Shown: positions 1 to 64,000 of the stretch, one piece after another | Layout: each line of letters opens with the position of its first letter | How positions within the stretch are numbered: position 1 is the first letter of the stretch | Assembly: GCA_026393245.1 (NCBI GenBank) | Contig: JAPLAO010000133.1 | Location: 642-64,641, forward strand | DNA from: Mycobacterium sp. | GTDB taxonomy: Bacteria; Actinomycetota; Actinomycetes; Mycobacteriales; Mycobacteriaceae | DNA: 64,000 nt | Reading direction: 5' to 3' | Notes under the pieces: model-generated | Told to the model about the DNA's origin: nothing | The model's database searches: none | Seen by the model: the letters and a program-made list of their open reading frames with translations, nothing else | Position numbers and translations under genes: made by a program

Positions 1-585
1 CAGACGGCACTGGACAGGTCTGTTCAACACTACGACGTCATGCACCGGGACAATGATCTTCGTTACCTGCTGGCCTATGCCGCTGTGTTGGAAGGGACGT
101 TCACCCCGTTCTTCAAGATGATCATCGACAACCGGGAGAGTCTGTTCGGCGATGGGGACGCCCGAGTCGCCTCGTTGTGCCTGTGGCACTTTTGTGAAGA
201 GGTCGAGCACCGCAGTTCCGCGGTGATGGTCTACGACCACGTGGTCGGCGACCCGATGTACAAGGTGCGCTCATTTGTGCCGATGGTGCGTCACGTCAGC
301 CGGGGATTCCAGATGCTGCTGCGGGAGTTCCGCAGCCAGGTGCCGGGAGAATCCAATGCGCCTTATTACGGATCACTTATGACCCGAAAATTGGCGATAC
401 TTCCGGGCAATCCCTTCGTCAGTGTGCCAGGCCGCCAACGACTCTCGATGCTCCGTGGTGTCGTTGCGTCCGTCATGCCCGGTTACGACCACGACAATCA
501 GCCGCTTCCCGAGTGGGCCGCGACGTGGTTCGAACACTGGGAGCGCGGTGAGGACATGACGATGTTCTACGGCCGGCTTCCGTAG
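1..585 (+). CDS. Predicted metal-dependent hydrolase, 5'-truncated by window edge
   Basis: Frame open from base 1; HFCEEVEHRS (HxxEExEH) motif typical of the mycobacterial metal-dependent hydrolase family. Confidence 0.75.
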   Translation, partial: QTALDRSVQHYDVMHRDNDLRYLLAYAAVLEGTFTPFFKMIIDNRESLFGDGDARVASLCLWHFCEEVEHRSSAVMVYDHVVGDPMYKVRSFVPMVRHVSRGFQMLLREFRSQVPGESNAPYYGSLMTRKLAILPGNPFVSVPGRQRLSMLRGVVASVMPGYDHDNQPLPEWAATWFEHWERGEDMTMFYGRLP

Positions 586-608
586 CGAGCCTCTGAAGAG
601 TTCTGCAT

Positions 609-655
609 AAAAAACGGCACCCGGCGCCGCGCGGATGCGCGAAAGCCGGGTGCCG
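609..655 (-). terminator. Intrinsic terminator for the minus-strand 680-940 gene
   Basis: Perfect 11-bp stem cggcacccggc (615-625) / gccgggtgccg (645-655) next to A6 at 609-614 (U6 on minus strand). Confidence 0.8.
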
Positions 656-679
656 ATGATGCTGTGTAGGCAGTGGAGC

Positions 680-940
680 TTACTTGCGGCCCTTCATGAC
701 TGCGCCAACGACCGCGGTCAGGATGGCGCCGACGACGCCGCCGCCGCCCACCGAGCCAGCGATCTGGGCGATGTCGCCACCGGAGCCCAGTACGTTGCCG
801 AGCAGGCCTCCACCCAGTGCGCCGCCGAGAGCTCCGGCGACGCTGTTACCCGCGGTGCCGAGGCTGTTCTTGGCCGCTCCGGCGGCGTTGCCGCCGATCA
901 GGCCACCGACGATGCCGAGCAGCCAGTCTAAATTACCCAT
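680..940 (-). CDS. Small glycine-zipper membrane protein (86 aa)
   Basis: ATG preceded by GGGAGG SD; hydrophobic GxxxG-rich sequence; terminator directly downstream. Confidence 0.7.
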   Translation of the reverse strand: MGNLDWLLGIVGGLIGGNAAGAAKNSLGTAGNSVAGALGGALGGGLLGNVLGSGGDIAQIAGSVGGGGVVGAILTAVVGAVMKGRK

Positions 941-1014
941 CTAATTCTTCCTCCCTTGTGGCGGCTGCTCTGACGGCAACCCGTCGAATCAGCCCTCGAT
1001 GACCGCCCGAGCGG

Positions 1015-2193
1015 CTAGTCGGGGACGGAGTCGCTCTTGTCGGCAACGCTCGAATGCTGATCTCCGACGGCGTTGTTCTCATAGGTGACCTGGACGGCCT
1101 CGGTGGCCGCAGATGATTCCTCGTACCGCACCACGGTCGACAGATCGTGATCGGTGGCCTCGGTGCGGATGGTCGCCTTCGGCGGCTCCGACAGCAGCGG
1201 CCGGGGGGCCGGCGGCGGCGTCACCGGCTTAGGGGCCGGCGGCGGCGGCGGAGCCTTGACCACCGGTGCCGGCCGGGGGGCCGGCGGCGGCGGCGGAGCC
1301 TTGACCACCGGTGCCGGCCGGGGGGCAGGCGGCGGGGTCGGCTTGACCACCGGGGCACGTTCGGCGACCTTCACCGGAACAACCTCGGCTGGCTTGCGCC
1401 GCAGTAACCAACCCAGGCCCGCGACCAAAGGAATGCCGAGCAAGAGCCACAACCAGTTGAAGCCCTTCTTCTTGACGCCAGGATCGGCGGTGACGGAGGT
1501 GGTGGGCTTGCTCATGGACGTGGTCCCTTCTGCAGTCGACGCCGTGGAGCCGAACCCGGGGATCTTGGTGGCCAGGGCGGCCGGGATGGTGACGAGTCCG
1601 GCGGCCTGCGACCACTGGATCTCAGTACCTTCGGGTCCGACGAACTTGCCGGTCTGGACGCCGTCTGCGATCGAGGTGTCGGCGCTGGGATAGCCGAACG
1701 GCCCGGTGACGGCACCGGACTGACGCCAGGCCTCAAGAACGCGGCCCTTGACCACCGATGCGCCCCACTGGGGATTCCAGTAGATGGCGGCGCCCTCGGG
1801 TGCGGAGAAGTCGTTGAAGCGACCGGCGCTGTCGCCGGTGCCGGTCTCATCGTTCGTCGGGAACCCGAGTCCACTGGTGCCGGGGCCGCCGAGGGCCTTG
1901 TAGCGGTCCAGGATCACGCCGTACATCACGTGCGCGCCGGTGTCCTTCGAGTAGAAGATGGCACCGCCCTGGTAATCGCGCTCAGCTCCGCCCGGCACGT
2001 CAACAGCCTCGCCGACCGCCGAACCGAGGAGCGAGCTCTCCCCGCCGAAGGTGCTGTAGCGGTCGTTGATGGTGGAAACCGCGTCGCTCGATGGGGCGGC
2101 GCTCACCAGCGGGGCGCTCAAGAGCGCGGAACTGGCCACGATGAACATTCCGCCGAGGGCGAGTGGGACTCGCAGCGGCACGATTCGCGTCAC
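1015..2193 (-). CDS. LGFP-repeat exported protein with TM anchor and Pro-rich tail
   Basis: GTG with AGGAG SD; N-terminal signal peptide; LGFP-type repeats (LGFPTNDE, FGYPSADT, YQGGAIFYS); TM segment WLWLLLGIPLVAGLGWLL followed by RRK; Pro-rich repeats. Confidence 0.85.
   Translation of the reverse strand: MTRIVPLRVPLALGGMFIVASSALLSAPLVSAAPSSDAVSTINDRYSTFGGESSLLGSAVGEAVDVPGGAERDYQGGAIFYSKDTGAHVMYGVILDRYKALGGPGTSGLGFPTNDETGTGDSAGRFNDFSAPEGAAIYWNPQWGASVVKGRVLEAWRQSGAVTGPFGYPSADTSIADGVQTGKFVGPEGTEIQWSQAAGLVTIPAALATKIPGFGSTASTAEGTTSMSKPTTSVTADPGVKKKGFNWLWLLLGIPLVAGLGWLLRRKPAEVVPVKVAERAPVVKPTPPPAPRPAPVVKAPPPPPAPRPAPVVKAPPPPPAPKPVTPPPAPRPLLSEPPKATIRTEATDHDLSTVVRYEESSAATEAVQVTYENNAVGDQHSSVADKSDSVPD
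1232..1325. repeat. 45-bp tandem duplication encoding PAPRPAPVVKAPPPP x2
   Basis: Direct repeat read in sequence and translation. Confidence 0.8.
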
Positions 2194-2327
2194 AACAATC
2201 TCCTAATTTGGTTCGATTTATCAGAGGTATTCGGTGGGGATTCTTGCAGTGGAGCTACGGAGGTGGGATGACGCCGGGGCGGGAGGGGGGTTCGACCGCC
2301 CCGGCGTCATGCCCGTACGTGCAGCCG

Positions 2328-4427
2328 TCAGCGACGGTGCCGGGGATCGTCGGACTTCGGATCCACGACATAGGACTCGCTGGCCCGGAACACCGTCGAC
2401 TCATCGCCGACGATGTCATCGTCGGGATGCTCACCGGTGGTGCGCTCGACCCACTCGACCTCGCGGGCCTCGCGGTCGACGAACGTGGCCTTGACCTCGG
2501 AGGCCTTGCCCACGGACCGCCGGCTGACGGTGACCTCGTCCGCGCCGTGTTCGACGACACGCTCGACCTGCCGCTCGACGTACTTGTGGACGATCACCGG
2601 CTTCTCGACGACGATCTCGACGATCCGCTCTACCGGCTTCTCGACGATCCTCTCGACCTCGACGTACACCGGCTTCTCGACAATCTTCTCGACCCGGGTC
2701 TCCACCGGCCGCTCAACGATCCGCTCGTTGACGTACTCGACCTCGCGCTCGATCAGCTTCTCCACCAGCACCGGGTTGGTGACGGTCTTCTCGATGATCT
2801 TCTCCGCCGGCCGGTCGATGACCTTCTCGATGATCTTCGGCCGCTCGACGATCTTCTCGACGATGCGGTCGACGGGCTTGTCGATGACCTTCTCGATGAC
2901 GTTGACCTTCTCGACGATCTTTTCGACGATGCGGTCGACGGGCTTGTCGATGATCTTCTCGATGATGTTGGGCTTCTCGACGATCTTTTCGACGACCCGG
3001 TCCACTGCCCGCTCCAGCACCTTCTCAACGATGTTGGGCTTCTCGACGATCTTTTCGACGATGCGGTCGACGGGCTTCTCGATGATCTTCTCGATGATGT
3101 TGGGCTTCTCGACGATCTTTTCGACGATGCGGTCGACTGGCTTGTCGATGACGCGCTCGATGACGTTGACCTTCTCGACGATCTTTTCGACGATGCGGTC
3201 GACGGGCTTCTCGACGGTGCGCTCAACCACGCTGGGCTTCTCGACGACTTTCTCGACGACGCGGTCGACGGGCTTCTCGATGACCTTCTCGATCACGTTG
3301 ACCTTCTCGACGACCTTCTCGACGATCCGGTCGACGGGCTTGTCGACGACGCGCTCGATGATGTTGGGCTTCTCGACGATCTTCTCGACGATGCGGTCGA
3401 CGGGCTTCTCGACGACGCGCTCCACGATCTGCTCGACAACGACCTCGACGATCCTCTCCACGACCTTGACGACCGGCTTCTCGACGGTGATCTCGACGAT
3501 CCTCTCGACCGGCTTCTCCACGGTCTTGTAGACGATCTTCTCGACCGGGATCTCGATGATCTTCTCGACGATCTTCTCGACCGGAACCTCGACCACCTTG
3601 GTGATGATCTTGTCGACCGGCTTCTCGACGACGCGCTCGACGAGTCGCTGGACCTGTACCTCGACGACCTTGTCGACGATGGTGACCACCGGCTGCTCGA
3701 TCAGGCGCTGGACAGTGACGGCCTTGTCGACGACGTTGTCCTGAACCTCGACGAGGAGTCGCTCCACCAGACGCTGTACGTCGACCGACCGATCGACGAC
3801 CTTGTCGACGATCGACACCACCAGCTTCTCGACCAGCCGCTGGATCTCGATCGGCTTATCGGTGATCTTGTCGATGATGTTCACGACGGGGCGCTCGACG
3901 AGGCGTTGGACCTGCACCGGCTTGTCGGTGATCGTGTCCTGCACGGTGACGACCGGGCGTTCGATGGACCGGCTGACCTTGACCGGCTTGTCGACGACCT
4001 GGTCGACCACGGTGACGACCGGGCGTTCGATGGACCGGCTGATCTTCAGCGGCTTGTCGACGACCTGGTCGACCACGGTGACGACCGGGCGCTCGATGAG
4101 GCGGTTGACAGTGACCGCCTTGTCGACGACTCGGTCCTCGACGGTCACGACCGGCCGCTCCAACTGGCGTTGCACCTTGACCGCCTTGTCGACGACCTCA
4201 TCGACCACCGTCACCACGGGGCGCTCGACCAGGCGGGACACCTGGACCGGCTTGTCGACCACCTTATCGACGGTGTCGACGACGAGACGTTCAATGATCC
4301 GCTCGAGCGTCACCGCTTTGTCGACGATCTTCTCTACGGGCCGCTCTACCAGGCGTTGCACCGTATAGGGCTTGTCGACGAAGTTCTCGACGATGTTGAG
4401 GGGTTGGTTGAGATTGTTGTCAGCCAC
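2328..4427 (-). CDS. Val/Ile/Glu/Lys/Pro-rich repeat protein (~699 aa), alveolin/articulin-like composition
   Basis: GTG at 4427 preceded by AAGGGAGA SD; uninterrupted ORF using GC3-rich codons (GTC, GAG, AAG, ATC); two blocks of 22-aa repeats; function unknown. Confidence 0.85.
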   Translation of the reverse strand: MADNNLNQPLNIVENFVDKPYTVQRLVERPVEKIVDKAVTLERIIERLVVDTVDKVVDKPVQVSRLVERPVVTVVDEVVDKAVKVQRQLERPVVTVEDRVVDKAVTVNRLIERPVVTVVDQVVDKPLKISRSIERPVVTVVDQVVDKPVKVSRSIERPVVTVQDTITDKPVQVQRLVERPVVNIIDKITDKPIEIQRLVEKLVVSIVDKVVDRSVDVQRLVERLLVEVQDNVVDKAVTVQRLIEQPVVTIVDKVVEVQVQRLVERVVEKPVDKIITKVVEVPVEKIVEKIIEIPVEKIVYKTVEKPVERIVEITVEKPVVKVVERIVEVVVEQIVERVVEKPVDRIVEKIVEKPNIIERVVDKPVDRIVEKVVEKVNVIEKVIEKPVDRVVEKVVEKPSVVERTVEKPVDRIVEKIVEKVNVIERVIDKPVDRIVEKIVEKPNIIEKIIEKPVDRIVEKIVEKPNIVEKVLERAVDRVVEKIVEKPNIIEKIIDKPVDRIVEKIVEKVNVIEKVIDKPVDRIVEKIVERPKIIEKVIDRPAEKIIEKTVTNPVLVEKLIEREVEYVNERIVERPVETRVEKIVEKPVYVEVERIVEKPVERIVEIVVEKPVIVHKYVERQVERVVEHGADEVTVSRRSVGKASEVKATFVDREAREVEWVERTTGEHPDDDIVGDESTVFRASESYVVDPKSDDPRHRR

Positions 4428-4848
4428 AGGGTTCTCCCTTTCGCGCGTCCGGACCAGGCGGAGCGACCGTATCAGGGTCAACGGCGATTCCGCTAAGTAA
4501 TCGAAACGTTGCTGTAATCGCACGTCGATGACGCGAAACAGTCCGCAGCAGCGATCCGAAGCAAGCCAGGTCGTTTTTTGTGTTCGAGTTAGATTCTTGA
4601 AGCTAGTCCCACGATTATTTGCCTTGCAAGGTTTTCGCAAAAGTTCTCCGGAACGACCTCTGCCGTTTACCAGGCGAGGCGCGCAGGTGGTCGCCACCGC
4701 GGGTGTTCTCCCCCGATAGGGCCACGGTTTCCGATCACGACGACCCGAATTGACGGCCGGCGCCGGGCCAGCCCTGCACCTGCCCGGGTTGGAACAGCAG
4801 GGCAGTCGTCGCCGATCTAATGGCGCTGGCGGTACCGGTGGGCCCCCG

Positions 4849-5637
4849 CTAGTCCGCGCCGAGCAGTCGCCGCATCAGTCGATGGGCGCCGGCCACCACC
4901 TTGGCGCGGTCGGGATCGTTTCGCCCCGCGAGGTCCTCGGCGTTGCCGCCGGCGATCCACACCGGACCATTTCCTAACTGCGCCAGACCTTCTCGGGCCA
5001 CGTCCGCGGGTTCGGCGACGCGCAGACCCGGCACGTCGAAGTTCAATCCAGCCCGCTCCATCGCCGGGGTTCGGGTGACGCCTAGAACGAGTTCCAGGAC
5101 GTCGACATTGTGCTCGCGCAGCTCCAACCAGAGACCTTCGGCGAAGATCCGCCCGAATGCCTTCACCCCGCCGTACACGGTGTGCCGGGCCGAACCCAGA
5201 TAGCCGGCCATCGAGCCCACGAGCACAATTCCGCCGCGGCGACGCTCACGCATCGGACGGGCGTAATGCTGGACCAGCGCCATCATGGTGGTGACATTCA
5301 CGTCGATGACCTGCTGGAAAGCGGAGAGGTCGGCGTCCAGGAACTCCGCACTGGCCGTGTTCGCGCCGGCGTTGTAGACCAGCAACCCGATTTCCAGGTC
5401 GTCGGTGAATGAAGTGACCGCCTCCACTGCGCCGCTTTCCGCGAGATCGGTTGGCAGAGTGCGTACTTCGACTCCGCGGTGGCGGCATTCCCGTGCTGTG
5501 GATTCCAGTGGTCCGGGGTTGCGAGCAAATAGGGCGAGGTTGATCCCGGCATCGGCCAACTGCAATGCGAACTCGGCGCCCACTCCTTCCGACCCGCCGG
5601 CCACCACGGCCCATGGCCCGTATTTCGCAAGCGACAC
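4849..5637 (-). CDS. Short-chain dehydrogenase/reductase
   Basis: KYGPWAVVAGGSEGVG nucleotide-binding motif, YNAG, YGGVK catalytic YxxxK; start placed at GTG 5637. Confidence 0.9.
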   Translation of the reverse strand: MSLAKYGPWAVVAGGSEGVGAEFALQLADAGINLALFARNPGPLESTARECRHRGVEVRTLPTDLAESGAVEAVTSFTDDLEIGLLVYNAGANTASAEFLDADLSAFQQVIDVNVTTMMALVQHYARPMRERRRGGIVLVGSMAGYLGSARHTVYGGVKAFGRIFAEGLWLELREHNVDVLELVLGVTRTPAMERAGLNFDVPGLRVAEPADVAREGLAQLGNGPVWIAGGNAEDLAGRNDPDRAKVVAGAHRLMRRLLGAD

Positions 5638-5732
5638 CCGTTGATCATCCCGCACATTGGTCGCCGCGGAGATCGCCTGCCGGGTGGTGGTTGCGGGCGT
5701 CTGCTGGATTTGGCGCGTGGTAAGCCTGATCG

Positions 5733-7076
5733 GTGTCTGACAGCCTGTTTGACCTTCCCGGCGACCCCGGGTGGGCGGCCGCGACGACGTCGGCGTCGGC
5801 ACCTTTGGCGGTCCGGATGCGCCCGGCTGCGCTCGAGGAGGTGGTGGGCCAGGCACATCTGCTGGGGCCCGGGTCGCCGTTGCGTCGACTCATCGAAGGC
5901 ACCGGCGCCGCGTCGGTGATCCTCTACGGCCCGCCTGGCACCGGTAAGACCACCCTGGCCTCGCTGATCTCGCACGCGACCGGGCGCCGATTTGAGGCGC
6001 TGTCGGCGCTGACTGCCGGGGTCAAGGAGGTCCGGGCGGTCGTCGATACCGCCCGCACGGCACTGATCCGCGGTGAGCAGACGGTGTTGTTCATCGACGA
6101 GGTCCACCGGTTTTCCAAAACCCAGCAGGACGCCCTGCTGGCCGCGGTTGAGAACCGGGTGGTGCTGTTGGTGGCCGCGACCACCGAGAACCCGTCGTTC
6201 TCGGTGGTCGCGCCACTGCTGTCCCGCTCGCTGATCCTGCAACTGCATCCGCTGACGCCGGACGATATCCGCGCCGTGGTGCGCCGAGCGGTCGCCGATC
6301 CGCGCGGACTGGGCGGCGCGGTGGCCGTTGCGGACGACGCGGTGGAACTACTGGTCAAACTTGCCGCCGGCGATGCCCGCCGGGCGCTGACGGCGCTGGA
6401 GGTCGCCGCGGAGACGGCGGCGGCGGCCGGGGACGCCGTCACAGTCGTGACCGTTGAACAGTCACTGGACCAGGCGGCGGTGCGTTATGACCGCGACGGT
6501 GACCAGCACTACGACGTGATCAGTGCGTTCATCAAGAGTATGCGCGGGTCCGACGTCGATGCGGCACTGCATTACCTGGCCCGGATGCTGGTGGCCGGTG
6601 AGGATCCCCGGTTTCTGGCGCGACGGCTGGTGATCCTCGCCAGCGAGGACATCGGAATGGCCGATCCAACCGCGTTACTCATCGCGGTCGCGGCGGCACA
6701 GACCGTTGCGCTGATCGGAATGCCGGAAGCTCAGTTGACCCTGGCTCACGCCACCGTGTACCTGGCGACTGCGCCGAAGTCGAATGCGGTCACCACGGCA
6801 CTGGGCGCGGCGATGGGCGATATCCGGGCGGGCAAAGCCGGTTTGGTGCCTGCCCACCTTCGGGACGGGCATTATCCGAGTGCGGCCCAACTCGGTAATG
6901 CGCAGGACTATCGATATCCGCATGATGACCCGGATGGTGTTGTGGCACAACAGTATCCGCCGGATGAGATATCCGATGTCGACTACTACCTGCCGACCAC
7001 GCATGGTGCTGAGCGGGAGATCGCCGGCCGGTTGGAGAAAGACTCTTCGTTGCCCATCAGAACCCGAAGCTTCTGA
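5733..7076 (+). CDS. rarA: Replication-associated recombination protein A (MgsA/RarA AAA+ ATPase)
   Basis: [55 protein letters not shown]. Confidence 0.95.
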
Positions 7077-7755
7077 ACACCCAGTCGAAGAACAGAACTT
7101 CAGTCACGTAGATCAGCAGCAGAAGCGCGACGCCGCGGACGGTCTGCGCCGTGGAGGCCGCCGGGTCCAACCACCAGCTCAGAAGTCGCGTCACGATGGG
7201 CATCAGCACCCAGGTCAGCAGAACAGTACCGACGGCGTTTCCGACGAACACGACGACCGGGAATGGCAGCCCGAGGCCGGGAACGACCTGGCTGCCCTCC
7301 ACACTGAGCCCCTTGCCGATGAAGTTCCCCAGGGTGATGTTGAGGACCGACACCATCGCGTACAGCACGGCGAGGGCCGTCATCGCCTGCTTCCAGGCCG
7401 GTGCCCCAGTCGGGTCGCGACCGCTCCGGGAGGACCACTGAGCAAAGCCGGCCGGGAGCACCCAGTCGTGGTCATCGGCCACCCGATGAATCCGGCCCAG
7501 GAGTTCGGCGCGCTCCGGCGACGTTCGCCACCGCTGTAGATCGGTGTTCGATTCGAAGGCGAGTACCACAGTCCAGGTCGGGTCCCCCGGTACCGGCGGG
7601 ACGGCTTCGACGCCTACGAAGCCGGGGAACTCGGCGGCCCCGGCGTCCAACGCTGCGCGCAACGACACATACGCCTTCTCATCGCCCGGAGCGACGGTCG
7701 CCTTAACAACTTCGAAAGCGTGCGACCCGCCATCCGCGACCGTACGGTTCGCCAT
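7057..7755 (-). CDS. Antibiotic-biosynthesis-monooxygenase-like domain fused to membrane domain
   Basis: ATG with AAGGAG SD; FPGFVG...F.S..DLQRW..SPER ABM pattern, then PAWKQA and several TM helices. Confidence 0.8.
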
Positions 7756-7831
7756 CGGGACTCCTTGAAGTTGCACCCCTTGCCGGCGCTTCAACTCCGC
7801 CGATTCGATCGAGCGGTAGTTCCGCGACCGA

Positions 7832-8398
7832 TCAGTAGTAGTGCCGGTTCGGCCGGGACTCCCACGCGTCGTAGGCGCTCTTGGCCAGGTCAGGCCGGAA
7901 CTGTTCGATGCGCATCTTCCGCTCGCTGTAGGGCCGGGCGAAGTCCTGGTACTGGAATTCGTCGTCGAACCCGATGCGGCTGGTTGCGGCGAGGTCGTTG
8001 GCGAAATGGACCGCATCGAGACGCGCCCAGTAAATGGCGCTCATACACATGGGGCATGGTGCCGCACTGATGTAAATCTCATGGCCCATCAGCATCTTTG
8101 CGCGCTGCGGCACCTTGTCAGGGGACCCCTCCGGCCGCGGAACGAACTCCAGCAGGGATTCATTGACATGATCGACGGAAATCGACGGCGCCTCCGGAAT
8201 GAGCCCGGCACAGGCCTTACGGATCGTCTCGACCTCCGCGTGGGCGGTGATGTCCCCGGTCAACAGAACACGATTCTGGCCGCGGGCGACGATCTCACCA
8301 TCTTTGACGATCACGGCTCCGAAGGGGCCGCCCCAGCCGTTGACAACCGACTCCTCGGCAAGCCGGCAGGCTTCCGCCATAAGTTGTTCCGGTGTCAT
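7832..8398 (-). CDS. Zn-dependent nucleoside/nucleobase deaminase, guanine deaminase-like
   Basis: GGPFGAVIV, HAE and PCPMCMSAIYWA motifs; GFDD motif as in GuaD-type enzymes. Confidence 0.85.
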   Translation of the reverse strand: MTPEQLMAEACRLAEESVVNGWGGPFGAVIVKDGEIVARGQNRVLLTGDITAHAEVETIRKACAGLIPEAPSISVDHVNESLLEFVPRPEGSPDKVPQRAKMLMGHEIYISAAPCPMCMSAIYWARLDAVHFANDLAATSRIGFDDEFQYQDFARPYSERKMRIEQFRPDLAKSAYDAWESRPNRHYY

Positions 8399-8573
8399 CG
8401 GGCACTCCCTAGCGCCTTGGCCAACGCGGTGATGGGCACCACAGTAATGCAGGCCGGGAACCTTGGCAGTGCGAGTTGCTGATCGTTGGCGACTGGAAGC
8501 GACCGGTACTCTAGGGCGGTCGAAGCTCTGGGACCAGCGCCAGGCCTGACCCCGAATACAAGGACTCCCACCC

Positions 8574-11327
8574 GTGCAGACACATGAGATCAGGAAGCGG
8601 TTCCTTGATCACTTCGTGAACGCGGGCCATACCGAGGTGCCCAGCGCCTCGGTGATCCTCGACGATCCCAATCTGCTGTTCGTCAATGCCGGCATGGTGC
8701 AGTTCGTGCCCTTTTTCCTAGGCCAGCGCACGCCGCCGTATGACACCGCGGTCAGCATCCAGAAGTGCATCCGCACCCCTGATATCGACGAGGTGGGCAT
8801 CACCACCCGGCACAACACCTTCTTCCAGATGGCCGGCAACTTCTCCTTCGGCGACTACTTCAAACGCCGGGCGATTGAACTGGCCTGGGGTCTGCTCACC
8901 AAGCCGGTCGCCGACGGCGGCTACGGGATGGATCCGGAAAAGCTCTGGGCCACAGTCTTTTACGACGACGATGAAGCCGTCACGCTGTGGCAGGACGTTG
9001 CCGGACTGCCGCCCGAACGTATTCAGCGTCGTGGCATGGCCGACAACTACTGGTCGATGGGTATCCCCGGGCCGTGCGGGCCGTGCTCGGAGATCTACTA
9101 CGACCGCGGGCCGGATTACGGCATTGAGGGCGGCCCAGAGGTCAACGAGGACCGCTATATCGAGATCTGGAACCTCGTCTTCATGCAGAACGAGCGTGGC
9201 GAGGGCACTTCCAAGACCGAGTTCGACATCCTCGGGCCGCTGCCGCGGCAGAACATCGACACCGGCATGGGAGTAGAGCGCATCGCCTGCCTGCTGCAGG
9301 GCGTCGACAACGTCTACGAGATCGACCTGCTGCGGCCGATGATCGACACGGTGGCCGAGCGCGCGCCCCGGGACTATGGCGCCGGTAATGCGGCCGACGA
9401 CGTGCGATACCGGGTCATCGCCGACCACACCCGCACCGCGGCGATCATCATCGGCGACGGCGTAACCCCGTCCAACGAGGGCCGCGGTTACGTGCTGCGC
9501 AGGCTGCTGCGCCGCATCGTGCGCTCGGCGAAACTGCTGGGTATCGACACCCCGATCGTGGGTGCGCTGATGGCGACCGTGCGCGACGCCATGGGCCCGT
9601 CCTATCCCGAACTGGTCACCGATTTCGACCGGATCAGCCGGATCGCGGTGGCCGAGGAGACCGCGTTCAACCGGACCCTGGTGGCGGGATCGCGGCTGTT
9701 CGAGGACGCGGCGACCGGTACCAAGTCGGCAGGAAAGACCGTGCTGGGCGGTTCGGAGGCCTTCGCCCTGCACGACACCTACGGATTCCCCATCGAACTC
9801 ACCCTGGAGATGGCCGCAGAGGCCGGGTTGACGGTCGACGAGCTCGGGTTCCGGGAGTTGATGGCCGAGCAGCGTCGACGTGCCAAGGCCGACGCCGCGT
9901 CCCGAAAGCATGCCCATGCAGACCTCTCGGCGTTCCGCGAACTGGTCGATGCCGGCCCGACCGAGTTCACCGGTTTCGATGAGCTGACCTCGCAGGCCCG
10001 GATCCTGGGCATCTTCGTCGACGGAAAACGGGTTCCGGTGGTGGCCCACCGTCTGCGGGCGCACTCGGAAGCCGCGCCGCCCGAACGGGTCGAGATCGTG
10101 CTCGACCGGACCCCGCTGTACGCCGAGTCCGGCGGGCAGATCGCCGATGCCGGTCAGATCACCGGAACCGGCGGCAATGCGACGGCCAGGGCTGCCGTTA
10201 CCGACGTGCAGAAGATCGCCAAGACCCTGTGGGTGCACCGGGTCAATGTCGAGTCTGGCGAGTTCGTCGAGGGCGACACGATCGTCGCCGCGGTGGATCC
10301 GAAGTGGCGCCACGGATCCACCCAGGGGCATTCCGGCACGCATCTGGTGCATGCCGCATTGCGACAAGTGCTGGGGCCCAACGCCGTTCAGGCCGGATCG
10401 CTGAATCGGCCCGGCTATCTGCGGTTCGACTTCAAGTGGCAGGGACCGCTCACCGAGGAGCAGCGCAGCCAGATCGAGGTGGTCGCCAACGAGGCCGTCG
10501 AGGCTGACTTCCCGGTGAACACCTTCACCACCGGAATCGAGAAGGCCAAGGAGATGGGCGCGATGGCGCTCTTCGGCGAGCAGTACCCCGATGAGGTCAG
10601 GGTGGTGGAGATCGGGGGACCGTTCTCCCTGGAACTCTGTGGCGGCACCCACGTGCGCAACTCTGCACAGGTTGGTCCGGTGACGATTCTGGGGGAGTCC
10701 TCCGTGGGATCAGGTGTCCGCCGCGTCGAGGCCTACGCGGGCCTGGACTCGTTCCGCTACCTGGCCAAGGAACGTGCACTGCTGGCCGGGCTTGCCTCAA
10801 GTTTGAAAGTGCCGTCCGATGAGGTGCCCGGCCGGGTCGCGACGCTGGTGGAGCGACTCAGGGTCGCCGAGAAGGAACTCGAGCGGATGCGCCTTTCCGC
10901 CGCGCGTGCCGGCGCGGCAAATGCCGTTGCCGCCGCAGAAGTCGTCGGTAAGGTCCGTCTAGTGGCGCAGCGGATGTCGGACGGGATGACCGCGGCCGAC
11001 CTTCGGTCGCTGGTCGGCGACATCCGGGGCCGCCTGGGCTCCGAACCTGCCGTCGTGGTGCTGATCTCGGAGGTTGCCGAGGTCCGAGACGATCACAAGG
11101 GCGATCACAAGGGCGATCAGCAGGGCGTGGCCGTGCCGTTCGTGGTGGCTGCCAACGATGCCGCAGTGGACGTGGGCCTGCGGGCTGGCGATCTCGTCCG
11201 GGGAATCGCCGACGCCGTGGGTGGCCGCGGCGGTGGCAAGGCCGACCTGGCCCAGGGTTCGGGCAGCGATCCGGGGGGTATCGACGCCGCATTGAACTGG
11301 GTCCGCGCCGAACTGGCGCGGGACTGA
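8574..11327 (+). CDS. alaS: Alanine-tRNA ligase
   Basis: [51 protein letters not shown]. Confidence 0.99.
11091..11126. repeat. 12-bp tandem repeat in alaS ([12 protein letters not shown])
   Basis: gatcacaagggc x2 plus gatcagcagggc. Confidence 0.8.
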
Positions 11328-11336
11328 GGCCGGTCG

Positions 11337-11822
11337 ATGTCAGAACAGAACCGCATGGCTGACCGGCCGGGTGCCGATGACCCGGGACGGGGCCGGCGGC
11401 TCGGCATTGATGTGGGGACCGTCCGCATCGGGGTGGCGGTCAGCGACCCGGACGGCATCCTGGCGACACCCGTGGAGACCGTGCGTCGGGACTCCCGTGG
11501 CGCGCACCTCCGGCGGATCGCCTCCTTGATCGACGAGTTGGAGATCGTCGAGGTGGTGGTCGGTCTGCCTCGGACGCTCGCCGACCGCGTCGGGTCGTCA
11601 GCGCGGGACGCCATCGACGTCGCCGAGGCCATCGCCGACCGGATCGCAGCGGTACCGGTGCGCCTGGCCGATGAGCGGTTGACTACCGTCAGCGCAGCGC
11701 GATCGCTGCGGGAGGCAGGGGTACGGGCGAAAAATCAGCGGGGGATGATCGACCAAGCGGCCGCCGTGGAGATTTTGCAAGGTTGGCTCGACCAACGCCG
11801 CAATGCGGCACCGACCCGTTAA
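11337..11822 (+). CDS. ruvX: Holliday junction resolvase-like / pre-16S rRNA nuclease YqgF
   Basis: [33 protein letters not shown]; follows alaS. Confidence 0.95.
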
Positions 11823-11847
11823 GCCGCAACGCGGCACCGACCGGTAA
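11797..11847. repeat. 26/25-bp tandem duplication of the ruvX 3' end including its stop
   Basis: gccgcaatgcggcaccgacccgttaa / gccgcaacgcggcaccgaccggtaa. Confidence 0.8.
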
Positions 11848-11857
11848 GAGAGTGACG

Positions 11858-13096
11858 ATGCCTGGAGACGAAGGCCAAGAGCCGGATCGCGCCCAGCCCG
11901 AGGCCGTCGGCGAGCCGCAACGGACCCGGTCGCAACTGCGAGCCGAGGAGACCAGGCGCGGCCGCGGCAGGCTGCTTGTACTGGTGGGGCTGCTCCTTGC
12001 CGTTGTGCTCGGCGCAGTTCTGCTTGGCCCCAAGCTGTTCGGCGGACCCAAGGCCCCCGGCGACTACACCGGCGAGGGCGCCGAGGACATCGTGATCCAG
12101 GTCCACCCCGGCGACTCGGGATCGGTGATCGCCCAGAACCTGGTGGATAGGGGCGTCATCGCCGATGTCGGGCCGTTCATCTCATCGGCCTCCGGCAACG
12201 CCGAGTTGGCGGCGATTCAGCCGGGCTACTACCAGCTGCGCACGGAGATCCCGGCGGCGACGGCGGTCGCCAAGCTGACTGATCCGAAGTCCCGGGTGGG
12301 CAAGCTGGTCATCCCGGAAGGACGCCAACTCGACGATATCGAAGCGGTCAGCACCGGCGCGGTCACCGAGGGCATTTTCACCCTAATCTCCGACGCCAGT
12401 TGCGTGGACCTCAATGGCACCGAGAAGTGTGTGTCCGCGAAGGACCTCAAGGCGGCCGCGGGAGAGGGCCCGTTGTCGTCGCTGAACGTGCCGGATTGGG
12501 CGGTCAAGGGAGCCGGCCTTATGGGCAATAGCCACCGGCGCCTCGAGGGCCTGATCGCCCCTGGAACGTGGAACATCGATCCGTCGGCATCGGCCAAGGA
12601 GACTATCGCCAAGCTGGTCGCCCAGAGCAGTGAGCACTATGTCGAAGGCGGACTGCTCGACACCGCCAAGGCGATGAACATATCTCCGTACGAAGTCCTG
12701 ATCGTGGCGTCGCTGGTGCAGAAGGAGGCCAAGCCCGCCGACTTCGCCAAGGTAGCCCGGGTCATTTACAACCGGCTCAACAGCGAGTACGACCGGCTCG
12801 AGTTCGACTCCACGGTGAACTATCCGTTGGTTTTGCAGGAAGTCGCCACCACCGATACCGACCGCAAGACCGAGACCCCGTGGAACACCTACGCCAAGGC
12901 CGGTCTGCCCGCGACGCCGATCTGTTCACCTGGTGACGATGCGCTGGCCGCGGCCGAACGCCCCGATGAGGGCAACTGGCTGTACTTCGTGACCGTGGAC
13001 CAGGACGGCACCACCCTGTTCACCGGTGACTACCAGGAGCACCTGAGCAATATCGAGCAGGCACAGAGCAGCGGCATTCTTAATTCCGGGCGATGA
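11858..13096 (+). CDS. mltG: Endolytic transglycosylase MltG (YceG family)
   Basis: N-terminal TM; VASLVQKEA, VARVIYNRL, L.FDSTVNY, PWNTY..GLPATPI; start uncertain. Confidence 0.93.
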   Translation: MPGDEGQEPDRAQPEAVGEPQRTRSQLRAEETRRGRGRLLVLVGLLLAVVLGAVLLGPKLFGGPKAPGDYTGEGAEDIVIQVHPGDSGSVIAQNLVDRGVIADVGPFISSASGNAELAAIQPGYYQLRTEIPAATAVAKLTDPKSRVGKLVIPEGRQLDDIEAVSTGAVTEGIFTLISDASCVDLNGTEKCVSAKDLKAAAGEGPLSSLNVPDWAVKGAGLMGNSHRRLEGLIAPGTWNIDPSASAKETIAKLVAQSSEHYVEGGLLDTAKAMNISPYEVLIVASLVQKEAKPADFAKVARVIYNRLNSEYDRLEFDSTVNYPLVLQEVATTDTDRKTETPWNTYAKAGLPATPICSPGDDALAAAERPDEGNWLYFVTVDQDGTTLFTGDYQEHLSNIEQAQSSGILNSGR

Positions 13097-13177
13097 ACGC
13101 GCGATGAACGTCAGTGAAGAGCGCAGGGGGCCGAAGTGAAGAGCCCAATTAGATCCGGGCGATGAAGGCGCGCGATG
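13083..13177. repeat. MIRU-like intergenic element with flanking duplication
   Basis: tccgggcgatgaa.gcgcgcgatg appears at both ends; internal (A/G)TGA-overlapping micro-ORFs. Confidence 0.6.
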
Positions 13178-13978
13178 GTGAATCCCCGCAAGGCTGCCAT
13201 CCTCGGCTCGCCAGTCACACATTCGCGTTCACCGCAGTTGCACCAGGCGGCCTACCGCGCGCTCGGTCTTGACGGCTGGACTTATGACCGCATCGAGTGC
13301 ACGGCCGCCGAATTACCCTCTGTCGTAGGCGCTTTCGGCCCGGAGTGGGTGGGTGTGTCGGTGACCATGCCCGGGAAGTTCGCCGCATTGCGCTTCGCCG
13401 ATGAGCGAACCGGGCGCGCAGAACTTCTCGGCTCGGCCAACACTCTGGTGCGCACCGGTGCGGGCTGGCGCGCGGACAACACCGATATCGATGGTGTCGC
13501 GGGTGCGCTGGCGCACCGACATGATCTGCGCCGCGCGGTTGTCGTCGGTTCCGGTGGCACCGCACCTGCCGCCGTCGCCGGACTGGCCGGACTCGGCGTC
13601 ACCGAGATCACGGTGCTGGCACGAAGTCGTGAGAAAGCCGCCGGCGTAATCGACGTGGGATCAGCACTGGGGGTGGCGATGACATTCGGTGACCTCGGTG
13701 CCGCGGATCTGCGCGCCGTCATCGCCGACGTCGACGTCCTGGTGAGCACGATCCCGGCCGTCGCCGCGGCCGGCTATGCGGAGCGCCTCGCGTCGGCCCC
13801 GGTGTTGCTCGACGCGATCTACGACCCGTGGCCCACCCCTCTGGCGCAGGCGGTCGCCGAGTCCGGCGGCGAGGTGATCAGCGGACTGCAGATGCTGCTA
13901 CACCAGGCCTTCGGTCAGGTTGAACAATTCACAGGCCGGCCTGCGCCGCGACAGCAGATGGCGGCGGCACTGGGCTAG
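13175..13978 (+). CDS. aroE: Shikimate dehydrogenase
   Basis: HSRSPQLH, VSVTMPGK, SANTL, NTDIDG, GLQMLLHQA. Confidence 0.95.
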   Translation: MVNPRKAAILGSPVTHSRSPQLHQAAYRALGLDGWTYDRIECTAAELPSVVGAFGPEWVGVSVTMPGKFAALRFADERTGRAELLGSANTLVRTGAGWRADNTDIDGVAGALAHRHDLRRAVVVGSGGTAPAAVAGLAGLGVTEITVLARSREKAAGVIDVGSALGVAMTFGDLGAADLRAVIADVDVLVSTIPAVAAAGYAERLASAPVLLDAIYDPWPTPLAQAVAESGGEVISGLQMLLHQAFGQVEQFTGRPAPRQQMAAALG

Positions 13979-13989
13979 CGTGCCCAGAC

Positions 13990-14427
13990 ATGGGTGGCGC
14001 CGGGGTACTGGGATGCGGAATTGTCGTCGCGTGGGCGGCGGCACTGACCCTCGTCGACGTTCGCGTCCGCCGCCTGCCCAATGCGCTGACCCTGACCGGC
14101 GCGTTGGTGATTCTGGTCGGCGCCGCAGCCGCGGGCCGGGGAACGCTCGCCCTGGTGGGAGGCCTGGCCCTGAGCGGGCTCTACCTGGTGGTGCACTTGG
14201 CATACCCGTCGGGCATGGGTGCCGGTGACGTCAAACTGGCGCTGGCTCTGGGCGCGTTGACGGGGGCATTCGGGCTCGCTGTGTGGACGCTGGCCGCGCT
14301 CGCGGCACCCATGCTGACTGCGATCCTCGGCGTGATCGCGGTGATGTGCCGTCGTCGTATCCTCCTGCCGCACGGGCCGTCGATGTGCGTGGCGAGCCTG
14401 GCGTCCGCCGCGCTGGCAGTGTTCTGA
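13990..14427 (+). CDS. Prepilin peptidase A24-family membrane protein
   Basis: D...[22 protein letters not shown]; position between aroE and aroC. Confidence 0.85.
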
Positions 14428-14516
14428 AGTTCGCGCGGTACCCCGGCGTTATGCGGCGCGCCCCGCCTCGGTCCGTCATTTTGGGCACCGCGTTGCCGCC
14501 GTGGGAAGATGATCGC

Positions 14517-15737
14517 GTGTTGCGATGGACTACCGCTGGTGAATCTCACGGCCGCGCCTTGGTGGCGGTGGTCGAGGGCATGGTTGCCGGGGTGCAGGTC
14601 ACCTCGCCCGATATCGGCGGCGAGTTGGCTCGCCGCCGGCTCGGCTACGGCCGTGGTGCCCGAATGAAGTTCGAGCAGGACGCGGTAACCGTGTTGGCCG
14701 GCATCCGGCATGGCAGCACCCTGGGCGGGCCGATCGCCATCGAGATCGGCAACTCCGAGTGGCCGAAGTGGGAGACCGTGATGGCCGCCGACCCGGTTGA
14801 CGTCGACGCGCTGGACTCCGACAGCGCGCGCAACGCCCCGCTGACCCGGCCGCGCCCCGGTCACGCCGATTACGCCGGCATGCTCAAGTACGGATTCGAT
14901 GACGCCCGGCCGGTACTCGAACGCGCCAGCGCCCGGGAGACCGCCGCCCGCGTCGCGGCCGGAACCATCGCCAGGGCGTTCCTGCGCCAGGCGCTCGGCG
15001 TCGAAGTGGTGTCGCACGTGGTGTCGATCGGCGCGTCGGTGCCCTACGACGGTCCGCCGCCGACCATCGTCGACCTGCCGCGCATCGACGACAGCCCGGT
15101 TCGGGCGTTCGACGCCGTCGCCGAGAAGGCCATGATCGCCGAGATCGAGGCCGCCAAACGCGACGGCGACACCCTCGGCGGGGTGGTGGAGGTCGTCGTA
15201 CACGGCCTGCCGATCGGACTCGGGTCGTTCACCAGCGGCGAGAACAAACTCGACAGCCAACTCGCGGCAGCCGTGATGGGTATCCAGGCAATCAAGGGTG
15301 TGGAGATCGGCGACGGATTCGCCACTGCGCGCCGGCGCGGCAGCGGTGCCCACGACGAGATGTACCCCGGACCCGACGGGGTGATGCGGTCCACCAACCG
15401 GGCCGGCGGACTGGAAGGCGGCATGACCAACGGCCAGGCCTTGCGCGTCCGCGCCGCGATGAAGCCGATCTCCACCGTGCCCCGGGCGCTCGCCACTGTC
15501 GATCTGTCCACCGGCGAGCAGGCCGTGGCGATCCACCAACGCTCCGATGTGTGCGCGGTCCCGGCCGCCGGTGTGGTGGTCGAGACCATGGTCGCCCTGG
15601 TACTCGCCCGGGCAGCGCTGGAGAAGTTCGGCGGTGATTCGCTGACCGAGACCCGCCGCAATATCGACGGCTACCTGCGCGCGCTGAGCGAGCGTCAGGC
15701 GGTCGCTGATGCAGACTCGGTACGGTTGTCGGGGTAG
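14517..15737 (+). CDS. aroC: Chorismate synthase
   Basis: [36 protein letters not shown]-like, [10 protein letters not shown]; start GTG 14517. Confidence 0.98.
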
Positions 15738-15742
15738 CGGAG

Positions 15743-17951
<2,209 letters not shown>

Positions 17952-17962
17952 GCGCGACGCAG

Positions 17963-18799
17963 ATGGATAATTTGGATCATATGGACACGGTCACGCGCAG
18001 CGTGGGTGGTCTCGCGGTAGCCTTCGGCATCGCAGCGGCGATGGCCGTCGCGCTTGCTGATCCGGCGTCCGCAGCCCCCGTCGGCGTTTCCGCCGATGAC
18101 TCGGCTCACGCCAATCGCACTCCACGGTCGAACCCCGTCCGCCGGACACCACAGGTGCGCGCCGCTGCCGCACGCGAACCGGTGCCGCATCCGCCCGCCG
18201 CATCCGTCCGTGCTGATCGCCGGTCGGTCCGAACGGCGGTCGCGCCCACCACAGCGCCATCGGTAGCCACGGCATCAAAGCCGTATCCGAGGTGGGACAG
18301 CCGCGGAAGGCTCATCACCATCTACAAGGGCACCCACTTCGTGATTCCGAATCGGTGGGCACTGTGGGTCACCAAGGAATCTGGCGACGCCACGTTCACC
18401 GCCGATTCAGCGTATGACCTCAAAGATGAGGATCAGTACGACTGGAACAAACTCGCGGGCATCACCTTCACTCCGTGGCGACCCGATCGCAACTCCAGCA
18501 TGGTCGTCTGGCGCTACAACCTGCAGAACGGAATGTACGAGATCGGGCCGTTTTTCAACGTCGACTTCGCCTACGTATTTCCCAACGACGATCAGATCAT
18601 CACTGTGCCCGCGGATCAGATGTTCAGCTACACAGTCGATTACAATGGAATTTCGGTGTCCTACGGCGACATCACGGTGCACAAGGCCACCCCCGTAGCA
18701 CTCAAGCCCAATTTCTGGACCAGCGCCCGCGTGACGGGATGGTTCGGCGGCAGTGAAGTAGCGCCCCGAACGGTGTCCTACTACCAACGCTTGACCTAG
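17963..18799 (+). CDS. Putative secreted protein: signal, low-complexity linker, aromatic beta-rich domain
   Basis: GGLAVAFGIAAAMAVALADPASA signal-like segment; W/Y/F-rich C-terminal domain; start uncertain. Confidence 0.75.
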   Translation: MDNLDHMDTVTRSVGGLAVAFGIAAAMAVALADPASAAPVGVSADDSAHANRTPRSNPVRRTPQVRAAAAREPVPHPPAASVRADRRSVRTAVAPTTAPSVATASKPYPRWDSRGRLITIYKGTHFVIPNRWALWVTKESGDATFTADSAYDLKDEDQYDWNKLAGITFTPWRPDRNSSMVVWRYNLQNGMYEIGPFFNVDFAYVFPNDDQIITVPADQMFSYTVDYNGISVSYGDITVHKATPVALKPNFWTSARVTGWFGGSEVAPRTVSYYQRLT

Positions 18800-18832
18800 G
18801 CGCGCACCGCGGTGCCACCCGAGCGGGCCGTT

Positions 18833-19537
18833 TCAGTACCTGGTGTCGTCCTCGGACTGAATCCGGTCGATCTCGGATTCGATCTGCACGGTCTCGTCGT
18901 GAATCTGCCCGACGATCTGCTCGGTGGCATCGTCGGCGGCCTCGCGTTCGGCGAGAGCGACCGATGAGGTGTAGGTCTCCGGATAATCGATGGCGGTAGC
19001 GCCGGCTGACGCGACCGCGACCGGCGCGATGGGGCCGGTCCTCGGATCATCGTCGCGCACCGCGTCGAACACGTCGGTCTCGACACCGTCGGTGACTCGT
19101 CGGCGCTCCTGCGGGGGCCGCGTGCGGTCGACGAGCCGACGTCCAACCGCCACTGCCAGCATCGCGGGCAGGAACACCAGTAGCGTCGTGAACGCCGCGA
19201 ACACCGACAGTTCTGGCACGATGCCTTCGGCGTAAATGGCGTGGTAGACCAGCGAGATGAGAAAGACGACGAGGCCGCTGACGAAGCCGGCGAACAGGCC
19301 GGCCAGCAACCAGCGCATCGCCAGGTCGCGACGGCGGTCCGGATCCGGGTTGGCCCGCGCGTCGGACATACCGTCCAGCAGAGCCCACACGAACGCCGCG
19401 ATGCCGAAGATCACAACCAGCGCCAGGCTGATCATGCCGGCCTTGGTGGGGTAGGTGTTGATCAACGTTCCCTGCACCAGGCGGAGCACCACCATTCCGA
19501 TCGCGAGCACCAGCCCGCGCGGTAACCACGTAGTCAT
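18833..19537 (-). CDS. Four-TM membrane protein (B-4DMT family, Rv2536-like)
   Basis: WLPRGLV, ANPDPDRRRDLAM.WL; antisense between aroQ and pepQ as in mycobacteria. Confidence 0.85.
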   Translation of the reverse strand: MTTWLPRGLVLAIGMVVLRLVQGTLINTYPTKAGMISLALVVIFGIAAFVWALLDGMSDARANPDPDRRRDLAMRWLLAGLFAGFVSGLVVFLISLVYHAIYAEGIVPELSVFAAFTTLLVFLPAMLAVAVGRRLVDRTRPPQERRRVTDGVETDVFDAVRDDDPRTGPIAPVAVASAGATAIDYPETYTSSVALAEREAADDATEQIVGQIHDETVQIESEIDRIQSEDDTRY

Positions 19538-19570
19538 GGTTGTGCAGCCTAGCGAGTACCGTCACCGACC

Positions 19571-20686
19571 GTGACACATTCCCAACGTCGGGCCCGGCTG
19601 GCGGCCCGACTGGCGGCCGTCGGCCTGGATGCGCTGCTGGTCAGCGACCTGATCAATGTTCGCTATCTGTCCGGATTCACCGGCTCCAACGCGGCGTTGC
19701 TGGTGTTCGCCGCTGATACCGATACCGGGACCGAGCCGGTGCTGGTCACCGACTCGCGGTATCGGACTCAGGCGCTGCGCCAAGCACCGGACCTCGAAAC
19801 GGTGATCGAGCGGGCCTGCGGCCGTCACCTGGTGGCCAGGGCTGCATTGGCGGGTGCTCGCCGAATCGGATTCGAAAGCCACGTCGTCACCGTCGACGGG
19901 TTCGATGTGCTCTCCGGCGCGCTCTCCGATGCGCGGCAGGGGCATGGCGGGGCGGAACTGGTGCGTGCATCGGGCGTTGTCGAAGCATTGCGGGAGATCA
20001 AGGATGCCGGTGAGATCACCCTGTTGCGTGCGGCCTGCGCGGCGGCCGATACGGCCCTGGCGGATCTGGTCGGCAACGGTGGCCTGCGACCCGGACGCAC
20101 CGAACGTGCGGTGGCCCGGGAGTTGGAGTCATTGATGGTCGACCACGGCGCCGACGGGCGCGCCTTCGAGACCATCGTGGCCGCCGGCGCCAATTCAGCG
20201 GTGCCGCACCATCGGCCCACCGAGGCGGTGCTGGGCAGGGGTGACTTCGTCAAGATCGACTTCGGGGCCCTGCTCGGGGGCTACCACTCCGATATGACGC
20301 GTACCTTCGTCCTCGGGCAGGCGGCGGACTGGCAGCGCGAGATCTACGGCGTGGTGTTGACCGCGCAGCAGGCCGGCCGGGAGGCGCTGGAGGTGGGTGC
20401 CGGGTTGTGCGATGTCGACAGCGCGGCTCGACAGGTGATCGTCGACGCGGGCTACGGCGAGCACTTCGGCCATGGACTCGGACACGGCGTCGGATTGCAG
20501 ATCCATGAAGCCCCGGGAATCAACTCCGCGGCCGCCGGTACACTTCACGCTGGCTCCGTGGTGACCGTGGAACCCGGTGTTTACCTGCCCGACCGAGGTG
20601 GTGTCCGCATCGAGGACACTCTGGCCGTCGGCGAGCGGGGCCCTGAGTTGCTGACCCGGTTCCCGAAGGACCTGGCCATCCTCTAG
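19571..20686 (+). CDS. pepQ: Xaa-Pro peptidase (M24)
   Basis: YLSGFTGSN, DFGA...GYHSDMTRT, HGLGHGVGLQIHE, TVEPGVY, GVRIED. Confidence 0.95.
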   Translation: MTHSQRRARLAARLAAVGLDALLVSDLINVRYLSGFTGSNAALLVFAADTDTGTEPVLVTDSRYRTQALRQAPDLETVIERACGRHLVARAALAGARRIGFESHVVTVDGFDVLSGALSDARQGHGGAELVRASGVVEALREIKDAGEITLLRAACAAADTALADLVGNGGLRPGRTERAVARELESLMVDHGADGRAFETIVAAGANSAVPHHRPTEAVLGRGDFVKIDFGALLGGYHSDMTRTFVLGQAADWQREIYGVVLTAQQAGREALEVGAGLCDVDSAARQVIVDAGYGEHFGHGLGHGVGLQIHEAPGINSAAAGTLHAGSVVTVEPGVYLPDRGGVRIEDTLAVGERGPELLTRFPKDLAIL

Positions 20687-20719
20687 GCGGCCCCGCAGAA
20701 CGAAGGAGAACGACCCACC

Positions 20720-21283
20720 GTGGCATCCACTGCCGACTTCAAGAACGGCGTTGTGCTGAACATTGACGGCCAACTCTGGACCATCATCGAGTTCCAGCAC
20801 GTCAAGCCAGGTAAGGGACCGGCCTTCGTCCGGACAAAGCTGAAGAACGTGCTCTCCGGGAAGGTCGTCGACAAGACCTACAACGCCGGTGTCAAGGTGG
20901 AGACCGCAACCGTGGACCGGCGCGACACCACCTATCTCTACCGTGACGGAAACGACTTCGTCTTCATGGACAGCCAGGACTACGAACAGCATGCGCTGCC
21001 GGAGTCGCTCGTCGGGGACGCCGCCAACTTCCTGTTGGAGAGCATGCCGGTGCAGATCGCGTTCAATGAGGGCGCACCGCTCTACATCGAACTACCCACG
21101 ACCGTCGAACTCGTGGTCGCCAGCACCGAGCCCGGGCTGCAGGGCGACCGCTCCAGTGCCGGTACCAAGCCGGCGACGATGGAAACCGGCGCCGAGATCC
21201 AGGTTCCGCTATTCATCAACACCGGCGACAAACTCAAGGTTGATTCGCGCGACGGAAATTACTTGGGCCGCGTGAACACTTAG
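20720..21283 (+). CDS. efp: Elongation factor P
   Basis: [29 protein letters not shown]. Confidence 0.99.
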
Positions 21284-21285
21284 CC

Positions 21286-21765
21286 ATGGCTGAGCGCAAG
21301 CCCGACAAGGGCCGCCATCAGGCCCGTAAACGTGCGGTCGATCTGCTGTTCGAGGGCGAGGCCCGCGGATTGTCCGCAGCTGAAGTGGTCGATTCGCGTA
21401 CATCGCTGGCCGGGTCCAACCACGATGTCTCAGCGCTGAACCCGTACACCGCGACCGTCGCCCGCGGCGTCACCGAACACGCCGCACATATCGACGAGTT
21501 GATCACCTCGCACCTGCACGGGTGGACCCTGGAGCGCCTACCGGCAGTCGACCGGGCCATCATGCGCGTCGCGGTGTGGGAACTGCTGTACGCCGACGAC
21601 GTCCCCGAACCGGTGGCCGTAGACGAGGCGGTCCAGCTCGCGAAGGAACTCTCCACCGACGAATCACCCGGGTTCGTCAACGGGGTTCTCGGCCAGCTGA
21701 TGTTGCTGACGCCCCAGATCCGTGCCGCGGCGGCAGCGGTTCGCGGTACGGTGCCCGACGCCTGA
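21286..21765 (+). CDS. nusB: Transcription antitermination factor NusB
   Basis: [36 protein letters not shown]. Confidence 0.97.
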
Positions 21766-21768
21766 GGC

Positions 21769-22974
21769 TTACAACCCCAGCGATTGGTAGGTGCGCCGGA
21801 CGAATTTCGGTTGTGCTGTTTGCAGTTTCGCCAGTGAGGTGTTTCCTGCGACGGCCGCTGCCGCTGCCGCATTGAGGTCGGGATAGTTCTGAATCAGGTA
21901 GATCAGGATCAGATCGTTGGCGGGGTCAGCCTGCCACCACGTGCCGTAGGCACCCGGCCAACTGAATGCGCCGAGTCCGCCGGCACCGAACAACTGAGCC
22001 GAGCGTGCCGGATCGGTGACCACGGACAGGTTGAGTCCGAAGCCCCGGCCCACCCAGAACGGCGCACCCAGAAAGGGCTGACTTTTCTGCTCCTCGGTGA
22101 GCCGGTCGGTGCGCATCGTTACCACCGAGTCCTCGGATAGCACGCGCGCCCCGTCGACCGTGCCGCCACCCAGCAGCATCCGCGCGAATCGCAGATAGTC
22201 GTCGGCTGTGGAAACCAGACCGCCGCCGCCCTGACAGAACCTCGGTTCCTTGACCGGAATCGGGCCCATCATGTCGTGCTGCAGTGCTCCCGCCTCATCG
22301 AGTCGGTACATGGTCGCGGCGCGTCCGCGTTTGTCCGCCGAGATGAAGAAGCCGGTATCGGTCATGCCCAGCGGTTCGAAGATCCGTTCGCTCAGCACTA
22401 TGTGCAGCGGCTTGCCCTCGATACGCGACAGTGCGATGCCGAGAACCTCAGTGCTGTGGCCGTAGGTCAGCCGCTCGCCGGGCTGATGCATCAGTGGCAG
22501 CGCCGCCACCTCCGCCAGCCAATGATCCTGATCCTGCCGGAGCGACACGTGGCCGTAGGCGCGGCTGATCGGACCTCCCACCGAGAACGTGTAGGCCAGC
22601 CCGCTGCGGTGAGTCATCAGGTCCTCGATGGTGATCGGCCGCTGGGCCGCCACCGTGTCGTCCAGCGGTCCGGTCGGATCGACGAGTACCCGCAAGTCGG
22701 CCAGTTCGGGCAACCACCGGCTGACCGGGTCCGTTAGCGCGAGCTTGCCCTCCTCGGACAGCACCATCGCCGCGGCCACCGTGACCGGTTTCGTCATCGA
22801 GGCGATCCGGAAGATCGTGTCCCGCTGCATCGGCAGGCCAGCCTCGACATCGCGGTGACCGATTTCGTTGACCTGAACCACGTTTCCGCGATGCCACACG
22901 CACGTGACCGCACCGGAGAGCAAGCCGGCGTCGACCGCCGCGGCCACCGCGGTCTGGTTATCTGCGAGATTCAC
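21769..22974 (-). CDS. Serine hydrolase, beta-lactamase class C/esterase family
   Basis: FRIASMTKP (SxxK), LMTHRSGL, LMHQPG..LTY, FSWPGAYGT.WQADP. Confidence 0.9.
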   Translation of the reverse strand: MNLADNQTAVAAAVDAGLLSGAVTCVWHRGNVVQVNEIGHRDVEAGLPMQRDTIFRIASMTKPVTVAAAMVLSEEGKLALTDPVSRWLPELADLRVLVDPTGPLDDTVAAQRPITIEDLMTHRSGLAYTFSVGGPISRAYGHVSLRQDQDHWLAEVAALPLMHQPGERLTYGHSTEVLGIALSRIEGKPLHIVLSERIFEPLGMTDTGFFISADKRGRAATMYRLDEAGALQHDMMGPIPVKEPRFCQGGGGLVSTADDYLRFARMLLGGGTVDGARVLSEDSVVTMRTDRLTEEQKSQPFLGAPFWVGRGFGLNLSVVTDPARSAQLFGAGGLGAFSWPGAYGTWWQADPANDLILIYLIQNYPDLNAAAAAAVAGNTSLAKLQTAQPKFVRRTYQSLGL

Positions 22975-23040
22975 CGTCGGGAGTCTACTGAACGCCGAAA
23001 CGGTAGGCCGGGGTGTTAGGCTGCGGTTGCATTCGACATC

Positions 23041-23075
23041 CTTTAACGATCCGTCCCGAGAGGCGGAGAAGGAGG
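23041..23075 (+). promoter_or_regulatory. PyrR-binding RNA element overlapping the pyrR Shine-Dalgarno
   Basis: CUUUAA (23041-46) followed by GUCCCGAGAGGC (23053-64), matching the PyrR-binding-loop consensus, next to AAGGAGG; mycobacterial PyrR is known to act by translational repression. Confidence 0.8.
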
Positions 23076-23087
23076 TCTGGGTAGCTC

Positions 23088-23654
23088 TTGGGCGCCACCG
23101 ACCGTGAACTCTCCTCCGATGCGGACGTCGGTAGAACCGTTTCCCGCATTGCCCACCAGATCATCGAAAAAACCGCTCTCGACGGTGCTGACTCGCCGCG
23201 TGTCGTGCTGCTGGGTATTCCGACCCGCGGGGTCACGCTGGCGAACCGGCTCGCCGAGAAGATCAACGAGTTCAGCGGCGTCACCGTCGCCCACGGCGGA
23301 CTCGACATCACGCTGTACCGGGACGATCTTGACTTCAAGCCGCCCCGCGCGCTGGAGAAGACTTCGATACCCGCGGGGGGCATCGATGGTTGTCTGGTGA
23401 TCCTTGTCGACGACGTGCTCTACACCGGGCGCTCGGTCCGATCCGCGCTGGACGCACTGCGCGATATCGGCAGGCCGACAGCGGTCCAGTTGGCGGTGCT
23501 CGTCGACCGCGGCCACCGTGAACTGCCGCTGCGGGCGGACTACGTCGGCAAGAACGTGCCCACCTCGCGCACAGAGAACGTCAAGGTGCGACTGGTCGAG
23601 GACGACGGTGTCGAGGGGATCTGGATCGCGCCGGAAGGCGGGCCGGCCAGATGA
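23088..23654 (+). CDS. pyrR: Bifunctional pyr operon regulator / uracil phosphoribosyltransferase
   Basis: [51 protein letters not shown]; TTG start. Confidence 0.97.
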
Positions 23655-23714
23655 GCGCTTGCACGAAGAGGAGACGGCAGCGATGAGCGCTTGCGCGAAG
23701 AGGAGACGGCAGCG
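23651..23714 (+). repeat. 2 x 32-bp MIRU-like units with ATGA-coupled micro-ORFs
   Basis: atgagcgcttgc(a/g)cgaagaggagacggcagcg x2, followed by the pyrB atga. Confidence 0.85.
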
Positions 23715-24683
23715 ATGACGACCAGGCATCTGCTGTCCGCCGCCGACCTGACTCGCGATGAGGCGACGGCGATCCTCGACGACGCAGACCGCTTCCGGCA
23801 GGCACTGGTGGGCCGCGAGGTGAAAAAGCTGCCCACCCTGCGCGGCCGCACCATCATCACGATGTTCTATGAGAACTCCACCCGAACCCGGGTGTCGTTC
23901 GAGGTGGCGGGTAAGTGGATGAGTGCCGATGTGATCAATGTCAGCGCTTCGGGATCCTCAGCAGCCAAGGGGGAGTCGCTGCGCGACACCGCTCTGACAC
24001 TGCGGGCCGCCGGTGCCGATGCCCTGATCATCAGGCATCCGGCGTCGGGGGCGGCACAGCAGTTGGCGCAGTGGACGGCCGAGGACGACGGCGACGGTGT
24101 CGTCGGCGGTCCATCGGTGATCAACGCCGGCGACGGCACCCATGAGCACCCGACCCAGGCCCTGCTCGATGCCCTCACGATTCGGCAACGCCTCGGTGAT
24201 ATCGAGGGTCGTCGGGTGGTGATCGTCGGCGATATCCTGCACAGCCGGGTGGCGCGTTCCAACGTCGCACTGCTGCACACATTGGGCGCCGAAGTGGTGC
24301 TGGTCGCGCCGCCCACGCTGTTACCGGTCGGGGTGGCGCAGTGGGGCGAGGTGACGGTTTCGCATGATCTGGACGCCGAACTGCCCGCCGCCGACGCGGT
24401 ACTGATGCTGCGAGTCCAGGCCGAGCGGATGAACGGTGGTTTCTTTCCCTCGGCCCGCGAGTATTCGGTGCTGTACGGGCTCTCAGAAAGACGGCAGGCC
24501 ATTCTTGCCGACCACGCGGTAGTGCTGCACCCGGGTCCGATGCTGCGCGGCATGGAGATCGCATACTCGGTTGCGGATTCGCCGCAATCTGCTGTGCTGC
24601 AACAGGTTTCCAACGGAGTTCATGTCCGGATGGCGGTGCTGTTCCATCTGCTGGTCGGCACGGATGAGGCGGTGAGCGTATGA
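23715..24683 (+). CDS. pyrB: Aspartate carbamoyltransferase catalytic subunit
   Basis: [41 protein letters not shown]. Confidence 0.98.
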
Positions 24684-25990
24684 CGATGCCGATACCGAAG
24701 CCGGTTCTGATCAAGGGCGTCCGGCTGTACGGGGAGGGTGATCCGGTCGACGTTCTGGTCGCGGACGGCCAGATCGCCGAGATCGGCACCACACTGGCTG
24801 CTAGCGGTGACGCCGAGGTGATCGACGCGATCGGCCAGGTGCTGCTGCCGGGCCTGGTGGACCTGCACACGCACCTTCGCGAACCTGGCCGGGAGTATGC
24901 CGAGGATATCGAGACCGGTTCGGCGGCAGCGGCTCTCGGTGGCTACACCGCGGTATTCGCGATGGCCAACACCGATCCGGTCGCCGACAGTTCGGTGGTC
25001 ACCGACCATGTCTGGCAGCGCGGCCAGCAGGTCGGTCTGGTCGACGTGCATCCGGTCGGCGCGGTGACGGTGGGGCTGGAGGGCCGCCAACTCACCGAGA
25101 TGGGCCTGATGGCCGCCGGTATTGCGCAGGTACGACTGTTCTCCGACGACGGGGTGTGTGTGGCCGACCCCCTGGTGATGCGGCGTGCGCTGGAATACGC
25201 CGCAGGCCTGGGGGTCCTGATTGCCCAGCATGCCGAGGAACCGCGACTCACCGCCGGCGCCGTCGCGCATGAAGGACCCAACGCCGCGCGGCTGGGCCTG
25301 GCCGGTTGGCCGCGTGCGGCCGAGGAGTCGATCGTTGCTCGCGATGCGCTACTGGCCCGAGATGCTGGTGCGCGCGTCCATATCTGCCACGCCTCCACCG
25401 CCGGGACGGTCGAAATCCTGAAATGGGCGAAGCAGCAGGGCATTTCGATCACCGCAGAGGTGACGCCGCACCACTTGATGCTCGATGACAGCCGGTTGGC
25501 CGGATACGACGGGGTAAATCGGGTCAATCCGCCGCTGCGCGAGGAGGCCGATGCGCAGGCGTTGCGCCGGGCTCTCGCCGACGGCGTCATCGACTGCGTG
25601 GCCACCGACCATGCCCCGCACGCCGAACACGAGAAGCGCTGCGAGTTCGACGTCGCCCGCCCGGGCATGCTCGGGTTGCAGACCGCGCTGTCGGTGGTGG
25701 TGTCGACCATGGTGGAGCCCGGGCTGCTGGACTGGCGGGGCGTGGCCAGGGTGATGAGCGAAAATCCGGCTCGCATCGTCGGTCTGGACAATCAGGGCCG
25801 TCCGCTGGAGGTCGGCGAGCCGGCCAATCTCACGGTGGTAGACCCGAGTGCGACCTGGACCGTCACCGGTGCAACGCTGGCCAGTCGATCAGCGAACACG
25901 CCCTATGAGGATATGACCCTGCCGGCCACGGTCACCGCGACTCTGCTGCGCGGCCGGATCACCGCCCACAACGGCGAGGTGACGCTGTGA
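24680..25990 (+). CDS. pyrC: Dihydroorotase
   Basis: [32 protein letters not shown]. Confidence 0.97.
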
Positions 25991-26577
25991 ATACACCCAC
26001 GGCGGTCGGGACATACATTTTCGGGATCGTCGTGGTGATCGCAATCGGCATCATCACCCGGCGGATGCTGGTCGGATGGAAGAACCGTGCACGTCGGCAG
26101 GCCGAGCAGATCGGTGTGTTGCCGCCGATGCCGGAATTGCTGCACCCAGCCGTAATCGCGCCCACGCGCGGTCTCTACGTTGGCAGCACGTTCGCGTCGC
26201 ACTGGCTTGACCGGGTGGCCGTCGGCGATCTCGGGTACCGGGCGAAAGCCGTGCTTACCCGGTACCCCGACGGCATCCTGCTGGAACGCTCCGGGGCGAG
26301 CCCGATCTGGATTCCGGCGGCGTCGGTTACCGCAGTGCGCACCGAGAAGGCGTTGGCGGGCAAGGTGATTCCCGGCCGGGGCGGTGCCGACGAGCCGGCT
26401 GCGATCCTGGTGATCCGGTGGCGGCTGCCGTCAGGTACCGAGATCGACACCGGTTTCCGCGGTGACGAACGGCATGACTACCCGCGATGGGTGTCGTCGT
26501 TCGACGACTCCGAGACTCCGTCGGTCGCCACGCATCAGGCCCCGTCGGTCCACGACACGAGTACAGGGGCATTGTGA
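25987..26577 (+). CDS. Membrane-anchored protein of the pyr operon (Rv1382-like)
   Basis: N-terminal TM, GLYVGST, RWRLPSG.EIDTGFR; GTGA-coupled to pyrC and carA. Confidence 0.85.
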
Positions 26578-27698
26578 CTCAACATAAGGCCGTGCTGGTG
26601 CTCGAAGATGGTCGGGTTTATCCCGGTACCCCATTCGGGGCGATCGGTCAGACCCTCGGCGAAGCGGTGTTCTCCACCGGTATGTCGGGCTACCAGGAGA
26701 CCCTGACCGATCCGAGCTACCACCGCCAGATCGTGATCGCCACCGCACCCCAGATCGGTAACACCGGCTGGAACCAGCAGGATGGTGAGAGCCGCGGAGA
26801 CAAGATCTGGGTGTCCGGCTACGTCGTACGCGATCCGTCACCGCGGGTGTCCAACTGGCGGGCCACCGGGACACTCGAGGACGAACTGGGCCGGCAGAAC
26901 ATCGTCGGCATCGCCGGTGTGGACACCCGCGCGGTGGTCCGTCACCTGCGCACCCGCGGTTCGATGCGGGCCGGCGTGTTCTCCGGTCCGGCACTCGCCG
27001 ACGAGACCGAACTGCTGAGCCGGGTCTGTGATCAGCCCGCCATGCTCGGTGCTGACCTCTGTGGCGAAGTCAGCACCGAGAACAGTTACGTCGTGGAAGC
27101 ACAGGGGCCGCAGCGGTTCACCGTTGTCGCACTCGACCTGGGGATTAAAACCAACAGTCCGCGCAATTTCGCGCAGCGCGGTATCCGGACACATGTGCTG
27201 CCCTCGTCGGCGACCTTCGAGCAGATCGCCGACCTCGCACCCGACGGCATTTTTCTGTCCAACGGACCCGGTGACCCCGCGACCGCCGACCGGGTCGTCG
27301 GCATCACCCGCGAGATACTCGGCGCCGGGATCCCGCTGTTCGGAATCTGTTTCGGCAACCAGATCCTCGGCCGGGCTCTGGGCCGGGCCACCTACAAGAT
27401 GGTGTTCGGACACCGCGGTATCAACGTGCCGGTGATCGATCACGCCACCGGGCGCGTCGCAGTCACCGCACAGAACCATGGCTTCGCATTGGAAGGTGAA
27501 GCGGGCGAAGTCTTCGGTACCGACTTCGGCCCGGCGACCGTCAGCCACACCTGTGCTAACGACGGCGTGGTGGAGGGCGTGAAACTCGTTGACGGCCGGG
27601 CCTTCTCGGTGCAGTACCACCCCGAAGCAGCTGCTGGCCCGCATGACGCGAACTACCTGTTCGACCAATTCGTCGACCTGATGGCGGGCGGCAAGTGA
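26574..27698 (+). CDS. carA: Carbamoyl-phosphate synthase small subunit
   Basis: [45 protein letters not shown]. Confidence 0.98.
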
Positions 27699-27711
27699 CC
27701 CGCCCCGGCGC

Positions 27712-27773
27712 CGCGAGCGTGCGTGTCGGTACGCCGGCACGCCGTAGTGGGCGTACGAACGCGCACGCTCGCG
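27712..27773. repeat. REP-like nested palindrome between carA and carB
   Basis: 12-bp perfect stem cgcgagcgtgcg/cgcacgctcgcg with inner gtacgcc/ggcgtac stem. Confidence 0.7.
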
Positions 27774-27793
27774 CTGGAATGGGAGACCGCTAA

Positions 27794-31135
<3,342 letters not shown>

Positions 31136-31138
31136 ACC

Positions 31139-31957
31139 GTGGCGGGTTTCGGGGTGCGCCTAGCTAATTCGATCGCCGCACGCGGACCGCTGTGTGTGGG
31201 AATCGACCCACACCCGGAACTGATGCAGGCATGGGAACTTCCCGCAACCGCGGACGGATTGGCGCGGTTCTGCGATATCTGTGTGACGGCCTATGCGGGA
31301 TTCGCGGTCGCTAAACCGCAGGTGGCGTTCTTCGAGGCGTACGGCTCAGCCGGTTTCGCGGTGTTGGAACGCACTACGGCCGCACTGCAGTCGGCCGGCG
31401 TGCTGGTGCTCGCCGATGCCAAGCGCGGCGATATCGGATCGACCATGGCGGCTTACGCGCAAGCCTGGGTGGGGCAGGGACCGCTGGCGGCTGATGCCGT
31501 CACGGCATCGCCCTACCTCGGATTCGGTTCTCTGACACCGCTTCTCGAGGTTGCCGCCGAGCACGACCGCGGGGTGTTCGTTCTGGCTGCTACGTCGAAC
31601 CCGGAGGGTGCGGGAATTCAGCGCGCCATGGCCGACGGCCGAACCGTCGCGCAATCGGTTGTCGACGCCGCAGGCGAAGTCAATCGTGCTGCCGGACAAT
31701 CGCGGGGTTCGGTGGGCGTCGTTATCGGAGCCACGCTGGACCTGGTGCCCGACGTCAGCACACTTCACGGCCCGGTCCTGGTGCCCGGTGTCGGAGCCCA
31801 GGGCGGCCGTCCGGAGGGGTTGGCGGGCCTTGGTGGTGCGCGGTCGGGTCAACTGCTGCCCGCGGTGTCTCGGGAGATTCTGCGGGCCGGGCCGGACCCG
31901 GCAGCAGTCCGCGCGGCCGGCGAGCGGCTCCGCGACGCCGTCGCCTATCTGGCGTGA
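31139..31957 (+). CDS. pyrF: Orotidine-5'-phosphate decarboxylase
   Basis: [34 protein letters not shown]. Confidence 0.97.
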
Positions 31958-32337
31958 TTTCCGGTGCGGACCCGCCGCCACTGACGGCGCCGACACGCGC
32001 GACACGCCGTGAGGTGCCCAAACCAGGTGAAAATGATTCCGGAGACCAGCCCGACGATCACGCGCCGGATGTTCCTGGCCCGGGCCCGGAACATAAAACT
32101 GCTGCTAGATGGCTGGATTCCCGGTCCAGTGGGAGTTATTGGGGCACCGTTGAGGCCCGACCGATCCGCCCTGCAGAGCGTGATCCGGACCGCTAATCTC
32201 GATCCGCATCCTGCGGGTTTGCCCTGCGAAGGAGGGGGGCGGGTTAGATTTCGTCTGACAGCCTGGGTACGGTCATCGGCGCTGGCCAAAGAACCTGGCC
32301 CAGGCAAAACAATGATTGTGATGAGACGGAGGAACCC

Positions 32338-32655
32338 GTGGCCCTTCCCCAGTTGACCCCGGAGCAGCGCACCGCCGCGCTGGAAAAGGCCGCTGCCGCA
32401 CGTCGGATCCGAGCTGAGCTCAAGGAACGACTCAAGCGCGGTGGCACCAACCTGCAGCAGGTGCTCAAGGATGCCGAGACCAATGAGGTCCTCGGCAAGA
32501 TGAAGGTCTCCGCTCTGCTGGAGGCCCTGCCCAAGGTGGGCAAGGTCAAGGCGCAGGAGATCATGACCGAACTGGAGATTGCCCCGACGCGCCGTCTGCG
32601 CGGTCTCGGCGATCGTCAGCGCAAGGCCCTGCTGGCGAAGTTCGACTTCTCCTAA
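32338..32655 (+). CDS. mihF: Mycobacterial integration host factor
   Basis: [27 protein letters not shown]...[13 protein letters not shown]; GGAGG SD. Confidence 0.98.
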
Positions 32656-32663
32656 GCAGGTCC

Positions 32664-33290
32664 GTGGATTCCGGCGGTGGGCCGGACGGCCGGGGCGTTA
32701 CGTCCCGTCAGCCAGTGACACATGGTCGCGTGCTGGTGCTGTCCGGCCCCTCCGCAGTCGGTAAGTCGACGGTCGTACGATGCCTGCGAGAGCAGGTGCC
32801 GAACCTGCACTTCAATGTGTCGGCGACCACCCGGGCAGCACGCCCGGGAGAGGTCGATGGCATCGACTACCACTTCGTCTCGGCCGAAAAATTTCAAAAG
32901 TTGGTCGACGCCGGCGAACTGTTGGAGTGGGCCGAGATTCACGGCGGTCTGCATCGGTCGGGAACCCCGTCCGCGCCCGTCATCGAAGCCGCGGCACTCG
33001 GCCAACCCGTGCTGATTGAGGTTGATCTCGCCGGCGCCAGGTCGGTCAAGAAGGCCATGCCCGAAGCGATCACCGTCTTCTTGGCACCGCCCAGTTGGGA
33101 GGCGCTGGAGCAACGGCTCATCGGCCGCGGTACCGAAACTCCCGAGATCATGGCGCGTCGGCTGGCCACAGCGGAGGCCGAACTGGCCGCCCAGGGCGAG
33201 TTCGACGTGGTCGTGGTGAATAGCCAATTGGATTCGGCTTGCTCTCAATTGGTAACATTGCTGGTGGGAAACACGTCGCAGTCGGCGTGA
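32664..33290 (+). CDS. gmk: Guanylate kinase
   Basis: [36 protein letters not shown]; start uncertain. Confidence 0.96.
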
Positions 33291-33310
33291 GTGGTCACCG
33301 GCCAACGCCC

Positions 33311-33338
33311 CACCCTTCAATCCACCCTTCAATCCACC
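33311..33338. repeat. 12-bp tandem repeat upstream of rpoZ
   Basis: cacccttcaatc x2 plus cacc. Confidence 0.75.
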
Positions 33339-33376
33339 AGGGGAACGTCCCTGTTATCCGCCAGGAGAACGCTGAA

Positions 33377-33676
33377 GTGACAACCAATTCGGATCACTAC
33401 GATCCGGCCCCCGGTGCCGCCACCGCCTACGACACACCGCTGGGCATCACCAACCCGCCCATCGATGAACTGCTGGACAAGGTGTCGAGCAAGTACGCCC
33501 TGGTGATCTACGCGGCCAAACGAGCGCGCCAGATCAACGACTACTACAACCAACTCGGTGACGGCATTCTGGAGTACGTCGGTCCGCTGGTCGAGCCGGG
33601 CCTGCAGGAGAAGCCGCTGTCGATCGCGCTGCGGGAGATCCACGGCGACCTCCTCGAACACACCGAAGGCGAGTAG
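33377..33676 (+). CDS. rpoZ: RNA polymerase omega subunit
   Basis: [40 protein letters not shown]; GTG with AGGAG SD. Confidence 0.97.
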
Positions 33677-33696
33677 CCGCGCGAGCGGGTCTGCCC

Positions 33697-34950
33697 ATGA
33701 GCCCCAAGCAGATCATCGTCGGCGTGGCCGGAGGCATCGCGGCCTACAAGGCGTGCTCGGTGGTGCGCCAACTCTGCGAAGCCGGTCATGACGTTCGGGT
33801 GATCCCCACCGAGTCGGCGTTGCGCTTCGTCGGGGCCGCCACCTTCGAGGCACTGTCCGGTCATCCGGTTCGCACCGGAGTGTTCTCCGACGTTCCCGAG
33901 GTGCCCCACGTCCGTCTGGGTCAACAGGCGGATCTCGTCGTGATCGCACCAGCCACGGCTGATCTGTTGGCCCGTGCGGCAGCCGGCCGCGCCGACGATC
34001 TGCTGACCGCGACCCTGCTGACGGCCCGGTGTCCGGTGCTCTTCGCGCCGGCTATGCACACCGAGATGTGGCAGCATCCCGCGACTGCTGCCAACGTCGC
34101 CACCCTGCGACAGCGGGGATCTGTCGTATTGGAGCCGGCATCAGGTCGACTCACCGGTGCTGACACGGGTGCGGGTCGGCTGCCTGAGCCCGACGAGATC
34201 GTCACCTTCGCGGAATTGCTACTGGCCCGCGCCGACGGGGTTCCCTATGACCTGAGCGGCACGAGGGTACTGGTCACTGCCGGCGGAACCCGTGAGGCGC
34301 TGGATCCGGTGCGCTTCATCGGCAACCGCAGCTCCGGCAAGCAGGGCTACGCGGTGGCGCGGGTCGCGGCCCAACGTGGCGCCGACGTCACACTGATCGC
34401 CGGCAACACCGCCGGCCTCGCCGATCCCGCGGGCGTGCACGTCCGCCACGTCACGTCGGCCACTCAGATGCACGAGGCGGTGTCCAAACACGCCCCCGAA
34501 GCCCACGTGCTCGTGATGGCCGCCGCGGTCGCCGACTACCGGCCGGCGCACGTTGCCGCCAGCAAGATCAAAAAGGCCGCCGACGCCGCGCCCACCATCG
34601 AACTGGTACGCAACGACGATGTGCTCGCCGAGGCGGTTCGCCGCCGTGCCGATGGTCAGCTGCCCCACATGCATGCCATCGTCGGGTTTGCCGCCGAGAC
34701 CGGCGACGCGCAAGGCGACGTGCTGTTTCACGCCCGTGCGAAACTGCGCCGGAAGGCCTGCGATCTACTGGTGGTCAACGCGGTCGGTGACGGCCGTGCG
34801 TTCGAGGTCGACAGCAATGACGGTTGGCTGCTCGGAGCCGACGGCACCGAGACGGCACTTGAGCATGGTTCGAAGACTCTGATGGCGAGCCGTATCGTGG
34901 ACGCGATCGCCGGGTTGCTTCGCGCTAGCGGTGGATCCAGCGGGGGATAA
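33697..34950 (+). CDS. coaBC: Bifunctional phosphopantothenoylcysteine decarboxylase/synthetase
   Basis: GGIAAYKAC, APAMHTEM, TAGGTREALDPVRFIGNRSSGKQG, VGFAAET. Confidence 0.97.
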   Translation: MSPKQIIVGVAGGIAAYKACSVVRQLCEAGHDVRVIPTESALRFVGAATFEALSGHPVRTGVFSDVPEVPHVRLGQQADLVVIAPATADLLARAAAGRADDLLTATLLTARCPVLFAPAMHTEMWQHPATAANVATLRQRGSVVLEPASGRLTGADTGAGRLPEPDEIVTFAELLLARADGVPYDLSGTRVLVTAGGTREALDPVRFIGNRSSGKQGYAVARVAAQRGADVTLIAGNTAGLADPAGVHVRHVTSATQMHEAVSKHAPEAHVLVMAAAVADYRPAHVAASKIKKAADAAPTIELVRNDDVLAEAVRRRADGQLPHMHAIVGFAAETGDAQGDVLFHARAKLRRKACDLLVVNAVGDGRAFEVDSNDGWLLGADGTETALEHGSKTLMASRIVDAIAGLLRASGGSSGG

Positions 34951-35028
34951 CGTCCCACGCGCCGCCGGCGGGTCACGGCTGCGCGGTAACAAATTTTGCC
35001 CAACCGAGTACCGAGGGAGATTGACACT

Positions 35029-36231
<1,203 letters not shown>

Positions 36232-36303
36232 CCGCGTCGCTGGGACACGGTCAGACCGATGACATGGTCAGATCGATGACGCGGCGAGACCGACGCCGGG
36301 AGA

Positions 36304-36684
36304 TCAGCCGATGAACTGGTCGAACGCCCACTGGAACTGCGGCGGTACCACTGGCACGCCACATTGGCTCTGGATCACGCCGAGTGGCGCCAGGATCGAC
36401 TTGAACTCGGCGTATTCCTGAGGGTTTGTGGTTGCGTAGGCCTGCAGGTTGGCCTCCGCCTGGGGGCGCGGTTGCAGGGCCGCGGTCATCAAGACCTTAT
36501 TGGCAGCCGGATGGCTCATCAGGTAGGCCTGAGCTTGTGTGTTTACCGCCGCGGCAGCGCTGTTCACTCCCGCCGGGGAGCAGTCCGGCGCCGCGAACGC
36601 GGCGGGGGCGCCGAGACCGGCCAGGGTGATACCGCCGATTAAGCTACCGATGCCGGTTATGAGCCGAGTTTTTCCGGATGTCAT
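36304..36684 (-). CDS. Secreted hemophore-related protein (Rv0203-like)
   Basis: Signal peptide ending AFAAP, DCS...YL.SHP.AN..L...NPQEYA...QC two-Cys pattern; start ATG 36684. Confidence 0.75.
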   Translation of the reverse strand: MTSGKTRLITGIGSLIGGITLAGLGAPAAFAAPDCSPAGVNSAAAAVNTQAQAYLMSHPAANKVLMTAALQPRPQAEANLQAYATTNPQEYAEFKSILAPLGVIQSQCGVPVVPPQFQWAFDQFIG

Positions 36685-36787
36685 GAGACTTTGGTCCTCC
36701 ACGTTGTAGCTGTCGTTTCCATGTGCGCTGTCGTCCCCCGCACACCAAACGTTACCTGTGATGTTCGGCTGGTCAACTAAGTCCTGC

Positions 36788-37798
36788 TCAGCGGTGCAAC
36801 GCAGCACGTAGAGCGGCCAAGCCCCGATCGGTTGCCTCGGTGGCCGCCGGGACCACGCCGGCATAGCCGAGATAACCGTGGACCAGGGTCGTCGCATTGT
36901 GCAGTTCGACGTCGACCCCGGCGTCGGCCAACAGTTCGGCATACCGCACACCGTCGTCGCGAAGCGGGTCATGCCCGGCCACGGCCACATAGGCCGGGGC
37001 CAGCCCGGACAAATCCGACGCGCGTCCGGGAGCAAGGGTGGCCGGCGGATCGGTCAGATCGAGATGACCCGCGTACCAACTGGTGAACGCCGCCATGGCG
37101 GCGCTGTCGAGCACCGGGGTGTTCGCGTTCTCGGTGAATGACGGCAGCGAGGTGTCCCACATCGTCGACGGGTACCACAGCAGTTGGAACGCCAGTGCCG
37201 GCCCGTCGCCCGACCGGGCCGCGTCCCGGGCCAATTGCGCCACAACAGCCGCCAGGTTGCCGCCGGCCGAATCCCCGGCAACCGCCAGCCGGGAGGAATC
37301 TGCGTCGAACTCCCCGGCGTTGTCGGCAACCCACCGGGTGGCGGCCCAGGCGTCCTCGACCGCGGCGGGATAGGGGTGCTCGGGTGCCAGTCGGTAGTCG
37401 ACCGACACCACGACGGATCCTGCGCCGACGGCATGTTCGCGGGCCGTGGCGTCATGGGTGTCGAGGTCGCCGAGGGCGAATCCACCGCCGTGGAAGAACA
37501 TCGTGACGGGGTGCGCCTCTTCCCCTGCGTTGGTGGTGGGCCAATAGACCCGCACCGGGATCGGCCCGGTCGGCCCGTCGATGCGGCGGTCTTCGACCCT
37601 CAGGTCGGGATGCATTGGCCTGCGGGGCAATTCGCGCAATCCGCGCCGGGCGGCTTCGACGCCGTCGTCGACGGTCAGCCGGAATGGAACGGCGTCCAGT
37701 ACCTTCTGCAGGATGGCATCAACGGGCGGTTTGTCGCGGGACGGTGGTGCGTCGTGGGACGGTGGTGCGTCGTCGGACGGTGGTGTGTCGTCGGCCAT
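36788..37798 (-). CDS. HSL-family alpha/beta hydrolase (LipH/LipI-like esterase)
   Basis: [34 protein letters not shown]. Confidence 0.93.
37733..37794. repeat. 3 x 18-bp repeat at the esterase N-terminus (DD/APPS)
   Basis: gtcg(c/t)(g/c)ggacggtggtg(c/t) x3. Confidence 0.8.
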
Positions 37799-38507
37799 GG
37801 GCACACGGTACGCAGGTGCCGCACGTGCGGTGCGACTCTGGTGGGCGGCCGGGCTCGCCGCGGCGCTGGGCTACGGGGTCGTTCTGGCCGTTATCGCGGC
37901 GCGGCTGCCGGCCGGTGCCGAGCTCAACGGCCGGTTCTGGGGCCAGCCGCTGGCGAAAGCCGCGATGGCGATCCTGCTGGCGGTGGCGGCGTCGCGCCAC
38001 CCGATCACCCGGGAACGCCGCTGGCTGGTACCGGCGCTGCTGTTGTCGGCCCTGGGTGATTTCCTCCTCGCCATCCCGTGGTGGACGCCGGCGTTCGTCT
38101 GCGGACTCGGGGCGTTCCTGGTAGCGCATCTGTGTTACCTCGGGGCGTTACTTCCGTTGCGCGGTAATCCCAGCCGGACGCGGATGGTGACGGTGGCGAT
38201 TGTCATCGTCGCGTGCGTGAGCATGCTGGCCCGGTTCTGGCCGAAACTCGTGGCCGACGGACTCACCATTCCGGTGACGGTCTACATCACCGTGCTGGGT
38301 GCAATGGTGTGCTCGGCCCTGGTGGCCCGGCTGCCCACGGTGTTGACGGCGGTGGGCGCAGTGTTGTTCGCGGTATCCGACGGCATGATCGGCGTGGGAC
38401 AGTTCGTCCTCGGTTCGCCGGCGCTGGAATTACCGATCTGGTGGGTCTACGCGGCGTCGCAGGTGTTGATCACCGCGGGCTTCTTCTTCGGCCGGGCTCG
38501 CGACTGA
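37797..38507 (+). CDS. YhhN-family lysoplasmalogenase membrane protein
   Basis: [41 protein letters not shown]; start uncertain. Confidence 0.85.
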
Positions 38508-38567
38508 AGTTTCTGTCAGAGCCCGTGGTTACCCTCGGCAAAACACCTAATTCGAGGGGGAAATACC

Positions 38568-39215
38568 ATGACCGACAACACCATCACACTGATCGCGGCC
38601 CTGCTGGACCGGTCCGGATCGATGCAGGAGATCGCCGGCGATATGCGCGGCGGGTTCGACTCCTACATTTCCAAGGAACACGCCCGGCCCGGTACCACGC
38701 TGGTGACCCTGGCGCAGTTCGATGACGAGTACGAGGTCGTCTATCAGAACCGGGATGCCGGCACCGTGCCGCCGCTGGCACTGGAGCCCCGCGGCTGTAC
38801 GGCGTTATTCGACTCGATTGGACGGTTCATCACCGAGGTCGGCAGCCGGCTTGCCGAGTTGCCCGAGGACCAGCGCCCGGGTGATGTCACCGTGCTGGTG
38901 ATGACCGACGGTTATGAGAACGCCAGCACCCAGTGGACGATCGAGGCCGTCCGTGCGCTGATCTCCCAACAGGAGACCGGCTATGCGTGGGACTTCGTCT
39001 TCCTCGGCGCCAATATGGACGCCGTCGACGTTGGTGCCAATCTTGGGTTCGCCCCGGGGAAGTCGCTGACCTGGGATGCCTCCGAGGACGGCGTCGAGGG
39101 CGCCTTCGCAGCGGTGTCGGGTTACTCCGCTCGCAAGCGGTCCCGGGGCGACATACCACTCGGCTCGATAGTCTTCGATGATTCCGAGCGCCGCAGGGCG
39201 AACAGGAAGCGGTAA
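38568..39215 (+). CDS. Stand-alone von Willebrand factor A (MIDAS) domain protein
   Basis: LDRSGSM (DxSxS), G.TALFDSIG, VMTDGYENAS, FVFLGAN; GAGGGG SD. Confidence 0.9.
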   Translation: MTDNTITLIAALLDRSGSMQEIAGDMRGGFDSYISKEHARPGTTLVTLAQFDDEYEVVYQNRDAGTVPPLALEPRGCTALFDSIGRFITEVGSRLAELPEDQRPGDVTVLVMTDGYENASTQWTIEAVRALISQQETGYAWDFVFLGANMDAVDVGANLGFAPGKSLTWDASEDGVEGAFAAVSGYSARKRSRGDIPLGSIVFDDSERRRANRKR

Positions 39216-39290
39216 CGCTGAGACGCGATAGCACCAGTGAACTGCTGACGGCGGGGGCCGGGCCAGTGAAGAAGGGAAGAGTCGATTGGA

Positions 39291-41294
39291 GTGAGCGCAT
39301 CCAGCCGGCACGCCGCCGAACACGAACCCATCGCCCGGGTTCTGCCCATGCTGTCGGTGCCGCACCTGGACCGTGAGTTCGACTATCTGGTGTCGGCGGA
39401 ACAATCTGATGACGCCCAACCAGGGGTGCGCGTGCGGGTGCGATTCCACGGTCGGCTCGTCGACGCGTTTGTGCTCGAACGCCGCTCCGAAACAGATCAC
39501 GCGGGCCAGTTGGGCTGGCTGGATCGGGTCATCTCGGCCGAGCCGGTTCTCACCGGCGAGGTGCGTCGACTGGTCGATGCAATCGCTGCCCGCTACGCCG
39601 GCACCCGGCCCGATGTGCTGCGGCTGGCCATCCCGCCGCGGCACGCATCCGCCGAAAAGACCCCGCGGGCGGTGCCGCTGCTGCCGGTGATCGAACCCGT
39701 CGACCCGGCCGGGTGGGATCGCTACATCGGCGGCGGGAAATTTCTGGAGGCGCTGCACGACGGGCGTGCAGCCCGCGCGGCGTGGCAGGCGCTGCCCGGG
39801 GAGTCCTGGTGCGACCGGCTTGCCGAGGCCGCCGCGACCGCGGTCAGTGGTGGGCACGGGGTACTGATCATTGTTCCCGACCAACGCGATATCGATGCCC
39901 TGACGCCCGCTGCCACCGTTCTGATCGACGAATCCGCGGTGGTGGCCCTGGCCGCCGGCCTGGGTCCGTCGGCCCGGTACCGCCGCTGGCTGTCGGTGTT
40001 GCGGGGGCAGGCCCGGTTGGTGATCGGTACCCGCAGTGCGGTGTTCGCTCCGGTGGACAAGCTCGGCCTGGTGATCGTGTGGGATGACGGTGACGACAGC
40101 CTGGCTGAACCCCGCGCGCCGTACCCGCACGCCCGCGAGGTCGGCATGCTCCGCGCACACCAGCTTCGGTGCGCGGCTCTAGTCGGTGGCTATTCCCGCA
40201 CCGCTGAAGCCCAGGCATTGGTCGCCAGTGGCTGGGCACACGATCTGGTGGCACCTCGGCCGGCGGTCCGGGCCGCGGCCCCACGGGTTGTGGCCCTCGA
40301 CGACAGCGGCTTTGCCGAGGAACGCGACCCCGCGGCCCGCAGCGCCCGGCTGCCGTCGGTGGCGCTGCGTACCGCCCGCGCCGCCCTGGATCGCGGCACT
40401 CCGGTGCTCGTGCAGGTGCCGCGGCGGGGATACGTGCCATCGCTGGCGTGCGACCGCTGCCGCGAGATCGCCCGGTGTCGGCACTGTGTAGGTCCGCTGT
40501 CATTGTCTGGCCGCGATGCGGACGGGGCGGTGTGCCGGTGGTGCGGACGTATCGACATCGGTGTGAAGTGTCGGCGCTGCGGGGCCGGTTCCGTGCGTGC
40601 GGTGGTCGTCGGTGCCCGCCGAACCGCCGAGGAACTGGGCCGGGCCTTCGCCGGCGTCCCGGTCATCACCTCGGCCGGCGACTCCATCCACGCCGAGATC
40701 GGTGCCGGACCGGCCCTGGTGGTAGCCACGCCGGGAGCTGAGCCGACCGCCCCGGACGGCTATGGCGCGGCGCTGCTACTGGACAGCTGGTCGCTGCTGG
40801 GACGTCAGGACCTGCGCGCCGCGGAGGACACGTTGCGCCGCTGGATGGCTGCGTCCGCGCAGGTGCATTCCGGCGCGGCGGGCGGTGTCGTCGTTGTGGT
40901 GGCCGAGTCGGCGATCCCGACCGTCCAGGCGTTGATCAAGTGGGATCCGGTCGGACACGCCGAAGCCGAATTAGCCGGCCGGGTCGCGGTCGGGCTGCCG
41001 CCGGCCGTGCATATCGCGGCGGTGGACGGAGCCTCCGATGCGGTAAACGCGTTGATCGCCCAGGCGGCGCTACCGGGCGACGCCGACCTGATGGGCCCGG
41101 TGGACCTACCGCCCGGGGTTCGCCGCCCGCCCGCCACCGCCGCCACCGACACTGTCATCCGAATGCTGATCCGGGTGCGACGCGACGAGGGGCTTGCGCT
41201 GGCGTCGTGGTTGCGTCAGGCCATCTCGGTCACCAGCGCGCGGCACGACCACGACGCGGTCCGGGTGCAGATCGACCCCCTGCATATCGGCTGA
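39291..41294 (+). CDS. priA: Primosomal protein N' (actinobacterial type)
   Basis: LDREFDYLV, VIGTRSAVFAP, CxxC/CxxC/CxxC/CxxC Zn module, VQIDP. Confidence 0.93.
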   Translation: MSASSRHAAEHEPIARVLPMLSVPHLDREFDYLVSAEQSDDAQPGVRVRVRFHGRLVDAFVLERRSETDHAGQLGWLDRVISAEPVLTGEVRRLVDAIAARYAGTRPDVLRLAIPPRHASAEKTPRAVPLLPVIEPVDPAGWDRYIGGGKFLEALHDGRAARAAWQALPGESWCDRLAEAAATAVSGGHGVLIIVPDQRDIDALTPAATVLIDESAVVALAAGLGPSARYRRWLSVLRGQARLVIGTRSAVFAPVDKLGLVIVWDDGDDSLAEPRAPYPHAREVGMLRAHQLRCAALVGGYSRTAEAQALVASGWAHDLVAPRPAVRAAAPRVVALDDSGFAEERDPAARSARLPSVALRTARAALDRGTPVLVQVPRRGYVPSLACDRCREIARCRHCVGPLSLSGRDADGAVCRWCGRIDIGVKCRRCGAGSVRAVVVGARRTAEELGRAFAGVPVITSAGDSIHAEIGAGPALVVATPGAEPTAPDGYGAALLLDSWSLLGRQDLRAAEDTLRRWMAASAQVHSGAAGGVVVVVAESAIPTVQALIKWDPVGHAEAELAGRVAVGLPPAVHIAAVDGASDAVNALIAQAALPGDADLMGPVDLPPGVRRPPATAATDTVIRMLIRVRRDEGLALASWLRQAISVTSARHDHDAVRVQIDPLHIG

Positions 41295-41337
41295 CCGCCA
41301 ACTACGCTGACTAAATACAGGTGACGGGGGAGGCGCG

Positions 41338-43143
41338 ATGAAGTCATTCGGTCGCGGCGTCGTCTGGCTGATCCCCGTGCTGCTCACCATCCTTGGACTG
41401 CTCTGGCCGGTGTTGTCCAGCCCCATCGCTGACAGCGGCGCGGTCTCCGATCCGGTGACGATTTCCAACCTGCGTGCCGAGTTCGCCGTGGATCGCGACG
41501 GGCTGCTGCAGGCGGACGAGACCATCACCACCGAATTTCCGGGCGGCCGACACGGGATCTTTCGGTTCTGGGATGTCGGTAATGCCAACAACTCTCACCT
41601 TCGGCAGGTTCCGGAGGTTGACGAGATTTTGCTCGACGGCGAACCGGTGCCATATCAACTACTGCGGCAAGAGAACGACCGGTTTCTGGTGGCTAAGATC
41701 GGCGACGCCGATTACTACCTCACCCCGGGAACGCACATCTTCCGGATCCGCTACCGCATCGCCGGCGTGCTGGATCCCGGTGACACCGGTGCCACAAAGG
41801 ATTTCGCATCCTCGACCGGAGACCCGGCAGCATCGTCGGTGTTCTTCTGGAACGTGATCGCACCGGGCTGGAACAACCAGATCTCTGCCGCCGATGTCTC
41901 GGTCACACTGCCCGGCCCGGTACCGGGGGCGCAGTGCTCGGTCGGGGCGGGCGTCGGTCGCGACTGCGAAAGCCTCACCATCTCGGGGAACACGGTGGCG
42001 CTGTCGGCGACCGACCTGTCACCGCGCACCCCGGTCACGCTTCGGGCCGGCGTTGACGTTGCGACCCCGGCGCGCGCCGAAGTTCCGTGGTCGATTCGCT
42101 GGGATCCGGTTCTGGGCCGTTCGGTTCCGGTCGTGCTGTGGCTGGCGGGTCTGACTGCCGCAGCCGGCCTCGGGGCCTTTCTGTGGTGGCGGACCACCGT
42201 CGAGTCGTCGCCGGGCTTTCCGCTTCAGTACGCCCCGCCGCCGGGCCTCGGGCCGGTGCAGTGCGAATACATCCGCACCGAGAAGGTTCCTGAGCAGGGT
42301 CTGACCGCGAGCCTGTTCTACCTCGCCGATCGGGGCTTGCTGGCGGTCAACCAGAGCGGCACGAAGTGGACCGTCCGCGCGACTGGCGACCCGGGCGGTT
42401 GGGCCGCGGTGGATCCCGTCAGCGCCGCGATCGGATCGGCACTCGGCGTGGATCTGCCTCGTGGGCAATTCGCAGCCAACGGGTCGGTGTCGGCCGGCCA
42501 GCGGCTGACAACGGCCAAGGCGACGATGACCGAAGCCGTCGCGCAGTGGGCGCTGGACGAGAGCTTGATAGTCAAGCGCCGCACGGAGTTATGGCCGCGC
42601 TTCGCCAGTATCGCCGCGGTGGGCTTGGCTGTGTGCGGCTTCATCCGTTGGGGATTCCCAATCACCCTGTGGGGCCTGCCATTTGCGGTGTTCTTTCTTG
42701 TTTCCCGGCCGGTATGGGGCAGCGGTGTCGGAACTCGCCGTACGGCAGCCGGCCGTCAACTGTGGTCTGAAGTGGGTGGCTTCCACCGCATGCTGGCGAC
42801 CGACTCCGCGGAGTCGCGATTTGATTTCGCTGCTCGGAAGGATCTTTACACCGCCTACATCCCGTTCGCGGTGGCCGGTGGGGCGGCGGCATTATGGGCG
42901 GCGAAGTACCAGGCTGCGACCGGAAATCTGGCGCCGCAGCCGGGTTGGTATCACTCGTCGGCGAACACCGGATGGAGTTCGTCGTCCTCGGGAGGTGCTA
43001 ACTTCGACAGCTTCGAGTCTGCACTGTCGTCGTCCATCGGTGCCTACACGGCCTCGCAGTCATCCTCGTCATCGAGCGGCGGCGGTGGCGGCGGTGGCGG
43101 TGGAGGTGGAGGCGGCGGTGGAGGAGGGGGCGGTTCATGGTGA
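41338..43143 (+). CDS. DUF2207-family membrane protein with Ser/Gly-rich tail
   Basis: Large extracytoplasmic domain (HGIFRFW, FFWNVIA.GW), TMs, YIPFAVA.G, terminal SSSSSSSGGG...GGGGSW. Confidence 0.85.
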   Translation: MKSFGRGVVWLIPVLLTILGLLWPVLSSPIADSGAVSDPVTISNLRAEFAVDRDGLLQADETITTEFPGGRHGIFRFWDVGNANNSHLRQVPEVDEILLDGEPVPYQLLRQENDRFLVAKIGDADYYLTPGTHIFRIRYRIAGVLDPGDTGATKDFASSTGDPAASSVFFWNVIAPGWNNQISAADVSVTLPGPVPGAQCSVGAGVGRDCESLTISGNTVALSATDLSPRTPVTLRAGVDVATPARAEVPWSIRWDPVLGRSVPVVLWLAGLTAAAGLGAFLWWRTTVESSPGFPLQYAPPPGLGPVQCEYIRTEKVPEQGLTASLFYLADRGLLAVNQSGTKWTVRATGDPGGWAAVDPVSAAIGSALGVDLPRGQFAANGSVSAGQRLTTAKATMTEAVAQWALDESLIVKRRTELWPRFASIAAVGLAVCGFIRWGFPITLWGLPFAVFFLVSRPVWGSGVGTRRTAAGRQLWSEVGGFHRMLATDSAESRFDFAARKDLYTAYIPFAVAGGAAALWAAKYQAATGNLAPQPGWYHSSANTGWSSSSSGGANFDSFESALSSSIGAYTASQSSSSSSGGGGGGGGGGGGGGGGGGGSW

Positions 43144-43673
43144 CATTCGTGCTGATTCTGGCGTTGGTGATTGCGGTGGCGGTGTTGATCGGATTCGTGG
43201 TGGGCTACAACAAACTCCGGGCCGCCGATGTCCAGGTCGACGAGGCACTCGGCGGAATCGACGTACAACTGACCCGGCGCGCTGCGCTGATCCCGAGCCT
43301 GGTCAGCACGGTGGGAAGCTTCGCGGCCCACGAGAAGGCTGTCCTGGGACACATCGCGGATGCGCAAACCGCTCTGACCGCCGCCACCTCAGGTAAGTCC
43401 GTGATGCAGCGCAGCACAGCGGAGCGGCAGTTCGACACCGCCGTCGGACAGGTGCTGGCACTGGGCCAGAGCTACCCACAGTTGAGTTCGTCGAACAACT
43501 TTCTGGATCTGCAGCGCAACCTCGCCGACACCGAGGACAAACTCGCCTTCGCCCGGCAGTACTACAACGACTCAGCGGCGACGGTGAACCGGTTGCGCAC
43601 CACCATCCCGTGGCTGCTCGTCGCCGGTACGGCGGGCGTTGCCGAGCGCGACTTCTATCAGGCGCCGCGATGA
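43137..43673 (+). CDS. lemA: LemA family protein
   Basis: N-terminal TM, YNKL, IDVQLTRRAALIP.LV, YPQL.SSNNFL.LQ..L.DTEDKL.FARQYYN. Confidence 0.92.
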   Translation: MVTFVLILALVIAVAVLIGFVVGYNKLRAADVQVDEALGGIDVQLTRRAALIPSLVSTVGSFAAHEKAVLGHIADAQTALTAATSGKSVMQRSTAERQFDTAVGQVLALGQSYPQLSSSNNFLDLQRNLADTEDKLAFARQYYNDSAATVNRLRTTIPWLLVAGTAGVAERDFYQAPR

Positions 43674-43712
43674 GCGCTTGCGCGAAGACAAAAGGGCCGA
43701 AGTAGCCGGATG
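43670..43712 (+). repeat. Single MIRU-like unit (micro-[14 protein letters not shown])
   Basis: atgagcgcttgcgcgaaga identical to the start of the second pyrR-pyrB unit; ATGA overlaps the lemA stop. Confidence 0.75.
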
Positions 43713-44639
43713 CGAGTCGTATTCGCGGGCACACCGACACCGGCACTACCGTCGCTGCAGCGACTGATCGACTCGGCGCACCATGACGTCGTCGCCGTCC
43801 TCACGCGCCCGGACGCCATGGCCGGCCGGCGGGGGAAACCGGCACCATCTCCGGTGGCGCAACTCGCCTTCGACGCCGGCATCCCGGTGCTGCGACCGGA
43901 TCGGCCGAATTCCCCAGAGTTCATCGCGGAATTAACCAGGATCGCGCCCGATTGCTGCGCGGTGGTCGCCTATGGCGCACTGCTGAGTGCCCAGATGCTC
44001 GCGGTGCCGCCGCACGGCTGGGTCAATCTGCACTTCTCGCTGCTGCCGGCTTGGCGTGGCGCCGCACCTGTGCAGGCTGCCATAGCTGCTGGTGACTCCG
44101 TAACCGGCGCAACAGCATTCAAGATCGAACCCGCACTGGACTCGGGTCCGGTGTATGGGATCGTGACCGAGACGATCCGCGCCCACGATACCGCGGGAGA
44201 GCTGTTGGACCGTCTGGCACTATCGGGTGGAGAGCTACTGGAGGCCACGCTGGACGGGATCGCCGACGGGTCCCTGACGCCGGTTCCGCAGGCTGCCGAT
44301 GGTGTGAGCATGGCGCCGAAGGTTTCGGTGGACGAGGCTCGAATCCGGTGGGATCTGCCCGCGCATGTCATCGATCGCCGTATTCGGGCGATGACGCCGA
44401 ATCCCGGTGCCTGGACGATGATCGGGGATATGCGTATCAAAGTCGGTCCGGTCAGCATCGAGGAATCCGGTGATGCTTCGGAATCCGGCGTCATCGTGGT
44501 GGAACGGTCGCGCGTACTAATCGGGACCGGATCGGTCCCGGTTCAACTCGGCCAGATCCAGCCGCCCGGAAAGAAGCCGATGGTGGCGGCGGACTGGGCG
44601 CGTGGGGCTCGTCTTGATGCTGGAGTGCGCGCATCGTGA
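43710..44639 (+). CDS. fmt: Methionyl-tRNA formyltransferase
   Basis: [34 protein letters not shown]. Confidence 0.97.
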
Positions 44640-46033
44640 GCCAGCAGCCCGGTGAACGCAGCGGCAGCAGCAGGCGGCCGCGACGAGTGCAGTTGGACCC
44701 GGCCCGGCGCGCCGCCTTCGATGTGTTGCGTGCGGTGTCCGAACGAGATTCCTACGCCAACCTGGCGCTGCCGGCCATCCTGACCGAACGCGGCATCACC
44801 GGACGGGACGCGGCGTTCGCGACCGAACTGACCTACGGCACCTGCCGCACCCGCGGCCTCCTGGACGCCGTCATCGCCTCGGCTGCGGGCCGGCCCATCG
44901 ACCAGATCGACACGGTACTGCTGGATCTGTTGCGTCTCGGTGCCTATCAGCTGCTGCGGACCCATGTCGCCGCGCACGCCGCGGTGTCCACGACGGTCGA
45001 GCAGGCCGGCGTCGAATTCGATTCGGTGCGAGCCGGTTTCGTCAACGGCGTGCTGCGGGCCATTTCCAAACGCGACGAGAAATCGTGGGTGGCCGAGCTT
45101 GCGCCACCGGCCGCCATGGACCCTATCGGCCATGCCGCGTTCGTCCACGCGCACCCGCGCTGGATCGCACAGTCGTTCGCCGATGCACTCGGTGCCGACG
45201 CCGCCGAACTGGATGCGGCCCTGGCAGCCGACGATGCCCGGCCGGCCGTACACCTTGCCGCTCGGCCCGGTGCCCTGAGCGCTGAGGAACTCGCGGAGGC
45301 TGTCGGCGGGGAGGTCGGACGCTACTCGCCCTATGCGGTGTATCTCGGAAGTGGTGACCCCGGTGGGCTTGCCGCGATCCGCGACAGCCGGGCCCTGGTT
45401 CAGGACGAGGGCAGCCAGTTGGTCGCTCGCGCGCTGACTCTTGCCCCGCTGACCGGTGCGGACGGCGGCCGCTGGCTGGATTTGTGTTCGGGTCCGGGCG
45501 GTAAGACAGCTCTGATCGCCGCGATCGCCGCACCGCGGGGTGCAAACGTCATCGCGATCGAACCCAACCCGCGTCGAGCCGAGATGGTTGAACAGAACAC
45601 CCGTGGACTGTTGGTCGACGTGCTGCGCGTCGACGGTCGCGATACGTCGCTGCCGACCGGCAGTTTCGACCGGGTCCTCGTCGATGCGCCCTGCACCGGC
45701 CTCGGGGCCCTGCGGCGGCGGCCGGAAGCGCGGTGGCGGCGTACTCCCGCTGACGTCCCTGAACTGGCCAAGCTGCAGCGTGAACTGCTGGCGTCGGCGA
45801 TCGACCTGACCCGGCCCGGCGGTGTGGTGCTCTACGCGACCTGTTCGCCGCACCTGGTCGAGACTGTGGGCGTGGTCGCCGACGCGCTGCGGCGCTATCC
45901 GGTGACCGCCCTGGACGCGCGCCCCCTATTCGAGTCGGTTGCAGACCTCGGCGCCGGGCCCTATGTGCAACTGTGGCCGCACCGGCACGGAACCGACGCA
46001 ATGTTCGCCGCGGCGCTTCGCAAGGATCCGTAA
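44636..46033 (+). CDS. rsmB: 16S rRNA m5C methyltransferase RsmB/Fmu
   Basis: NusB-like N-domain, [35 protein letters not shown]. Confidence 0.93.
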
Positions 46034-46050
46034 GCCTTACAGTGGCAGCC

Positions 46051-46737
46051 ATGACACCACCGACCCGGCCGATGATCGCACCGTCGATTCTGTCCGCAGA
46101 CTTCGCCTGGCTCGCCCGCGAGGCTGCGGCGGTCGAGGGTTCGGACTGGCTGCACGTCGACGTGATGGACGCGCACTTCGTTCCGAATTTGACCCTCGGA
46201 CTGCCGGTGGTCGAAAGCCTGCTCGGGGCGACCGACATTCCGATGGACTGCCACCTGATGATCACCGACCCGGGGCGCTGGGCACCGGGCTACGCCGAAG
46301 CCGGTGCCTATAACGTGACATTCCACGCCGAGGCCACCGACGATCCCGTCGCAGTGGCCCGTGATATCCGCGCTGCCGGTGCCAAAGCGGGGTTGTCGGT
46401 TAAGCCGGGTACCCCGATCGAGCCCTACCTGGAGATCCTGCGCGATTTCGACACATTGCTGATCATGAGTGTCGAACCGGGTTTCGGCGGCCAGAGTTTC
46501 ATGCCCGAGGTGCTGACCAAGGTTGCGGCCGTGCGCCGATTGGTCGACTCCGGTGAGCTGACGATCCTGATTGAGATCGACGGCGGAATCAACGCCGACA
46601 CCATCGAGGCGGCCGCCGCGGCCGGTGTGGACTGCTTCGTGGCGGGCTCGGCGGTCTACGGTGCCGCCGACCCAGGCGCCGCCGTTGAGGCCCTGCGCCG
46701 TCAGGCTGGTCACGCTTCGCCCCATCTGCACGTATGA
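46051..46737 (+). CDS. rpe: Ribulose-phosphate 3-epimerase
   Basis: [37 protein letters not shown]. Confidence 0.98.
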
Positions 46738-47750
46738 CTGCGCCCGCGCACATCACTGCCGCGATGCGCCTGGCGATCGAACAGGCGCAGCGCGTGAAGG
46801 GGTCCACCTACCCGAATCCGCCGGTGGGCGCGGTGATCGTGAGCGCAGACGGTGACGTCGCCGGCGTGGGCGCCACAGCGCCGCCGGGCGGACCGCACGC
46901 CGAGGTGGTCGCCCTGCGGGCCGCAGGGCAGCGTGCGGTCGGTGGCACAGCGGTGGTGACGTTGGAACCGTGCAACCATCACGGTCGGACACCGCCGTGT
47001 GTCGACGCGCTCCTGGAAGCGAATATCGCAAGCGTCGTCTACGCAGTCGCCGATCCGAATCCGATCGCCGCCGGTGCTGCTACTCGGTTGTGCGCCGCCG
47101 GTGTCGAGGTAACCGCCGGGGTGTGCGCCGAGGAGGTGGCGGCCGGATCCCTTCGGGAGTGGTTGCACAAACAACGTACCGGCCTGCCGCACGTGACGTG
47201 GAAATTCGCCGCCAGTATCGATGGCCGAAGTGCGGCAGCGGACGGGTCGTCGCAGTGGATCACCGGGGATGCGGCACGTGCCGATGTACATCGTCGCCGG
47301 GCCGCCGCGGATGCCATCATCATCGGGACCGGAACCGTCTTCGCTGACAATCCCAGCCTGACGGCCCGCCTACCGGACGGCGGCCTCGCTGATCGCCAAC
47401 CGTTGCGGGTGGTGGTGGGCAAGAGGGAGATTCCGCCGGAATCTAATGTGACACTGGGGGATTCGCCCACTATGGTGTTGCATTCCCATGATCCGCACGA
47501 GGTGATTCGGGCCCTGTCTGCTCGCACCGACGTGATCGTGGAAGGTGGCCCTACCATTGCGGGCGCGTTCCTCCGGGCCGGTGTCATCGACCGAATCCTG
47601 GCCTACGTCGCGCCGGTTCTGCTGGGCGGACCCTTCAGCGCGGTGGACGATGTTGGAGTTGCCGGCATTGCGAGTGCGCTGCGATGGCGTTACGACGGTG
47701 TGGAACAGATCGGGCCGGACCTGTTGATCAGCCTCGTGCCGCCGAATTGA
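46734..47750 (+). CDS. ribD: Bifunctional riboflavin deaminase/reductase
   Basis: [37 protein letters not shown]. Confidence 0.96.
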
Positions 47751-47761
47751 TAGATCCGGGT

Positions 47762-48757
<996 letters not shown>

Positions 48758-48761
48758 CGGT

Positions 48762-49799
48762 TCAGGGTCCTCCGAATGCTCGTGCGGGGTCGACCGTCAC
48801 CGCGCGGCGCAACCCTGCGACGCTGGCCAGCACGCCGATGGTCACCGCGACGACGGGCAGCAGCAGAAACGCGATCCTCGGGATGTCCACCCGCATCGGG
48901 AACAGTGGTCCCAGCAGTACCGACAGCACGCCGCCCAGCAGTGCCGCCAGGACCGCGACGATGACGGCCTGCATGGCAAGTCCGGCCAGGATGGAACGGG
49001 TCGGAACCCCGACCGCTTTGAAGACCGCGAAATCCCTGGTGCGTTCCATCGCCGACATGTAGATCATCGACCCCACGATCGAGGCTGCAACCAACCAGAG
49101 CAGTCCGGCCATCAGTGTCATCGCCTGCCGCGCGCCACTGAGAGCCCGCAGGAGGTCGTCGACTGCTCCGGCACGGTTGATGATGCGAAATCCGTCCGGC
49201 GCTGCCGAAGGCGCGCCCTGCAACCCGACCGAGGTGATGAGCGACTGGCCGGAGAACAATAGTTTCTGTGCGCCGGGAATGGTGAGGAAGACGTTGGGCT
49301 GGCCGGCCAGCGCAGTTGAGTCCTCCGCGAGTCCGACGATTCGCAATGGAAGAGAACCGATTTCGACGGTATCGCCGATCGCCCTGCCCATCGTTGTCGA
49401 TACCGCGACCTCATCCGGAGCCGACGGCGGACGTCCGTCGACCATCGCCGGGATACCGGGTCCGCGCTCTGGCGCACCGAATACGTTGACGCTGCGTGCC
49501 GAATCCCCGTCGGGCATCGTCGCGCTTCCGTAGACCAGTGGCACCGATGTGCTCACGCCGGGCAGTTGCATCTTGGTGGGGGGGAAGGCCGATGAGCCCA
49601 GGAATGGCCCGGTCGCGCCGGACTTGACCAGGAATGCGTCCAACTGCAGGGAATCGACGGTCCGGTTGGCCTCTACCCGGAAGCCGTTGGCCAGGCCGGT
49701 GAGAACCAATGTCATCGCGAAGACCAGGCCGGTGCCGACAATGGCAATCGCGAAACGCCGCTTGCGCCATTGCAAATCGCGCAGTGCAGCGATCAACAT
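48762..49799 (-). CDS. FtsX/MacB-type ABC permease (Rv0072/Rv2563-like)
   Basis: ALRDLQWRKRRF, ERTRDFAVFKAVG, RRAVTVDPARAFGG. Confidence 0.9.
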   Translation of the reverse strand: MLIAALRDLQWRKRRFAIAIVGTGLVFAMTLVLTGLANGFRVEANRTVDSLQLDAFLVKSGATGPFLGSSAFPPTKMQLPGVSTSVPLVYGSATMPDGDSARSVNVFGAPERGPGIPAMVDGRPPSAPDEVAVSTTMGRAIGDTVEIGSLPLRIVGLAEDSTALAGQPNVFLTIPGAQKLLFSGQSLITSVGLQGAPSAAPDGFRIINRAGAVDDLLRALSGARQAMTLMAGLLWLVAASIVGSMIYMSAMERTRDFAVFKAVGVPTRSILAGLAMQAVIVAVLAALLGGVLSVLLGPLFPMRVDIPRIAFLLLPVVAVTIGVLASVAGLRRAVTVDPARAFGGP

Positions 49800-49862
49800 G
49801 TCGTCACCCGCATGCGGGCGACGTTACCCACCGCGGGGTGATCGGGTGGTGGCTCACCGTGA

Positions 49863-51443
49863 TTAGCCCGGTAATCTCGCGCCACTGCTTGATGGTGCGG
49901 TCACATCTGATCCCTCGTCGGCATGACTCTGGCGGCCTCCGATGAACAACGCGAACACGGCCCCGACCAGGCAGACGATGGTGGTGATGAAGAAGATCGA
50001 TCCGTACTGCATGGCGAAGGCGTTACGACTGTTCTTAGCGACGCCGGTGGCGATCTCCAAGATGCTGCCGGTGGGTTTGGGCAGCGTGGCCAAAATCTGG
50101 TTGAACCGGTAGAGGCCCCAGGCGCTCAGCGCCGAGACGCCGATCAGCATGCCTGTCATCCGCGCCACTACCACCAGCGAGGAGGCGATCCCGTGCTGGG
50201 CAGAAGGAACCACGCGCAGCGCGGCTGAGGTGAGCGGACCGATTACCAGGCCCAGCCCGAAACCGGCGAGCGCGAGGTCGGTGCCGAAAACAGGCAGGCG
50301 CACCACACCGAGATCGTGGTGGGCGGACAGCACATCGACGCCCCACTGCGACACCAGCCAGTAGGCGAATGCCGCGATCACCATGCCCACGACAGCCACC
50401 ACCCGATCACCGATCCGGGTGGCGACCCAGCCGCCGATCAGTGCGCCGATGGGTAGTGCGGCCAGGAAGTGCAGCAGCAGGAAGGCGGCCCCGTTCTGAT
50501 CCTTGCCCAGCACGCCCTGTCCGAACAGTTCGACGTTGACCAGGGTGACCATCAGTGCGGCGCCAGCACACATCGAGGTGGCAAGGGCGGTCAGGAACGG
50601 ACCGAACTTCACTCCCCGCGGTTCGATCAGCCGGGTCGTGGCGAATCGCTCCCACACCGCGAACGCGATCGCGGCCAGCGCGGCGCCACCCAACAAAACC
50701 AGACCGTGATTCGGCAGAATCTGCTTGCCGTCGGGGTTGGGGTTGTAGAGGCCCCACACCGCGAGGCCGAGTGCGATCGCGAGCAGCACGCCCCCCACCA
50801 CGTCGACGCGTTCGGGTTTGTCGCTGCGCTCGTGCGACGGAAGGCTGATGTGGATCAGCCCCATGGCGATCAGCGTGAGTGGCACGTTGATCCAGAACAC
50901 GTCGCGCCAGGTGTTGAGCAGCCACACCACACCGATGCCGTACAGCGGGCCCAGCACGCTACCCAGTTCTTGCGCTGCCCCGATTCCGCCCAGCACCGCG
51001 GCTCGGCTTCGCGCCGCCCACAGGTCTGCGGCCAGGGCAAGGGTGACCGGCAGCAGCGCGCCGCTGGCGATGCCCTGGATCAGGCGGCCGATCACCAGCG
51101 TGGTCAGATCGCCGGACAGCGCGGTCACCACCGAGCCGGCGGCGAACGTGGCCAGGCTCAGTTGCAGCACGAGTTTGCGGCCGAACCGGTCAGACAGCCG
51201 GCCCAGTAACGGCATCGCGGCGATGTATCCCAGCAGATACACGGTGATGATCGGTGTGATCTGCTGGATCTTGTTGATCGGGATATTGATCGACCGCATG
51301 ATGTCGACCATGATCGTGACCACGACATAGGTGTCGAGCGCCCCGAGCAGGACGGCGAGACTGCCGGCGCCGATCGCGGTACGACGACCACGGCCGACGT
51401 TCGTGGTCCGATCGACTGCGGCGGCGGGGTCCTGCGGCATCAC
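49863..51443 (-). CDS. MFS efflux/lipid transporter P55 (Rv1410c-like)
   Basis: 14-TM MFS ([20 protein letters not shown]); co-oriented with lprG. Confidence 0.92.
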
Positions 51444-52135
51444 ACCGCGGGCTTGGTGACGGTGACCGGCTTATCCCATTCGGACAGGGTCAACTGCACG
51501 CTGTTGCCTTCGCTCTGGTCGACCTGGGCCTGAACCAGTTGGTTCGGTGCGTCCTTCTCGATCCATACCGTGGCCGGCAGCGGTCCGCTGGCTTTCAGCG
51601 GCGGAATCAGCTTGTTCACCGCGGCGGCCGCGACAGTGCCGCTGATCTTGACGGTCGGCACGCCACCGATGGTCTCGAAGCCCTGCGCCTTGGCGTCGGT
51701 GATATTGGTGAGCATATTGGCCAGCCCGGCATCGGGGTTCAGGATCACCGATGCATCGTAAATGTCAGCGGCCGGGCCCATATCGAGCCAGCTGTTGGGG
51801 GTGAGCGTCGCGTAGAGCGTGCCATCGAGCACCACGAGGCCTTGAACGTCGAGATCGCTGCCGCCCATCGAAATTGTCGCGCTCCCCGTGAGGGCGACCG
51901 CTGGCACATTGGTGAGGTCACCGGAGAGCCTCTTGATTGGCAGGCCGTCGACCTTGCCGTTGACGACGATCTCTAGGTGGGCACTCTGGAGCGCTTTGGT
52001 GGCGGCGATGGACTGGCGCAGCAGTCCGGCGGCGTCCGGCAGCGGTTCGGATGGCTTCTTCGAGCAGCCCGAGATGAGCAGGGCGGCGGCGAACAGGGCG
52101 GCCAGGGCGGCGAGGATGCGGCGAGTCGTCGACAT
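51440..52135 (-). CDS. lprG: Lipoprotein LprG
   Basis: Lipobox LLISGC, LPDA..LL, LSGDLT, LNPD.GLAN.L, WDKPV.VTKP; start ATG 52135. Confidence 0.92.
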
Positions 52136-52222
52136 AGGGGCATCGTAGTGGGTCGGGCGGGCAGTGCCGCGGCGGCGAGGCCGAGTGGTCGCCGGATCCG
52201 AGGTCACCGCTAGATTGAGGCC

Positions 52223-52960
52223 GTGTTCACCGGAATCATTGAAGAAGTTGGGGAGATCGTCGCCACGGACGACCTCGGCGATGCCGCGCGTCTGATCATC
52301 CGCGGACCCGTGGTGACCGTCGATGCTCGCCACGGCGACTCCATCGCTGTCAACGGCGTGTGTCTGACCGTGGTCGACGTGCTCTCGGACGGACAGTTCA
52401 GCGCTGACGTGATGGCAGAGACCCTGAATCGCTCTAGCCTGGCCGTACTCGCGGTGGGCAGCCAGGTCAATCTGGAACGGGCCGCTGCCGTGAACAGCCG
52501 GCTTGGCGGTCATATCGTTCAGGGCCATGTGGACGGCACCGGCGCGGTGATCTCGCGCTCTCCATCGGAGCACTGGGAGGTGGTTCGAATCGCGTTGCCG
52601 CGGGAGATCTCTCGGTATGTAGTGGCAAAAGGCTCAATCACGGTCGACGGCATTTCGCTGACGGTGTCTGCGCTGAGCGATGAGCCTCTCGGGCGAAGAG
52701 CAGATGATCCTGATGAGCCTCTCGGGCGAAGAGCAGATGATCCTGATGAGCCTCTCGGGCGAAGAGCAGATGATCCTGATGAGCCTCTCGGGCGAAGAGC
52801 AGATGATCCCGATGAGCCTCTCGGGCGAAGAGCAGATGATCCCGATGCGCAAGCGCTGACCACTCTCGGGAGCGCTGCCGTCGGCACGCCGGTCAATCTC
52901 GAGGTTGACGTCATCGCGAAGTACGTCGAGCGGTTGATGTTGCATAAAGACGGCGGTTAA
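52223..52960 (+). CDS. ribC: Riboflavin synthase alpha chain, interrupted in frame by a tandem array (possibly non-functional)
   Basis: MFTGIIEEVG, GDSIAVNGVCLT, GGHIVQGHVDG, KGSITVDGISLTV, VNLEVDVIAKY; array replaces the expected F.V.LIP.T segment. Confidence 0.9.
   Translation: MFTGIIEEVGEIVATDDLGDAARLIIRGPVVTVDARHGDSIAVNGVCLTVVDVLSDGQFSADVMAETLNRSSLAVLAVGSQVNLERAAAVNSRLGGHIVQGHVDGTGAVISRSPSEHWEVVRIALPREISRYVVAKGSITVDGISLTVSALSDEPLGRRADDPDEPLGRRADDPDEPLGRRADDPDEPLGRRADDPDEPLGRRADDPDAQALTTLGSAAVGTPVNLEVDVIAKYVERLMLHKDGG
52679..52843. repeat. 5 x 33-bp tandem array (DEPLGRRADDP x5)
   Basis: gatgagcctctcgggcgaagagcagatgatcc(t/c) x5, head to tail, no spacers. Confidence 0.95.
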
Positions 52961-53295
52961 CGCCCAGTAGCGGGCAGCGTCGCGATCCCGTCCAGCGATT
53001 CTGCATGCTCGGCCAACCCGATCAGCACCTCGCCAAGCTCGCGCGCCTGAGCCGGGGTCAGGTCGACCACGATGGGCAACTCCCTACCCCCGATGACCAC
53101 ACCGCCGTCTACACGAACCGCGACACCGCTGACGGTTGACCCGTTGCGGTGCTGCACTCCGGTCAGCAGAGCCGCGATATCGCCAACCGTCACCGGGTCG
53201 GCGCCGTACACGCGGTCATGGAACCGTGCATCCCACTCGCCGACCCATGCGGTGCCGGCGGGTGGTGCGGTGGTGGGGTCGGAACCGGTGTTCAT
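52957..53295 (-). CDS. Hypothetical protein (112 aa)
   Basis: ATG start; LTPAQARELGEVL.. helix; convergent ttaa overlap with the ribC stop; coding status inferred. Confidence 0.6.
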   Translation of the reverse strand: MNTGSDPTTAPPAGTAWVGEWDARFHDRVYGADPVTVGDIAALLTGVQHRNGSTVSGVAVRVDGGVVIGGRELPIVVDLTPAQARELGEVLIGLAEHAESLDGIATLPATGR

Positions 53296-53548
53296 GGCTG
53301 AATATCCTTCCGGTCAGCTCCCACATATTTGAGACTGCAGCAGCAGGACTCCACCTGTGAAAAGGCACGGTACGCACAGCGTAAAGTGATCCCGACTCGC
53401 GAAATTCGTCGAGCGGTTGCTGGGCGAGCGTCGGTCATAACCGGCCATTTTGGTGGTTCATGCTGAATCCAGCAGTATTGCTGGGAATTCCTGAGGTTTT
53501 TTGGGTAATCAGGTAGTCGAGTAATCGGGTGACAGGCAGGCGGCAACG

Positions 53549-55727
<2,179 letters not shown>

Positions 55728-55771
55728 TGCAGCACCCCCGGCGGTCTGGCGCCGGTACTAGCCTGAACACC

Positions 55772-57838
55772 GTGGCCGATCCCGCGACGTACCGCCCGGC
55801 GCCGGGGTCCATCCCGGTCGAACCCGGCGTCTACCGTTTCCGGGATGCCCGCGGCAGGGTGATCTACGTCGGGAAGGCCAAGAGCCTGCGCAGCCGGTTG
55901 TCGTCGTACTTCGCCGATGTCGCCGGCCTGCATCCCCGCACCCGCCAGATGGTGACCACCGCCGCAAAGGTGGAGTGGACGGTGGTCGGCACCGAGGTTG
56001 AGGCACTGCAACTCGAGTACAACTGGATCAAGGAGTTTGATCCGCGGTTCAACGTCCGCTACCGCGACGACAAGTCCTATCCGGTGCTTGCGGTGACACT
56101 CAACGAGGAGTTCCCGCGGCTGATGATTTATCGCGGCCCACGTCGCAAAGGTGTGCGCTACTTCGGACCGTACTCGCACGCCTGGGCGATTCGGGAGACG
56201 CTCGATCTGCTGACGCGGGTCTTTCCGGCGCGTACCTGTTCCAGCGGAGTGTTCAAGCGGCACAGGCAAATCGAGCGTCCCTGTCTGCTCGGCTATATCG
56301 ATAAATGCTCGGCGCCCTGTATCGGCCGAGTCAGCGCGGAGGAACATCGCAGGATCGTGGGTGACTTCTGCGATTTCCTGTCGGGTAGGACCGACCGCTT
56401 TGCCCGTGATCTGGAGCGCCAGATGAATGCCGCCGCTGCAGAACTCGACTTTGAGCGGGCGGCGCGGTTGCGTGATGACATCGGTGCGATCAAACGGGTA
56501 TTGGAAAAGCAGGCGGTCGTGCTCGGAGACGGCACCGATGCTGATGTCGTCGCATTCGCCGACGATGACTTGGAAGCCGCGGTGCAGGTGTTCCACGTGC
56601 GCGGCGGCCGGGTTCGCGGTCAGCGAGGCTGGATCGTCGAGAAGCCCGGCGACCCGGGCAACTCCGCACAGGCTCAACTGGTTGAGCAGTTCATCACCCA
56701 GTTCTACGGCGCTGAAGCCGAATTGGGCGGCCCGCCTGAAGCCGAATTGGGCGGCCCGCCCGTCGCCGAATTGGGCGGCGCAGCAGACGAATTGGGCGGC
56801 GCAGCGGACGAAACCAATAATCCGGTGCCGCGGGAGGTGCTGGTGCCATGCCTGCCGCCCAATGCCGCCGAACTCAGTATCTGGTTGTCCGGGCTGCGCG
56901 GTTCGGCGGTGTCGTTACGGGTGCCTCGTCGAGGCGATAAGGCCGCACTTGCCGAGACGGTTCACCGTAACGCTCAGGAGGCTTTGGTACAGCACAAGCT
57001 CAAGCGAGCCGGCGACTTCACCGCGAGATCGGCTGCGCTGCAGAATATTCAGGAATCGCTTGGCCTTGCCGATGCGCCGCTGCGGATCGAATGCATCGAT
57101 ATCAGTCATGTGCAAGGCACCGATGTGGTGGGCTCGCTGGTGGTGTTCGAGGACGGCCTGCCGCGCAAGTCCGACTATCGACATTTCGCGATTCGGGAGG
57201 CGGCCGGGGATGGCCGCTCCGACGACGTGGCATCGATCGCGGAGGTCACCCGGCGTCGTTTCCAGCGTCACGTCGTCGATGTCGAGGCGTCGGATTCCGC
57301 CGAACCGGTGGGCACCGACAAGCCCCGCAGGTTCGCCTACCCGCCGAGCCTCTTCGTGGTCGACGGTGGCGCGCCACAGGTGAACGCCGCGGCGCGGGTG
57401 CTCGACGAACTCGGCGTCACCGACGTTGCGGTGATCGGACTGGCCAAGCGGCTGGAAGAGGTCTGGGTCCCCGCCGAGGCCGATCCGGTGATCCTGCCCC
57501 GCAACAGCGAAGGGCTCTACCTGCTCCAACGCGTACGCGATGAGGCACACCGGTTCGCCATCTCCTATCACCGCAGCAAGCGGTCCAAGCGGATGACCGC
57601 GTCTGCTCTGGACTCGGTGCGTGGGCTGGGGGAGACCCGTCGCAAGGCGTTGGTTACCCACTTCGGGTCGCTGGCGCGGATTCGGCAGGCCAGCGTCGAA
57701 GAGATCACCGCGGTGCCGGGTATCGGAGCCGCGACGGCCGCGGCGGTTCTCGAAGCCCTCAGCGGTGACACCGATCGCGCGAGTTCGGATGCATCCGGCG
57801 ATGCGGTGGGCGATGATTCACAGCGAGCATCGCCATGA
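55772..57838 (+). CDS. uvrC: Excinuclease ABC subunit C
   Basis: PGVY...[12 protein letters not shown] (GIY-YIG), [31 protein letters not shown], HhH. Confidence 0.98.
56712..56812. repeat. Nested 24-bp x2 and 21-bp x2 duplications in uvrC (ELGG x4)
   Basis: ctgaagccgaattgggcggcccgc x2; gaattgggcggcgcagc(a/g)gac x2. Confidence 0.85.
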
Positions 57839-58782
57839 CAGAAAACAGTGCAGGGAACATCAACGCCGTCCGGGGCGACGGCGCGGTACATGTCGGCGCC
57901 GTCCGGGGCGACGGCGCGGGAGACATCGACGTCGTGCTCGTGACCGGATTGTCCGGCGCCGGCCGCGGTACCGCCGCGAAGGTGCTCGAGGACCTGGGCT
58001 GGTATGTGGCCGACAACCTGCCGCCTGAACTCATTGCGCGGATGGTGGATTTGGGACTGGCGGCCGGATCGCGCATCACTCAACTCGCGGTGGTGATGGA
58101 TGTCCGCTCGCGCGGGTTCACCGGTGATCTGGACCTGGTTCGCCAGGACCTGGCTACCCGTGACATCACCCCGCGGGTGTTGTTCATGGAAGCGTCCGAC
58201 GACATCCTGGTGCGCCGCTACGAGAACAACCGTCGCAGTCATCCGCTGCAGGGCAATCAGACTCTGGCCGAGGGCATCACCGCGGAGCGCCGAATGCTGG
58301 AACCTGTCCGCGCCGCCGCCGATCTGATCATCGACACCTCGGCGTTGGCGGTTCCAGCGTTGCGCGCGAGCATCGAACGCGCCTTCGGTGGCGAGACCAT
58401 CGCGCAGACCAGCGTGACGGTGGAGTCGTTCGGGTTCAAGTACGGATTGCCGATGGACGCCGACATGGTGATGGATGTGCGGTTCCTGCCCAACCCGCAC
58501 TGGGTGGACGAATTGCGGCCGCAGACCGGCCAATCATCTGCTGTCCGGGACTACGTGCTTGCTCAACCCGGTGCGGCGGAGTTCCTGCAGACTTACCATC
58601 AGTTGCTGAAGCTGGTGGCCGACGGCTATATCCGGGAGGGAAAGCGGTACATGACGGTGGCTATCGGTTGCACGGGCGGTAAGCACCGCAGTGTCGCCAT
58701 TGCCGAGGCGCTCGCCGGGTTGCTGACTGAGAACCCGCAACTCTCGGTGCGGGTCCTGCACCGGGACCTGGGGCGCGAATGA
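57835..58782 (+). CDS. rapZ: RapZ/YvcJ-family P-loop nucleotide-binding protein
   Basis: [45 protein letters not shown]. Confidence 0.95.
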
Positions 58783-59897
58783 CAACACGGGCGTCCGGGG
58801 GAACCTCGCCGCGTATCGTGGCGATGGGCGGCGGCCACGGCCTGTACGCGACGCTGTCGGCCGCGCGTCGGCTGACGCCGCATGTGACCGCGGTCGTCAC
58901 CGTCGCCGACGATGGCGGATCCTCGGGCCGGTTACGGTCCGAACTCGACGTCATACCACCGGGCGACCTGCGGATGGCACTGGCCGCTTTGGCATCCGAC
59001 AGCCCCCAGGGCCGGTTGTGGGCCACGATCATCCAACACCGGTTAGGTGGTAGCGGAGCGCTCGCGGGCCACCCGATCGGCAATTTGTTACTGGCCGGCC
59101 TCAGCGAAGTGCTCGCCGATCCGGTGGCGGCACTCGACGAATTAGGCCGAATGCTCGGGGTGAACGGCCGCGTACTGCCGATGTGCCCGCTTGCGTTGCA
59201 GATCGAGGCCGACGTAGCAGGTCTGGAAGCTGATCCCAGGATGAGCCGGGTGATCCGGGGCCAGGTCGCGGTGGCCACTACGCCCGGAAAGGTGCGGCGG
59301 GTTCGGTTACTGCCCGGTGATCCGCCCGCCACCCGGCAGGCCGTCGACGCGGTGATGGCCGCCGACCTCGTGGTGCTCGGGCCGGGGTCGTGGTTCACCA
59401 GTGTCATCCCGCACGTGCTGGTGCCAGGTTTGGTCGCTGCACTGAAGGCCACCCGCGCCCGTCGGGCTTTGGTCTTGAATCTGGCAGCCGAACCCGGTGA
59501 GACAGCAGGCTTTTCGGCAGAGCGGCATCTGCATGTGCTGACCCAGCACGCGCCGGGACTGACGGTGCATGACGTCATTGTCGATGCTGGCCGGGTGCCG
59601 TCAGAACGTGAACGCGATCAGCTTCGCCGAACGGCGACCCTGCTGGAAGCGTCGGTGGAATTTGCTGATATTTCCCGACCTGGTACACCTTTACATGACC
59701 CGGCGAAGCTGGCTGAAGTGCTCGATGCCGTTCGTGTGCGGGGTACGGGGGTGTCGACGATCGAGGTGCCGAGCATGGAAGTACCGACCATCGAAGTGCC
59801 GACCGCCACCGTGGCGTCGGCCGAGGCAGGCCGGCAGCCGGACCGGATGCGCCGACTCACCGGCAATGGACCGAGAGGTGACGACCCGTGGCGATGA
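58779..59897 (+). CDS. YvcK/CuvA-family UDP-GlcNAc-binding protein
   Basis: [45 protein letters not shown]. Confidence 0.93.
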
Positions 59898-60871
59898 CTG
59901 CTGAGGTCAAAGACGAGCTGAGCCGTCTGGTCGTTAACTCCGTGAGCGCGCGTCGCGCCGAGGTGGCATCGCTGCTGCGCTTTGCCGGCGGGCTGCATAT
60001 CGTGTCAGGCCGGGTGGTCGTCGAGGCCGAGGTCGACCAGGGCAGCATCGCCCGGCGGCTCCGCAAGGACATCCACGACCTCTACGGCTACAGCGCCGTC
60101 GTGCACGTGTTGTCGGCCACCGGAATTCGCAAGAGCACCCGATATCTCATTCGGGTGGCCAAGGACGGTGAGGCGCTCGCGCGCCAGACCGGACTGCTGG
60201 ATATGCGCGGGCGCCCGGTGCGCGGACTGCCCGCCCAGGTGGTGGGCGGCAGCGTCGGCGATGCCGAGGCTGCCTGGCGTGGCGCTTTCCTGGCGCACGG
60301 CTCGCTGACCGAACCCGGTCGGTCCTCGGCGCTGGAGGTGAGTTGTCCGGGACCCGAGGCTGCACTGGCCCTGGTCGGCGCCGCGCGGCGGCTGGGAATC
60401 AGCGCCAAGGCGCGCGAGGTGCGTGGCATCGACCGGGTCGTGATCCGGGACGGGGAGGCCATCGGCACCCTGCTCACCCGGATGGGCGCCCAGGACACCC
60501 GTTTGACCTGGGAGGAGCGGCGCATGCGTCGCGAAGTTCGGGCGACCGCCAACCGGCTGGCCAACTTCGACGATGCCAACCTGCGCCGTTCGGCTCGGGC
60601 CGCGGTGGCTGCGGCAGCGCGTGTGGAGCGCGCCCTGGAGATCCTGGCCGACACAGTTCCCGATCACCTGGCCGCTGCCGGACAACTCCGGGTGGAACAC
60701 CGTCAGGCGTCGCTGGAGGAGTTGGGCCGTCTGGCGGATCCGCCGATGACCAAAGACGCTGTCGCCGGGCGCATTCGGCGGCTGCTGTCGATGGCCGACC
60801 GCAAAGCCAAGCAGGACGGTATCCCCGATACCGAGTCGGCGGTCACGCCCGATCTGCTCGAGGATGCCTGA
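59888..60871 (+). CDS. whiA: Cell-division DNA-binding protein WhiA
   Basis: [51 protein letters not shown]. Confidence 0.98.
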
Positions 60872-60942
60872 GCCGCCCGGCTCGCAATAATTACTGAGCC
60901 GCCCGGCTCGCGAAAATTACTGGGCCGCCCGGCTCGCGAAAA

Positions 60943-60945
<3 letters not shown>
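60868..60945. repeat. 3 x 26-bp tandem repeat with internal palindrome between convergent stops
   Basis: ctg(a/g)gccgcccggctcgc(aat/gaa)aatta x3; gagccg..cggctc inverted repeat in the units. Confidence 0.9.
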
Positions 60946-62964
<2,019 letters not shown>

Positions 62965-62991
62965 GCACTGACCGGAAGAGACTGAAGAACA

Positions 62992-64000
62992 GTGGCCGTC
63001 CCAACGCTTGCCGACCTGCTGGCTGAGGGCGTCGCAGGCCGCGGCATCCTGGTCCGCTGCGATCTCAATGTTCCACTCGACGATCGCGGCGTCGTCACCG
63101 ACGCGGGCCGCATCGACGCATCCGTGGCGACATTGAAGGCGCTCTCCGACGCCGGGGCCAAGCTGGTGGTGATCGCGCACCTGGGCCGTCCCGAGGGCGG
63201 TGCGGACCCCAAGCTGTCACTGGCCCCGGTGGCGAAGGTGTTGGGCGAGAAGTTGGGTCGGCACGTCCAACTGGCCGGCGACGTGGTCGGCACGGATGCG
63301 TTGGCTCGTGCGGAGGGCCTCACCGACGGAGACATCCTGCTGCTGGAGAACATCCGGTTCGATCCCCGCGAGACCAGTAGGGACGACGCGCAGCGACTCG
63401 CGCTGGCCAAGGCTCTGGTCGAGTTGGTTGATTCCCCGGGTGGGCGCCTCGGCGCGTTCGTGTCCGATGGTTTCGGTGTGGTCCATCGCAAGCAGGCCTC
63501 GGTGTACGACATCGCGACGCTGCTACCGCATTACGCGGGCACCCTGGTGGCGGCCGAGGTCAAGGTGCTCGAACAGCTGAGCACCACCGGCCAACGGCCC
63601 TACGCGGTGGTGCTCGGCGGATCCAAGGTGTCCGACAAACTCGCCGTTATCGAGAACCTGGCCGGCAAGGCCGACAGTGTCGTCATCGGCGGCGGAATGT
63701 GCTTCACCTTCCTTGCCGCCCAGGGGGTTTCGGTGGGCAAGTCGCTGCTGCAGGAAGAGATGATCGACACCTGCCGTCGACTGCTCGAAGAATTCGGTGA
63801 CGTGATCCACCTGCCGGTGGACATCGTGGTCGGATCAGAGTTCTCAGCCGATTCCACGCCGGAAACCGTTGCCGCCGAACAGATCCCGGATGACAAAATT
63901 GGCCTGGATATCGGGCCCGAGTCGGTTCGGCGCTTCACCGCACTGCTGTCCAACGCGAGGACCATTTTCTGGAACGGCCCCATGGGAGTTTTCGAGTTCC
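62992..64000 (+). CDS. pgk: Phosphoglycerate kinase, 3'-truncated by window edge
   Basis: [49 protein letters not shown] (read manually; not in the ORF track). Confidence 0.97.

Follow-up and report, generated by a model that had tools for sequence, protein, structure and literature searches.

A conserved pair of genes for a repeat protein and a tagged wall anchor, a possible envelope module of Mycobacteriales and relatives

Do three neighbouring genes on the minus strand of the window (the whole 64,000-nucleotide stretch of DNA analysed here, from a freshwater Mycobacterium sp.) encode the parts of one structure that crosses the cell envelope? The initial annotation had proposed that they do, with a protein carrying LGFP repeats holding the wall outside and a repeat protein inside, and a small glycine-rich protein as a membrane hub; this model is partly supported by the comparisons presented here. 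The three ORFs lie within 609–4427 where they had been placed, and each has a Shine-Dalgarno sequence that can be read directly: GGGAGGAAG for gz (680–940; 86 aa, glycine-rich), AGGAG for the LGFP gene (1015–2193; 392 aa), whose product we refer to as the anchor, and AAGGGAG for rep (2328–4427; 699 aa from a GTG at 4427). Gaps of 74 nt and 134 nt separate the genes of the trio. The strong intrinsic terminator said to close it is real (609–654, minus strand), with a stem at 616–654 (GGCACCCGGC...GCCGGGTGCC) followed by six T residues at 609–614, a dG of -40 kcal/mol and a z-score of -4.9, and none of 200 shuffled sequences folds as well. A 777 aa ORF runs antisense to rep at 2163–4496; with a GC3 of 0.92 for rep and of 0.68 for the antisense ORF, the minus strand is the coding one, and JGI gene calls on near-identical contigs report a 699 aa product on the same strand as rep. 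Beyond rep lie an SDR gene and then rarA (5733–7076, plus strand). The description of this region as accessory DNA holds insofar as the trio is absent from named Mycobacterium species (among 185,579 species genomes), but not within the freshwater clade, throughout which its position is fixed.

The initial annotation would have been refuted had these genes proved to be unlinked in other genomes, and that is clearly not the case: rep and a tagged anchor are adjacent and co-oriented at every locus with enough flanking sequence, and the anchor gene lies directly downstream of rep whether loci are found through the LGFP domain, the C-terminal tag described below, or rep. The hosts are metagenome-derived freshwater Mycobacteriaceae, eight Nocardia species, other Actinomycetes, and Branchiibius (Micrococcales). 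The 17 loci retrieved by LGFP have rep upstream of the anchor gene and gz downstream of it as far as their flanks reach; retrieval by tag gave 44 stretches, six of them from cultured Nocardia that have the order rep, LGFP, gz with no rarA or alaS nearby; and retrieval by the rep N-terminus gave 42 loci, with the tagged anchor next in all of those with at least 3 kb downstream. Clustering of the neighbours shows that rep and the anchor alone are common to at least eight genomic contexts whose flanking genes are unrelated; genes of secretion systems are not among the conserved neighbours. Because most of the loci come from one family-level clade, the synteny must be in part inherited rather than independently maintained. 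Nevertheless, since the genes stay together across distant actinobacteria and in many settings, we consider that the trio probably forms a structure linking wall, membrane and cell interior that is as yet undescribed; we found no description of such a module in the literature.

The small membrane protein gz is the least constant member. Its gene follows the anchor gene in the Mycobacteriaceae and Nocardia loci and is absent in Branchiibius and in the MAG OH_HFB_68, so gz is a frequent but not universal third member of the module; these absences count against the envelope model preferred below. It is 31% glycine with 11 GxxxG motifs, a C-terminal hydrophobic helix (Kyte-Doolittle hydropathy 1.8–2.0) and a KGRK end, and its family consensus is MEWLLG..GGNAAGA.KNSLG..GNS...GGGG..GA.LTA.VGAVMKGRK. 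The repeated GxxxG motifs in hydrophobic segments make gz glycine-zipper-like. No Pfam or NCBIfam profile reaches its threshold; the hints, all far short of the cut-offs, are to Gly-zipper_YMGG (E 0.1, for the Nocardia orthologue), Rick_17kDa_Anti (E 3.2) and SlyB (E 8.3). It thus resembles the proteins of those families in being glycine-rich with GxxxG motifs and a hydrophobic helix, but it lacks a lipoprotein signal and constitutes a conserved family of its own.

Two conserved elements suggest how the genes may be expressed. Upstream of rep is a promoter-like block (4600–4629, minus strand) with TTGCAA at 4624–4629, an 18 nt spacer and TAGCTT at 4600–4605; it is conserved in the alignment, and we infer that it is a promoter giving a leader of about 165 nt. 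At the junction of rep and the anchor gene, 18 nt past the rep stop, there is an RNA hairpin (2268–2310, minus strand; ATGACGCCGGGGCGG, loop TCGAACCCCCCTC, CCGCCCCGGCGTCAT) that has no U tract, with a dG of -48.9 and a z-score of -3.5. The 64-kb window contains a single copy, as does each of 28 loci, always at this same junction, and the hairpin is conserved amid diverged flanks with A-U to G-C and G-U changes in the outer stem; it is a candidate attenuator or 3′-end stabiliser acting between the two genes. No conserved promoter block is apparent in the locus alignment between the hairpin and the LGFP Shine-Dalgarno sequence. Metatranscriptome contigs match exactly on the LGFP gene, extending 33 nt upstream of its start, and on both ends of rep, where one spans 4348–4569; none of these contigs crosses 2194–2327 or 941–1014, and none covers gz. 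These matches suggest that rep and the LGFP gene are expressed, with the qualification that RNA libraries may include DNA carry-over. To judge from the ORF coordinates, the three genes must be tightly spaced in one Nocardia locus (L037).

The topology originally proposed for the LGFP protein, with LGFP at the wall outside and a long proline-rich tail inside, agrees with the predicted one, which is that of a type I membrane protein. A hydrophobic N-terminal signal (aa 1–33, with a VSA|AP site) precedes an LGFP ectodomain (aa ~35–210, from Pfam and AlphaFold2), and the signal, a single later transmembrane helix identified by hydropathy (aa 245–265; nt 1399–1461, minus strand) and the RRKP following it together predict that the LGFP domain is exported to the wall compartment. 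Pfam LGFP (PF08310) matches in two stretches and scores 95.7 bits (cut-off 22; E 2e-27), residues 54–170 match the LGFP structures of PS1 (PDB 6sx4 / 6swz; 6e-23, the value for 6sx4, to 2e-24), and AlphaFold2 gives pLDDT values of 85–97 for the ectodomain and below 65 for the tail. PS1, the Corynebacterium glutamicum mycoloyltransferase, thus shares its wall-binding domain with the anchor, but it is a secreted enzyme with LGFP at the C-terminus, whereas the anchor has LGFP at the N-terminus, then the transmembrane helix and a tagged tail of about 125 aa, and no catalytic domain. That tail, after RRKP, is proline-rich, disordered and predicted to be cytoplasmic, and includes a spacer (PAPRPAPVVKAPPPP) encoded by 2.8 copies of a 45-bp tandem repeat (1232–1353, minus strand). 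Some orthologues have helical charged repeats in the tail, with a JGI match to the apolipoprotein family.

While the proline-rich stretch is variable, the last 45 or so residues are the sole conserved part of the anchor tail and are present in all orthologues. This C-terminal tag (1018–1152, minus strand) reads V.RYE....VQVTYENNAVG....S.ADKSD..PD, or in its core VTYENNAvG..S..DKSD, with V354, Y371, N373, N374, A375, D385, K386 and S387 invariant. In Branchiibius cervicis, the gene that begins 43 nt after rep (6962–8839 in locus L095) encodes a signal peptide and a PG_binding_1 domain (5e-14); its product keeps the transmembrane helix, has PVVREPAK repeats in its tail, and terminates in VEVRYLNNAIGDHEQSLEDKSDDD. 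The LGFP ectodomain has been swapped for PG_binding_1 with transmembrane helix, tail and tag retained. This is as expected if the ectodomain binds the wall, for which it is indirect support, and if the tail has a conserved role in the cytoplasm.

Rep itself (2328–4427, minus strand) is predicted to be cytoplasmic, as its sequence and hydropathy reveal no signal peptide, transmembrane helix or hydrophobic segment. A conserved N-terminal head (aa 1–45) leads into ten type A 22-mers (aa 45–264, nt 3636–4295), an alveolin-like middle section, ten type B 22-mers (aa 341–560, nt 2748–3407) and a conserved, non-repeat C-terminal domain (aa 608–699, nt 2331–2606). The repeat has a period of 66 bp in the DNA (9.1 copies), or 22 aa, with an autocorrelation of 0.46–0.61 at lags 22, 44 and 66, and the spacing of its prolines alternates between 12 and 10. 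Rep is 26% V, 14% E, 10% I, 10% K and 6% P, and E, K, R and D together make up 39%. Orthologues differ in length between species, from about 460 aa to over 1,400 aa, the copy number varying and the ends being conserved, with the non-repeat head and tail domains kept from Mycobacteriaceae to Nocardia and Branchiibius. AlphaFold2 returns no confident fold (mean pLDDT 45.5, pTM 0.29).

In composition rep resembles the articulins, alveolins and plateins, repeat proteins of protist membrane skeletons. These eukaryotic proteins are rich in Val and Pro and have 12-residue repeats (PMC4303705). Rep shares with them the Val/Pro-rich composition, the many charged residues, a long, variable tandem core, and subrepeats of the EKIVEKPV or VEVPVEKIV type, as in segments such as VEVPVEKIVEKIIEIPVEKIVYKTVEKPV. 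The place that we propose for rep, beneath a membrane and in contact with membrane proteins, would be similar too. The differences are that the period is 22 aa (proline spacing 12 + 10) rather than 12, and that rep is bacterial, has conserved head and tail domains of its own, and is encoded alongside a wall-binding anchor. Pfam IMCp (PF12314) matches the rep of the window just above its cut-off (25.1 bits versus 21.1), but because this is not reproduced in the Branchiibius orthologue, which matches DUF445 and not IMCp, we read it as reflecting composition and not as demonstrated homology. Among bacterial scaffolds, crescentin, FilP/Scy, DivIVA/Wag31 and bactofilins are built of heptad coiled coils or the beta-helical DUF583 fold. 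They bind no nucleotide, self-associate and lie near the envelope, as we propose for rep; rep differs in having a proline every 10–12 residues and a dedicated wall-binding membrane partner, and a profile search gave no match between it and any of these families.

A functional link between the genes need not imply a rigid skeleton. The short amphipathic helices of rep could instead cover the inner leaflet of the membrane, or lipid bodies, as a peripheral coat that the anchor and gz recruit or regulate and that protects or remodels the membrane under stress. Exchangeable apolipoproteins, perilipins, alpha-synuclein and LEA proteins contain amphipathic helix repeats of 11 and 22 residues, and the 22-mers of rep are like these in consisting of two halves of about 11 residues punctuated by proline, with a polar face that is charged and an 11/3 periodicity. 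Hydrophobicity has its top harmonic at 98.2 degrees (11/3 helical), the mean muH is 0.56–0.63 at 100 degrees versus 0.21–0.25 at 170 degrees with a mean hydrophobicity near zero, and AlphaFold2 models the proline-free units as helices (pLDDT 65–86); the apolipoprotein-like repeats in some orthologue tails point the same way. However, rep has no sequence relationship to these proteins, and its hydrophobic face is almost wholly beta-branched V and I in place of their L, F and A, which is unusual in lipid-binding helices; in the type B units the harmonic at 81.8 degrees (1.62) nearly equals that at 98.2 degrees (1.69); and conserved head and tail domains with a wall-binding partner are foreign to known lipid coat proteins. 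We think a lipid coat unlikely.

Similar doubt attaches to the idea that the tag is read by a different partner in the cytoplasm, for instance one that serves localisation, quality control or modification, with rep a co-regulated neighbour that makes no direct tether. The tag also terminates unrelated proteins, namely a CBAH-family hydrolase anchor, QcrB and ribosomal protein uS3, and since these are all encoded far from rep, the partner of the tag could differ from rep; the tag is moreover predicted by AlphaFold2 to be disordered alone, like the short linear motifs that serve many kinds of partner. Against this, the adjacency of rep and the tagged anchor is invariant over the eight or more contexts and is kept where the ectodomain is swapped, tag occurrence is almost restricted to rep-carrying lineages, and no further gene is conserved beside the pair.

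It seems considerably less probable that rep leaves the cell by non-classical export and that the LGFP or PG-binding ectodomain holds it on the wall, where it would build a surface layer or sheath. Both of the alternative ectodomains are modules of the wall-binding kind, as is typical of proteins that hold surface structures, and some plateins, protist relatives of articulins, have signal peptides (PMC4303705); but rep has neither a signal peptide nor a transmembrane helix, it is the ectodomain that is exchangeable whereas the cytoplasmic tag and rep are conserved, and a conserved secretion-system gene is lacking nearby. Finally, the notion that the adjacency is inherited synteny of no functional meaning, or that the rep ORF is a low-complexity artefact, to which the relatedness of most of the freshwater loci, the long antisense ORF over the repeats and the composition-driven IMCp and DUF445 matches might lend colour, is largely refuted by the GC3 bias, the far-reaching conservation of the rep head and tail domains, the unrelated flanking contexts and the exact RNA matches, and we give it very little credence.

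The reading we prefer is that the region is a conserved envelope module, built around the gene pair, in which a rep scaffold is pinned to the wall by a tagged anchor, with gz as its frequent third member, and we put its probability at roughly 45%. Rep would form a membrane-proximal scaffold, presumably by assembling into a lattice, and the anchor, crossing the membrane, would fasten this scaffold to the wall, its ectodomain binding the wall by LGFP in mycolate-containing hosts and by PG_binding_1 in Branchiibius. The variable proline-rich or charged stretch of the tail would be a flexible spacer and the tag a docking element that contacts rep, while the hairpin 3′ of rep may cause rep to be made in excess over the anchor. 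A broader proposal, which we regard as rather doubtful, is that the tag is a general docking signal recruiting unrelated clients (wall anchors, the CBAH-family hydrolase, the cytochrome bc1 subunit QcrB and, in some lineages, ribosomes via uS3) to an articulin-like cytoplasmic rep lattice, which would provide both wall coupling and a cortical compartment. Cultured carriers include Nocardia aurantia, N. alni, several Nocardia NPDC strains and Branchiibius cervicis NBRC 106593, and the model is thus directly testable.

We know of no articulin- or alveolin-type membrane skeleton in bacteria, nor of any bacterial protein dedicated to connecting such a scaffold in the cytoplasm, across the membrane, with the wall, and to our knowledge the structure of the Val/Pro/charged repeat scaffolds of protists is still unsolved. 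If the model is wrong, what is left is a conserved and well-delimited pair of genes of unassigned function with a clear domain-swap signature. If it is correct, the Mycobacteriales and their relatives would have a cytoskeletal or envelope architecture of a class new to bacteria, Val/Pro/charged repeat scaffolds could be studied in a tractable bacterial model, and the C-terminal docking tag would prove to be portable, having been transferred in the course of evolution to a ribosomal protein and to a subunit of the respiratory chain.

The repeat-protein gene rep (2328-4427, encoding 699 aa from a GTG at 4427), the gene for an LGFP protein of 392 aa, referred to here as the anchor (1015-2193), and gz, which encodes a Gly-rich protein of 86 aa (680-940), are co-oriented on the minus strand within 609-4427, with intergenic gaps of 134 and 74 nt. 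Each of the three start codons is preceded at a distance of 7-10 nt by a purine-rich Shine-Dalgarno sequence, and a GC-rich terminator lies downstream of gz (stem at 616-654, six T residues at 609-614; fold of -40 kcal/mol, z = -4.9). Open reading frames, upstream sequence and folding confirm in every particular the three minus-strand genes with Shine-Dalgarno sites and strong terminator described in the initial annotation. A 777 aa plus-strand frame of LDDLLDD... repeats (2163-4496) runs antisense across the whole of rep and could mislead gene callers; it is rejected as a real gene on conservation and on GC3 (0.68 in the plus frame versus 0.92 in the minus frame), while in the JGI annotation of 97%-identical contigs the 699 aa product lies on the rep strand. 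Close relatives are all freshwater Mycobacteriaceae MAGs, one of them a complete 3.26-Mb chromosome (OZ248467), and the sequence is present in DNA runs from lake and freshwater metagenomes. PADLOC returned only a single weak, sub-threshold low-complexity match (ZorA, E = 0.002).

Loci from other genomes were retrieved by three independent routes, using the LGFP protein, a DNA pattern for the tag (the conserved C-terminal end of the anchor's cytoplasmic tail), and the rep N-terminus. The LGFP route yielded 17 loci, in which, as far as the flank reaches, rep lies upstream and gz downstream; the tag pattern yielded 44 stretches, nearly all from Mycobacteriaceae MAGs and the rest from six cultured Nocardia and a few further Actinomycetota MAGs; and the rep route yielded 42 loci and extended the set to Nocardia alni, N. 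aurantia, MAG OH_HFB_68 and Branchiibius cervicis NBRC 106593. In all of the rep-route loci with at least 3 kb downstream the next gene is a tagged anchor, and the Nocardia loci have rep, LGFP and gz side by side in another neighbourhood, one that lacks rarA and alaS. Clustering of neighbouring open reading frames shows that rep and the anchor alone are common to at least eight unrelated contexts, so the neighbourhood conservation that had been put forward as a check is borne out for these two genes, which are adjacent by all three routes. The linkage proposed for the trio holds less well for gz, which was not found in the Branchiibius or OH_HFB_68 loci, and this leaves the rep-anchor pair as the module's core. 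We regard the genes as genuine and their functional coupling as almost certain. The SDR gene at 4849-5640 is missing from many trio-bearing loci and is rejected as part of the module.

Several individual loci depart from the usual arrangement. In two soil-survey MAGs a further short LGFP protein is encoded immediately upstream of rep (locus L081, 5643-6611, and locus L085, 5754-6620), and MAG MFD01689.bin.1.5 carries two separate rep-anchor loci (L081 and L091). The gz gene has a 30-codon internal deletion (56 aa) in L002/L036 and is frameshifted (126 aa) in L019, and in L001 (~8700-9170), which is from a long-read MAG, the repeats of rep are interrupted by a frameshift; each is likely an assembly error or a real lesion. 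Contigs with alaS, rarA, rep and LGFP genes of mycobacterial type (L012 and L070, CAMCWJ01...) bear the title 'Bifidobacterium breve isolate ME-09jul19-156', a label that looks wrong.

The anchor is predicted to be a type I membrane protein whose cytoplasmic part numbers about 125 residues. Its hydropathy profile shows an N-terminal signal with a cleavage-like VSA/AP and a single transmembrane (TM) segment at residues 245-265 followed by RRKP, and AlphaFold2 (56 homologues) gives a pLDDT of 85-97 at residues ~31-210 and a helix at 248-263, with all residues beyond it disordered. The ectodomain matches Pfam LGFP at 2e-27 and the LGFP domain of the Corynebacterium PS1 structures 6sx4 and 6swz at about 1e-23; it is a bona fide LGFP domain as in PS1, although the architecture of the anchor is unlike that of PS1. 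Signal peptide, LGFP, TM and tail predictions together make the topology anticipated in the initial annotation, with wall binding outside and the tail inside, well supported. The tail differs among species, with PAPRPAPVVKAPPPP repeats in the window and VEHIREEIREVKAEI or ERVEHKVEHVVEKVE stretches elsewhere; its conserved part is the last ~45 residues, the tag, with the consensus V.RYE....[IV].VTYENNA[VIL]G....S.[AE]DKSD. Residues V354, Y371, N373, N374, A375, D385, K386 and S387 are invariant, and Y357, V369, T370, E372, S382, A384, D388 and D392 are kept at 90% or more.

As a protein query the 45-aa tag alone was uninformative, returning only eight short LGFP-tail fragments, and tag carriers were instead found by the DNA pattern scan. 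The tag is also present at the C-terminus of proteins other than the anchor, whether in the same genomes or in MAGs of related Mycobacteriaceae. One of these is a hydrolase anchor, composed of a signal peptide, a choloylglycine hydrolase-like CBAH-family ectodomain (PF02275, 1.7e-50), a comparable TM helix (FGWWWIPIGL...) and Pro-rich tail, and the tag, and carried by the MiE-22 chromosome and two other MAGs (L024, 5374-7155, minus strand, on chromosome OZ248467; also L026 and L050). To judge from these sequences, the TM-tail-tag unit behaves as a portable cassette. In one MAG the cytochrome bc1 subunit QcrB (NCBIfam bc1_QcrB_actin, 3.3e-90; L045, 7013-7999, minus strand) has a tagged C-terminal extension ending ...VPVTYENNALGDGERSIADKSDTTQD, and in two freshwater Mycobacteriaceae MAGs so does ribosomal protein uS3 (RpsC; ...PAETTVQVTYENNAVDGQQSSADKSDLTPDHLQE; L016, 9197-10102, equal to L025, and L017, 6792-7718, equal to L055). 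An assembly chimera does not account for the uS3 tag: within a MAG, the DNAs of the uS3 and LGFP tags have an identity of only about 85-88% (counted from the alignment), with mismatches scattered and largely at third-codon positions, and in both MAGs a normal rplP follows rpsC. The C-termini of all of the tagged proteins are predicted to be cytoplasmic, and the tag was found only in rep-carrying lineages, bar one chance match in a Pirellulales MAG, which suggests that the tagged proteins share a cytoplasmic partner; rep would be the obvious candidate.

The rep protein has no hydrophobic segment by hydropathy and is rich in V (26%), E (14%), I (10%), K (10%), R (8%), D (7%) and P (6%). It is built on a period of 22 aa in which the Pro spacing alternates between 12 and 10. 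The protein opens with a conserved head (PLNIVENFVDKPYTVQRLVERPVEK...), which is followed by ten units of type A (IERPVVTVVDQVVDKPVKVSRS), a middle section (VEVPVEKIVEKIIEIPVEKIVYKTVEKPV) and ten units of type B (KPVDRIVEKIVEKPNIIEKVID), and it closes with a C-terminal domain of about 90 aa that is conserved and free of repeats (...VEHG..E..V.RR..GKA.EV.A.F..R..REVEWVER.TGEHPDDDIVGDES...). Its length varies with copy number, the extremes being about 460 aa (one MAG) and more than 1,400 aa (Nocardia sp. NPDC051832), and the ends are conserved. A HMMER search of 1.84 billion representative proteins recovered 12 short fragmentary relatives of the C-terminal domain, which is, by this count, rare. 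We note that residues ~665-675 (window ~2400-2435) hold EHPDDDIVGDES, similar to the tag core YENNAVGD.QES (window ~1040-1085); the likeness (pattern [DN][DN][AIV][VIL]G) is present in Nocardia and Branchiibius too and may be due to chance.

Searching protein databases with full-length rep gave only repeat-on-repeat matches of ~40% identity and no self match, because candidate selection saturates on repetitive proteins, and orthologues were recovered in its place by tblastn on the fetched loci. The database matches are rejected as orthologues, since they differ in architecture (TM, EKIVEKPV repeats and helix-hairpin-helix/DUF4332). Many metagenomic bacterial proteins (P0001-P0120, alignment A1) begin with a TM helix, continue in VEKIVEKIVDRPVEKIV-type repeats and end in a helix-hairpin-helix/DUF4332 domain; they are annotated 'flap endonuclease-like', one being from Vicinamibacterales, and are apparently a separate, uncharacterised architecture on a similar kind of repeat. 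NCBIfam gave only marginal low-complexity matches (E above 0.01), and PDB sequence matches to rep were too weak to rely on (PUM-HD, 0.006; engineered OspA, 0.02-0.06).

In both type A and type B units the top hydrophobic harmonic is at 98.2 degrees (11/3), and the mean muH of the units is 0.56-0.63 at 100 degrees versus 0.21-0.25 at 170 degrees. AlphaFold2 (41-sequence alignment) models rep at low confidence overall (pLDDT 45.5), with the Pro-free units as helices (pLDDT 65-86). On these predictions rep may consist of short, Pro-punctuated amphipathic helices, a reading with more support than one of beta strands.

The composition and subrepeats of rep are like those of the alveolins and articulins, membrane-skeleton proteins of protists, the middle section being the most alveolin-like part, and rep scores just above the Pfam IMCp cut-off. 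However, those proteins are defined by a 12 aa period (PMC4303705) rather than the 22 aa of rep, and the IMCp match is not reproduced in an orthologue. The rep protein cannot be assigned to the articulins as a member, though by analogy it may work as an articulin does. The rep 22-mer, with its two halves of roughly 11 residues punctuated by Pro, also brings apolipoprotein-type repeats to mind, to which it has no sequence relationship. The glycine zipper ascribed to gz holds as a matter of composition, to which the likeness is limited. Literature searches found no description of such bacterial proteins, and we rate the module as matching no described bacterial system.

Upstream of rep by ~150-215 nt, a block of about 70 nt is conserved among mycobacterial loci; in the window this promoter-like block (4580-4645, minus strand) has TTGCAA at 4624-4629 and TAGCTT at 4600-4605, separated by an 18-nt spacer, and lies about 170 nt before the rep start. 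An exactly matching lake metatranscriptome contig spans 4348-4569, which suggests a long rep leader. Exact RNA-contig matches fall on LGFP and at both ends of rep, and no contig extends across a gene junction or lies on gz. Between rep and LGFP, 18 nt past the rep stop, is a hairpin (2268-2310, minus strand) with a 15-bp stem, a C-rich loop and no U tract (dG -48.9, z -3.5). It is nearly invariant, loop included, in 28 loci in which the flanking intergenic DNA has diverged, with A-U to G-C and G-U changes among the hairpin's outer pairs; it was not found in the Nocardia loci, and an Rfam scan of 500-4900 gave no match to it or to anything else. A dispersed REP-like element is excluded, as there is one copy in the window and one per locus, at the same junction every time. 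No conserved promoter-like block lies between the hairpin and the LGFP Shine-Dalgarno site. There may be a single promoter, before rep, and the hairpin could act as an attenuator or 3'-end stabiliser such that rep is made in excess.

Branchiibius, a member of the Micrococcales, an order not known to have mycolic acids, is the most informative case. The gene following rep encodes a signal peptide and a PG_binding_1 domain (PF01471, 5e-14); beyond these lie an Ala/Thr-rich linker and a WWWLLLPLILLPLLGWLLW TM helix with RRRG after it, and the product ends in VEVRYLNNAIGDHEQSLEDKSDDD after a tail of PVVREPAK repeats. Relative to the LGFP anchors, the wall-binding module has been exchanged, whereas the protein retains its TM helix, tail and tag and the gene still lies next to rep, the pattern expected if the ectodomain attaches to the wall and the conserved interaction is cytoplasmic. 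For the specific trans-envelope skeleton mechanism, in which the anchor would tie a rep scaffold inside the cell to the wall, we would put the probability at a little under one half (about 0.45); it is an attractive idea that the tail tag would dock onto the rep scaffold.

Follow-up and report, generated by a model that had tools for sequence, protein, structure and literature searches.

A repeat-rich protein and its adjoining wall-binding membrane protein as a candidate envelope module of freshwater Mycobacteriaceae

The window analysed here, a 64,000-nucleotide stretch of a contig from Mycobacterium sp., carries a minus-strand unit of three genes, the first of which (2328..4427, minus strand) encodes a repeat protein of 699 amino acids. 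Translation begins at a GTG codon at 4427, which is preceded at a distance of 6 nt by the Shine-Dalgarno sequence AGGGAG (4434..4439, minus strand), and ends at the stop codon 2328–2330; the maximal extent of the open reading frame is 2328..4697. The protein is dominated by V (26%), E (13.6%), I (10.3%), K (10.3%), R (8.4%), D (6.9%), and P (6.2%), which together make up 82% of its residues, while A and G account for 1.7% and 0.6%, and V, I, and L together for ~40%. Kyte-Doolittle analysis reveals no transmembrane segment or signal peptide, as the highest 19-residue mean is 1.14 and the longest stretch without a charged residue is 10 amino acids. The start, length, composition, and lack of membrane segments that a first-pass annotation had read from the sequence are thus upheld. 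Its assignment of the host to Mycobacterium holds at the family level, with the flanking alaS and rarA genes 83–96% identical to those of Mycobacteriaceae and Mycolicibacterium genomes. The G+C content at codon positions 1, 2, and 3 is 0.69, 0.23, and 0.92, the last value being typical of the host.

Repeat units were defined with Tandem Repeats Finder on the DNA and by in-register reading of the translation. The program detected a 66-nt array at 2815–3416 (9.1 copies, 83% matches), a second 66-nt array at 3881–4271, and a 198-nt super-period spanning 3661–4327. In the protein, a first array of eleven 22-residue units of the VDKPVQVSRLVERPVVTVVDEV type (residues 13–254; 3666..4391, minus strand) is followed by seven 12-residue units of the VEVPVEKIVEKI type (residues 255–338; 3414..3665, minus strand) and by a second array of ten 22-residue units of the VEKPVDRIVEKIVEKPNIIERV type with a net charge of +1 (residues 339–558; 2754..3413, minus strand), an arrangement that matches the earlier description of two 22-residue arrays with a linker between them. 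The first array includes two proline-poor 22-mers (residues 189–232; 3732..3863, minus strand), which are modelled as part of a long helix and are rich in invariant columns (Q196, R197, E200, K201, L202, V203, V204, V207, D208, Q218, R219, L220, V221, and E222). Beyond the second array lies a conserved 12-mer-like stretch that ends in VEKPVIVHKYVE..VERVVEH (residues 559–625; 2553..2753, minus strand), and then a non-repeat tail (residues 626–699; 2331..2552, minus strand) with the conserved motif EWVER.TGEHP.D.IVGD. This tail had been described as short and acidic; its net charge is indeed −7, but it comprises 74 residues, is conserved, and has a basic end, RHRR. The arrays are charge-neutral, and the 22-mers, which constitute two thirds of the repeats, contain two prolines per 22 residues. 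The 12-mers are clean at residues 255–338 (n = 7) and looser at 559–625, and no other stretch is as alveolin-like or as well conserved as that of the VEVPVEKIVEKI type, which has many invariant columns.

The second gene of the unit (1015..2193, minus strand) encodes a partner of 392 amino acids that consists of a signal peptide, LGFP repeats (Pfam LGFP, 2e-27), a transmembrane segment (FNWLWLLLGIPLVAGLGWLL, followed by RRK), a proline-rich linker, and a C-terminal motif. The partner's predicted cytoplasmic end (1018..1200, minus strand), which carries the motif VQVTYENNAVGDQHSSVADKSD, is conserved. In every locus whose contig continues, the partner adjoins the repeat-protein gene downstream. 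The Branchiibius partner has a PG_binding_1 outer domain (5e-14) instead of LGFP, and the C-terminal motif VTYENNAVG..DKSD is nevertheless kept in Mycobacteriaceae, Nocardia, Branchiibius, and the locus L018, which suggests that an interaction on the cytoplasmic side has been conserved. The motif was found in only 14 representative proteins among 1.84 billion. The two genes are separated by a 134-nt spacer, which folds at −48.9 kcal/mol and contains a G+C-rich hairpin of ~15 pairs with no U tract (2270..2308, minus strand), which may serve as a partial terminator or as a stabiliser of the RNA 3′ end. A third gene, which encodes a glycine-rich small hydrophobic protein of 86 amino acids (680..940, minus strand), often, but not always, follows the partner; it was detected by tblastn in L002, L008, L020, L021, L025, and L030, and is called as a gene in L038, L040, and L041. 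The 86-residue protein has no Pfam match. The three-gene unit is closed by a terminator-like hairpin with a T run (610..638, minus strand).

The repeat-protein gene is real, transcribed, and under purifying selection. Compared with three orthologues, substitutions at codon positions 1/2/3 number 44/24/117, 37/22/110, and 50/27/125, and the minus frame shows 89–91 synonymous vs. 53–67 non-synonymous codon changes, whereas the exact antisense frame shows 14–19 vs. 124–144. The same DNA is spanned on the plus strand by a D/L-rich open reading frame of 777 amino acids (2163..4496), and a gene caller has placed an antisense gene at one locus (L039) of a public assembly, as would be expected if the minus-strand frame were a by-product of DNA repeats or if the long opposite-strand frame were the real gene. 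Such a reading deserves almost no credence, as both substitution tests clearly favour the minus frame, the start, Shine-Dalgarno sequence, and stop are kept among the orthologues, and conservation of the unique head and tail extends to Nocardia and Branchiibius. Five orthologues carry ATG at the position equivalent to GTG 4427, and GGAGG or AAGGG occupies the Shine-Dalgarno position. The plus-strand frame, with a third-position G+C content of 0.68, was rejected as a gene and represents an antisense shadow that is open only because the sense strand seldom uses TTA, CTA, and TCA.

Comparison of the upstream regions revealed a promoter-like pair (4600..4629, minus strand) that consists of a −35 hexamer TTGCAA (4629–4624), an 18-nt spacer, and a −10 hexamer TAGCTT (4605–4600), with a predicted transcript start near 4593. 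The hexamers are kept upstream of the orthologues as TTGCAx ... TAGTTT/TAATTT/TAACTT; a simple sigma-70 consensus scan did not flag the pair. Words of the repeat-protein gene are contained in 18 metatranscriptome runs, and in four lake runs the assembled, strand-less contigs cover 2341–4580, with rarA, an SDR gene, and alaS almost bare. The upstream reach of these contigs is 4574–4580, short of 4697. The transcript check named in the first-pass annotation thus finds the gene in lake metatranscriptomes.

The two adjoining genes constitute an actinobacterial module that is defined here, and its repeat-protein gene is unannotated so far. At least ~30 orthologous loci were recovered among the matches listed in a genome scan, with carriers among Mycobacteriaceae lake MAGs, Mycolicibacterium sp., Nocardia alba and four other Nocardia, Branchiibius cervicis, and one Actinomycetes MAG; among these listed matches, the family is likely absent from model mycobacteria. 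The module is recognisable by the head PYTVQRLVERPVEK, the proline-poor centre, the tail EWVER.TGEHP, and a downstream partner with a wall-binding domain, a transmembrane segment, a proline-rich linker, and a TYENNAVG..DKSD end. Orthologues range from 461 to 931 amino acids and contain about 5 to 27 repeat units, and the arrays differ only by whole units, as a structural or spacer element would lead one to expect. Within the arrays, conservation is strong, with many invariant positions.

Database searches returned mostly the repeats of other proteins. The whole-protein search gave 1433 matches, all of them repeat-only and to other families, the best with 40% identity over the repeats; the N-terminal half retrieved almost only non-orthologous repeat proteins, and the C-terminal search retrieved only fragments of 60–180 amino acids in public protein sets, which result from contig ends, N runs in scaffolds, and frameshifts. 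A PDB sequence search yielded chance-level matches only (a Pumilio domain and engineered OspA repeats), and an Rfam search over the whole window yielded none. An exact-sequence look-up of the 699-residue product found no record, NCBIfam contains no matching family, and the literature on bacterial alveolins and articulins, mycobacterial LGFP, and the literal repeat peptides holds nothing on this family, in agreement with the earlier view that the protein is uncharacterised.

The first-pass annotation had likened the protein to alveolins and articulins and had proposed convergence or transfer. Alveolins (the IMC1 family) occur in apicomplexans, ciliates, and dinoflagellates, where they form a filamentous network beneath the cortical alveoli. 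Like the repeat protein, they are V/I/E/K/P-rich, lack a transmembrane segment, and contain 12-residue units (here seven, plus the C-terminal stretch), and both are proposed to lie under a membrane, held by membrane proteins. Alveolin units are tandem 12-residue repeats of the EKIVEVP type (PMC4303705). In contrast, the protein described here is bacterial, is built mainly of 22-mer arrays with an 11/3 period, and has its own head, proline-poor centre, and tail; alveolins sit under alveoli, whereas its host is an actinobacterium, and bacteria have none; and filaments, which make up alveolin networks, are conjectural for the repeat protein.

True homology with alveolate alveolins, through horizontal transfer from or to protists, was weighed with the Pfam IMCp profile (PF12314; curated cutoff 21.1 bits), which was scanned against the repeat protein, four orthologues, and shuffled and reversed sequences. 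The repeat protein scores 27.1 bits, with its best match at residues 560–622 in the C-terminal 12-mer-like stretch, shuffled copies have no match, and some eukaryotic IMCp-bearing proteins (P0049 and P0170) appear among the search matches. However, although L018 reaches 25.3 bits, three of the four orthologues fall below the cutoff (L007, 19.1; L006, 16.6; L004, 12.5), DUF445 and DnaG_DnaB_bind match the repeat protein as well as IMCp does, and the reversed protein exceeds the MgtE_N cutoff, so that scores of this kind are attributable to periodic composition. In addition, 22-mers rather than 12-mers make up the main arrays, the gene follows host codon usage, nothing in eukaryotes corresponds to the head, centre, or tail, and database identity is at best low and confined to the repeats, all of which make such homology very improbable; codon usage and the distribution of the family led to the rejection of a recent eukaryote-derived transfer. 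Of the suggested likeness, composition and the 12-residue units stand, and the IMCp score passes the cutoff, but the profile match is unstable among orthologues and the link to alveolins is weak.

Articulins and epiplastins likewise have a central domain of low complexity, with alternating hydrophobic and charged residues, rich in V, P, I, E, and K/R and poor in A and G, but they have VPV/VYV modules; in the repeat protein VPV strings are essentially absent, and EVPVE and KPV motifs occur instead. The notion that such proteins are unrecognised in bacteria is not supported: 'articulin'-annotated Caulobacter proteins of unknown function provide a bacterial precedent (Goodenough et al. 2018, PMC6212826), and many bacterial proteins that are held in the membrane by an N-terminal anchor of their own carry repeats of a similar kind. 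The Caulobacter proteins belong to another lineage, whereas the repeat protein belongs to Actinomycetota, and no dedicated wall-binding partner gene of the kind found in the present family is reported for them.

The protein had also been expected to be beta-rich. Hydrophobicity follows a period of 3.67 residues (11/3 = 22/6) in both 22-mer arrays and of 4.0 in the 12-mers, and a period of 2 is weak or absent in the repeats. AlphaFold2, run with a heterogeneous alignment and with no alignment, gave no confident fold (mean pLDDT 51 and 37, respectively); the only confident segment is the proline-poor centre (pLDDT 79–91; helix at 192–244), and both low-confidence runs placed helices in the 12-mers and the second array. 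Periodicity and these mostly helical models do not support a beta-rich structure, and they are what would be seen if the 22-mers formed an amphipathic-helix coat, lying flat on the inner leaflet or on triacylglycerol droplets, which are common in Mycobacteriales, rather than a skeleton, with a partner that may only recruit the coat. Models of coat proteins are the exchangeable apolipoproteins, perilipins, and synuclein-type 11-mers, and apolipoproteins and perilipins likewise consist of proline-punctuated tandem 22-mers of two 11-mers with an 11/3 hydrophobic period. Their composition, however, is L/A/F, whereas the repeat protein has V/I and twice the prolines, and an apolipoprotein-type profile gave no significant match, the best being to one orthologue (L007; E 1.7e-4) at 21.8 against a 90-bit cutoff. 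The repeats, with two prolines in every 22 residues and an apolar face of only beta-branched V and I, differ from the 11-mers known to bind lipid, the locus has no linked genes of lipid metabolism, a droplet coat needs no wall-binding partner, and the helix predictions are of low confidence; a coat function is therefore considered unlikely.

The reading we favour, with a probability of roughly 45%, is that the two genes encode a wall-tethered envelope module of planktonic freshwater Mycobacteriaceae with a scaffold under the membrane. The first product, with its charge-balanced 22- and 12-residue V/I-E/K-P units flanked by the conserved head, proline-poor helical centre, and acidic tail, would be cytoplasmic, and the second would be a single-pass membrane protein that grips the cell wall with its outer domain and docks the first with its conserved cytoplasmic end. 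The pair would thereby place a long, length-adjustable repeat scaffold below the membrane, anchored to the wall and resembling a membrane skeleton or tether like the alveolin networks, with an independent origin. We infer the contact of the two proteins, polymerisation, and a mechanical role. The cortical role proposed earlier gains indirect backing from the constant neighbour, a membrane protein that binds the wall and has a conserved cytoplasmic tail, and a position near the membrane fits the occurrence of the same kind of repeat elsewhere in proteins that carry their own N-terminal membrane anchor. The adjacency of the genes could, however, reflect co-regulation only.

The arrays might instead be a passive, non-polymerising spacer, a flexible polyampholyte that acts as a linker or 'ruler' and sets the distance of the head, centre, or tail from a membrane anchor. 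Similar repeats occur in cis in membrane-anchored proteins, fused to unrelated domains such as helix-hairpin-helix (PF14520/PF14229), ParB (PF02195), FHA (PF00498), and GYF_2 (PF14237), and also to OstA (PF03968), and the variable unit number, neutral charge, and low AlphaFold2 confidence would suit such an element. Yet the invariant positions and the excess of synonymous over non-synonymous changes exceed what a mere spacer needs, soluble disordered linkers seldom contain so much V, I, and L, and no effector domain is attached, so that this reading, too, appears rather improbable. The best database matches are proteins of this anchored kind, the COG3743 'flap endonuclease-1-like' EK/V-repeat proteins (e.g., P0012 and P0040; 35–48% identity over VEKPVDRVVEKIVEK-type repeats), in which the repeats adjoin the membrane anchor. 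They carry an N-terminal transmembrane segment and a C-terminal HhH/DUF4332 domain (PF14520/PF14229), neither of which is present in the repeat protein, and since they lack the head, centre, and tail, they cannot be orthologues. Unlike these self-anchored proteins, the repeat protein would depend on a separate partner.

A stronger form of the scaffold reading, which we hold to be possible but doubtful, is that the repeat protein forms polymers beneath the membrane, in a lattice or a layer of filaments that the bitopic partner would rivet to the wall of peptidoglycan and arabinogalactan. In protists, articulins and epiplastins build the epiplast, a membrane skeleton that is seen by microscopy. 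With the same doubt attaching to both statements jointly, such a layer would be a bacterial equivalent, of independent origin, of this epiplast or of the alveolin network, and would define a class of cytoskeleton new to bacteria, in Mycobacteriales. The proposed logic, in which a single-pass membrane protein links a scaffold in the cytoplasm to the wall, is shared with bitopic linkers between cytoskeleton and wall such as RodZ and with the bacterial scaffolds bactofilins, crescentin, DivIVA, and FilP/Scy; these have no sequence or domain kinship with the module, and the likeness would be functional only.

If the pair is a wall-tethered cortical scaffold, it would represent a new type of bacterial cytoskeletal element, and a membrane skeleton in the style of alveolins and articulins would have evolved more than once. 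It would also offer a tractable bacterial system for the still-unsolved structure of such repeats, since Nocardia alba and Branchiibius cervicis are culturable. Public protein databases show almost nothing of the family, an example of a conserved and well-expressed gene that escapes automated annotation because its repeats interrupt assemblies and give rise to a long open reading frame on the opposite strand. Such a scaffold could explain a trait of planktonic mycobacteria, the biology of which is little known.

The repeat gene lies within a minus-strand open reading frame that extends from 4697 to 2328 (-); the GTG at 4427 sits 6 nt 3' of AGGGAG and yields a product of 699 aa, as the first-pass annotation had proposed from a Shine–Dalgarno-supported start. 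Its statements that the protein consists almost only of V, E, I, K, R, D, and P and lacks a transmembrane segment also hold, as these residues make up 82% of the sequence, uncharged stretches extend to at most 10 aa, and every 19-residue window falls short of the hydrophobicity that a membrane segment requires. Tandem Repeats Finder delineates a 66-nt array at 2815–3416 (9.1 copies, 83% matches), a second 66-nt array at 3881–4271, and a 198-nt super-period spanning 3661–4327. Written in register, the protein comprises a variable start (residues 1–12), eleven 22-mers (residues 13–254), seven 12-mers (residues 255–338), ten 22-mers (residues 339–558), and a 12-mer-like stretch (residues 559–625), followed by an acidic tail of 74 residues (626–699) with RHRR at its end. 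The feature is real, and its repeat layout had been described correctly.

Because a D/L-rich open reading frame of 777 aa on the plus strand (2163–4496 (+)) shares the same DNA, the coding strand of the repeat gene was tested. The GC content at codon positions 1, 2, and 3 of the minus frame is 0.69, 0.23, and 0.92, with a third-position value of 0.68 for the plus-strand frame. Comparison of the protein's unique parts with three close orthologues gives 44/24/117, 37/22/110, and 50/27/125 differences at the three codon positions. Of the changed codons, 89–91 are synonymous versus 53–67 non-synonymous in the minus frame, compared with 14–19 versus 124–144 in the exact antisense frame. The orthologues have a common start position, which is ATG in five and is preceded in each by a Shine–Dalgarno-like site, and share the same C-terminal tail. 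On the grounds of third-position GC, substitution pattern, and start and tail conservation, the plus-strand frame is rejected as a shadow ORF, kept open solely by the avoidance of TTA, CTA, and TCA on the sense strand. An antisense gene has been called at the equivalent place in one public assembly (orthologous locus L039, 3983–4747).

The repeat gene is expressed and conserved. Its words were found in 18 metatranscriptome runs, mostly from lakes (up to 44% of words), and unstranded contigs assembled from four lake runs cover 2341–4580, with perfect matches over the unique tail (2376–2685) among the lake contigs. Since the gene is covered while the adjacent SDR gene, rarA, and alaS are almost bare of contigs in these four runs, the pattern argues that the signal is RNA and not carried-over DNA. 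The contigs reach a 5' limit at about 4574–4580, which fits a conserved TTGCAA–18 nt–TAGCTT pair at 4629–4600 and a predicted 5' leader of about 165 nt; an upstream start at GTG 4697 is inconsistent with this limit. An Rfam scan of window positions 1–64000 returned no family at the gathering score.

Scanning prokaryotic genomes, one per species, identified at least about 30 orthologous loci. Carriers among the loci listed include lake Mycobacteriaceae MAGs, a Mycolicibacterium sp., Nocardia alba and four other Nocardia, Branchiibius cervicis, and an unclassified Actinomycetes MAG; the nearest relative among the matches listed (L005) is 95% identical, and the DNA runs that contain the window sequence are freshwater metagenomes. 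Two loci labelled "MAG: Bifidobacterium breve" (L013 and L030, CAMCWJ01) show the mycobacterial alaS–rarA–SDR–repeat gene synteny with proteins 74–88% identical to those of the window, and the label looks wrong or the bin contaminated. Ten full-length orthologues of 461–931 aa can be aligned end to end, and conserve a head (..PYTVQRLVERPVEK..VIERLVVDTVD..), two proline-poor 22-mers, the block of 12-mers, a C-terminal block (VEKPVIVHKYVE), and the tail EWVER.TGEHP.D.IVGD; their length differences are whole 22-residue units. In Branchiibius (L006, 7989–9866), both arrays consist of near-identical units, such as VTDKPVTVSRLVEKPIVTVTDK repeated four times, which indicates that units have recently been expanded or homogenised in that lineage. 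The family is so far undescribed and is present in public protein sets only as fragments, C-terminal pieces of 60–180 aa, because assemblies fail inside the arrays: those from short reads break or are N-run scaffolded there, and those from long reads carry frameshifts (scaffold gaps of 100 N, frameshifts, or ends of contigs at L040 4889–4988 and 5756–5855, L039 3357–5316, and in L010, L026, and L029).

The proposed kinship with alveolins is not supported. The Pfam IMCp model scores 27.1 bits on the window protein against a cutoff of 21.1. Among four orthologues scanned, L018 (25.3 bits) exceeds the cutoff and L007 (19.1 bits), L006 (16.6 bits), and L004 (12.5 bits) fall below it. The match reflects residue order and not composition alone, since four shuffled copies of the window protein gave no IMCp match. 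However, DUF445 exceeds its own cutoff in three of the four orthologues, DnaG_DnaB_bind is at its cutoff in the window protein, and the reversed window protein exceeds the MgtE_N cutoff, so scores of this size are a consequence of periodically alternating hydrophobic and charged residues and do not show descent. Alveolins have a repeat period of 12 residues (PMC4303705), whereas the window protein has such a period in just a third of its repeats. The repeat gene has the codon usage of its host. Caulobacter has been noted to have articulin-like proteins, which were not studied functionally (PMC6212826). The window protein is not established as a member of the alveolin family, and the shared repeat style most likely reflects convergence.

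The best database matches are bacterial proteins that fuse similar repeats to a helix-hairpin-helix domain and an N-terminal membrane anchor, and other matches carry ParB, FHA, GYF, or OstA domains. Proteins such as P0012, P0040, P0007/P0002, and many more form a large, mostly metagenomic class in which VEKIVEKRVEVPVDRIVEK-type repeats are combined with a membrane anchor at the N-terminus and a helix-hairpin-helix/DUF4332 region at the C-terminus. Class members are annotated as "flap endonuclease-1-like" and may be membrane-to-nucleoid tethers. Such repeats also occur in ParB-, FHA-, GYF_2-, OstA-, and OmpA-domain proteins.

For most of the protein, the suggestion of a beta-rich fold finds no support. 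Both 22-mer arrays have their maximal hydrophobic moment at 98 degrees (3.67 residues = 22/6 = 11/3), and the 12-mers have theirs at 90 degrees (4.0 residues); a weaker 180-degree component appears in the second array, with almost none elsewhere. AlphaFold2 with a heterogeneous 75-row alignment predicts only helices (mean pLDDT 51), with pLDDT 79–91 in the proline-poor centre (residues 190–245); with no alignment (mean pLDDT 37), the 12-mers and second array are predicted as helices and the first array as short paired strands. A sequence search of solved structures for relatives returned none.

The most informative result on the repeat gene is its partner. In every locus with a continuing contig, the gene directly 3' of the repeat gene (2193..1015 (-) in the window) encodes a bitopic membrane protein. 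In the window, this protein comprises, in order, a signal peptide, LGFP repeats (Pfam, 2e-27), one transmembrane segment followed by RRK, a low-complexity proline-rich linker, and the rare C-terminal motif VQVTYENNAVGDQHSSVADKSD (14 representatives in 1.84 billion proteins). The cytoplasmic linker (1015–1450 (-)) is a lineage-specific tandem repeat of greatly varying length, PAPRPAPVVKAPPPPP in the window, PVVREPAK repeated six times in Branchiibius, and TVVEKK.PP in L018. The Branchiibius partner carries PG_binding_1 (5e-14) in place of LGFP and retains the transmembrane segment, linker, and C-terminal motif. The conserved scheme thus appears to be any wall-binding domain outside and a VQVTYENNAVGDQHSSVADKSD-type peptide inside, as would be the case for a conserved contact on the cytoplasmic side, and the repeat protein is a candidate for this contact because it is the partner's sole conserved cytoplasmic neighbour. 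The two genes are separated by a strong, G+C-rich hairpin of about 15 bp without a T run (2308–2270 (-)), which could set the ratio of the two proteins; the repeat gene has a greater RNA contig depth than the partner gene. An 86-aa glycine-rich hydrophobic protein (940..680 (-)) often comes next, and a T-run hairpin at 638–610 (-) ends the gene unit. Linkage to rarA and alaS is seen only in Mycobacteriaceae, and the SDR gene separates rarA from the repeat gene in some relatives only (L002, L005, L013, and L014). The maximal ORF of this gene, 5' of the repeat gene (4849–5856 (-)), opens with a long Pro/Arg-rich extension, probably untranslated, and the SDR domain begins at about residue 82.

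In the proposed mechanism, the repeat protein would remain in the cytoplasm, and the partner would cross the membrane, with the wall-binding domain on the outer side and the C-terminal peptide on the inner side. This peptide would dock the repeat protein, possibly at its conserved centre or tail, and thereby fix to the wall an extended sub-membrane element formed by the arrays, with the number of units tuning its length. We tentatively favour arrays that polymerise into a scaffold, at a probability of roughly 0.45; arrays that lie on lipid as a coat rank lower and are rather unlikely, as is, to the same degree, the possibility that they serve as a spacer only. Periodic V/E/K/P repeat proteins of cell cortices are known, and what is new here is the lineage and the partner. 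The partner gene gives the repeat-protein family a testable context, and its interest lies in the fact that the function of the repeat protein is directly testable in cultured Nocardia and Branchiibius.

Follow-up and report, generated by a model that had tools for sequence, protein, structure and literature searches.

Does the riboflavin synthase gene of this mycobacterium encode a working enzyme? The ribC (ribE) ORF lies at positions 52223–52960 on the forward strand of the window, by which we mean the whole 64-kb stretch of DNA that was analysed, and as written it encodes 245 residues that read, in part, SLTVSALS(DEPLGRRADDP)x5 DAQALTTLG. The original prediction held that a tandem array had here replaced a conserved segment of the enzyme, leaving an inactive RibC, a reversible repeat-mediated switch or an assembly error. 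The riboflavin pathway is regarded as essential in mycobacteria, and if true, a free-living mycobacterium whose riboflavin synthase is broken would be a vitamin auxotroph.

The product is recognized by Pfam as Lum_binding (E = 9.8e-41), and an exact look-up found no identical protein on record. Its first, N-terminal lumazine-binding barrel (52229–52483, forward strand) is intact, with residues 3–87 covering profile positions 1–86 of 86. The second Lum_binding domain (PF00677), by contrast with its intact relatives, is split into two stretches; the better of these covers positions 1–52 of 86 with a score of 63.8 bits, whereas the full-length domain in the relatives reaches 85.3 and 93.7 bits. 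This stretch corresponds to the C-terminal barrel up to its SLTV strand (residues about 100–150; 52520–52672, forward strand). The remainder of the second barrel and the C-terminal helix (TLGSAAVGTPVNLEVDVIAKYVERLMLHKDGG; 52862–52957, forward strand) are the same as in independent contigs, and downstream of 52856 the window and the contigs from public metagenome runs show zero differences.

The surrounding genes are in order. A full-length ribBA (DHBP synthase/GTP cyclohydrolase II, 417 residues) lies at 53549–54802 on the forward strand, its Pfam families having been identified on the ortholog in relative L081, and is followed by a full-length ORF of 159 residues (54799–55278, forward strand) that overlaps the ribBA stop. 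We take this last ORF to be ribH (lumazine synthase) from its position and from what is known of the operon, such an overlap being typical of the mycobacterial rib operon. Divergent from ribC is an lprG-like lipoprotein gene (51440–52135, reverse strand) with a signal peptide and lipobox, and PF07161 was found on its ortholog in relatives L081, L084 and L086. The gene order MFS pump, lprG-like gene, ribC, small ORF, ribBA, ribH is conserved between the window and these three relatives. As ribBA and ribH are intact, there is no decay of the riboflavin pathway.

A dispersed 33-bp repeat in the RibC hairpin turn

The five in-frame 33-bp units that had been predicted are present at 52679–52843 on the forward strand, each encoding DEPLGRRADDP, and are evident both in the translation and with Tandem Repeats Finder, which reports a 33-bp period over 52679–52847 with 5.1 copies, 99% matches and a score of 324. 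The units start at 52679, 52712, 52745, 52778 and 52811, with CCT as the last three bases of three of them and CCC of the other two. Shuffled sequence yielded no array-unit matches. In each unit an invariant core of 24 nt, GATGAGCCTCTCGGGCGAAGAGCA, is joined to a variable tail of 9 nt, which is GATGATCCT in three units and GATGATCCC in two. The array is located in the β-hairpin turn that follows SLTVSAL(S/G) and precedes the WFEVSLIPTT strand of the second barrel, a turn of 4–6 residues in the solved structures (1I8D, 1KZL, 4E0F, 7WUO and 9RYJ), compared to the 55-residue insert in the window.

Close homologs from environmental mycobacteria carry the DEPLGRRAxxx unit in the same turn in 0–4 copies. 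Specifically, 51 other homolog clusters harbor 1–4 copies at this position and all of them retain the native strand; with the window included, the site ranges from 0 to 5 copies. Because 33 bp corresponds to 11 codons, the array acts as an in-frame variable-number repeat. The unit pattern and depth ratios also vary among the run contigs, the T-ending unit being present in runs X1, X2, X3, X5 and X25 and missing from X4, X7, X8, X11 and X12. An exact 32-mer that includes the unit tail of the window had no match among genome-representative contigs, indicating that the species of the window strain has no representative genome there.

The core is identical at the DNA level among ribC orthologs (0 of 125 core comparisons differ), and their other codons differ synonymously at 32–42%. 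AGA accounts for none of the 47 arginine codons elsewhere in these ribC genes. The ribC orthologs provide the unbiased test of core conservation, which in the dispersed set described below is inflated by the way in which the loci were retrieved.

The unit also occurs outside ribC: an unchanged 24-nt core is present at no fewer than 39 distinct sites across Mycobacteriaceae (at least 39 flank clusters, into which exact core matches from 100 genome stretches and 95 metagenome contigs fall). The arrays at these sites contain 1–5 units, successive units are spaced at 33 bp in 81 of 88 pairs, and several contigs of single MAGs carry the core. About a third of the sites are inside coding sequences, where the in-frame hosts include RibC, Fpg, ValRS, an acyl-CoA dehydrogenase, an AMP-binding ligase and a KS-AT PKS. 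At the rpoZ–coaBC site the unit forms a coupled mini-ORF (MSLSGEEQ...), and in 22 of 33 loci its stop codon shares bases with the coaBC start (ATGA/GTGA). Five of the six reading frames of the unit are open, and depending on frame and strand it encodes DEPLGRRA, MSLSGEEQ or ALRPRGSS; frames at the dispersed sites were called by GC3, longest-ORF calling being unreliable in GC-rich DNA.

Thus, the array consists of copies of a Mycobacteriaceae 33-bp interspersed mini-repeat in the RibC hairpin turn. The mini-repeat has come to occupy this turn within a clade of environmental mycobacteria. There the array adds a charged, probably disordered loop that is tolerated by the enzyme. Other identities for the unit were considered. 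Carriage by phages or plasmids was discarded, as blastn gave no match to the element in either collection. A hammerhead-like RNA, which the motif GAUGAG...CGAA might suggest, was likewise set aside: Rfam returned chance-level matches alone for 52500–53000 (E-values no lower than 1.9, with scores far short of the gathering thresholds), and the sequence is less stably folded than its shuffles, with minimum free energy z-scores of +1.36 for the unit and +2.95 and +3.03 for the two strands of the array.

A 51-bp deletion beside the array

The prediction that the F.V.LIP.T strand is absent was confirmed; (D/E)WFEVSLIPTTLA, invariant in 30 aligned intact homologs, is gone from the window. Of the 120 closest homolog clusters, 119 retain the WFEVSLIPTT strand. 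The further proposal, that the array replaces this segment, does not hold, since relatives have the array at the same place plus the strand. Instead, DNA alignment with L081, L082 and L083 reveals that an in-frame deletion of 51 bp, separate from the array and adjacent to it, removed the strand; one A>C change lies alongside.

What is left of the native tail, GATGCGCAAGCGCTGACC, occupies 52844–52861 (forward strand) and contains the deletion junction. At the junction the relatives read GATGAGCAAGC[AGAGGGA(A/G)CCAGCGAATGGTTCGAGGTCTCCCTGATCCCCACCACGCT(C/G)GC]GCTGACC, of which the 51 bracketed bases are missing from the window; the 17 lost codons encode EG(A/T)SEWFEVSLIPTTLA. The gap falls between 52854 and 52855, starting 11 bp past the last unit, and 52853–52854 form a 2-nt GC microhomology. 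The substitution, at position 52848 and 7 bases upstream of the junction, gives C in the window compared to A in the relatives (GAG>GCG). The window sequence across the junction is GATCCCGATGCGCAAGCGCTGACC, and the 64-kb window contains no copy of the lost 51 bp.

We also considered whether the unit might be a frame-shifted copy of the native strand. The two share TGATCCCGA, and in frame +1 the unit reads EEQMIP where the strand reads EVSLIP. This idea was rejected because relatives have the unit and the strand together and because the unit also occurs at unrelated loci; by these comparisons the unit is not derived from the native strand.

As written, then, the second lumazine-binding barrel of RibC is broken, and we infer from the split domain and its reduced score that the enzyme should lack catalytic activity. 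The predicted inactivity stands for the sequence as written; for the lineage, the evidence says that a broken RibC is not the normal state. A second ribC, which the original prediction had offered as a possible backup, was not found in the 64-kb window. Structure prediction adds weak support at most, for the AlphaFold models are poor owing to a shallow alignment; the window model has no strand in residues 148–206, and the mean pLDDT values (56.5 for the window protein and 61.3 for the intact protein P0003) are too low to carry the claim of inactivity.

There is a slim chance that the enzyme is still active, with a repeat unit or the DAQA remnant taking the structural place of the lost strand; the array would then in effect replace it, as the title of the original prediction implies. 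The deletion preserves the reading frame, and a segment with one unit reaches the native length; in the alignment the last unit falls on the native strand with the proline matched. Against this, the unit (DEPLGRRADDP) is charged and rich in proline and glycine, unlike the hydrophobic WFEVSLIP; WFEVSLIPTTL is invariant in the 30 intact homologs; and the retention of the native strand in all 51 other array-bearing clusters, the split Pfam domain and the low-confidence model that lacks a strand anywhere in residues 148–206 all speak against substitution.

A possible assembly error or null allele

To ascertain how widely the junction occurs, contigs from 12 public metagenome runs were examined. 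The intact tail is found in 10 of the 12 and the junction in none. Moreover, the intact tail is at flank depth wherever the comparison was possible: in X1–X7, with one contig per run, the tail and flank depths are 36.3/33.3, 10.3/11.1, 17.1/16.9, 30.5/31.2, 10.7/12.2, 6.69/6.81 and 25/23.2, respectively. X11, X12 and X17 carry the intact tail as well. The run contigs were aligned to the window at 80–90% likeness, at which the intact tail appears as 18 inserted and 11 changed letters. A depth spike elsewhere in the window, at 62.7–63.3 kb, reflects cross-mapping on the conserved 3′ end of a GAPDH gene. The X11 and X12 contigs match the window up to 52854 and again from 52853, with one mismatch in 52821–52854, and at these points run on into AGAGGGAACCAGCGAATGGTTCGAG... 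and ...TTCGAGGTCTCCCTGATCCCCACCACGCTC; neither has the C at 52848. Four sampled junction words occur in none of the indexed runs, whereas private SNP words from other places in the window occur in several. The 51-bp deletion and the adjacent A>C change are private to this assembly.

Over 20 kb the window differs from four runs by SNPs (about 0.2–0.35%) and, apart from one 24-letter gap relative to X7, by nothing else; there are no other indels relative to X1, X2 and X3. A second unusual base in ribC is real. At 52626 (forward strand) the window has C for A (GAA>GCA, giving E135A in the otherwise invariant VVEKGS), and it alone among 32 aligned sequences has alanine in this column. The C is nevertheless found in the contigs of X1–X4, X7 and X8 and the A in those of X11, X12, X17 and X25, with both alleles in X5; it is a real polymorphism, not an error. 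The full combination of window alleles occurs in no single indexed run. The window represents a distinct haplotype, its source run apparently not being among those indexed, and intact tails elsewhere thus do not prove an intact tail in the source sample. Logan contigs, in addition, lose rare variants, such that a minority deletion allele could have escaped in the runs examined.

For the strand loss we slightly favor a local assembly or consensus error, to which we assign a probability of about 0.5. The error would have arisen at the 3′ edge of an array whose copy number and unit pattern differ between co-occurring strains. Pointing this way are the position of the deletion beside the repeat array and the unexplained substitution next to the junction, and an allele combination seen in no single run fits a contig stitched from co-occurring strains with differing arrays. 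An assembly error was among the original proposals and stays viable on the absence of the junction from every independent run and the intact tail in 10 of 12; the mechanism proposed for it, in which repeat units overwrote unique sequence, is not the simplest account of the bases.

Nearly as likely is that the deletion is real, a private null allele in the source population produced by replication slippage or error-prone break repair that the adjacent direct repeats provoked. De Bruijn graph assemblers normally do not invent junction words that are absent from the reads, so if the window was assembled from short reads, there should be real molecules that contain the junction. Elsewhere the assembly is accurate, as judged by the lack of other indels over 20 kb relative to X1, X2 and X3, and the GC microhomology lies at the junction itself. 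Since the window is a distinct haplotype, absence from the other runs is what a private allele would be expected to show. Deletions provoked by direct repeats are known from mycobacteria: in M. smegmatis such repeats raise the deletion rate (PMC3519483), which makes a real event plausible. Cells with such an allele would be riboflavin auxotrophs fed by their community or would depend on a gene located beyond the window. This account must contend with the presence of the strand in 119 of 120 homolog clusters and in all 10 informative runs, and the allele would need to be the major one in its sample although the gene is normally essential. The rest of the gene and the rib operon show no decay, the additional A>C requires a second event, and the 64 kb hold no second ribC.

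As the deletion is private and populations of near-identical strains carry the intact gene, we think that the strand loss is not how this organism lives. The proposed reversible switch, a contingency locus in which array length toggles RibC activity, is highly improbable, for although copy number does vary from 0 to 5 between strains and samples, the 11-codon unit keeps the frame at every copy number, the 0–4-copy alleles all have an intact barrel, and the lost 51 bp are unique, lie outside the array and have no donor copy in the window from which slippage could restore them.

Significance and relation to known systems

The ribC gene of the window should be taken neither as evidence of auxotrophy nor as a functional ribC annotation without read-level confirmation. 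The more interesting outcome is a by-product, a repeat with a nucleotide-invariant core that is spread over dozens of positions in numerous genomes of Mycobacterium and Mycolicibacterium. The 33-bp repeat is a MIRU-like family of which we could not find a description in the searchable literature; the core, its reverse complement and the three peptides were all without a match there, and keyword searches gave nothing specific. If truly undescribed, it would offer an instance, in bacteria other than Rickettsia, of a repeat that adds peptides to essential proteins, would supply natural variable-number markers for environmental mycobacteria and a map of enzyme loop positions that accept 11–55 extra residues, and would be a known trap for metagenome assembly and annotation.

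A more ambitious reading, doubtful when all its parts are taken jointly, is that the unit is an undescribed, sequence-specific Mycobacteriaceae mini-element. In this reading the invariance of the core would be maintained actively, through mobility or gene conversion by a dedicated enzyme; the element would equip surface turns of essential enzymes with a ready-made peptide module (DEPLGRRA, MSLSGEEQ or ALRPRGSS) and would place coupled mini-ORFs ahead of genes such as coaBC; and its unstable arrays would yield natural null alleles, the ribC deletion being one caught in the wild.

Compared with the riboflavin synthases of known structure listed above, the window protein has the same tandem layout, its N-terminal barrel and most of the C-terminal one being alignable, and its gene has the usual operon context; it departs from them in the long insert within a short turn and in the LIPxT strand that is missing as written. 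Like phase-variable contingency repeats, the array is a tandem repeat in a coding region with strain-variable copy number. Unlike them, its unit is a whole number of codons, whereby slippage alters loop length rather than frame, and its 0–4-copy alleles are all intact.

The closest mycobacterial parallel is with MIRUs, which are summarized in PMC3184786 (after Supply et al. 1997) as units of about 40–100 bp in tandem arrays at dispersed mycobacterial loci. The 33-bp repeat resembles these in its short tandem units at many dispersed mycobacterial loci (39 flank clusters) with strain-polymorphic copy number (0–5 in ribC), in the small ORF between genes of an operon that overlaps the next gene (here rpoZ–coaBC, in the 22 of 33 loci) and in a common GATGAG motif. 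It differs in that the unit is 33 rather than 40–100 bp, a multiple of three that keeps arrays in frame, with about a third of sites inside coding sequences. Local alignment to the one MIRU sequence compared, MIRU292 of M. avium subsp. paratuberculosis (PMC7977185), shows weak similarity, with a p of about 0.03 for the whole unit and of 0.52 for its core. The 33-bp element is found in environmental and rapidly growing species; M. peregrinum and M. porcinum are among its carriers.

A second parallel is with Rickettsia palindromic elements, given in the account of PMC3184786 (after Ogata et al. 2000) as about 105–146 bp long and in frame within genes. The mycobacterial unit is shorter, at 33 bp, is tandemly arrayed and belongs to a different phylum; it is also not palindromic and forms no stable stem-loop (z from +1.4 to +3.0). 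Like these elements, it is a selfish-looking short repeat that lies both between genes and in frame inside housekeeping genes (RibC, Fpg, ValRS and others), where it adds surface peptide without destroying the host protein.

A repeat insert at a hairpin turn of riboflavin synthase

The ribC ORF (52223-52960, + strand) encodes a 245-aa protein identified by Pfam as lumazine-binding and lies in the usual mycobacterial neighbourhood, the gene order being MFS pump, lprG-like gene, ribC, small ORF, ribBA and ribH. Tandem Repeats Finder located an array at 52679-52847 with a 33-bp period (5.1 copies, 99% matches), composed of five in-frame units starting at 52679, 52712, 52745, 52778 and 52811; CCT closes three of these and CCC the other two, and shuffled sequence gave no units. 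The protein surrounding the array reads ...DGISLTVSALS(DEPLGRRADDP)x5 DAQALTTLGSAAVG... and lacks the WFEVSLIPTT strand of the second lumazine-binding barrel. Thus, the two observations of the original prediction, five in-frame units and absence of the conserved F.V.LIP.T stretch, are both borne out.

The mechanism proposed with them, replacement of the conserved segment by the array, is wrong, as array-bearing homologs contain units and strand side by side. Searching by protein yielded close RibC homologs of 203-242 aa in a graded series, from environmental, mostly freshwater, mycobacteria, with zero to four copies of a DEPLGRRA(D/E)xx unit at the same position as in the window, between SLTVSAL(G/S) and (D/E)WFEVSLIPTT. 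Among all 120 retrieved homolog clusters, 0, 1, 2, 3 and 4 units were present in 68, 22, 19, 9 and 1 clusters, respectively, the strand being kept in all of these; the window alone had five units, and it alone lacked the strand. WFEVSLIPTTL was invariant in 30 aligned intact homologs, and in solved riboflavin synthases the turn joining the two strands is just 4-6 residues long. Because homologs with zero to four units at this turn all retain the strand, the ribC repeat is a lineage-specific insert of variable copy number in a beta-hairpin turn, and an in-frame array in ribC is natural and tolerated.

The RibC of M. canariasense (Mycolicibacterium canariasense; L001:3001-3621) harbors an unrelated 14-residue Gly/Ser/Thr-rich insert, GGVTGASEATGSDTG, at that turn, suggesting that the turn takes insertions generally and is a hot spot for them. 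Decayed or partial units (DEHLGRRAVGS, DEALGRRAEVG, DEPLGRG) occur in other homologs. The relatives' native tail directly following the array, DEQAEG(A/T)S (window 52844-52867; L081:3583-3606 region; DNA GATGAGCAAGCAGAGGGAACCAGC), opens with the unit's GATGAGC and includes GCAGAGGG, like many unit tails, and may itself have arisen from a unit through decay and an internal deletion. In five public metagenome runs (X1, X2, X4, X5, X25), joints at 52684-52853 and 52659-52889 mark divergent mycobacterial contigs (13 mismatches in 81 bases) that skip the array position or bridge it by 45 other letters, indicating that array-less ribC relatives exist in the same lakes.

A separate 51-bp loss beyond the array

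We compared the DNA with that of the closest relatives, L081 (encoding homolog P0003) and L082/L083 (encoding P0015). Past the last unit the relatives read GATGAGCAAGC AGAGGGA(A/G)CCAGCGAATGGTTCGAGGTCTCCCTGATCCCCACCACGCT(C/G)GC GCTGACC and the window reads GATGCGCAAGC GCTGACC, revealing the loss of exactly 51 bp, or 17 codons, EG(A/T)SEWFEVSLIPTTLA. The deletion starts 11 bp past the last unit and removed unique, non-repeat sequence, leaving a junction with a 2-nt microhomology, GC, at 52853-52854; the window also carries an A>C substitution at 52848 (GAG>GCG) compared to the relatives. The 64-kb window contains no other copy of the lost segment. A second ribC, which the prediction had offered as compensation for an inactive enzyme, was likewise sought across the 64-kb window and not found there.

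The C-terminal half of the window protein gave a split match to Pfam Lum_binding (best stretch profile positions 1-52 of 86, 63.8 bits), while a two-unit intact relative and a unit-free relative gave full-length matches of 85.3 and 93.7 bits. AlphaFold models of both the window protein and intact P0003 were poor (mean pLDDT 56.5 and 61.3, respectively); the latter shows a strand at 184-191 (WFEVSLIP) following a disordered loop and the former no strand within 148-206. The strand loss is a deletion separate from the array, private to this assembly and to be treated as unverified.

Much of the ribC region is covered by 20 public runs, most of them from freshwater or lakes, and per-run contigs of 12 were compared with the window, 10 being informative (X8 and X25 were not). 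In X1-X7, from three studies, one contig per run exits the array and runs on downstream, carrying, against the window, 18 additional and 11 altered letters, all within 52818-52852. This is the pattern expected of the intact tail when forced onto the window; hence X1-X7 carry the intact tail, and at a depth equal to that of the flanks (36.3/33.3, 10.3/11.1, 17.1/16.9, 30.5/31.2, 10.7/12.2, 6.69/6.81 and 25/23.2). The intact tail was also evident as loose ends in X11, X12 and X17 (AGAGGGAACCAGCGAATGGTTCGAGGTCTC; TTCGAGGTCTCCCTGATCCCCACCACGCTC). The window junction was on no contig of any of the 12 runs and four sampled junction words were in no indexed run. The X11/X12 contig entering the tail shows one mismatch to the window in 52821-52854, consistent with A at 52848, so the substitution is private to the window too. 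Judged by whether T-ending-unit contigs were present and by depth ratios, X11 and X12 appear to have two C-ending units and X4, X7 and X8 about three; X1, X2, X3 and X5 appear to mix T- and C-ending units, three to five in all.

Haplotype of the window and origin of the loss

Fixed SNPs (roughly 0.2-0.35%) separate the window from X1, X2, X3 and X7 across 44001-64000; there is no other indel relative to X1, X2 or X3, and X7 has a single 24-letter gap. With only SNPs otherwise separating it from X1, X2 and X3, the window is an accurate assembly of a closely related yet distinct haplotype. The X7 gap, on one contig (window 56056-57888), is a further length polymorphism between strains. Depth rose 2- to 7-fold at 62677-63343 in all four runs; this segment is not a repeat but the conserved 3' end of the GAPDH gene plus the start of the next gene, onto which other actinobacteria cross-map. 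At 52626 a C (GAA>GCA) gives E135A within YVVEKGS, a RibC motif that is otherwise invariant. Runs X1-X4, X7 and X8 have C here, X11, X12, X17 and X25 have A, and X5 has both. E135A is a genuine polymorphism, and ribC is intact in strains that carry it.

As a control, words were queried at two positions that set the window apart from all four runs; the window words were present in X11, X12 and X25 at one and in X11, X12, X17, X5 and others at the other. X11 and X12 have A, not C, at 52626 and other ribC differences from the window, and X5 is without the window words at 56944-57011. The window is thus X1-type at 52626 and X11/X12-type at 45793/45796 and 56974/56981, a full allele combination found in no single run; it is a natural recombinant or else a contig stitched from strains that occur together. 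If the source run is unindexed, absence of the junction elsewhere is weak evidence on what the source sample contained. The other possibility is a mosaic contig built from co-occurring strains, which makes an assembly problem at an array with a strain-variable unit pattern more likely.

We slightly favor assembly error as the origin of the 51-bp loss, at a probability of about 0.5. The loss adjoins a tandem array that varies across the population, is accompanied by an unexplained substitution, was found nowhere else, and would disable riboflavin synthase, a normally essential enzyme, with the rest of ribC and ribBA/ribH pristine. A real private null allele is only a little less probable: the rest of the window assembly is clean, the junction shows microhomology, and K-mer assemblers make no junction words without reads containing them. 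In mycobacteria, moreover, deletions become more frequent in the presence of direct repeats (PMC3519483). That the window RibC is still active is improbable, as the unit is charged and Pro/Gly-rich and every other array-bearing allele retains the native strand. The reversible repeat-mediated switch of the original prediction is more improbable still, since no copy number disturbs the frame and the window offers no donor copy for the lost sequence.

A dispersed 33-bp repeat family

The ribC orthologs were retrieved by protein similarity and are therefore unbiased as to DNA. In six sequences (the window, L081, L082, L084, L085 and L086) the first 24 nt of the unit, the core GATGAGCCTCTCGGGCGAAGAGCA, were identical in 16 of 17 units. 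In the rest of ribC, where the amino acid is the same, the codon differs in 32-42% of cases, compared to 0 of 125 core-codon comparisons, which are non-independent. Core codons include AGA, CGA, CCT and GCA, and AGA accounts for none of the 47 Arg codons in the remainder of these genes. We infer, with modest confidence, that an active sequence-specific process underlies core invariance; recent spread, gene conversion among the copies or DNA-level selection could each possibly produce it.

An exact-core scan identified 100 stretches from species-representative genomes and 95 metagenome contigs, all Mycobacteriaceae (loci L088-L282). Isolate genomes with the core include M. peregrinum, M. septicum, M. 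porcinum, M. brisbanense, M. moriokaense, M. frederiksbergense, M. neumannii, M. aquaticum, M. syngnathidarum and M. deserti, and some single MAGs contain it on several contigs. Clustering by flanks gave 39 distinct sites with arrays of 1-5 units. Of 88 spacings between units, 81 were 33 bp; positions 25-33 were variable and 1-24 nearly fixed, the latter conservation being inflated here by the search. Within the window the element is in ribC only; the window ends before the pgk-tpiA spacer, a recurrent site in other genomes.

About a third of the sites are in frame within genes, and only frame +2 of the unit contains a stop. The unit is read in frame as DEPLGRRA in RibC, Fpg (up to four copies), an acyl-CoA dehydrogenase, an AMP-binding ligase and a polyketide synthase KS-AT linker, and as MSLSGEEQ in ValRS and at the N-terminus of an OYE-type oxidoreductase. 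At gene boundaries, it lies in reverse orientation between pgk and tpiA, and between rpoZ and coaBC its own ATG opens a mini-ORF (MSLSGEEQ...) whose stop overlaps the coaBC start (ATGA/GTGA) in 22 of 33 loci (flank cluster 1: L090, L093, L101, L186 and 29 others). In the last unit, the variable 9-nt tail seems fitted to this overlap, which suggests that the mini-ORF may be translationally coupled to coaBC, as described for MIRUs.

A palindromic element was considered and rejected (folding z from +1.4 to +3.0). The element matched no Rfam family, was not found in phage and plasmid collections, and appeared in no paper in the searchable literature. This dispersed family is the finding that merits further work. 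MIRUs are its nearest counterpart in organisation, forming tandem arrays of variable copy number at dispersed loci, with small ORFs overlapping the next gene (PMC3184786). However, the present unit is 33 bp rather than 40-100 bp, preserves frame and is often intragenic, and against MIRU292 (PMC7977185), the only MIRU unit compared, the 33-mer showed weak similarity (p about 0.03; core p 0.52). Its behaviour resembles that of Rickettsia palindromic elements, whose insertions lie in frame within housekeeping genes (PMC3184786), but it is non-palindromic and of another size. Given these differences, we assign the 33-bp element to neither family.
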